Of a stretch of 35,875 bases of DNA, positions 1 through 35,875 are shown piece by piece. The notes beneath the pieces are model-generated. The model was given only the letters and a program-made list of their open reading frames with translations, ran no database searches and had not been told where the DNA came from. Made by a program: the position numbers and the translations under genes. Within the stretch, counting starts at the first letter, position 1; every line of letters starts with the position of its first letter. Source of the stretch: Octopus sinensis (lineage: Eukaryota); assembly GCF_006345805.1 (NCBI RefSeq), contig NW_021826235.1, positions 1 through 35,875 on the forward strand. Reading direction: 5' to 3'.

Positions 1-29
1 CAAAAGAAAAACAGGACGCAAAGGATTTT

Positions 30-114
30 GCGTTACATATGTTTCGGGCTTTATTGAACAACTTATAAATGCATAATTGATATAATAGGTAGATCAAAAG
101 CCTTCTTCAGCCGC
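30..114 (-). ncRNA. Minimal type I hammerhead ribozyme motif (Penelope-associated), slightly degenerate
   Basis: Minus strand reads GCGG-CTGAAGA-A-GGCTTT...AAAGCC-C-GAA-ACATATGT-A-ACGC. It has the core boxes, stem II GGCTTT/AAAGCC, a palindromic stem III ACATATGT and a GUA cleavage triplet. Stem I is only partly paired. It lies 3' of the Penelope-like RT fossil. Confidence 0.7.
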
Positions 115-119
115 GTACA

Positions 120-1260
120 ATTACCACACCAAAGACATGTATCACATTATAACAGGTTTGAGAAAAAGTTTGAGAAAAAACCGAGTTTCATTGGAAAGTA
201 AATCCTCATAAGCGTACATGGTATGCGAGACTCCGAACAAATCGTCCATACCGTTTTTTCACTCATAAAGAATGAATACTGGGTAGATTACTTCATATAA
301 GGGAAGAATTGGATGTTGAGAGAAAGAGGAAAGGAATATATAAAACCATTCTGTTGTGGAGCATCATTGTGCTTAGCTTTATCAGATAAGATGTACGAAA
401 TATGTAAGCATATATTTTTAACTAGGTTATCTAAATTAATTCTAGCATTTTAGGAATATATTATTGGATTTTGCTAATTCTGGATTTCTTGGAAGATTAG
501 AATGGTGCTTTGTGAGAGTGCAAGTAACAACATTACAATTTACTAACAAAAAATTTAATCCAATCGTTAAATTTTGATTAGACTTCTTTAAGATTTGTGA
601 AAATATTTGCAGAATACGTTTGAGGGATTTGTTTTATTTTTCGCGCCTAAACATTCTGTGCATTAAATAACCATTATCTCTGTAGAGGCCATTGTGAATG
701 TTAGTAAATTTGGTGCATACTATATTTAAGGTATATAAACCTAGAAAATAACCAATCTCTACAGAATCCTTCGTACCCCTACTATGATTGCAATAAACAT
801 AAGAAATTTTGCTTTTGTTTTTAAACCTTAGGTTATTTTCATAATAAAGAAGAGATTTTCTAGGATATATAGTTTTAATTTCTGAAGTTTTATTGGCAAA
901 ATCTTTTAAACGAAATTGAAGGCATCATTTGAAAGAGATTTAGGGTGCGAATGATAAACAACTCCTACATCAAACAGGATAAAACAACTTTTTTTCCGTT
1001 TGAGATAGAAAGTAAAAATTAAAAAAATACAGAATTGGTATTTTTCCAAAGGAGAAAATGTAAAGCTAGCCAAATTTTGGATACTATCTTATCTAATGTC
1101 GATATCCATTTTATTTGGATAGTTGAGTCTTGGTAAGATGCTATTCGCGAATTTATACTTGTGATCTTTAAAAGTAAAGTAAGGGTTTTGTAATGTCAGA
1201 GATTTTACCGTATACTATATGTTTAAGTAGTTAATGATCTTTATTTTGCTCCTGTGTTTA
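120..1260 (-). mobile_element. Degenerate Penelope-like element reverse transcriptase fragment (GLYRDDG-type, Naiad/Chlamys-like)
   Basis: Manual minus-strand translation across stops and frameshifts: KRKKSCFILFDVGVVYHS...RKSLLYYEN...SRGTKDSVEIGYFLGLYTLN...NGLYRDNGYL...LNFL. This is collinear with recalled PLE RT motifs FxxFDI.xFYPS / RKSLLF / MGSxDGAExxxLxGLY / GLYRDDGL. The catalytic DD is mutated to DN. Boundaries are approximate. Confidence 0.75.
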
Positions 1261-1327
1261 TATACCATACGGATGAAAACGTGTTTTTATTTTTATAACT
1301 ATTGGTTACGGAATTGAATTAAAAATT

Positions 1328-1349
1328 ATACATACTACATACATACATA

Positions 1350-1394
<45 letters not shown>

Positions 1395-1416
1395 TATAAT
1401 ATAGATATATATATAT

Positions 1417-1478
<62 letters not shown>

Positions 1479-1524
1479 TATCTAATATATATATATATAA
1501 TATATATATATATTATATATTATA

Positions 1525-1600
<76 letters not shown>

Positions 1601-1612
1601 TATATATATATA
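1328..1612. repeat. (TACA)n/(TA)n microsatellite
   Basis: Direct reading. Confidence 0.97.
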
Positions 1613-1879
1613 AACAAGTATGTCTCTGAATGTTTGTTTTCTCTATATCCATAGAAATGTTTACGCGTATGTGTGTGAGAGCGAGAGACAGACAGAGACA
1701 GAGAGAGACAGAGATTGAAAATGAGAAAGAAAAAATGAGGTCCCGCCTTGTCTCGGTCTACATGTACTGAATATTACAATATTCGTTTTTTGTTTTTCTC
1801 TCAATGTGGCTCTGCTGGTCTTATATTTCATGTGTGCAGATGCGCATTTGTATATGTTAGTGCACGTATGTTGGTGCTA

Positions 1880-1943
1880 GTGTATATATGTGCACAGTTA
1901 CATATATGTGTTTGTGTGTTTGTGCATGTGTGCGCGCGTGCGT

Positions 1944-1984
<41 letters not shown>

Positions 1985-2119
1985 TGTAACCATTGAATTA
2001 TGTATATGCGTGTGTCGTGTCTTTCTGTATGCATGATTACGTGTGTGAGTGCTTATAGATATTGAAGTGCGTGTGCATCCGTGCCTTTGTCCATGTGTGT
2101 GTATGTGTAAGCTCCTTTC

Positions 2120-2180
<61 letters not shown>

Positions 2181-2405
2181 ACGTGGGTTCCGATGCTAAT
2201 GTGTGTGTGTGTGTTTGCATTATTTGTATTGTTTTTATGCCGACACAATGCATCAGTATTTTCATCGTATTTCACAACGTGCGTGTATATGTGTGTGTGT
2301 GCATGCAAGACGTGTATGCACGTTCGAGCATGCGTATGTGCGTGCATGCATGCATGCATGCGCGTGTATGTGTGCGTGTATGTGTATGTGTATGTGTATG
2401 TGTGT
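1880..2405. repeat. (TG)n/(TA)n/(TGTA)n compound microsatellite region
   Basis: Direct reading; source of the CVCV/HTHT ORFs. Confidence 0.9.
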
Positions 2406-2428
2406 TTCTTTGTTTTGTTCTATGTCAG

Positions 2429-2521
2429 AGCTCCACAGGGTACAGGTAAGCTGTATAACGGCTGGGCAATGATCGGCTATTGAAGGTTATGACGAAGAAG
2501 CCAACCAATAAGAATATCGAA
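2429..2521 (+). other. Candidate host exon (5'UTR plus start, MTKKPTNKNIE)
   Basis: Unique island between microsatellites. Pyrimidine tract plus TCAG acceptor at 2428; donors CAG|GTAAGC (2446) and GAA|GTAAGT (2522); ATG at 2489 is open to the second donor. No homology support. Confidence 0.3.
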
Positions 2522-2559
2522 GTAAGTCTGTCTTTAAGTGTGACTGTACTCAAATCTCT

Positions 2560-2662
2560 TAGTTTGTCTCCCTCTTTCTCTCACCTTCCTTCGGTATGAG
2601 TGCACTCAGCTTCCTACCTCATACCCACCTCTTTATCTCTTCCCTCCGTTCCTCTCCTCTCC

Positions 2663-2704
<42 letters not shown>

Positions 2705-3479
2705 TCTCTATCTTCACTTTCTCCCTGTCCTTCTCTCCCTTCCTCTACTTTCGGTCTCTCCGCCTTACTGTCACCTTTCTCTTCTTCTCCCTCTCCTCTT
2801 CTCTTGTCTCCACTTATCCCTCGCTCTCCTTTTCCTTTTCCTTCTTAATTTTTCTCAGCGTGTTTAAGTATGGCTGCACTGAGGTCTCTCTCCAACTCTC
2901 TCTCTCTCTCGCTCCTTCTCTCGCTCCCTCTCTCTTCCTTTCTTCTCTCACTGCTTCTTTCTTCCTCTCTTTCATTCTTTCCAACTTTGTCTAGTCTATT
3001 GTCTTAGTCTGTCTCACCGTCTCTCCTTCTCCCTCTCTTTTTCTCTCACTCCTCTCATTCTCTCTCACTCTCTCACTTTCTCTCTCACTCTCTCACTCTC
3101 TCACTCTCATTCTCTCCAACTCTGTCTGCCTCACCCTCTCTCTGAGCTTTCCTAAGTATTATTACACTTAGTTCTCTCCACCCCTCTGCCTCTCTCTCCA
3201 CTCTCTCGCTCTCTCTTTTTTGCTCCTTCTCTTCCTTTCTCTCCCTATCTCTCCCTCTCACTCATTCTTTCCAACTCTGTTCGTCTCTCTCTCTCTCTCT
3301 CTCTCCCTGAACTTTCTTAAGTCTGATTACACTCAGGTTTCTCTCTCTGTCTCTTTCTCACTCCCTCTCCTTCTTTCCATACTTCTTCTTCTCTCTCTCT
3401 CTCTTCTCTCTCTCTTTCTCTCCATACTTCTTCTCGCGCTCTCTCTCTCTCTCTCTCTTTTTATCCATACTTCTTCTCG

Positions 3480-3510
<31 letters not shown>

Positions 3511-3519
3511 CATACTTCT

Positions 3520-3555
<36 letters not shown>

Positions 3556-3645
3556 CATACTTCTTCTCGCTCTCTCTCTCTTTCTCTCCATACTTCTCTC
3601 TCTCTCTCTCTTTCTCTTCATACTTCTTCGCTCTCTCTCTTTCAC
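2560..3645. repeat. (CT)n-rich polypurine/polypyrimidine tract with TCCATACTTCTTCTCGC subrepeats
   Basis: Direct reading. Confidence 0.9.
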
Positions 3646-3894
3646 ATCTTGACATTCACCTACCTACTTGTTGCTAACGACAGTGATAACGTCTTCTTAT
3701 GTACGTGTGTATATGTGTACCTGTGTGTATAAGTGTGTATGCATGCGTGCACGTGTGTGTGCACGTGTGTATATGTATGTGTGTGTGTATAAGCAGGTGT
3801 GTGGCTGTCTTGCATCCTCTTTCTATGTGTGTATGAGTGTATATGTTGTCTGCGTGTGTGTATGGGGGTGGTGTGTGGGGGGGGGGGGTGAGAG

Positions 3895-4100
3895 ATACAC
3901 TCAAACAGACAGGCAGGCAGGCAGGCAGACGGAGACAAACAGACAAACAGACAAACAGACAATCCGACAGACAGACAGACAGGCATGCAGACTTACAGAC
4001 AGCAAAAGTTTACAGCAGAGACCGAGACAGGTAGGATGAACAAAAAAAACCCACAGCAACGACAACCAGCAACGGCAACAACAACAACAACAACAACAAT
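3895..4100. repeat. (CAGA)n/(CAGG)n and (CAA)n microsatellites
   Basis: Direct reading. Confidence 0.85.
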
Positions 4101-4300
4101 CAGCGATGACATCAACGGCGGCGACGACAGGAATAACAAGAGCAACACACCTTTAATGATAATGGTATAAAGGTAAGAGCAGTGATAGCATTGTCAGTGT
4201 AACATCAACCACAGCCTTAGCAACAACAGCTCTCTACCTGTAGAAATGATATGATGGTAGCGACACAACAAATACGATACACGCAAACGATGGAAACATT

Positions 4301-5310
4301 TACCTGGTCGCGCGATCTGTTAAGAAAAATAGCAGCAAAGTGTTCCTCAAATAATATCATTTCGTCTTAGCAAAAAAAAAAAGGGGGGGGGCACGTTGGA
4401 TAATGCGTAGAATCCTTGTTTCGCCTGCACGTAAGAAAAGGATGAGACGCAGATGATGAAAAGACCTACCTGGTCGCGCGATCTGTTAAGAAAAATAGCA
4501 GCAAAGTGTTCCGTAAATAATATCATTTCGTCTTAGCAAAAAAGTGGGGACATGTTGGATAAGGCATAGCATCCTTGTTTCACCTGCACGTAAGAAAAGG
4601 ATGAGACGGAGATGGTGGAAAGATCTACCTGGTCGCTCGATTTGTTAAAAAAAAACAGTAACAAAATGTTCCTGAAATAATACCATACCCTCTAAGGAAA
4701 AAAGGGACACGTTGGATAATGTATTGAATTCTTCCTTCTCCTGCACATAAGAAAAAGAAGAGGTGCAAATGAAGGAATATAGACGCAGGAGTGACTGTGT
4801 GGTAAGTAGCTTGCTTACCAACCACATGGTTCCGGGTTCAGTCCCACTACGTGGCACCTTGGGCAAGTGTCTTCTACTATAGCCTCGGGCCGACCAATGC
4901 CTTGTGAGTGGATTTGGTAGACGGAAACTGAAAGAAGCCCTTCGTATATATGTATATGTATACATATATGTGTGTGTGTGTGTGTGTGTTTGCGTGTCCG
5001 TGTTTGTCACCCCAATATCGCTTGTAACCGATGCTGGTGTGCTTACGTCCCCGTATCTAGCGGTTCGGCAAAAGAGACCGATAGAATAAGTAGTAGGGTT
5101 ACAACGAATAAGTCCTGGGGTCGATTTGCTCGACTAAAGGTGAAACAAGTAAAGAGAGAGAGAAAGATTTATCTGGTCGCTGAATCAGTCAAAAAAATAG
5201 GGAGTAAAATGTTCCTTAAGTTATACCCTATCGTTTTAGGAAAAGGGGACACATTGGATAATGTGTAGAATCCTCGATTTCCCTGCACTTAGAAAAATGA
5301 CGAGATGGAA
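4301..5310 (+). repeat. ~160-bp tandem repeat, four diverged units, interrupted by a SINE
   Basis: TACCTGGTCGC...AAAATAGCAGCAAAGTGTTCC...GTTGGATAA...CCTGCAC units start near 4302, 4467, 4626 and 5170. Confidence 0.85.
4781..5160 (+). mobile_element. SINE family A (tRNA-like head, CORE-like segment, internal microsatellite)
   Basis: Box A TGACTGTGTGG and box B GGTTCAGTCCC; CCTTGGGCAAGTGTCTT; high similarity to other copies in the window. Confidence 0.9.
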
Positions 5311-6104
5311 TGCGTTCGATTATTGGTCCCTTCGATTAGGCCCACCTCGGGGCTAAACAACAATACCAGAGTATAAATTACAACCGCAAGAATCATAGCA
5401 ACAGATCATAGCAACGACGATGACAACAAACAACTCATATTAGAGAAACGTATAAAAAATAGATTACTACTACTACTACTACTACTACGGAGCCACTAGG
5501 TTGTCGGTCTATATCCTAGAAATAATGCCAAATCTCCCTCTATTTATGCCCTACGGTCTTGGTGAAAAAGGTGACGTTGAATAATGTAAAGGATGCTGGG
5601 TTCCCTACATAGAGGAAGAAGATGAGGTGGTCATGGCAGGAAATACCTTTGATTATGGGTCTGTCTCTTCCATCAGGCCTGACTCGGGGTTAAGCAAGTA
5701 TATCTATATTAAAACTGACAACAATAACAGCAACAACAACAAGAGTGGAGAAGGGTAAAAAGAGAAATGTTGAATTAATATTTACTGTCGTCATGACAAC
5801 GACAATTTTGGAGCCACTATGCTATCACTCGATATGCTAGAAATAGCAGCAAAAGTCTCCACTAACCACACAACATACAAATCTCCGAACCAAAGAAAAA
5901 AGATGGACGGGCGCACTTTTGGATTCACTGCCTAAAAATAAGTGATCGGAGGAGATGGTCATGGCTGAGATGTCTTTGATCAAAAGTTTGCTAAATCAGG
6001 GGTCAGAAGAGTTTAAATAACAGCAACAACCGTAATAAGTAGAAATGAAACAAAATAAAAACAATTGCTACATGTAGTAGTTGTGGTAGTGGTGGTGGTC
6101 ATTT

Positions 6105-6133
6105 TAGTAGTAGTAGTAGTAGTAGTAGTAGTA

Positions 6134-6166
<33 letters not shown>
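6105..6166. repeat. (TAG)n microsatellite
   Basis: Direct reading. Confidence 0.95.
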
Positions 6167-6619
6167 AAAGATGTTTATGGTGATTGTGAGAACAACTGAC
6201 GCAGGAGGGTCGTATTAACTCTAGGCTAGTATTTTATTGTCACTTAAATCGGGAACGGAAACAGGGCAGGGTCAGGGTAATCGATTGTATTGATCCCCTG
6301 CACATAATTAGTATTTTATTTTATCGATTATGGAAGAATGGAAGACAAAGTTAACCGCGGTGAGATTTGAACTCGGAATCCAAAGTGTGTCGGAAGATAT
6401 ACGGTTACGTAATTCATCCGACACTATAACACAGTGTCTCGCCTTCCCTTTTCGCAAATACCCCTACAAAATACTTGGTTGTTTACAACCTGCACCCCAT
6501 CAAATTGCACCCGTTTGTAATTAAGGTAGTTTTCGTAATTAAACTCAAAATGAATATAAACGAATTTGTTTGTTTTTTTTTACTCCTAAAAAGAGAAAAA
6601 GCAGAATGATGGATTAACA

Positions 6620-6942
6620 CTGCTTCTCAACCGAGGTCCGTATAAGATTTTAGGGGCTCCACGCTAGCAAAATACTAAATTGGAGACTGGTAGTAATATA
6701 TTAAGTGTCCATGAAAAAGCTTTGCTTTAGATGAATTTATTGAAAGAAACAGCTAGGTTTCTTTATCTAATGTTTTACATAAGTCAGCTACACAAATGAA
6801 TGTGTGAAAAGCAAAAATACGAATTTTGAAAGCATTATCATTAAAACAAGTTTTTAAACACCGAATGACTATGGGGTCCATTAAAATGAAGTACTAATCA
6901 AAGGAAGTCCATAGGTTTTTAAAAAATGGTTGAGAGACCCTG
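6620..6942. mobile_element. hAT (Charlie-like) MITE, degenerate
   Basis: Termini CACTGCTTCTCAACC ... GGTTGAGAGACCCTG; related in reverse orientation to 11631-11875. Confidence 0.6.
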
Positions 6943-7736
6943 AATTAGCAGAATCGTTAGAATGTCGAAGTCCTTTGTAGTATTTGCTCCGTTTCTTAAA
7001 GAAACGGTTCCATAATCTTCAACAATACTTTTCATGTGTCCGAACTCGATATTGTTACCGCTTATGTGTACTTGTGGTGGCATTCACTCGCGGTGAGTTG
7101 AGCCGGCTCCGACCAAGTTCACCATGTCCTTCAAAAATGCTGACCACATCCATCAGTCGGCTCTAACCTTCTAGCATGCACAACAGTAATGCTTCTGTCA
7201 GCAGCTTCAAAGTCCAGCTGGCAAATTTGACAAATACTCCACTGGGAGAGCAAGCATGTTGGATAGCGTGGACGCGGTAGCCGTAGTTGCCATTCACTGT
7301 TGAGCTGTAGCGTTCGTATTCAGAATTTCCAGGGGGAATTCAATTTCACATGTGGTCCCCCAGTCACATGCATACACATGTTGGAATAGCGTGATCCGTA
7401 GCAGTTCCTCTTACCGTCGATAACCGACAGTCGCAGAGGATTCGCTGACCAATTCCCCACTGATTATCGGAGCGGACGTAGCCTGGGTTTGAAGCGAGTG
7501 GTACACATGCTAGGACCCTAACATGCTGGGACCCTTTTCTGTAGCTGTACTAAACTTGGTTTGATGCCTATTTCCTATATCTATCAGGTCAAATCTGTAA
7601 AAATCGTTCTTAATTCCTCTATAACTAAAAGAATACATTTTACTCGCACTCTCCATGTTTACCCATATATTATTATTATTATTCAATCAGCAAACATTTA
7701 ACCAATTAATGATCGATTGCTTGATCAATACAACCA

Positions 7737-8161
7737 AGGTGCAGGAGTGGCTGTGTGGTAAGTAGCTTGCTAACCAACCACATGGTTCCGGGTTCAGTCC
7801 CACTGCGTGGCATCTTGGGCAAGTGTCCTCTGCTATAGCCCCGGGCCGACCAATGCCTTGTGAGTGGATTTGGTAGACGGAAACTGAAAGAAGCCTGTCG
7901 TATATATGTATATATATATATGTGTGTGTGTGTGTGTTTGTTTGTGTGTCTGTGTTTGTCCCCCCAACATCGCTTGACAATCGATGCTGGTGTGTTTATG
8001 TCCCCGTTACTTAGCGGTTCGGCAAAAGAGATCGATAGAATAAGTACTGGGCTTACAAAAAGAATAAGTCCCGGGGTCGAGTTGCTCGATTAAAGGCGGT
8101 GCTCCAGCATGGCCGCAGTCAAATGACTGAAACAAGTAAAAGAGTAAAAGAGTAAAGAGTA
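7737..8161 (+). mobile_element. SINE family A, full length
   Basis: AGGTGCAGGAGTGGCTGTGTGG head through GGTGCTCCAGCATGGCCGCAGTC...GACTGAAAC and an (AAAGAGTA)n tail. Confidence 0.93.
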
Positions 8162-8276
8162 ATCAGCTACATTGTTATTAATGTGAATAAAAAAGGAATA
8201 ATTATGATTGGACACATTTTTTTATTGCTACGATCAAAATGAGAGCAATTAAAACAGCATACGTTATTTATTGAAA

Positions 8277-8803
8277 CTGGATTGCCCGGAAAGTCCGTTC
8301 CGATTTTTAAAGGAAAGAAAAAGGTCAATAAATACTTGCCATTACATTTTTCATCAACCAAATATGAACCATTTTCTTGCACAATGCGTCTCCAACTTTC
8401 CTTTAACTTGAAAATACCCTCTTCCCAGAATTCAGGTAGTTTCATGGCAAAGATATCTTTTTACGTCATCCAAGGAATTGAAATTTTTACCATTAAGACT
8501 ATTCTGCAGAGACTTGAATAAGTGGGAATCCGAAGGAGCAATATCTGGTGGATATGGAGGGTGGGGTAACACATCCCAGCCGAGCTGCAGCAATTTTTGT
8601 CTGGTCCCCAAAGTATCAGGTGCCGAAAATGAACTTTCATATCTTCCATTTTAAAGGGTTACGCAACACAGGTTATAAGATAGCTTAAACTGTGCTTTAA
8701 ATGGAGGTGTAGTCAAATCCTATTTTATGGACTCAACTATGTTCTAAAATAAGTGGATAGGTAATCTACTATAAATCGGCACGAACTTTCCGGACAACCC
8801 AAT
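8277..8803 (-). mobile_element. Internally deleted mariner transposon
   Basis: TIRs CTGGATTGCCCGGAAAGTCCGTTCCGATTT / AAATCGGCACGAACTTTCCGGACAACCCAA. Minus-strand peptides MEDMKVHFRHLIL, GWDVLPHPPYPPDIAPSDSH (YSPDLAPxD motif) and PEFWEEGIFKLKESWRRIVQENGSY. Confidence 0.92.
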
Positions 8804-9795
8804 AAATTTCTATGATTGATGACCAGCAGCAAGTTTTAAAATATTTCTTGGTTCCAAGTTTGATAAAAGAAATCGTAAATCTTTACCAATCACTGCTTTT
8901 AGTTTTGGTTAAAGTTTATTTTACTGCACTAAAACCATTTTCGATAATATAGAATATTTCAGTCTACATTGCAACTACGTTTCACACAAGCTTTGATTTT
9001 CAAAAATCTTTTTTGCCTCTTCATCATTTTGTAAATCTACGATGTGCTAATGCTTTTTTTTTTTTTTTTTGATCTATTTTGCACGAGAAATAGGTTTCGT
9101 TGTTTCTTATCCAGTCAAAAATTCTCAGCTTAATCAACTCGTTAAATCTTGCCTCAAAATGTTCCTTCAGTTGTTGCAAATATTCATAGTAGCTCCCCAG
9201 ATCTACAAATAATAGAGCAAGTTTTTTTTATCCATTGATGGAAACTACAGATATCTCTTCGGCCAATTTTTCGTTCGACAATTCAATCTCAATAATACTA
9301 AAATTCTAGGAATGTTTGTGTGTAATCGAAATATCTCAGAAATAGTTTATTTTATCTTAATTTTTTTTTTGCGCATTTATTTTCATACTTATCTTCGGCA
9401 GTGTAGTACACATTTTTGTGATAGTTGGACCTCTATTTATTAATGGAAATGATTAAACACAATTTTTGTTTGTTATTTCTTGACGAAAAATACATGGCGT
9501 CTGTGACGTCAACACACATACACACATACAGAATACACACACATATAATGAATTTCATGGCGTGTCAATCAACACAAACACACGTTCACTATCTGTGACA
9601 TATACACAAACATAGTCTTCACGCTGTCTAAGAAAAAATGCAACTCTTTGACGTACACAATACTTTAATCCTTTAGAAATATTTAAACTGAATGTGATTT
9701 CAAAAATGTAAGTTGTTTGTACAATAAGTATTTATATTTTAACTTTCATTAAATAGACAATATTTTTATGTTTTTTCCCTTATTTTCAAGTGAAT

Positions 9796-9945
9796 GGCAA
9801 TCTTTCGCTTTTCATCTGGAGTTCGTTAATTTCCGTAATTTTTTATTTTATTTACTTATGTTTTAAGGTGAAAGAGGAGTGAAATATGTATGTACGTAGA
9901 AATGAAATGGACGTGTGTGTGTGAAAGAGTAAGAGAGAGAGAGAA

Positions 9946-9978
<33 letters not shown>

Positions 9979-10366
9979 GGAAGAGAGAGAGAAAGAGAGA
10001 TAGCGGGAAAGAGAGAGAGAGAGAGTTAGTGAAGGGGTGTGTTGTCATGTATACGTACATACAACAATACATATGCGTATATCTTTTTTGTATGTATGTG
10101 TGCACGTGTGTGTGTGAGAGAGAGAGAAAGATTGTGTCTGTGAGTGAGTGAACCTGTGTGTTCTCATGTATGTTTAAGTGGCTCTCTCTATTTCTCTCTC
10201 ACACACACACACACACGCCCATTTCATATATACGTTCATACATTTTTCACTTTCTCCTCTCTTTCACTCTAAAACAAAAGTAAATAAATAAATTTTTCTA
10301 CGGAAATTAACGAACAAAACCAGCTGAACCGGATGACAGTACTGAAAGTCAAAGCGAAAGATCGCC
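9796..10366. mobile_element. Foldback/MITE-like element with ~130-bp imperfect inverted arms around microsatellites
   Basis: 9796-9925 is the reverse complement of 10205-10366 (ATCTTTCGCTTT...GTTCGTTAATTTCCGTA...GAAATGGRCGTGTG). Confidence 0.7.
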
Positions 10367-10823
10367 CCAAGGGAATACCATTACAAAAATTTTTTTCGAA
10401 TGCATTCAACGTATTTCAGCTCCAAAGATTTGGCTGCTATTTCTAGCACGCCCTACTACCAAGTAACAGCTATTTGCGATAAAGGACTCGAAATACCTGT
10501 TATGTGGTAGCAGGGCGTACAAGAAACCGCAGCCAAATCTTTACTTTTCTGGGGAATAGAGCCGTTTATGCGTGATTTCGATGTTACATTCATTGAAAGC
10601 ATGCGAAATAACCTGGAAAAGAAAAAAAAGCTACGAAACAAAACTCCGTTGCTGGGAAAATCAGACTTTCCAGGTGAACCAACGGGTCACGGGTAGTCTA
10701 ATTTCACTTATAAAGTTGTTGACTGCAATCTTTGCGCGTATTTATTTAAAATAGTTTCTTTGCATTTCTAAATTCAGACCGTTCAATTCTCCATAATTAT
10801 CAGCTATGTAAGCTTTATTTCTA

Positions 10824-11053
10824 TACTCTTTTACTCTCTTTTACTCTCTTTTACTTGTTTCAGTCATTTGACTGCGGCCATGCTGGAGCACCGCCTTTAG
10901 TCGAGCAAATCGACCCCGGGACTTATTCTTTTGTAAGCCCAGTACTTATTCTATCGGTCTCTTTTGCCGAACCGCTAAGTGACGGGGACGTAAACACACC
11001 AGAATCGGTTGTCAAGCAATGCTAGGGGGACAAACACAGACACACAAACACAT

Positions 11054-11098
<45 letters not shown>

Positions 11099-11264
11099 TA
11101 CGACAGGCTTCTTTCAGTTTCCGTCTACCAAATCCACTCACAAGGCATTGGTCGGCCCGGGGCTATAGCAGAAGACACTTTCCCAAGATGCCACGCAGTG
11201 GGACTGAACCCGGAACCATGTGGTTGGTTAGCAAGCTACTTACCACACAGCCACTCCTGCGCCT
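10824..11264 (-). mobile_element. SINE family A, full length
   Basis: Reverse complement of 7737-8161; (TACTCTTT)n-type tail at left. Confidence 0.93.
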
Positions 11265-11630
11265 ATAAAGATAATGTTTCATTTTTAATTGGTCATCAAG
11301 ACTTATAAATAAAATTTCAACAATAACGTTGCATAGCAGGAAGAGACATTTCAAACAGAATCTTTTCGGCAACCATCTAACTTCAACGAAGAGAAGTAGT
11401 GTTTCAAAATGTCCGTTATTCGTTTCACGTAACTGATTGAACAAGCTAATGTACAAGGCCCAAGCTTTAATTAGTGCTAACAGTAATTATCATTAAGGCC
11501 AGGCTTGAAGACAGCTTCTCATTAAGCTTTTTAACAGCAAGGTGTTGATTAGTTGCACTCTGAATCGCGAACAGAAACAGCATCTTTTTTCATCTGTAAC
11601 ACTAGATCAACTTGGCCACTTTCAACAGAT

Positions 11631-11875
11631 CAGAGGTTCTCAATCAATTTTGCCTATGAACCCATTTGATTCCTTTTTTAAATGAATGGACCCCTCATAA
11701 CCATTTGATAAAAAATCACGTATTTTTATAATCAATCACTATTAAAAATTGCATTTAAAAAATGTTAGTCTTTTGTGCCTCGTAGAAATATAACCAATTT
11801 ATTGCACATATATTTTAACTACGAAATCTTATATGGACCCCCAAGGGCCATAGGAACCCCCGTTGAGAACCACTG
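11631..11875. mobile_element. hAT (Charlie-like) MITE
   Basis: TIRs CAGAGGTTCTCAA / TTGAGAACCACTG; the 8-bp flanks match only 5/8. Confidence 0.7.
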
Positions 11876-12050
11876 CTATTGATGGTACACCATCAGTCGT
11901 ATACAACACTATAATGATGATGAGAATATTTCCATTTTTAAGTAGCTTTTGAAGAGTTTGTTTTCGTTTGTACCAATTTTCTCATACAAGTCATCAATAA
12001 AGCTCTTTGCTTCAAGCAGTATACTAAATCCATTCCCTCTTTCATTTTTG

Positions 12051-12125
12051 CTCTCTTTTACTTGTTTCAGTCATTTGACTGCGGCCATGCCGGAGTACCG
12101 CCTTTAGTCGAGCAAATTGATCCCA
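12051..12125 (-). mobile_element. SINE family A 3' fragment
   Basis: TTTTACTTGTTTCAGTCATTTGACTGCGGCCATGC as in the other copies. Confidence 0.85.
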
Positions 12126-12956
12126 GGAATTTGAACACAGAACATAGCGGCAGACGAAATACCTATTTCTTTACTACCCACAAGGGGCTAAACATAGAGA
12201 GGACAAACAAGGACAGACAAACGGATTAAGTCGATTACATCAACCCCAGTGCGTAACTGGTACTTAATTTATCGACCCCGAAAGGATGAAAGGCAAAGTC
12301 GACCTCGGCGGAATTTGAACACAGAACGTAGCGGCAGACGAAATACCTATTTCTTTACTACCCACGAGGGGCTAAACACAGAGAGGACAAACAAGGACAG
12401 ACAGACAAACGGATTAAGTCGATTACATAAACCCCAGTGCGTAACTGGTACTTAATTTATCGACCCCGAAAGGATGAAAGGCAAAGTCGACCTCGGCGGA
12501 ATGTGAACTCAGAACTTAGCGGCAGACGAAATACCTATTTCTTTACTACCCACGAGGGGCTAAACACAGAGAGGACAAACAAGGACAGACAAACGGATTA
12601 AGTCGATTACATCAACCCCAGTGCGTAACTGGTACTTAATTTATCGACCCCGAAAGGATGAAAGGCAAAGTCGACCTCGGCGGAATTTGAACACAGAACG
12701 TAGCGGCAGACGAAATACCTATTTCTTTACTACCCACGAGGGGCTAAACACAGAGAGGACAAACAAGGACAGACAGACAAACGGATTAAGTCGATTACAT
12801 AAACCCCAGTGCGTAACTGGTACTTAATTTATCGACCCCGAAAGGATGAAAGGCAAAGTCGACCTCGGCGGAATTTGAACTTGGAACGTAACGGCAGACG
12901 AAATACGGCTACGCATTTCGCCCAGCGTGCTAACGTTTCTGCCAGCTCGCCGCCTT
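12126..12956 (-). mobile_element. Head-to-tail array of SINE family B: one full copy, three 5'-truncated units and one partial
   Basis: Unit 3' ends at 12164, 12348, 12536 and 12720 (184/188/184 bp). The tRNA-like head AAGGCGGCGAGCTGGCAGAAACGTTAG is present only in the rightmost copy. Box B GTTCAAATTCC; central GCCTTTCATCCTTTCGGGGTCGATAAATTAAGTACCAG domain. Confidence 0.93.
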
Positions 12957-13239
12957 TAGGCAGCCAACTGGAATTGGAGGGTTAGATGAAACGGTGGTTC
13001 GGGTTTAGGTGAGGGTCGTTCGCAGGTTAGGGTTATGCAATCTGTTTGGTGAAGACGTGTTGTTATAAGGATTAACTTGTATCAGTATGGGTAAGATATA
13101 GGATTATGTACAAGAACAACGGTAGAATTACACATTCCAATCATGGTTCGGTTCATTTAAATATGCTTCGTGTCAGCGTGACACACATACACACGCACAC
13201 ACGTTCACACGCGCGCACACATCTATGTGTGTATACGTA

Positions 13240-13270
<31 letters not shown>

Positions 13271-13726
13271 AGATATAGATATAGATATAGATATAGATAC
13301 ATATATATATTATATATATATATATATAAGGAATGAATGTTTTTATATATAATGAACGTGAAATACAGGAAGGGACGAACACGGAACACAGACAAATCAT
13401 TCGAAGCCTTCAATCTTCAGTCAGACACCGAATCATCATAGCAAATTTCGGCTGTTCAAATCTGATATTTGCTCCAACTCGGCCAGCCCCAAGAAAAAAA
13501 ACTAAGCTGTAAGCATTAGATTTCTTGGTAGAGACAGGAATGTGAACGCACAAGACGGATGTGAATACAAGAGACGAAAACGAAATTGAAAACAGTAATG
13601 AATAAACAAAATATATATAACGGTGGTTGTCATACGACTTTAGACCAAATGAGACAAAAAACAACAACAACAACATAGCTGGCGTAGAAATAATTACCGT
13701 TTCGGTAGCGGGGACACATGTTGGTC

Positions 13727-15429
13727 TATTTCTTTATTACCCACTAGGGGCCACGAAGAGGGAACATTACAAACATGGGGGACATAAAACAATGCGATTA
13801 AAATTATGATTAATGAATGTTAAAATGAAAATGATAACATGAAAGCGATGCTAACGGCCCCCTCCGCCAGCATCACTTACCTTTCCGTTTCCTATCACGA
13901 TTCCAAAGTTTTCACCTCACCTTTCATTTCTCTCTCATATCTCTCTATCATATCATCCTTCATAAATGCTGAAAACAATTTATACGTAGTTCATTGCACT
14001 GCTCATCAAAGAGCCCATGAGTTCAAAATCGAATACCGCATAGCTTCCGTCCTCATACTCCTGCCATACATCGTCTTCAAAAAGCCTTCTTGCGTTCTCA
14101 GTATCCCTTCCCCACAACACATAAAAGTGACTGGGGCTTTTGTATGTTCTGTGTGTCTGTTTTCGTTTTTTCTTGTAGGCGGGGAGGGGTGGGATTGCTG
14201 TTTGCGGGGGCAGGATGGGTCTCCAAGGGTGTGGGTGGTATTGGGGTGGGTTGGGGCTTCGCACAGTTTTCCTTTTCTTTCCTTTTCTCTTCTTTCTGCC
14301 CTCCTCACACTCTTTTTGCATCTCCTCCTCCTCTGTCATTTCCCTTTCCGTCTGCTTCTCTGTAATTTCTTCTTCTTTTGGGGCCTCCTCTTTTGGAGTT
14401 TCCTCAACGATTTCCTTTTCTCTTGGTGGGGGAGGGCAGAAGGCTCTTATGTGGCCCCTCAGGCCACACTTGTAACAACGTGGAGCTCTGCCCTCCACCC
14501 ACACTCTCATAATCACGTCTCCCAATTTAATGCTCTCCGCCAGGTCCACCAGTACCTCGCTCTCCGCCTGCACGTTTAGCTCCACTATTACGCCTCTCCA
14601 GCCCTCGGTCTTGACCGAGGCATGGAGAATATCTACTTTCTCCTCGTGCCGCTGATCACAGCCGCCACAATCCACTCAGCCTCCACGTTTGGTGGCACGC
14701 CCTCCACCCTTACTCGTGTGATCCTTCTATTCAAGTACATAGGTAAAAGTGTTACCCTTTCTGACTTCACTGCCTTCACCGCCATCCTCCTCGCTGCAGT
14801 CTCACTTTTAAAATGCACCCTACAGTACCGTACTTCGATCCTCGAGTCAGGAAAATGATTCCTCCTCCGATCTTCTCAGGGCCTCCTCATCCATCCATGT
14901 TAACGATCTCTATTTTCTTTCTTTCGTTCACGAACACCCTGTAAATTATGGTCCTCTTATTGTACCATTCCTTTCTCTTTGGTGGTGGTTCCAGTTCCAC
15001 CTCGCCGCTGTCCTTCCTCATATACCTCTGGAAACCTGGCAATTTTCTAGGTTTATTCTTTTTCCTGTTCCCGTTCTTCTTTTTGCAACTCCTGCGTACG
15101 TTTTCCTGTTTTTTTTTCTCCACATTATTTACATCACCGATTTGCTCGTCTTCAGAGTTCGATGTCTCCGACAAGCTCTCAAATATCCATTCTTCCTCCG
15201 ACTCCTCCACTAGGGAAGTGGTCATCCATCTCCTCCCGCCTGACAGGCCAAAAACGGCCGTCAAAACAGAAAAAGTGTAACGCGCAGAACCAGTGGAACG
15301 CGAAACCGCTTAAACGCCGTTCAAAATTTCCACAACAACAACAACAATTCTTTTTGATCTTTTTTACCGAATTTTACGAGCGTAAAAAAACACGACCGAA
15401 CTCAAAACTGACGAACAGACAACTGATCC
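13727..15429 (-). mobile_element. ORF1-only non-autonomous non-LTR retroelement (HAL1-like 'half-LINE')
   Basis: Perfect 19-bp TSD GCGGGGACACATGTTGGTC (13708-13726 and 15430-15448). 5' end GGATCAGTT (Inr-like); single Gag-like frame; ~250-nt 3'UTR ending GCCCCTAGTGGGTAATAAAGAAATA; no room for RT. Confidence 0.85.
13980..15225 (-). pseudogene. Gag/LINE ORF1-like nucleic-acid-binding protein (RRM-like region plus CCHC zinc knuckle), frameshifted as assembled
   Basis: Joins track ORFs 14887-15264, 14633-14818 and 13980-14675: RTIIYRVF...IIFLTRGSKYGTV.VHFKSETAARR...TRVRVEGVPPNV...RVWVEGRAPRCYKCGLRGHIRAFC (CX2CX4HX4C at 14436-14477), followed by an acidic/basic tail. Stop at 14887; 1-nt shifts near 14820 and 14645. 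Confidence 0.85.
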
Positions 15430-15828
15430 GCGGGGACACATGTTGGTCGAGATACGAAGGCCAACAGAATGGTTTAAGAAGCAGCAGGTCGCAGGAGAGA
15501 GAGAAAGAGAGACAGAGAGAGAGGAAATCAAAGAGGGTGGAAGGCAGGGGACAGAATCAGTGACCAAGAGAAAAGGAGAAAGAAGGGATTAAGGAGGATG
15601 GGAGGAAGAGGGGAGGAGGATGGGAGGAAGAGAGGGGAAGAATCGGAGGGCGCCAAAAAGTTTGGTGAAGAAGCAATGGCGGGTAGGAAAGGACGTTTTT
15701 ATAGAAGTCGTGCAGGGGGTTTAAAATTGGACAAACAAACGGGGGGGGGGGGTGCACGTAACGCCGCAATAATATAAGAATGAATGTTTTTATATATAAT
15801 GAACGTGAAATACAGGAAGGGACGAACA

Positions 15829-15934
15829 TATATGTATGTATGTATGTATGTATGTATAAATCTATATATACGTATACGCACACATATATATATATATATA
15901 TACAGCTATATACATATACATACATATATATATA

Positions 15935-15979
<45 letters not shown>

Positions 15980-16182
15980 ATGTATATATATGCACACGTG
16001 CATGTCTGTGTATACATATATGAACGTATGTATGTATGAATGTATGTAGAGAGAGAGAGAGGTGGAAGTTATGCATGAGTCGAACACATCATCATCGTCG
16101 TCATCATCAAATCTAGTTAATGAAAGCATTGGTTCAATGAAAGAGCGATAATGGAGTTGACAGCTGTCGCTTTCTAGCTAAC

Positions 16183-16216
<34 letters not shown>

Positions 16217-16512
16217 TACACACACATATATGTTGTGTACGTATATGTGTGTATTTTCATATCTACATATAATATATATATATATATATATTCATACAAA
16301 CACACACACAAGCACACGCACATATATATATGTTGTGTATATATGTGTGTTTATATATGTATATATATATACACACACACACACAGAAGCACGTACGCTA
16401 ACACATACACTCACTCACACACACACACACAAAAACACAAACAAACACACATACACTCACTCACACACACACACACATACACACATACACACATACACAC
16501 ACACACACACAC
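15829..16512. repeat. (TA)n/(TATG)n/(CA)n microsatellite cluster
   Basis: Direct reading. Confidence 0.9.
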
Positions 16513-16789
16513 GTGTTTGTGTATTTACTTTTGTAGTTGATGTAATCAGCTCCTCTCTGACATTCTGACATTGTGACTACCTATTTCTGCGAGGTGTTAG
16601 ATAGGGGTAGTATCGGGGTATCGTGTTTGATGTGACGGCAGACGGGGGTGGAGGATAAAATAGTGGGGAGCACCCGTAAGTAATGGTGGGGGTGTAGGGT
16701 AGAGAGAAGTGTGATAGAGACAGAATGAGAGTGAAAGTGTAAAAGAATGAGAGTGAGTCAGAGAGAGTTAGAGAAAGAGGGTTTAGCGA

Positions 16790-17975
<1,186 letters not shown>

Positions 17976-18057
17976 GGTAGCAGATAGAAAGGGAGACAGA
18001 CTGAAGGAATATAGGTATAAGGAATATATATTGTACTCTAAATTGTCAATGCTTTAA

Positions 18058-18161
18058 AGCAATATTTACACCCCACTTCAAGTGGGAACCTTGTTAGAAC
18101 ACCAGATACTGCGGTATACGTCTTGAGAGTGTCCTCTCATGTGGACGCGGCGAATACCGCT
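18058..18161. mobile_element. Possible small TTAA-flanked MITE (Kolobok-like termini)
   Basis: TTAA|AGCAATATT ... AATACCGCT|TTAA with imperfect inverted ends. Confidence 0.35.
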
Positions 18162-18549
18162 TTAAGGTGGTCATAAAGTTTGCCTTTTGGCATTAACAAC
18201 ACTTCTATCGCGAATAATTATTTTATAAATTAGCTGATCCCAGTACTGTCAATAATGACGGCTAATTGTAGTATTTTATATATAAATAAGGTACAAAATA
18301 AGGTACAAAATAAAGTACATGATAATCACACATACAAACATTCGCAAACTTTCCTTGTACACACACACACATATACTCACACGCTGATTTTTTTCACCCC
18401 TTCCTTCTTTATTCGTCTATCACCCCATCCTTTCTCTTATTGCTATTACTTTTTTTCTCTCCCTCTCAGTCAGAGCTATTACTCTCACTACTTCTCCTTC
18501 ACTGATTACTATTTTCTCTCCACCTCCGTGTCCAGAGTGATTCTGGACA

Positions 18550-18561
18550 AATATATATATA

Positions 18562-18630
<69 letters not shown>

Positions 18631-18631
18631 G

Positions 18632-18685
<54 letters not shown>

Positions 18686-18717
18686 ATGTATATGTATATA
18701 TACACACACATACATAC

Positions 18718-18757
<40 letters not shown>

Positions 18758-18782
18758 GAGAGAGAGAGAGAGAGAGAGAGAG
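18550..18782. repeat. (TA)n/(TG)n/(GA)n microsatellite
   Basis: Direct reading. Confidence 0.95.
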
Positions 18783-18868
18783 TAAAATTAGTTTATTTAT
18801 CTATTAATAATTAAAAATTTTACCAAGTAGTCAGTACGTTAAAAAACATTTTAGGAGAATTATGCAAA

Positions 18869-19117
18869 ATATTCTATGATTATATAACTATAATCAGAGG
18901 TCAGCTAAGTGCCTCACCACGTGCTAAAAGGAAATAGACACTAATGTCTTTTTAACTACCATAAACATCTCCGAGACAAAAATACTTTTTTATGTGTATT
19001 TTTGTCTCGGAGATTTTTATGGTAGTTGAAAAGACATTAGCATCTATTTCTAATTCAGTACGTGGCGAGTCACTTAGCTGACCGCTGATTAAAATTATGT
19101 ATATAATTATAGAATAT
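18869..19117. repeat. Long imperfect palindrome (~115-bp arms, ~11-nt loop)
   Basis: TAATCAGAGGTCAGCTAAGTG...ATCTCCGAGACAAAAATAC / GTATTTTTGTCTCGGAGAT...CACTTAGCTGACCGCTGATTA. Confidence 0.92.
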
Positions 19118-19125
19118 CTTATATA

Positions 19126-19672
19126 TCTATTATATAAAATCTGTTCTGTCTGTCTCTGTGTGTGTCTTCTAGGATCTCGGGCATCCTCCATCCGATTGCG
19201 CTCAAATTTGATATGTAGATACCGACGGTATCAGGGTGTGTTATAAGCCTTGAAAAAATTACAAAAATCAATTCCAGGTAAGAATACGATCGATAAAGCT
19301 GTTTTTGTCCTGCTTTTCTTCCGTCAACCTGTACATAACTGCACCTTCCATTTTTTGTTGTTTTTGTACTGCTTAAAGGCACGTTTCTTTCCTGCCAAGC
19401 TTACTGTTTAAATCATGTTTGTGTTCTCCAAGACAACATTACTGGTACTTTAAACTCTTCGGCTGCATATTTGTGTGAATAAAATCGTTTTTCTTTGGAA
19501 TAGAAAAAAAGTCTATCTTTATTTCTTCTTTTGCTGGTGTCTCAAATTTAAGTTAAATCAGTGTTTCTCAAAGGAGAGGCCTATGGGACGGTCGGACAAG
19601 TTGTTTTGAGAAAATTTGTTTTAAATGTTTGACAACTCAGCACCGTCCATTGGACGGGGGGCGTTTTGCTCG
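19126..19672 (+). mobile_element. Non-autonomous Helitron-like element
   Basis: A|TCTATTATATAAAAT 5' end followed by a CTGT microsatellite; subterminal hairpin CCGTCC-ATT-GGACGG (19643-19657); 3' end CTCG|T (CTAG-like). Confidence 0.7.
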
Positions 19673-19713
19673 TGTATATATATTATATATAAGACCAAAA
19701 AGGGTACGGGCGC

Positions 19714-19759
<46 letters not shown>

Positions 19760-19774
19760 ATATATATATATGTA

Positions 19775-19908
19775 TAGGTAAAAAAATACAAACTTGGACA
19801 AGAAACGCAAAACATTTAGGATACGATACAAAAAACACGGACAGGACATTCGAAGCCTTCAATCTTCAGTCAAGAACCGGATCATCCTCGCAATTTCGGC
19901 TGATTAAT
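19775..19908 (-). mobile_element. Fragment related to the 13331-15828 direct-repeat element, in (TA)n
   Basis: Shares CATTCGAAGCCTTCAATCTTCAGTCA...ACCG.ATCATC...GCAA(A)TTTCGGCTG with 13398-13454. Confidence 0.8.
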
Positions 19909-20549
19909 ATATATATACACACATACACAAATATATAAAAACACTACGCTCATTACCATATTAGGAGATGGTTTGTTGGTGTTACCTTTAATATTATTTT
20001 TACTACTCTTTAACCCCAGGTCACTGATGATCAAACGGACATACGACTAAAAGCTTTTTAATCAATGATCGCTCTGTCTTCGTATATGTACATTGTATAT
20101 TTAGGACTTCATTCTCCATGGTGACCGAGTCCTCTTTTTGGAAGCTGGCAGTGTGTAAGTTGAAGGAAATTTGGCTGCTATTTTTTGCAGATCATGTGTC
20201 CACATAGGAGCTCTCTCGTACTGCCGTTGTTGTTGTCCATTATTTTACTTCTTACTATGATTTTGTTGTTGTTGCTGTTGGTGCTACTATTTCTGTTAGT
20301 GGTGATGGTATTGTTGTTGTTGTTGTTGTTGCTGTTGTATTTTAGCCGTAAGTAAGTCGAGACAGTCTAAACCTATTGATGAATTTTGTTCCTTACCGAG
20401 ACCTCTACCCCCACCGTACCCCAACACCACCACCTTAAAATGCGTAGGATTGGCTGAAAGAACTAAAAGATTATGACAAACGATAAAAAGTGAATCTAAA
20501 TGGTGAAATTGTACTTCCAGATTGATACAGCTTGGCACCATTGACATCG

Positions 20550-20690
20550 CAACTGATTTCTACAGCTGAGTGTACTGGAGCAACGTGAAATAAAGTGTCT
20601 TGCTTAAGAACACAACACGCAGCCCGGTCCTGGGATCGAACTCACAACCTCACGATCGACGCTCTAAACACTGAGCCATACGCCTTCACT
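20550..20690 (-). mobile_element. SINE family D-like fragment
   Basis: Reverse complement resembles 28514-28660 (GTTGTGTTCTTRAGCAARACACTT.ATTTCACGTTGCTCCAGT). Confidence 0.75.
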
Positions 20691-20692
20691 TA

Positions 20693-20919
20693 TAGATAGA
20701 CTTTTTTTCTATTCCAAAGAAAAACGATTTTATTCACACAAATATGCAACCGAAGAGTTTAAAGTACCAGTAATGATAAGGAAGGGGCAGTTATGTACAG
20801 GTTGAGGGAAGAAAGCAAGACAAAAACGGCTTTATCGATCGCATTCTCCCCTGGAATCGATTTTTGTAATTTTTTCAAGACTTATACACGCCCTGATACC
20901 GTCGGTATCTACATATCAA
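20693..20919 (-). mobile_element. Inverted, internally deleted partial copy of the Helitron-like element
   Basis: Reverse complement of 19208-19349 joined to 19437-19518. Confidence 0.85.
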
Positions 20920-21558
20920 TGATAAGGAAAAATATCTTGATTGAATATATCAATTAAGACCTGTGAAGAGTTTGTTTCTCTCCTATCTTGAACATAAAAA
21001 GGGGGATTAAAAATTCTAAACTGCAACTACTAAAGTCACATACAAGTTGAGTTGACTACATCCTGTAGACATGACCTGATGAGAACTGGTAAACTTATTG
21101 CCCTCATAGAATGAATTTGATGAATAGATTTGGTCATAACAAATCAAGTATTTAACTTGCTCAAACAGTGAATAATTCCGAGACACCATTTTGTTTTTTT
21201 AGATGATAAATCATAGTTTTGTTGGCAAAAACATTTTTGAATCGACGAACATTGAAATGATTAAATATAAAGTGAGAGAAGAAAGGAAAAAGTCGATGAA
21301 TAATGACATTTTTATTTTCGTTTTTCTGGCAAGTTCTAGCATGTTCGAATGAATTTGTGATTTGTTCGTTGATATTTCAGTAAGTGAGGCTAAATAAATC
21401 CTAAATATGTGTGTATTGTTTACACGTATGTACTTACTGGAAAATAAACTAAGTGAAAAAGATACGTTCGGGTATCAAATTCGGCAAGGTCAGCTTCAGC
21501 AGTTATCCCTCATAAAATAAAGTACAAGTCAAATATTAGGGTCGACATAAGCGTCAGT

Positions 21559-21745
21559 GGAGGCGCAATGGCCCAGCGGTTAGGGCAGCGGACTCGTGGT
21601 CATAAGCACTCGCAATTCCCGGTCTGGGAATTGTGAGTGTTTGTTAAGCAAAAACACTTAATTCTACGAGGCTCCGGCGGTGGTGGGTGGTGAACCCCGC
21701 TGTACTCTTTCACCACAACTTTCTCTCACACTTTCTTCCTACTTC
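21559..21745 (+). mobile_element. SINE family C, 3'-truncated diverged copy
   Basis: GGAGGCGCAATGGCCCAG head as at 22620 and 23472. Confidence 0.8.
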
Positions 21746-22101
21746 TGCCACAAAGCAGAGGAACCATGGTGTAACCCACTATGGTGTGGTAATACTTTCA
21801 GACCCTTTCAGTCTAGATTACGAATCCTCTGTACCCCAGGATGGTTCAACTCTCCAACCGTTAAAAAAAGGCACCGTTTACGGAATGAGGGTAACAACGT
21901 AGCTTTCGCGCCCGTGCAACCGCCAGTCTATCGCGGGTGGTGGGTGGATCTTCAAATGGCCACAAGCATTCATAGTAGCTTAGAGTAAACCCAAATTAGA
22001 GATTATTCTTTGTGGCTAATGGCGTGAGTCCTGATTGGAATAATAATAATAATAATAATAATACTAATGATAATAATAATAATAATAATAATAATAATAT
22101 A

Positions 22102-22350
22102 CTATCATAGTAGGTGCATTAGGCATGATAAAAAAATATTCAGACAAATACATAACAAAAACACCAGGACTTACAAACACATATAACATACAGAAAATTG
22201 CACTACTAGGCACTGCACACATCCTACGCAGAACACTTTCCATACAATAACCATCAGAGCATCACAACAAATCACAACACATACCCAAGGCACACAGAGC
22301 TGCGCTCGGTAGTGAAATGAAAGCACGCTATAAAAAATAAAACTACTGAA

Positions 22351-22353
<3 letters not shown>
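22102..22353 (+). mobile_element. 5'-truncated R4/Dong-clade LINE 3' end in a (TAA)n tract
   Basis: 22104-22250 encodes IIVGALGMIKK...IQKIALLGTAHILRRTLSIQ* (typical R4/Dong C-terminus), then 3'UTR; preceded by (TAA)n and followed by (GAA)n. Confidence 0.88.
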
Positions 22354-22381
<28 letters not shown>

Positions 22382-22619
22382 AAGAAGAAGAAGAAGAAGA
22401 AGAAGAAGAACATAAGCGGCAAAATCCTCCCGCTAAAATTGTTGGCCTTGTGCCAAAATTTAAAACAATGAGCTGGCCGAATCGTTATCTTGCCGGGCAA
22501 AATGTTAAGCAGCTTTCTCTTGGTTCTTTGCATTGCGTTCAAATTCTGCAGTTGTCAACGCTGTCTTTCATCCTTTTGATAAAATGAATTACCAGCCAAC
22601 TTATAGTGTCTTGTATTGT

Positions 22620-23003
22620 GGAGGCGCAATGGCCCAGTGGTTAGGGCAGCGGACACGCGGTCATAGGATCGCGGTTTCGAATCCCCAGACCGGGCGTTGT
22701 GAGTGTTTATTGAGCGAAAACACCTAAAGCTCCACGAGGCTCCGGCAGAGGATGGTGGTGATCCCTGCTGTACTCTTTCACCACAACTTTCTCTCACTCT
22801 TACTTCCTGTTTCTGTTGTACCTGTATTTCAAAGGGCCGGCCTTGTCACTCTCTGTGTCACGCTGAATATCTCCGAGAACTACGTTAAGGGTACACGTGT
22901 CTGTGGAGTGCTCAGCCACTTACACGTTAATTTCACGAGCAGGCTGTTCCGTTGATTCGGATCAACCGGAACCCTCGTCGTCGTAACCGACGGAGTGCTT
23001 CCA
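22620..23003 (+). mobile_element. SINE family C, full length (tRNA-Arg-like head)
   Basis: Box A TGGCCCAGTGG, box B GTTTCGAATCC; near-identical to 23472-23852. Confidence 0.92.
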
Positions 23004-23019
23004 TCCATCCAGTGTCTTG

Positions 23020-23370
23020 TATTATCAATCGAGCTTTGGTGTTGGAGAAGACCTTTACGGATTCCATGGACAGAGAAACTCACCAATGGAGAAGTTCTTA
23101 ACCGGATCAAGCCGAATCTGTGGCTGGAAGCTAGAATTACCAAGCATAGATTGGCATATTTTGGTCATATTATGCGGAGAAAATCCCTGGAGAAGGACAT
23201 CATGCTCGGAATGGTCAGTGGCAAGAGAGGAAGAGGCCGACCAAGAACCCGCTGGCTTCACACCATTAAGAGTGATTACGTTAAATACCATAGCCAATCT
23301 GAAAGAAGCGACCCAGGATTGAACTGGCTGGGGAACACTGATCCATCGAGTAACCGATGAGCGAATAAAA
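23020..23370 (+). mobile_element. RTE-clade LINE RT C-terminal fragment
   Basis: ELWCWRRPLRIPWTEKLTNGEVL...RLAYFGHIMRRKSLEKDIMLGMVSGKRGRGRPRTRW, the characteristic RTE/BovB C-terminal motif. Confidence 0.92.
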
Positions 23371-23471
23371 GAAGAAAGATTATCAACCAAACGGTTCCCT
23401 CAAAACAATTTGCTGCTTGTTTTGTGCCTAAATTATGAATCATTATTGAAAGTACTGTTAAAGGCGGCAAA

Positions 23472-23852
23472 GGAGGCGCAATGGCCCAGTGGTTAGGGAA
23501 GCGGACTCGCGGTCATAGGATCGCGGTTTCGATTCCCAGACCGGGCGTTGTGAGTGTTTATTGAGCGAAAACACCTAAAGTTCCATGTGGCTCCGGCAGG
23601 GATGGTGGTGATCCCTGCTGTACTCTTTCACCACAACTTTCTCTCACTCTTACTTCCTGTTTCTGTTGTACCTGTATTTCAAAGGGCCGGCCTTGTCACT
23701 CTCTGTGTCACGCTGAATATCCCCGAGAACTACGTTAAGGGTACACGTGTCTGTGGAGTGCTCATCCACTTACACGTTAATTTCACGAGCAGGCTGTTCC
23801 GTTGATTCGGATCAACCGGAACCCTCGTCGTCGTAACCGACGGAGTGCTTCC
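23472..23852 (+). mobile_element. SINE family C, full length
   Basis: Near-identical to 22620-23003. Confidence 0.92.
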
Positions 23853-23855
23853 AGA

Positions 23856-24545
23856 AAGGCGGCGAGCTCGCTGAATTGTTAGTACGCCGGGGGAAAATGC
23901 TAAGCGGCAGTTCGTCTGTCTTTTACGTTCTGAGTTCAAATTCCACCGAGGTCGACTTTACCTTTCATCCTTTTGGGGTCGATAAATTAAGTACCAGTTA
24001 CGTACTGGGGTCGATCTAATCGATTGCCCCCCATCCCCCAAAATTTCGGGCCGTTTGCCTACAGTAGAAAATAATATAAAATTATAATAGAAAGGATTAT
24101 TACAGAGACGGCGTTCTGGCTAAATCGTTAACAGGCCGGGCAACAAGCTCTGTGGCATTCCGTCTGCCTTTACGCTCTGAGTTCAAATTCCGCCGCGGTC
24201 GACTTTGCGTTTCGTCCTTTCGGGGTTGATAAATTAAGTACCAGTGAAAAACTGGGTCGATGTAATCGACTAGTCCTCTCCACACAAATTTCAGGCATTG
24301 TGCCAACATTAGAAAATATTATCATGGTTACTGCTCGGGAGAGAGGCTGACAGAGTTGTTGGAACGTCGTGAAAAATGTCTTACAGTATTTCATGCGGCT
24401 CCTTATGCACTGAGTTCAAATCCCACTGAGAACAGCCATGCTTTTTCATCTTTTGGGGATCGATAAAATAATGTACCAATCAAATACTGGGGTCGATGTA
24501 GTCGGCTAAACGACTCCCTTCAAAACTGCTGGACTCGTGCCAACA
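23856..24545 (+). mobile_element. Three adjacent, increasingly diverged SINE family B-related copies
   Basis: GAGTTCAAAT...TTTCATCCTTT.GGGGTCGATAAA..AAGTACCAG motif near 23930, 24180 and 24410. Confidence 0.85.
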
Positions 24546-24930
24546 TTTACTCTTTTACTTGTTTCAGTCATGTGACTGTGGCCATGCTGGAGCATCACCT
24601 GTAGTCGAGCAAATCGACTCGAGGACTTATTCTTTGTAAGCCTAGTACTTATTCTATCGGTCTCTTTTGCCGAACCATTAAGTTACGGGGCCGTAAACAC
24701 ACCAGTATCGGTTATCAAGCGATGTTGGGGGACAAACACGGACACACAAACATATACACACACACATATATATATGGGCTTCTTTCAGTTTCCGTCTACC
24801 AAATCCACTCACAAGACTTTGGTCGGCCCGTGGCTATAGTAGAAGACACTTGCCCAAGGTGCCACGCAGTGGAACTGAACCCGGAATCATGTGGTTCGTA
24901 AGCAAGCTACCTACCACACAGCTATTCCTA
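24546..24930 (-). mobile_element. SINE family A
   Basis: Similarity to 10824-11264. Confidence 0.9.
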
Positions 24931-24933
24931 CTC

Positions 24934-25270
24934 AAAGGCGACGAGTCGGTAGAATCGTGTCCGCCGAGGTCGACTTTGCCTTTCATCCTTTCGGGGTCGA
25001 TTAAATAAGTACCAGTTACGCACTGGAGTCGATATAATCGACTTAATCCGTTTGTCTGTCCGTGTTTGTCCCCCTCTGTGTGTAGCCCCTTGTGGGCAGT
25101 AAGGAAATAAGAATCGTGAGCACGCTGAACAAAATGCTTAGCAGCATTTCTTCCAGCTCTTTACGTTCCGAGTTCCGAGTTCAAATCCCACCAAGGCCAA
25201 CTTCACTTTTCAATCCTTTTGCGTATCGATAGACAAAATACCAATCAAGTCAAGCAATACAGTCAATTTA
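24934..25270 (+). mobile_element. SINE family B copy joined to an older B-like copy
   Basis: Family B body ending GGGCAGTAAGGAAATA at ~25109, flanked by duplicated AGAATCGTG (24951 and 25110). Confidence 0.8.
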
Positions 25271-25299
25271 ATCACTTTACTCTCTTCCTCCTCACTTAC

Positions 25300-25760
25300 T
25301 TAACAAATACCGTTTGTGTCAATGTCTTAACAATGTTTATTAGTTTCCTAGTATTGTTACATCCTGGAACGTGTCTACGTCTATCTATCCTTATCAGTAA
25401 TTTGTCAATGTCTTTACAGCAAGTGGTTGTGTAATTTTTCCAGTCTATACCAGTTATAAATGATATAATAGACGCATTTATTATCTGTCACTGTTACTAA
25501 TTCAACAGTTAAAATCACTGTGATTTCTTTTAGCTGCTCGGCTTTACACATCATTATAGTCATCTGGTATTGCTATCTCGATAATTAACAACACCATTGT
25601 CATTATTTTTGTCATGAAAAATGTCAGACTTGTTATATGTTGTCTGGTGTCCTTGCTTTAAGCAGAACTTCCATATTTTTTTTGAATTGTCATTTTCTGA
25701 GACAGCTGGACGGAAGCTCAAGTGTTTACAACAGATGCTTCTATGGAAAAACTTTTTAAA
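25300..25760 (-). mobile_element. Old degenerate R4/Dong-like restriction-like endonuclease fragment
   Basis: Manual translation: AVSENDNSKKIWKF...HQTTYNKSDI.HDKN...LLIIEIAIPDDYN, resembling the recalled ENxxxKILWDF...NKPDI...IDIAIP motif. Confidence 0.55.
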
Positions 25761-25902
25761 AGTTGTAGTATAGATTACGGCTTTTTTTTTTTATTATCTG
25801 AGTTCAAATCCCGCTGCGGCAGACTTTACCTTTTATGTTTTCGGGGTTAATAAAATAAGTTGATTTTTTTAAAATTTCCCACAAGGGGATAATACAGAAA
25901 AG

Positions 25903-26333
25903 GGATATTTTCGGTTTGAACGGCAGTTTTTCTAGCGGTGTCATATGAAATTGTCACCCATAATTATGACCCTAGTATCGATCTATTGCACTTCAATCTG
26001 TTTTAGGGTTAGTTTTAGTTAGGGTTAGGGTTAGGGGTGGGGGAAGGGTATCTTTTTTTCTTCACAAATGTAAATAAATCCAATCTGTTTCTTAAACGAG
26101 GGACATATTCATACGGTACAGAATGATTTTTAACTCAATAGACGTCACTGATTGGTTGAAATTGCAGAAATTGAAGAAAAAGAACAACAAATATCTTACA
26201 AACTATAGAATTTTATCAATAAAGCCAAGAGAAAAAGATGTTTTATAAACATATTCTACCAGTATACGAAGTTTAAAATTTTTTAGTTATCTAGAAATTA
26301 TGTTAAAAACTGCCGTTCAAACCGAAAAGATCC
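25903..26333. mobile_element. MITE with GG termini and 8-bp TSD (Merlin-like)
   Basis: TIR GGAT(A/C)TTTTCGGTTTGAACGGCAGTTTTT; flanks CAGAAAAG / CAGAAAAA; internal TTAGGG repeats at ~26003-26035. Confidence 0.85.
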
Positions 26334-26384
26334 CAGAAAAAGACAACACAATTTGATTGGGGTCAGATGGACGAATGGATATTA

Positions 26385-26638
26385 GGATCTTTTCACTTTG
26401 ACCGGCAGATTTAAAAAATATTTTTTTGTAACTAAACACTTTTAAACTTCGTATACTGGTAGAATGTGTCACATAAAACATTGTTTTCTCTTGGCGTTCT
26501 TGAGAAAATCCTGTAGTTTGTAAGCTATTTGTTGTTAAATTTCTCGTATTTCGGCAATTTCAGCCAGTATACGAGGTTTAAAAGTGTTTAGTTACAAAAA
26601 ATTATTTTTTAAATCTGCCGGTCAAAGTGAAAACATCC
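26385..26638. mobile_element. MITE with GG termini, long TIRs and perfect 8-bp TSD (Merlin-like)
   Basis: TIR GGAT(C/G)TTTTCACTTTGACCGGCAGATTTAAAAAATA extending ~75 bp; TSD GGATATTA (26377-26384 and 26639-26646). Confidence 0.92.
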
Positions 26639-27403
26639 GGATATTACATTAAGATGACATTAAAAATTCATAAGATAGAATATAAATATATCGAATGATC
26701 GGGCAAACCGGAAGACATTACGGATGGAAAGGAGAGGCAGGTTCAATTCGGACCCTACGAGCCCCGCTTCGCCACTGATACCTGAGATACGTTCTGCGTC
26801 ACATTCATGAGGTTACATTTACTCGCAATATCCGTGCTACATTCTTCCATCGATTTTCAAACATTTTCACAGTCAGGCATTTTTTCTCTAGCCCTATCTT
26901 CCTTTTAAGGTGAAAGGTGAAATAATTCACCAATTCAGGGCCAGAGATGAAAGTGCCTGACTTTAATCCTTTCAGCCTCGTCTTCCAAATCACCTCTCTC
27001 GCAATTGAGGTTGATAAAAAAAGTACCAGTTGAACACTGGAGTCGATTTAATCGACTTGACCCCCTTGAATAAATTTGCCGGCCTTGTGCTAAAATCGAA
27101 AACCATGACTTATTTTGAGTGGCGAATTAGCATAAACGGTAGCAAGTCGACAGAATGCTTAGTGGCATTTCCTCAGGCTTTTTACGTGCTGAGTTCATAT
27201 TCCACAGACGTAGAATCTCATCGTTTCAGGGTCGAGTGAGCACTGTGCCCGATATAACTGAATCCCTTCTCTTTTCAAAAGTGCTGACCGGGTACCAAAT
27301 TTAGAAATGAACAACTGTTGTGTCAAATAAGGCTGCGTGTTGGAAGAATTGCTTCAGCGACGGCAAAAAAAAAAAAAAGCTTGGCAATATCTATTCCGGT
27401 TAT

Positions 27404-27620
27404 AAGGCGGCGAGCTGACAGAAACGTTCGCATGCCGAGCTTGCTAAGCGGTATTTCGTCTGCCGCTACGTTCTGAGTTCAAATTCCGCCGAGGTCGACT
27501 TTGCCTTTCATCCTTTCGGGGTTGATAAATTACGTACCAGTTGTATACTGAGGTCGATGTAATCGACTGGCTCCTTTCTTCCAAAATTTTGTGCCTTGGG
27601 TCTAGAGTAGAAAAGAATAA
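27404..27620 (+). mobile_element. SINE family B (alternative-tail subfamily)
   Basis: AAGGCGGCGAGCTGACAGAAACG head and central domain; 3' tail differs from that of the array copies. Confidence 0.85.
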
Positions 27621-27769
27621 TTCTTCTCCCTAAAATAGCTGGCGTCTTTGTGTCTAAATTAGAAACAATTCTAGGGGTGGATGTGGAGAATCGTTAGACC
27701 GTCTGAAAAAAATAAAAAGTTTGTGTTACTCGCTGTGAGTTCAAATCCGGCCAGCAACTTCAGAAGGAG

Positions 27770-27936
27770 GATAAAGTTGATTACATCTAGCCCCAACTGG
27801 TACTTATTTCATCGACCCCGAAAGGAATGAAAGACAAAGTTGACCTTGGCGGAATTTGAACTCAGAACGTAAAGATGGACGGAATGCCGCTGAGCATTGT
27901 GCCCGGCATACAAACGGTTCTGCGAGTTCGTCGCCT
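27770..27936 (-). mobile_element. SINE family B diverged copy
   Basis: AACTGGTACTTATTTCATCGACCCCGAAAGG...GGCGGAATTTGAACTCAGAACGT. Confidence 0.8.
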
Positions 27937-27974
27937 ACACTCTTTATACAGAGTGAATCAAAAGTCGCCATACA

Positions 27975-28380
27975 TACTCTCTTTTACTCTTTTACTTGTT
28001 TCAGTCATTTGACTGCGGCCATGCTGGAGCACCGCCTTTAGTCGAGCAAATCGACCCCGGGACTTATTCTTTGTAAGCCCAGTACTTATTCCATCGGTCT
28101 CTTTTGCCGAACCGCTAAGTAACGGGGACGTAAACACACCAACATCGGTTGTCAAGCAATGCTAGGGGGGCAAACACAGACACACAAACATATACACACA
28201 CACTTATATATATATATACATATATACGACAGGCTTCTTTCAGTTTCCGTCTACCAAATCCACTCACAAGGCATTGGTCGGCCCGGGGCTATAGCAGAAG
28301 ACACTTGCCCAAGATGCCACGCAGTGGGACTGAACCCGGAACCATGTGGCTGGTTAGCAAGCTACTTACCACACAGCCAC
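27975..28380 (-). mobile_element. SINE family A
   Basis: Similarity to the other A copies. Confidence 0.92.
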
Positions 28381-28513
28381 ATCTTTTTATAAGAAACAGT
28401 TTGTAAGAACAGTTTTTTTTTTATTTAACAGGCTCTATATGGTTACCATTGTTTTGAATATACATTGCAATGCGCTTACCCCCACTCATTGTGAACTCGT
28501 AATAGCACATCTG

Positions 28514-29350
28514 TGGGGGCGCGTGGCTTAGTGGTTAGGGTGTCAGCATCATGATCGTAAGATTGTGGTTTGGATTCCTGGACCGGGTGACGCGTTGTGT
28601 TCTTGAGCAAAACACTTCATTTCACGTTGCTCCAGTCCACTCGGCTGGCAAAAATGAGTAACGCTGCGATGGACTGGCGTCCCGTCCAGCTGAGGAACAC
28701 ATACGCCATAGAAACCGGGAAACCGGGCCCATGAAGCTGGTTATTTGACACAACTGTTGTGTCAAATAAGGCTGAATGTTGGCAGAATTGCTTCTGCGAC
28801 GGCAAAAAACAAAAAGCTTGGCAATATCTATTCCAGTTATAAAGCGGCGAGCTGACAGAAACGTTAGCATGCCGAGCTTGCTAAGCGGTATTTCGTCTGT
28901 CGCTACGTTCTGAGTTCAAATTCCGCCGAGGTCGACTTTGCCTTTCATCCTTTCGGGGTCGATAAATTAAGTACCAGTTACGCACTGGGGTCGATGCAAT
29001 CGACTTAATACCTATGTCTGTCCTTGTTTGTCCCCTCTGTGTTTAGCCCCTTGTGGGTAATAAACGTTAGCATGCCGAGCTTGCTAAGCGGTATTTCGTC
29101 TGCCGCTACGTTCTGAGTTCAAATTCCGCCGAGGTCGACTTTGCCTTTCATCCTTTCGGGGTCGATAAATTAAGTACCAGTTACGCACTGGGGTCGATGC
29201 AAGTACCAGTCGATAAATTAAGTACCAGTTACGCACTGGGGGTCGATGCAATCGACTTAATACCTATGTCTGTCCTTGTTTGTCCCCTCTGTGTTTAGCC
29301 CCTTGTGGGTAATAAACGTTAGCATAAAAGGGTGCATTTATTTATTTATT
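28514..29350 (+). mobile_element. SINE family D (tRNA head, CORE/V-like body) with 14-bp TSD, interrupted at 28741-29325
   Basis: TSD TAATAGCACATCTG (28500-28513 and 29351-29364); head GGGGGCGCGTGGCTTAGTGG; GCGATGGACTGGCGTCCCGTCCAG segment; (TTTA)n tail. Confidence 0.85.
28841..29325 (+). mobile_element. Tandem SINE family B array with internal micro-duplication
   Basis: Units restart at AAACGTTAGCAT (29062 and 29314); duplicated GTCGATAAATTAAGTACCAGTTACGCACTGGGG at 29161 and 29209. Confidence 0.88.
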
Positions 29351-29545
29351 TAATAGCACATCTGGTGATACGTGTGCAAATGAGTTGGTGATGAGTGCCT
29401 TCAAATGAGTTGTCTTTTATCTTTCCGCGATACACCATGCTTTTCAAATGCCCCCAAAGACAGAAATCAAGAGGAGTCAGATCAGGGGATCTAGGGGATC
29501 TTACAAACTGTCCCATAAAAAAATTATTTTTTCCTATGTATGGAG

Positions 29546-29965
29546 ACTCTCTTTACTCTTTTACTCTTTTACTTGTTTCAGTCATTTGACTGCGGCCATG
29601 CTGGAGCACCACCTTTAGTCGAGCAAATCGACCCCAGGACTTATTCTTTTTAAGCCCAGTACTTATTCTATCGGTCTCTTTTGCCGAACCGCTAAGTGAC
29701 AGGGACGTAAACACACCAGCATCGGTTGTCAAGCAATGCTAGGGGGACAAACACAGACACACAAACATATACACACACACTTATATATATATACATATAT
29801 ACGACAGGCTTCTTTCAGTTTCCGTCTACCAAATCCACTCACAAGGCATTGGTCAGCCCGGGGCTATAGCAGAAGACACTTGCCCAAGGTGCCACACAGT
29901 GGGACTGAACCCGGAACCATGTGGTTGGTTAGCAAGCTACTTACCACACAGCCACTCCTGCACCT
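29546..29965 (-). mobile_element. SINE family A, full length
   Basis: Similarity to the other A copies. Confidence 0.92.
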
Positions 29966-30114
29966 ATTGTTGAATCACCCTGTATATTCCCTTTAGAAAA
30001 TGCAAGGACACGTCAGACAGCGTAGTTCCATCTACACTAATATATGACAAAAAGCAAGGAAGGTCATGGCTGGAGTGTATTAGATCATAGGTCTACTACA
30101 CCAAGTATTCTTTC

Positions 30115-30752
30115 TTTTTCCTTTACTGCCCGCAAGGGACTACACACAAAGGGGACAAACAAGGACAGACAAAGGGATTTAGTCGATTATATCGACCCCA
30201 GTGCGTAACTGGTACTTAATTTATCGACCCCGAAAGGATGAAAGGCAAAGTCGACCTCGGCGGAATGTGAACTCAGAACGTAACGGCAGACGAAATACCT
30301 ATTTCTTTACTGCCCACAATGGGCTAAACACAGAGAGGACAAACAAGGACAGACAGACGGATTAAGTCGATTACATCGACCCCAGTGTGTAACTGGTACT
30401 TAATTTATCCACCCCGAAAGGATGAAAGGCAAAGTCGACCTTGGCGGAATTTGAACTCAGAATGTAGCGGCAGAGGAAATACAGCTAAGCATTTCCCCCC
30501 ATCGTTCTAACGTTTCTTATTTCTTTATTGTCCACAAGTGGCTAAACATAGAGGGGACAAACAAGGACAGACAAAGGGATTTAGTCGATTATATCGACCC
30601 CAGTGCGTAACTGGTACTTAATTTATCGACCCCGAAAAGATGAAAGGTAAAGTCGACCTCGGCGGAATTTGAGCTCAGAACGTAACGGCAGACGAAATAG
30701 TGCTAAGCATTTCCCCACCGGCGTGCTAACGGTTCTGCCAGCTCGCCGCCTT
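30115..30752 (-). mobile_element. Head-to-tail SINE family B array (three units)
   Basis: Unit 3' ends at ~30115, 30300 and 30518; full head at 30725-30752. Confidence 0.92.
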
Positions 30753-30884
30753 CACACACCAGGTATTCTTTCGTTGACTCATAATTAACGTTCCAGTACC
30801 GGGAGTCGAACCAGCACCGACCGACCGAAAGATGAAAGTCAGGATTTTTAAGACACATGATGGCATTCTTGAAGTATTAGTGAC

Positions 30885-32691
30885 GGTATGTTGTTTTCGT
30901 TGTTATTCTTGTTGTCATTGCTGCTGTTGCTGCTGCTGCTGGTGTTGTTTGTTATTGTTGTTGTTGTTGTTTTTTTTTGGTTGTTGTTATTGTTGTTGCA
31001 GTTGCTTTTCTCTTCAAGCCTGCTTTAACAAACAGAGGTGGTGGCGGCGGTGGTGGTGGTAGTGGTCGTGAAGATGATCGTAGCAATGGTAACGGTGGTA
31101 GTGGTGGTGGTGGTGGTAGTGGTGGTGGTGGTGGTGGTGGTGGTGGTGGTGGCGGCGGTGGTGGTGGTGATGGTGGAGGAGCGGTAGTAATGGTGGCGGT
31201 GGTGGTGGTGGTGATGGTGGAGGTGGTGGTGGTGGTGGTGGTGGTGGAGCGGTAGTAATGGTGGTGGTGATGGTGGTGGCGGTGGTGGCAGTGGTGGTGA
31301 AGATGATCGTAGCAATGGTAACGGTGGTGGTGGTGGTGTTAATGGTGGCGGCGGTGATGGTGGTGGTGGTGGTGGCGGTGGTAGTGGTGGTGGTGATGGT
31401 AACTGCGGTGATGGTGGTGGTGGCGGCGGCGCAGTTAATAATTGCGACTGTTATGATGGTTGTAATCACCGCAGTCGTGTTGGCAATGCTCTGTGGCAAC
31501 GACCGTTTCAGCGGTAATGGTGAGATTGTCGTGGTTGAAGTAGTGGTGGTGGTGGTGGCCATGGTCATGGTGGGGGATGACGGTTGCAATGGCAGTGACG
31601 GTGGTATGGGGGATGAAGGTTTTGAATACACATTGCAATACGAATACACATTGACCTTCGTAGCGGTGGCGGATGTTGATTTGATGACCATTGAAGTGGT
31701 GGTGGTGTTGGTAATGGTATGTGCGGGGTGGAGGGTGAAGGGAAACCGTGATGATTGTGGTGACAGTGGTGGTAATGGTGGCGGTAGCGGTGGTGGTGGT
31801 GGTGGTGGTGGCGGTAGGGGTGGTGGTGTTGGTGGTCGTGGTGGTCGTGGTGGTCGTGGTGGTAATGGTGGCGGTAGCAGTGGTGGTGGTGGTGGTGGTG
31901 GTGGTAATGGTGGCGGTAGCGGTGGTGGTGGTGGTGGTGGTGGTGGTGGTGGTGTGGTGGTGGCGGTAGCGGTGGTGTGGTGGTGGTGGTGGTGGTGGTG
32001 GTGGTGGTGGTGGTGGTGGTGGTAGCGGTGGTGGTGGTGGTGGTGGTGGTGGTAATGGTGACGGTAGCGGTGGTAGTGGTGGTGGTGGTGGTGGTGTTGG
32101 TAATGGTGGGTGGAGGGTGAAGGGAAACCGTGATGATTGTGGTGACAGTGGTGGTATGGTGACTGTAGCGGTGGTGGTGGTGGTGGTTCGAAATTGACCA
32201 TCATAATGATGGCAGAGCTGGTGGTGGTGACCGTTGTAGTAGCGAGGGTGATAGAGAAGGAATCATTGTCGAAGTGGTGGTGGTGGTGGTTTAATCCCTT
32301 TGTCTGTCCTTGTTTGTCCCCTCTATGTTTAACCCCTTGTGGGTAATAAAGAAATAGGTATTCGTGTTGGTGTGGGAAGTGAAGATGATCATGGTGTTGG
32401 TGGTGGTGGTGGTGGTGGTGGTGTTACTGTTGTTGTTTTCGTTGTTGTTGTTGTTGTTGTTGTTACTCTTGGTGGTGGTGTTGGTGATGGTGGTGGTGAT
32501 AGTAATGATAGTAGTAGTAGTAGTAATGATTATGTTGGCAATAGTGATCGTGGTGGAGATGATGATGATGATGATGATAAGGAAGATGGCTGAAGATTGC
32601 CCTTCGAAGTCGTGGTGGAGCTGAGCCGGTGATAAAGGCCGTTATTAGCTGTAGTGGCGACGGCGGCGCAGAAAGAGTGATCACAGTAGTT

Positions 32692-32726
<35 letters not shown>

Positions 32727-32931
32727 GGTGGTGGTGGTGGTGGTGGTCGTCGTCGTCGTCGTCGTCGTAGTTGTAGTGGTGGTGGTGGTCGTCGTCGTCG
32801 TCGTAGTATTGGTAGTGGTGGTGGTGGTGGTGGTGGTCATCGTCGTCGTCGTAGTAATAGAAGTAGTGGTGGTGATGGAGGTCGTGGTAGTGGTGGTGGT
32901 CATCGTCGTCGTCGTTGTCGTCGTCGTCGTC

Positions 32932-32963
<32 letters not shown>

Positions 32964-33117
32964 GGTGGTGGTGGTGGTGGTGGTGGTGGTGGCGGTGGCG
33001 GTCGTCGTCGTAGTTGTAGTGGTGGTGGTGGTCGTCGTCATCGTCGTAGTAGTGGTGGTGGTGGTGGTTGTGGTGGTGGTGGTGGTGGTCATCGTCGTCG
33101 TCGTCGTCGTAGTAGTT

Positions 33118-33153
<36 letters not shown>

Positions 33154-33225
33154 TAGTAGTAGTAGTAGTATAGCAGTAGTGGTGATGATGGTGGTGGTGG
33201 TGGTAGTGGTGACGTTGTTAATAAT
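30885..33225. repeat. Large triplet low-complexity tract (GGT/GTA/GTC/GTT/GAT)n with internal duplications
   Basis: Direct reading; GTGAAGATGATCGTAGCAATGGTAACGG at ~31068 and 31297; GGTGGAGGGTGAAGGGAAACCGTGATGATTGTGG at ~31727 and 32109. Confidence 0.95.
32291..32356 (+). mobile_element. Isolated SINE family B 3' tail
   Basis: TTAATCCCTTTGTCTGTCCTTGTTTGTCCCC...CCCCTTGTGGGTAATAAAGAAATA followed by GGTATT. Confidence 0.85.
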
Positions 33226-33438
33226 GGCGGTAGTAAAGTCGAACGTAGCGGGAATGGCTGTTGCGGCCGTCTTTGAGTTTGTCGTAATTAATAGCTGCCG
33301 TGAGGCAGGTGCAGTATCTTAAATCACACACATTCTCTTAATATGAGCTCAATGCTAATACGATGTGTGCTGCTTTGCAATGTTACTTTGTTTGCTAATA
33401 TAAGAGTCTTATGTTATAAGCTCACGTCTTGTGTTCAG

Positions 33439-33528
33439 TGTGTGTCTATGCTATGCGGCGGCGCCGGTCGCCCAGTTGGCATACCGCCTGTCTCAGCTCA
33501 ATGCCCGACATATTTTACAACATACGAC
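33439..33528 (+). other. Candidate 90-nt host exon
   Basis: TCTTGTGTTCAG acceptor and GAC|GTAAGT donor; GC/CpG-rich unique island; no stop in any of the three frames; product unidentified. Confidence 0.4.
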
Positions 33529-33829
33529 GTAAGTGCATCGATTGATCGAGAAAAGATAGAAACGTTGAAACAATGAATATATATATAACGAATGTTTTCT
33601 GCGTTTGTTTTCCAATATGACCGACTCTTGATAATAGTTTTCTCATTAACAACAACACCCGAACGAATACAGACAGCTTCTAAATCATCACTCGATTTGC
33701 CAGAAATAGCACTAAGATATCTTCCGAACAACAAGGGGATTGAACAGTAACTTCCTATTTTAATATACTTATAATTTATTTATTAATTGTAATTTTTTTA
33801 AACCAAAGAATGGATATGAGAGGAAAGCT

Positions 33830-34130
33830 TTCAGTATGAGGCTTTATTTAAAATTCGATGTGGGCTCCAGATGTCGCCACCAGCTTCTTGAGTCGCCCAG
33901 GAATTGCATCAACTGATTTCACCAGAAACTCTTGTGGGATGGAAGAAGACATAACTTCTCATATTCACCCCTCAAGTTCTTCCAAAGTCTTTGGTTTGGT
34001 ACAGTAGACTTGTTCCTTTAACCAACCCCAAGAAAAGAAGTCACACAGTGTTAAGTTGGGATTTCTGGCTGGCCACTCATGTGGACAACAATGACCCTTC
34101 CATCTCCTGGGGGAAGTGGGCAGTCAGTCG
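33830..34130 (-). mobile_element. Tc1/mariner-superfamily transposase fragment
   Basis: WPARNPNLTLCDFFSWGWLKEQVYCTKPKTLEELEG (cf. WPPRSPDLTPCDFFLWGxLK). Confidence 0.82.
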
Positions 34131-34281
34131 TTTGTGAATGACAAGAGCAATACAATTATGGAATAGATTCTCATACTTCAAAAAACAAATAAAAATATTG
34201 AGAAAAAAATTACAATTAATAAATACATTATTTACGTTATTTACATTTGACGGATATTTGTTCTCATCTTGTTTGTTGTTA

Positions 34282-34322
34282 ACACAATGTTTCGGCTATA
34301 CCCTCCAGCCTTCATCAGGTGT
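34282..34322 (-). ncRNA. Minimal type I hammerhead motif (stem III mutated)
   Basis: ACAC-CTGATGA-A-GGCT...AGCC-GAA-ACAT-T-GTGT, within the inverted repeat arm 34233-34337. Confidence 0.75.
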
Positions 34323-34417
34323 CTTGGGGAAATTTCGAACCTGGGTTCTCCTTCCTAAGGTATGACCTGGACAATAATAATAATAATAATAATAATGATA
34401 ATAATAATAATAACAAT

Positions 34418-34541
34418 ATCCTACGCAGAACACTTTCCATACAATAACCATCAGAGCATCACAACAAATCACAGCACATACCCAAGGCACACAGAGCTGC
34501 GCTCGGTAGTGAAGTGAAAGCACGCTATAAAAATAAAACTA

Positions 34542-34550
<9 letters not shown>
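34418..34550 (+). mobile_element. R4/Dong 3' end in (TAA)n
   Basis: Near-identical to 22221-22353; (TAA)n on both sides. Confidence 0.88.
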
Positions 34551-34606
<56 letters not shown>

Positions 34607-34607
<1 letters not shown>

Positions 34608-34706
34608 TTCTGGTTTATTGGCCACAAGGGCTAACATAAATTACGAAAAACAAGTAAGGACAAATACATGATGAAAAGTACAAAGGGTTTTGTCCGAAAG
34701 AAAGGT
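34607..34706 (-). mobile_element. Probable LINE 3'-UTR fragment
   Basis: Minus strand ends TTAGCCCTTGTGGCCAATAAACCAGAA, similar to the SINE B and ORF1-only element tail. Confidence 0.55.
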
Positions 34707-34722
34707 CCGAAATTTCCCCAAC

Positions 34723-34766
34723 ACACCTGATGAAGGCTGGAGGGTATATCAGCCGAAATGTTGTGT
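34723..34766 (+). ncRNA. Minimal type I hammerhead motif (stem III mutated)
   Basis: ACAC-CTGATGA-A-GGCTG-loop-CAGCC-GAA-ATGT-T-GTGT, within the inverted repeat arm 34708-34815. Confidence 0.78.
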
Positions 34767-35183
34767 TAACAACAAACAAGATGAGGACAAATATCTGTCA
34801 AATGTAAATAATGTACAAAATTCCTCGTCTCTTAAATATAGAACTGAATTAATGAATAATTTATAAGTATTTTAAAATAGGGAATCACTTTTCTGTCACT
34901 CTGTATATCGACCGGATAAAGAGAAATGGGAACAAGGTTTTTTGTTTTTATATCTGCGTTTGTCTAGCAAAGGACATGGAGGATATCAGCATCTGTGTTT
35001 CTCTACTTGCATTGTTCCACGTTTCATTTCGATCTTCCAAAATAGATAAATAAATAGATAAATAAATAAGCCGATAAACAAATTACGCATTCTTCCATAA
35101 ATAGCCAAAGATATTACGTGTCTGCATACTTGTTCCACGTCCTCGCGTTGTTGTGTTTTCTCTTTGTGTTTTCATGTTTGGAT

Positions 35184-35185
<2 letters not shown>

Positions 35186-35264
<79 letters not shown>
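35186..35264. repeat. (TA)n(TG)n microsatellite
   Basis: Direct reading. Confidence 0.95.
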
Positions 35265-35265
<1 letters not shown>

Positions 35266-35644
35266 AAAAAAGTAAAGATAGAAAATGATAAAATAATTTC
35301 AGTACCGGTTTCAGTCATTGATACTTTTTCAACTGTAAGTATGGGAGAAAAAAAATTAAATTTGGAAAAAAATTAAAAGAAAAGTATTGTTTAAAAGAAT
35401 ATTTGCATAGTGTTCAAATACAAGTGGCATTTTCCTTGTTTCTGCCTGTTTCTCTCTCTCGTGTTTAGTCTCGTGGGTTCGAGGTGGTTGTGAATTCTTG
35501 GTAGAGAAGAGGGAAAAGAAGAAGAAGAAGAAGAAGAATGTGGGAGTGCCATGACAGTAGTATCAGTAGTATATTAAATGGTCAACTGCCCTCTGTGGAC
35601 GGTAGTAGAATGTTAAGTGACCCACTGTGGGTAGTAGTAGTACT

Positions 35645-35646
<2 letters not shown>

Positions 35647-35727
<81 letters not shown>

Positions 35728-35730
35728 GTA

Positions 35731-35765
<35 letters not shown>
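35647..35765. repeat. (TA)n(TATG)n(TG)n microsatellite
   Basis: Direct reading. Confidence 0.95.
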
Positions 35766-35875
35766 AGCTGAAATTTACAAAAAGAACGAAAGACGAAGAC
35801 AGGTGTATAAGCGACAAGCAGGTGTATTAGTTTAACGCGCGGGAAAGTGAGAAAGCCTTTTACGTTTAGAGTCTA

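Follow-up and report, generated by a model that had tools for sequence, protein, structure and literature searches.

Non-autonomous LINEs that retain ORF1 have been described from several clades, and the accessible text of one source lists HeT-A from Jockey, HAL1 from L1 and Ag-Sponge from CR1 (PMC5786205). HAL1 elements are full-length and non-autonomous, encode only ORF1 and, in the available parts of two papers, are described as having kept ORF1 coding for long periods (PMC3627910, PMC5753468). At fly telomeres, ORF1-only radiations of the Jockey clade, HeT-A among them, depend on the ORF2 of relatives, as far as the accessible portion of that account goes (10.1101/2025.06.09.658640). Type I ORF1 proteins have been linked with Tx1 in non-mammalian animals (PMC5203782, available portion). 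Insertion of Tx1L into Tx1D and of Tx1-Mar and SINEU into Mariner-N4, with tandem SINEU copies sandwiching a duplication, is described in the part of PMC4494074 that is available. In octopus, 80 L1-Tx1 consensus sequences and active L1-Tx1 families have been reported, with ORF1-only forms unmentioned in the accessible part of that work (PMC13282606). Non-LTR retrozymes are presented, again in a partial text, as Penelope-like derivatives with tandem units and type I hammerhead motifs (10.64898/2026.07.22.740005). ORF1-only LINEs are thus already known (HAL1, HeT-A, Ag-Sponge); a Tx1-derived, non-telomeric ORF1-only family or radiation was not found in the literature searched, a search that lay outside Repbase/Dfam and most subscription papers.

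The window analyzed here is a stretch of 35,875 nucleotides from Octopus sinensis (contig NW_021826235.1). It contains a copy of an element, F1, that is very probably an active-looking ORF1-only LINE derivative with its own RRM-RRM-CCHC protein, likely copied in trans via TPRT by a tail-recognizing Tx1-like ORF2 protein. F1 encodes a LINE ORF1 homologue, as do the ORF1-present non-autonomous LINEs of the HAL1, HeT-A and Ag-Sponge kind. The initial annotation had named HAL1 as the precedent; this stands for the ORF1-only, non-autonomous kind of element but not for the parent, which appears to be Tx1-like and not mammalian L1, so that HeT-A and HAL1 serve equally well as analogues. Like HAL1, F1 is full-length, ORF1-only and long conserved in its ORF1 coding. 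HAL1 comes from mammalian L1 and has a type II ORF1, whereas F1 has a type I ORF1, a common ~45-nt tail in place of a poly(A) tail, mixed arrays and re-used sites; F1 is therefore no HAL1 in the strict sense of a mammalian L1 origin and a Transposase_22 ORF1. In the available accounts, HeT-A and its Drosophila telomeric kin share with F1 a borrowed ORF2, head-to-tail arrays and ORF1-only lineages that spawn new ones. They belong to the Jockey clade and to chromosome ends, in contrast to the interior arrays of F1, whose units are joined by duplication-like spacers, and F1 falls outside the telomeric class of Jockey elements arrayed at chromosome ends, the RT of its candidate partner being probably of L1/Tx1 type. 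Ag-Sponge, from mosquito, is likewise an ORF1-present non-autonomous LINE in the accessible text, but it derives from CR1, and the list in PMC5786205, to the extent that it is available, holds no Tx1-derived case.

Exact 19-bp direct repeats with 1703 bp between them had been described at this locus and were reproduced, as was the absence of RT and endonuclease from the unit, whose coding region lies on the minus strand (Table 1). The 3' end of the unit is as previously given, AATAAAGAAATA. The frame of ~415 codons was an underestimate: intact siblings have 460-463 aa (9 of the 30 best copies), which sets ORF1 at 15229 to 13851 and leaves a 3'UTR of ~125 nt where ~250 nt had been proposed. A 51-bp direct repeat (13331-13381 and 15778-15828), absent from the initial annotation, marks a ~720-bp host repeat around F1, referred to here as host A.

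Table 1. Coordinates of F1 and of neighboring features in the window
Feature	Position	Strand	Basis
F1 (ORF1-only non-autonomous non-LTR retroelement, full length)	13727..15429	-	genome matches, window included
ORF1, 463 aa in intact siblings, broken in window copy by 21 indel events	13851..15229	-	sibling comparison
CCHC zinc knuckle of F1	14436..14477	-	motif; Pfam zf-CCHC weak in F1
~45-nt 3' tail of F1, common to T1, T2, other ORF1-only families and SINE	13727..13772	-	
5' extension with Inr-like TCAGTT, similar to host-C target-site duplication	15410..15429	-	
Target-site duplication, 3' side of F1	13708..13726	.	
Target-site duplication, 5' side of F1	15430..15448	.	
Host repeat A, downstream part, alpha subfamily; fixed end, then (TA)n	13331..13726	-	
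Host repeat A, upstream part; unit ~700-720 bp, often tandem/inverted; 51-bp terminal redundancy	15430..15828	-	
SINE tandem array, ~4 units of ~185 bp, ending in F1-type tail	12126..12906	-	

Other repeats are also found in the window. They include a ~220-bp repeat that is dispersed in either orientation at 90-95% similarity (4778-5003, 7737-8060, 10929-11267, 24776-24929, 28070-28380 and 29647-29967), a 159-bp tandem repeat of 3.1 copies (4281-4777), a short interstitial TTAGGG run (26003-26034) and a 2.2-kb GGT/GTA-rich microsatellite tract (31037-33211). Rfam searches of the window and the hosts returned only microsatellite-driven miRNA noise.

F1 belongs to a family of ~60 near-identical copies; its exact 3' tail occurs 56 times in the genome, and the reversed-tail control gives 0. 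A genome search with the unit, in which the best 39 of 729 candidates were scored, found at least 64 matches, 43 of which are near-complete (from nt 77 or earlier to nt 1660 or later) at 92-100% identity, the window copy included. The copies are dispersed on more than 15 chromosome-scale contigs, and their outer flanks are unrelated. Multiple copies of the same length with different duplications, as expected of a retrotransposed family, were found; the duplications are ~14-23 bp long and differ by locus, 5'-truncated copies included, with lengths scored allowing one mismatch, an overshoot of ~1 base and several sites scored as having none. F1 has thus been retrotransposed independently many times, with duplications that vary and with 5' truncation of some copies, and its description as a young family agrees with the 92-98% identity among copies. 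On this sequence evidence the F1 family is real and likely active.

The 19-mer is no part of the element, as there are 381 exact empty sites and other loci carry other duplications. The claim that the 19-bp repeats are a target-site duplication holds, but 19 of 46 copies have this 19-mer at their flanks, since all of these lie at one shared site in a multicopy host, and the duplication alone therefore cannot date the window locus. Of the 46 distinct copies, host A holds 19, host B 4 and host C 3; another 4 lie at the 5' end of the LINE T2, and 16 are elsewhere.

An Inr-like TCAGTT is present at the 5' end, as had been noted, but within a ~20-nt piece that older copies lack. The first ~20 nt of F1 are almost the same as the host-C target-site duplication and also match the junction in the related host B, and older copies begin at nt 21-38. 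Because of this match and these older starts, the 5' extension with its Inr-like motif was likely captured as flank from an earlier insertion site.

The window copy differs from an intact sibling by 21 indel events and 8 substitutions in the ORF, the most indels among the 19 host-A copies (0-12 in the others). The frameshifts had been placed within 14640-14900; in fact the indels are spread across the entire ORF. In the host flanks of this copy, indels are slightly more frequent than among empty host copies. Contigs from two public runs (studies P1 and P2) mostly have the extra base at six of the window gaps, but they pool all copies and so provide no test of the window locus itself; no listed run is on record as RNA, and contigs of two further public runs, presumed to be RNA, gave partial cover only. 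Assembly error is the likely source of the frameshifts.

The ORF1 protein of F1 has an acidic N-terminus, an RRM-RRM region, the CCHC knuckle, a charged, proline-rich linker and a C-terminal region. The RRM-like region and knuckle read from the initial sequence are borne out by the prediction of two RRM-type folds. Structure prediction from a 70-sequence ORF1 alignment reached a pLDDT of 94, and the predicted fold matches tandem-RRM proteins (best E 3e-5); VIA-align Z values of 7-9 reflect the common RRM arrangement only. Pfam zf-CCHC scores E 0.056 in F1 and lies above the cut-off in two relatives. No match to Transposase_22, the type II ORF1, was found in F1 or in 70 aligned relatives, and in a protein atlas the F1 ORF1 lies nearest CCHC/RRM and ZCCHC3-like clusters (0.90-0.92). 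The protein is a type I ORF1 (RRM-RRM-CCHC) as judged from the predicted model. A word-index protein search with the ORF1 core returned no match; a full HMMER search with ORF1 returned 343 relatives, and the closest named ones are octopus proteins. One relative is annotated as 'EPM2A-interacting 1-like'. Identity is 31-42% to ORF1s that lie upstream of endonuclease-RT genes in the same genome and 36-38% to the autonomous ORF1s sampled.

ORF1-only status extends to the relatives of F1. Among 45 scorable ORF1 relatives at 66-95% identity, found at 40 loci taken from the more divergent of the best 150 of 13235 candidates, the tail comes first in 42, continuation into ORF2 is seen in 0 and 3 are undecided; the tail lies ~660-705 nt beyond the ORF1 match in 40 of the 42. 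F1 falls in an ORF1-only clade I (support 100/99) with families at 58-87% identity. A second ORF1-only clade (families F4 and F5, support 100/100) stands apart; a long-branch warning attaches to how the two clades join. Locus maps of three F4 copies show the tail with no endonuclease downstream. Selection on ORF1 is purifying: across 23 representatives omega is 0.21 (LRT 460 against omega = 1), computed on stop-free stretches only, and pairwise values are 0.09-0.23 in 19 of 22 comparisons, with two at 0.41 and 0.50 and one saturated. Conservation of ORF1 extends to the point of synonymous saturation. Synonymous changes are enriched among those shared within F1 (12 synonymous, 9 non-synonymous; p=0.0008), while the private ones lie closer to neutrality (14:24, p=0.054).

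Taken together, the ORF1 identity of 36-38% to sampled autonomous elements, the 42 of 45 relatives that end in the tail with none continuing into ORF2 and the omega of 0.21 indicate that F1 is a member of an old, apparently self-propagating ORF1-only lineage. Since only the best candidates were scored, an autonomous source with an F1-like ORF1 is rated as unlikely, though conceivable.

ORF1-only families from both clades form head-to-tail arrays, mixed with autonomous LINEs, that have a period of ~1750 bp; one locus holds at least nine units. The arrays often end in an autonomous element, and ORF1-only units lie directly upstream in 7 of the 20 loci around near-intact ORF2, two of the seven being near-duplicates. 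They are found in chromosome interiors, e.g., on C6 at 70.5 Mb of 120 Mb. The duplication-like spacers that join units are often similar within an array and different between arrays, and spacers specific to an array are common to different families. Long arrays of six to nine ORF1-only units were seen at L253 (C6 ~70.54-70.56 Mb), C5 ~48.43 Mb, C24 ~5.67 Mb and L164. Separately, relatives of F1 are inserted repeatedly at one SINE-head position (L234-L236, L240, L244 and L250). Two database entries also fall here: a 1434-aa protein with 26 matching stretches (P0002) and an ORF1 relative that carries a host-gene annotation (P0003), each of which may be a gene call on an ORF1-only array.

Candidates for the borrowed machinery are two-ORF LINEs with endonuclease, RT and zf-RVT domains that adjoin several F1 copies. 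Two of them, T1 and T2, have an RRM/CCHC ORF1 and an ORF2 with APE endonuclease, RT and C-terminal zinc finger. T1 is young, with an open frame of at least 1120 aa in 20 of the best 150 scored T1 hits; T2 has 11 further copies at 95-99% identity, in none of which was an intact whole ORF2 established. Among clade-named proteins, the T1 RT matches a 'Transposon TX1' protein best (292 bits over 381 aa); human L1 ORF2p scores lower (221 bits over 865 aa). By RT, the nearest named relative of the partner LINE comes from Argonauta. T1 and T2 are provisionally classed as Tx1-like LINEs on one named RT match and the ORF1 type.

An abundant SINE, young T1 and T2 and F1 all end in one ~45-nt tail. Tail alignment scores against F1 are modest (T2 91, T1 73, SINE 67), and the tail of T2 is the one most like that of F1. 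These common tails, together with co-location, suggest mobilization in trans and a candidate partner, and the SINE in the window was likely moved by the same machinery as F1. The window holds SINE copies at 12126-12906, 25085, 30121-30736 and 32332, several of them tandem, with the tail joined to an internal head position. In the proposed mechanism, a ~1.7-kb F1 transcript would be coated by its own ORF1 protein, the ORF2 protein of T2 (the best tail match) or of T1 would bind the F1 tail, and this protein would nick the target with a 14-23-nt stagger and copy the F1 RNA. The F1 lineage would have lost ORF2 long ago, with new ORF1-only families arising since.

How F1 came to occupy the same base of so many host repeats is a separate question from how it is copied. 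Host A is ~720 bp long with one fixed end at (TA)n and one variable end, and it occurs as tandem and inverted copies. Its 381 empty sites carry the 19-mer once per copy, and there are 13 exact filled 3' junctions. In 13 filled loci the flanks are concordant by host subfamily (10 alpha/alpha, 3 beta/beta and 0 hybrid), and both subfamilies also occur empty. Beta-hosted F1 elements are rejected as a clade (p-AU 4.7e-9), and F1 pairs across host subfamilies differ by only 3, 4 and 8 substitutions, compared with 18-60 for tandem neighbors and a median of 29 for all pairs. The concordant flanks, the rejected beta clade and the close cross-host pairs indicate at least two, and likely more, separate entries into host A. 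It is therefore likely that the host-A site has been re-used by repeated insertion, with the same 19-mer resulting at dispersed loci and between tandem copies. F1 haplotypes are mosaic and ~3 of 57 empty host-A units are alpha/beta recombinants, so conversion or template switching could mimic re-insertion.

One alternative is pure hitchhiking, with one insertion per host followed by copying of host and cargo by the Penelope-like machinery of the host, the 19-mer being inherited. As a full account this is rather doubtful. It would suit the uniform 5' ends at host A, where all 19 copies have the same full end and none is truncated beyond nt 40, against 6 of 16 truncated elsewhere (p=0.005, in a copy set that favors full-length copies), and it would suit hosts B and C still better. 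The host-B copies form one clade (98/96), and two of the host-C copies are truncated internally, lack a duplication and have no host sequence upstream for ~10 kb. Hosts B and C also carry a putative type I hammerhead, a descriptor match with three stems, in tandem units, ~70 nt downstream (Rfam gave no score for it), and T1 and T2 are never found at sites A, B and C (0/29 and 0/25). Set against this, near-identical elements sit in different host-A subfamilies, each with concordant flanks and each also occurring empty, and where element-only copies stand in tandem with the 19-mer between them, neighbors are not one another's nearest kin. Hitchhiking would also leave unexplained the copies that have duplications of their own at unique sites. 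In hosts B and C, F1 has likely spread in part by hitchhiking with the host, alongside the repeated insertion favored for host A.

Hosts B and C resemble non-LTR retrozymes, as these are described in the available text, in having tandem units with a putative type I hammerhead, but unlike them they have a coding cargo of 1.7 kb. At L013, L019, L026, L022, L173 and L107, two related tandem repeats of ~490 bp were seen, with minimal type I hammerhead motifs and a palindromic stem III, which Rfam does not score. The 5' junctions of the duplication-less truncated copies L102 and L107 are preceded by the same 10-nt motif. Host A has a Penelope-like architecture; no hammerhead was found in it by Rfam or descriptor in L080, L063, L070, L055 or the window. 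A short-motif search for an autonomous partner of host A matched one locus, and for one Penelope-like frame no match lay close to the hosts.

A second alternative is that endonuclease sequence specificity, as in the Tx1 clade, selects the host-A site directly. In the accessible text Tx1 families target transposons and SINEU tandems sandwich a duplication (PMC4494074), and F1 likewise shows insertion into transposons, long duplications and such tandems. Most F1 3' flanks start with GA or GG, and 14 of 29 T1 copies lie at a single site, perhaps through hitchhiking (T2 flanks are mostly diverse). The reading is nonetheless unlikely, being weakened by the 0/54 T1 and T2 copies at sites A, B and C, so that engine and cargo sites differ, and by the lack of any host-A truncation beyond nt 40; site A yielded no copy that is both 5'-truncated and flanked by a duplication. 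The recurrent F1 sites also have little in common past the first two bases. In Tx1 and SINEU, cargo and engine share one target and truncated copies are found there too, neither of which applies to F1, and the F1 cargo, unlike SINEU, is protein-coding. A further host, D, a short ORF1-like fragment, has one site re-used by T1 and several ORF1-only families; the host-D loci (L129-L150, L175, L183, L186 and L187) have the same flanks and different array contents.

Repeated insertion could be directed in another way, and a tentative proposal is that target choice is RNA-templated. In R1Bm, read-through transcripts are reported to pair at the target. Read-through F1 transcripts with the donor duplication and flank at both ends might similarly pair with a homologous nicked site, so that the element would home to the same base of other hosts or beside itself. 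Targets would thus be inherited family by family, and Tx1-like elements, ORF1-only and autonomous alike, would build HeT-A/TART-like trains in chromosome interiors. This possibility fits the different recurrent sites of engine and cargo, the invariant full-length junctions at site A and the transfer between host subfamilies, as well as the 5' extension of likely host-C origin, which matches the host-B junction too, and the array-specific spacers common to different families.

Two further readings of the unit itself fare far worse. A one-off internal LINE deletion, or decayed junk spread by segmental duplication, would suit the heavily frameshifted window copy but is highly improbable given the dispersal over more than 15 chromosome-scale contigs, where outer flanks are unrelated and copies have duplications of their own, and given an ORF1 that is far from the autonomous ORF1s sampled and conserved to synonymous saturation; it is refuted by the 0 of 45 relatives with ORF2 and the omega of 0.21. 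A Gag-only LTR or retrovirus-like element, suggested by the weak match of the CCHC to nucleocapsid knuckles, is barely credible and is refuted by the lack of terminal repeats in F1, its variable 14-23-bp duplications and 5' truncations, the tandem-RRM fold and the homology to ORF1 upstream of endonuclease-RT genes.

For the ORF1-only LINE derivative favored here, several consequences follow. An identical long duplication can be genuine and yet be common to many loci. Octopus repeat libraries may mislabel ORF1-only arrays as L1-Tx1 fragments or as host genes. The ORF1-only strategy, listed earlier for the Jockey, L1 and CR1 clades, would extend to a Tx1-like lineage in octopus chromosome interiors; fly telomeres are the best-known setting of lasting ORF1-only radiations with mixed head-to-tail arrays. 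With a single tail common to a SINE and to cargo and engines that are both young, the octopus would offer natural sequences for testing two questions: why a parasite retains its own ORF1 for so very long while ORF2 is borrowed, and whether LINE target choice can pass through flanking RNA.

Follow-up and report, generated by a model that had tools for sequence, protein, structure and literature searches.

Tail-matched LINEs as likely reverse-transcriptase lenders for an ORF1-only retroelement and an abundant SINE in Octopus sinensis

In the genome of Octopus sinensis, an ORF1-only retroelement, a very numerous SINE and intact autonomous LINEs end in closely similar 3' tails, and we propose, with a probability of about three in four, that they make up a guild held together by tail recognition. 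The lenders of reverse transcriptase (RT) in this guild would be two LINE groups, G and H, the borrowers would be a long-lived protein-coding element and a mass SINE (SINE B), and a sister LINE family, T, would use a separate channel. The proposal grew out of contig NW_021826235.1, analysed over its 35,875 nucleotides (hereafter the window). The features of the window on which the argument rests are the following:

13727..15429 (-), full-length 1703-bp ORF1-only retroelement (a half-LINE), named HAL-A here, with 43 of 64 genome matches near full span
15430..15448 (-), 5' copy of its 19-bp target-site duplication
13708..13726 (-), 3' copy of the same duplication
13851..15229 (-), ORF1 with two predicted RRM-like domains and one CCHC knuckle, frameshifted as assembled
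13727..13751 (-), 25-nt tail at the 3' end of HAL-A, common to the three tiers, with no poly(A) after it
13739..13751 (-), predicted hairpin with a 4-bp stem (GCCC/GGGT) and a 5-nt loop, the stem kept and the loop variable
12126..12955 (-), SINE B head-to-tail array with tails at 12164, 12348, 12536 and 12720
25085..25109 (+), SINE B tail
30300..30542 (-), second array, two SINE B tails (30300-30324 and 30518-30542)
32332..32356 (+), tail of a 5'-truncated SINE B
34607..34709 (-), 5'-truncated 3' end of LINE family T with a GCC/GGC stem, followed by a (TTA)n run

The terminal 25 nt of the ORF1-only element (13727-13751, minus strand) read GCCCCTAGTGGGTAATAAAGAAATA. When this pattern was allowed up to three mismatches, it was found at nine sites in the window as against none in 100 shuffles, and the other eight of the nine belong to ends of SINE B, those at 12164, 12348, 12536, 12720 and 32332 differing from the element by two mismatches. 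The initial annotation of the window, which had noted a nearly identical 25-nt end on the element and SINE B, was thus borne out on this point, and the end that it quoted for a LINE-like fragment at 34607-34706 also reads as given, with 34614-34631 (-) being GCCCTTGTGGCCAATAAA. Its "weaker similarity over ~70 nt" between element and SINE B did not survive, as the score of the segment from -75 to -26 was reached by 49-132 of 300 shuffles for three SINE copies. The element showed no significant likeness to the 34607 fragment in the terminal 100 nt (43 of 300 shuffles scored as high), and for SINE B against the same fragment no shuffle out of 300 did. We could rule out that the tail is a remnant of an adjacent SINE, because the 19-bp target duplication bounds element and tail together and the tail recurs in other copies.

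HAL-A is a multi-copy family, the 43 matches in genome G000 covering nearly the whole 1.7 kb (92-100%). Among 30 copies, the 3' end carries the exact 25-mer in 25, a variant in four and, after an internal deletion, the last bases only in one, while ORF1 is open as a single frame of 460-463 aa in nine. Compared with an intact copy, the one in the window shows 11 substitutions and 25 indel events, mostly in base runs; since contigs from other sequencing runs carry the family letters at several of these positions, its ORF1 frameshift may stem from decay or from assembly error. We then searched the genome with the HAL-A ORF1 protein (best 150 matches, down to 63% identity) and compiled 47 distinct ORF1 cores from 25 of the protein-search loci and from longer regions. 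These half-LINE cores form a clade (support 95/95) apart from the ORF1s of autonomous LINEs, with 32-39% identity over ~230 aa to the ORF1s of G, H and T. The tail follows the core in 44 of the 47 members, at a distance of 656-720 nt in 43, so that the concern that other copies of the element might lack it could be put aside; an ORF2 follows in 0 of 47. HAL-A thus encodes an ORF1p without an ORF2p, its ORF1 is homologous to those of autonomous LINEs, and it qualifies as an ORF1-present non-autonomous LINE. The family spreads by retrotransposition, as judged by target duplications, 5' truncation and a fixed 3' end; two 5'-truncated copies have their own target duplications of 14-15 bp. Two more ORF1-only lineages sit on long branches elsewhere in the ORF1 tree, making at least three in all.

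The half-LINE ORF1 is under purifying selection, with dN/dS of 0.11-0.16 (pairs with dS >0.2; 162 codons). Since synonymous sites are saturated in 76 of 351 pairs, selection has maintained ORF1p over a long span of time without ORF2, and the simplest reading, by analogy with known elements, would be that it is needed in cis. Its core is predicted to fold into two RRM-like domains and a CCHC knuckle (pLDDT 89). Pfam recognised zf-CCHC in 40 of 44 half-LINE members and no L1 ORF1 family in these 44, a PDB profile search returned knuckles only, and a structure search with the model gave only RRM-like or ACT-like folds (best Z 8.2), a likeness of fold that implies no function. In a protein database search with the half-LINE ORF1p, 0 of 6,937 candidates scored, which we regard as neutral evidence.

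Several observations on the half-LINEs stand beside this argument. The further ORF1-only lineages (loci L224, L227, L228, L217 and L211) measure ~1.7-1.8 kb and have ORF1s 33-35% identical to that of the window; of the two, one has a G-type end and the other a window-type end. Template switching or gene conversion is suggested by some half-LINE copies (L022, L023, L015 and L021; L085 and L229), which resemble haplotype mosaics, and by deep subfamilies whose 3' UTRs are similar to those of young subfamilies. The word CATGTG lies within ~50 nt of the cut, at varying distances, in several target repeats (L013, L019, L021, L026, L027, L028, L025 and window 13708-13726), and the first 20-30 nt of HAL-A look like a relic of an earlier target.

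Autonomous elements with the same tail were found by a pattern search for LINE-type tails with the window's end, which gave 48 genome places; in 24 of the 30 such loci that were read, the C-terminus of an ORF2 lies 150-350 nt upstream. RT-encoding elements therefore do carry the tail, and the three tiers that the annotation had postulated, autonomous LINE, protein-coding half-LINE and SINE, are indeed joined by a common 3' end. The ORF2 of group G, first met directly behind a half-LINE, has 1132 aa with endonuclease, RT and zinc domains, and one copy of group H has an open ORF2 of 1128 aa; in both groups ORF2 is intact, with endonuclease and YADD motifs present. Pfam matched the partner ORF2s to RVT_1, Exo_endo_phos and zf-RVT, the closest solved structure was L1 ORF2p (E 2e-68, against 2e-24 for R2), and the nearest named relative came from Argonauta, in keeping with an octopod as host. 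G and H share 73% ORF2 identity and each is 57-59% identical to T, so instead of the single RT that had been envisaged for all tiers, there are several tail-matched probable lenders. By sequence comparison, G, H and T are assigned to the L1 group of non-LTR retrotransposons, and they are likely members of the Tx1 clade. A Tx1-like preference for repeats as targets is seen in G ((A/C)TGGAGGA) and T (ATT repeats), and the database relatives and cluster names of the partner ORF2s included no Tx1 label or named Tx1 reference. L1-Tx1 families are reported to have been recently active in Octopus vulgaris (PMC13282606).

The tails of these LINEs match that of the window to different degrees. G variants carry it letter for letter and group H has one change in the loop, with scores against the window tail of 72 for the G variant, 65 for H and 19-20 for T. 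Most G copies differ from the window tail in the last 7 nt; the 30 best have the same hairpin and end mostly in TAATAAAAC or TAATAAAATC. When the half-LINE 3' UTR was compared with those of H and the G variant, identity was 0.93 over the last 30 columns and 0.47-0.73 farther upstream, and despite the near-identical tails the half-LINE ORF1 protein is merely 35-39% identical to the G and H ORF1s. Target duplications of 13-20 bp occur in all three tiers. As the tail finder demanded a stem-like match, only its tallies of ends and targets were used: (A/C)TGGAGGA, inside an ORF1-like repeat, follows 17 of 27 tallied G tails, and group H showed no single site among 17 tails and target duplications of 16-17 bp in three of seven copies. 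G thus inserts at one site within the ORF1-like sequence of another repeat (L151-L180), a LINE targeting the ORF1 of a relative. We also observed five G-related ORF2 ends spaced 3.6-5.2 kb apart at G000:C9:76607584-76624045, probably a tandem array.

The proposed lenders and the half-LINE are also found together. Among the best 150 matches per search, a half-LINE cluster was present within 20 kb, always on the same strand, for 11 of 131 clusters of G and 4 of 42 clusters of H; uniform placement, a crude null, would give 0.22 and 0.07. Family T served as an empirical control, and among the matches listed none of its 139 clusters lies within 20 kb of a half-LINE and none is near G.

Family T is the family of the LINE-like fragment that the annotation had put forward as partner. 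It has intact ORF2s of 1145 aa, and its copies end in GCCCTTGTGGCCAATAAA plus a few bases and (ATT)n, the last seen in nearly all of 50 copies shown. The T tail is homologous to that of the window, reading GCC-CTTGT-GGC and then AATAAA, with a C-G stem pair flipped to G-C. A homologous tail, the significant match of SINE B to the T fragment and the youth of T with its intact ORF2s would all suit a scheme in which one RT, from the family of 34607-34706, serves all three tiers, but we consider this scheme very improbable: the (ATT)n ends are absent from half-LINE and SINE B tails, the tail scores favour G and H by a wide measure, and T clusters keep away from half-LINEs and from G among the matches listed. 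T was accordingly rejected as the half-LINE partner, and the family of the window fragment is probably not the lender. T copies form head-to-tail arrays of their own, with 5-6-kb units joined by short ATT runs (G000:C27:17907500-17926000, C14:19950500-19968000, C5:65681000-65698000 and C4:72575000-72594000). In the window, an inverted pair of Penelope-like ends (34290-34341 and 34700-34815) flanks the TAA run and the T fragment.

The hairpin of the tail has the form GCCC-CTWGT-GGGT. The small stem-loop that had been suggested for the tail core is present as a 4-bp stem with a 5-nt loop, but shuffled sequences fold equally well (z -1.0 and -1.1), and hairpin z-scores of about -1 or worse indicate no stability beyond that of shuffled sequence. 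Conservation in the half-LINE clade is 0.95-0.97 in the stem columns, 0.83 in the loop and 0.67-0.82 upstream, with at least seven loop variants on a retained stem. For 31 chosen tails, 96.8% of the cells pair and 60 of 500 shuffles match the pairing and covariation scores; the flipped pair of family T is the one compensatory event, and RNAalifold placed the stem in a shifted register with no compensatory pair. We regard a hairpin structure of the tail as plausible. Upstream of the tail, too, the half-LINE UTR shows fair conservation, and comparison of subfamilies gives it a mosaic look, so that recent tail swapping could mimic selection on the tail.

These data bear on the alternative that the tail is kept for 3'-end formation or polyadenylation, or has merely been spread by template switching, with a relaxed RT and a hairpin that has no role. 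AATAAA is nearly invariant in the protein-coding elements, folding energy is ordinary, covariation is weak and the 3' UTRs look mosaic, all as this alternative would have it. However, inserted copies stop 6-9 nt past AATAAA and have no poly(A), and SINE B keeps the tail mostly with AGTAAA (in place of AATAAA in 23 of the first 30 SINE B tails listed); as a Pol III-type SINE needs no poly(A) signal, the tail would be kept for more than polyadenylation. The seven or more loop variants on a retained stem speak against it as well, and so does the peak of identity over the final 30 nt between lineages with ORF1s as distant as 35-39% identity. We therefore judge this alternative improbable.

SINE B is very abundant: exact 31-nt tail matches in the genome number 58,201 for SINE B versus 45 for the young half-LINE subfamily. 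Its array at 12126..12955 consists of one full unit and then units that start ~49 nt into the head, and 13 of 30 copies run into another SINE head near position 49; target duplications of 13-20 bp were found in six of the 30. SINE B ends at 29047-29070 and 29299-29322 (+) stop after AATAAA and continue into a SINE head, a further type of junction. As in a tRNA-derived SINE, the head has by eye A-box-like and B-box-like words, of which a pattern check matched the first only. ARAGORN found nothing, and Rfam over window 12000-16000 gave only repeat-driven matches below gathering scores. SINE B may resemble MetaSINE or the named octopus SINEs (OK, OR1, OR2).

Like the T fragment, the G and H tails match that of SINE B more closely than any of 300 shuffles, and the SINE B/G match, in contrast to the SINE B/H match, extends into the segment from -75 to -26 (0 of 300 shuffles). 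Among 100 listed of 225 matches to the exact 60-nt end of SINE B, we found SINE-type ends and no LINE. The median distance from the majority sequence was 6.7% for SINE B (30 bodies, none of them below 3.4%), 1.2% for the half-LINE (30), 1.0% for H (8) and 0.4% for G and T, in samples that are unlike one another, the SINEs having been chosen by position and the half-LINE, H, G and T copies as best matches. This shows only that most SINE B copies predate the youngest lenders. Given the 6.7% of the sampled copies versus 0.4-1.2%, the main lender of SINE B may be an older family, and this greater age of the SINE B sample lends no support to the competition between tiers that the annotation had proposed. 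Its suggestion that the half-LINE ORF1p might help or interfere with the SINE is likewise unsupported, a need in cis being the simplest account of the selection on ORF1.

One could go further and hold that an older clade member, by now silent, drove SINE B, that today only the half-LINE uses G and H and that the tiers never competed. The absence of young bodies from the SINE B sample and of a LINE with its exact longer end from the 100 listed matches would agree with this version, which we regard as possible but tentative, with the odds somewhat against it. Subfamily structure inflates the divergence of SINE B, 30 of 58,201 copies were sampled, and the half-LINE lineage reaches synonymous saturation and would thus have overlapped the SINE burst in time. 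Moreover, such a history invokes the same tail mechanism as the guild of G and H with their borrowers and differs from it in timing only.

Whether the window copy itself arrived by means of its tail is a separate question, for which its surroundings are informative:

13331..15827 (-), host repeat of ~700 bp holding the element, flanks 13331-13726 and 15430-15827

The host repeat has a 50-nt direct repeat at 13331-13380 and 15778-15827, and by its anatomy it may be Penelope-like. It is often tandem, ends at TA runs and is preceded by a copy of its own 3' part, truncated to varying extents (window 13331-15827; L231-L255), an arrangement like that of Penelope-like elements. In the genome, 382 exact sites are empty, and there are 16 exact filled 5' junctions and 19 exact filled 3' junctions. 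That the element was copied as a passenger inside the 700-bp repeat is a serious contender to which we would give slightly less than even odds. In its favour, the 5' junction is identical in 16 copies and the 3' junction in 19, those examined are full length, and in three filled hosts a cut lies 113-214 nt upstream of it. On the other hand, the filled hosts fall into two host haplotypes that both also occur empty, element haplotypes do not track host haplotypes, tandem elements at one site are unlike each other, and 382 empty sites make a large target. As host and element haplotypes are unlinked, repeated targeting is favoured. Elsewhere in the window, 22956-23360 (+) holds an open stretch of 134 aa that by eye resembles the ORF2 C-terminus of an RTE-type LINE and has no Pfam match.

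Half-LINEs, G and H also join in head-to-tail trains on the same strand. Half-LINE tails adjoin the G site ATGGAGGAAA in 3 of 57 cases, one of them without any G copy. The same base of the SINE B head is abutted by half-LINE (2 of 57), LINE (1 of 55) and SINE (3 of 80) tails, the half-LINE and LINE cases coming from a single locus (L225). The junctions within trains contain duplications together with short remnants of other sites, a pattern compatible with insertions made repeatedly near the 5' end; as some junctions recur on three chromosomes, whole trains may also have been copied as units. Mixed trains of up to eight units, in which several half-LINE subfamilies stand beside full LINEs of G or H and further ORF1-only lineages, were observed at G000:C5:19136000-19155400, C3:1176000-1195400, C10182:28000-47400 and C1:76262000-76281400, and three of them begin within a host sequence common to all three, upstream of the G site. 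A tandem of at least nine half-LINE copies (~1.75 kb each) occupies G000:C6:70541000-70568000 (L147-L149), with 487-aa frames open in several.

We propose the following mechanism for the guild. The half-LINE would be an ORF1-only derivative of the L1/Tx1-group LINE clade, and the common tail would likely act as a handle by which the ORF2 proteins of G or H recognise the RNA and start target-primed reverse transcription in trans. The half-LINE ORF1p would coat its own RNA in cis, ORF2p would be borrowed from G or H, and priming would occur at a fixed point just past the hairpin and AATAAA, so that no poly(A) is copied. SINE B would take the same route without a protein of its own, and T would recognise its own variant of the tail and insert at ATT repeats, hence its separate channel. 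Trains would likely lengthen each time a new copy inserts at, or close to, the 5' duplication of one already resident.

A more elaborate version seems unlikely to us. It treats the tail as a sorting code within one LINE clade, in which the flipped pair and the last bases choose between G/H and T, and the independently evolving half-LINE ORF1p as a targeting adaptor that steers the borrowed ORF2p to resident 5' ends and SINE heads, producing mixed trains with upstream promoters and junction tags. The adaptor would have a role like that of HeT-A Gag, but away from telomeres. If this were true, it would amount to an animal L1-group system in which stringent recognition serves three tiers together.

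Each part of the guild has precedent. HeT-A forms head-to-tail arrays and carries 5' tags. The half-LINE is similar in being a long-lived ORF1-only lineage whose arrays are mixed with RT-bearing relatives and whose 5' ends hold relics of earlier junctions. HeT-A, with TART/TAHRE, and Ag-Sponge are named in PMC5786205, and ORF1-only LINEs are known from the Jockey, L1 and CR1 clades (PMC5786205, PMC5753468). HeT-A and Ag-Sponge belong to the Jockey and CR1 clades, whereas the octopus arrays are chromosome-internal, with no host function indicated. HAL1 (half-L1), a mammalian ORF1-only non-autonomous element of the L1 group (PMC5753468, PMC5786205), resembles the half-LINE in having only ORF1p, in its L1-group origin and in having arisen more than once. 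However, in the half-LINE ORF1p a CCHC knuckle accompanies two predicted RRM-like domains, and the element ends in a hairpin tail without poly(A), the signal that mammalian L1 recognises (PMC3747384), and has preferred sites and mixed trains. We rejected HAL1 proper as its identity, given that Pfam found no mammalian L1-type ORF1 family and that the partner's relative is from Argonauta.

The closest working model is TRE5-A.2 of Dictyostelium, an ORF1-only element moved in trans by the ORF2p of its partner TRE5-A.1, with an ORF1 needed in cis, an essential 3' hairpin and targeted insertion (PMC3159450); mobilisation of the half-LINE in trans would follow this pattern, as its shared tail, sites and trains indirectly suggest. 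TRE5-A.2 is a deletion derivative of its partner, whereas the half-LINE ORF1, so distant from those of the lenders, has a long history of its own; the octopus tail is also found on a mass SINE, and targeting of tRNA genes is not a feature shown here. In crocodilians, SINEU was paired with Tx1-Mar on the strength of their common targets; SINEU has a poly(A) end and, in the portion of the paper accessible to us, no LINE matched the 3' half of SINEU-1 (PMC4494074). Like the octopus elements, they insert into transposons, with tandem insertions around the target duplication and 5' additions, but that portion describes no ORF1-only tier (PMC4494074). Stringent L1-clade pairs with a common tail are named for maize, sorghum and Chlamydomonas, such as ZmSINE2/3 with LINE1-1_ZM and SINEX-3_CR with L1-1_CR (PMC3747384). 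These pairs also share a 3' end with a hairpin; the octopus tail is from an animal, its stem is much smaller and its covariation is weak. As far as the available text of the octopus repeat papers goes, they give L1-Tx1 and many unclassified SINEs without a link between their tails (PMC13282606, PMC8967140, PMC4758252, PMC4824008). A literature search outside Repbase, Dfam and most subscription journals found no published description of the three-tier combination.

Whether L1-clade LINEs began with stringent tail recognition that mammals later lost is a question raised in PMC3747384, for which this animal clade of the L1/Tx1 group offers a ready test set, with young intact lenders (G and H), a near-miss control (T) and two kinds of borrower. 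Our analysis adds an ORF1-only lineage, selected up to synonymous saturation, from a clade outside the Jockey, L1 and CR1 clades named in the accessible part of PMC5786205, and it proposes likely drivers for a SINE that ranks among the most abundant in this genome.
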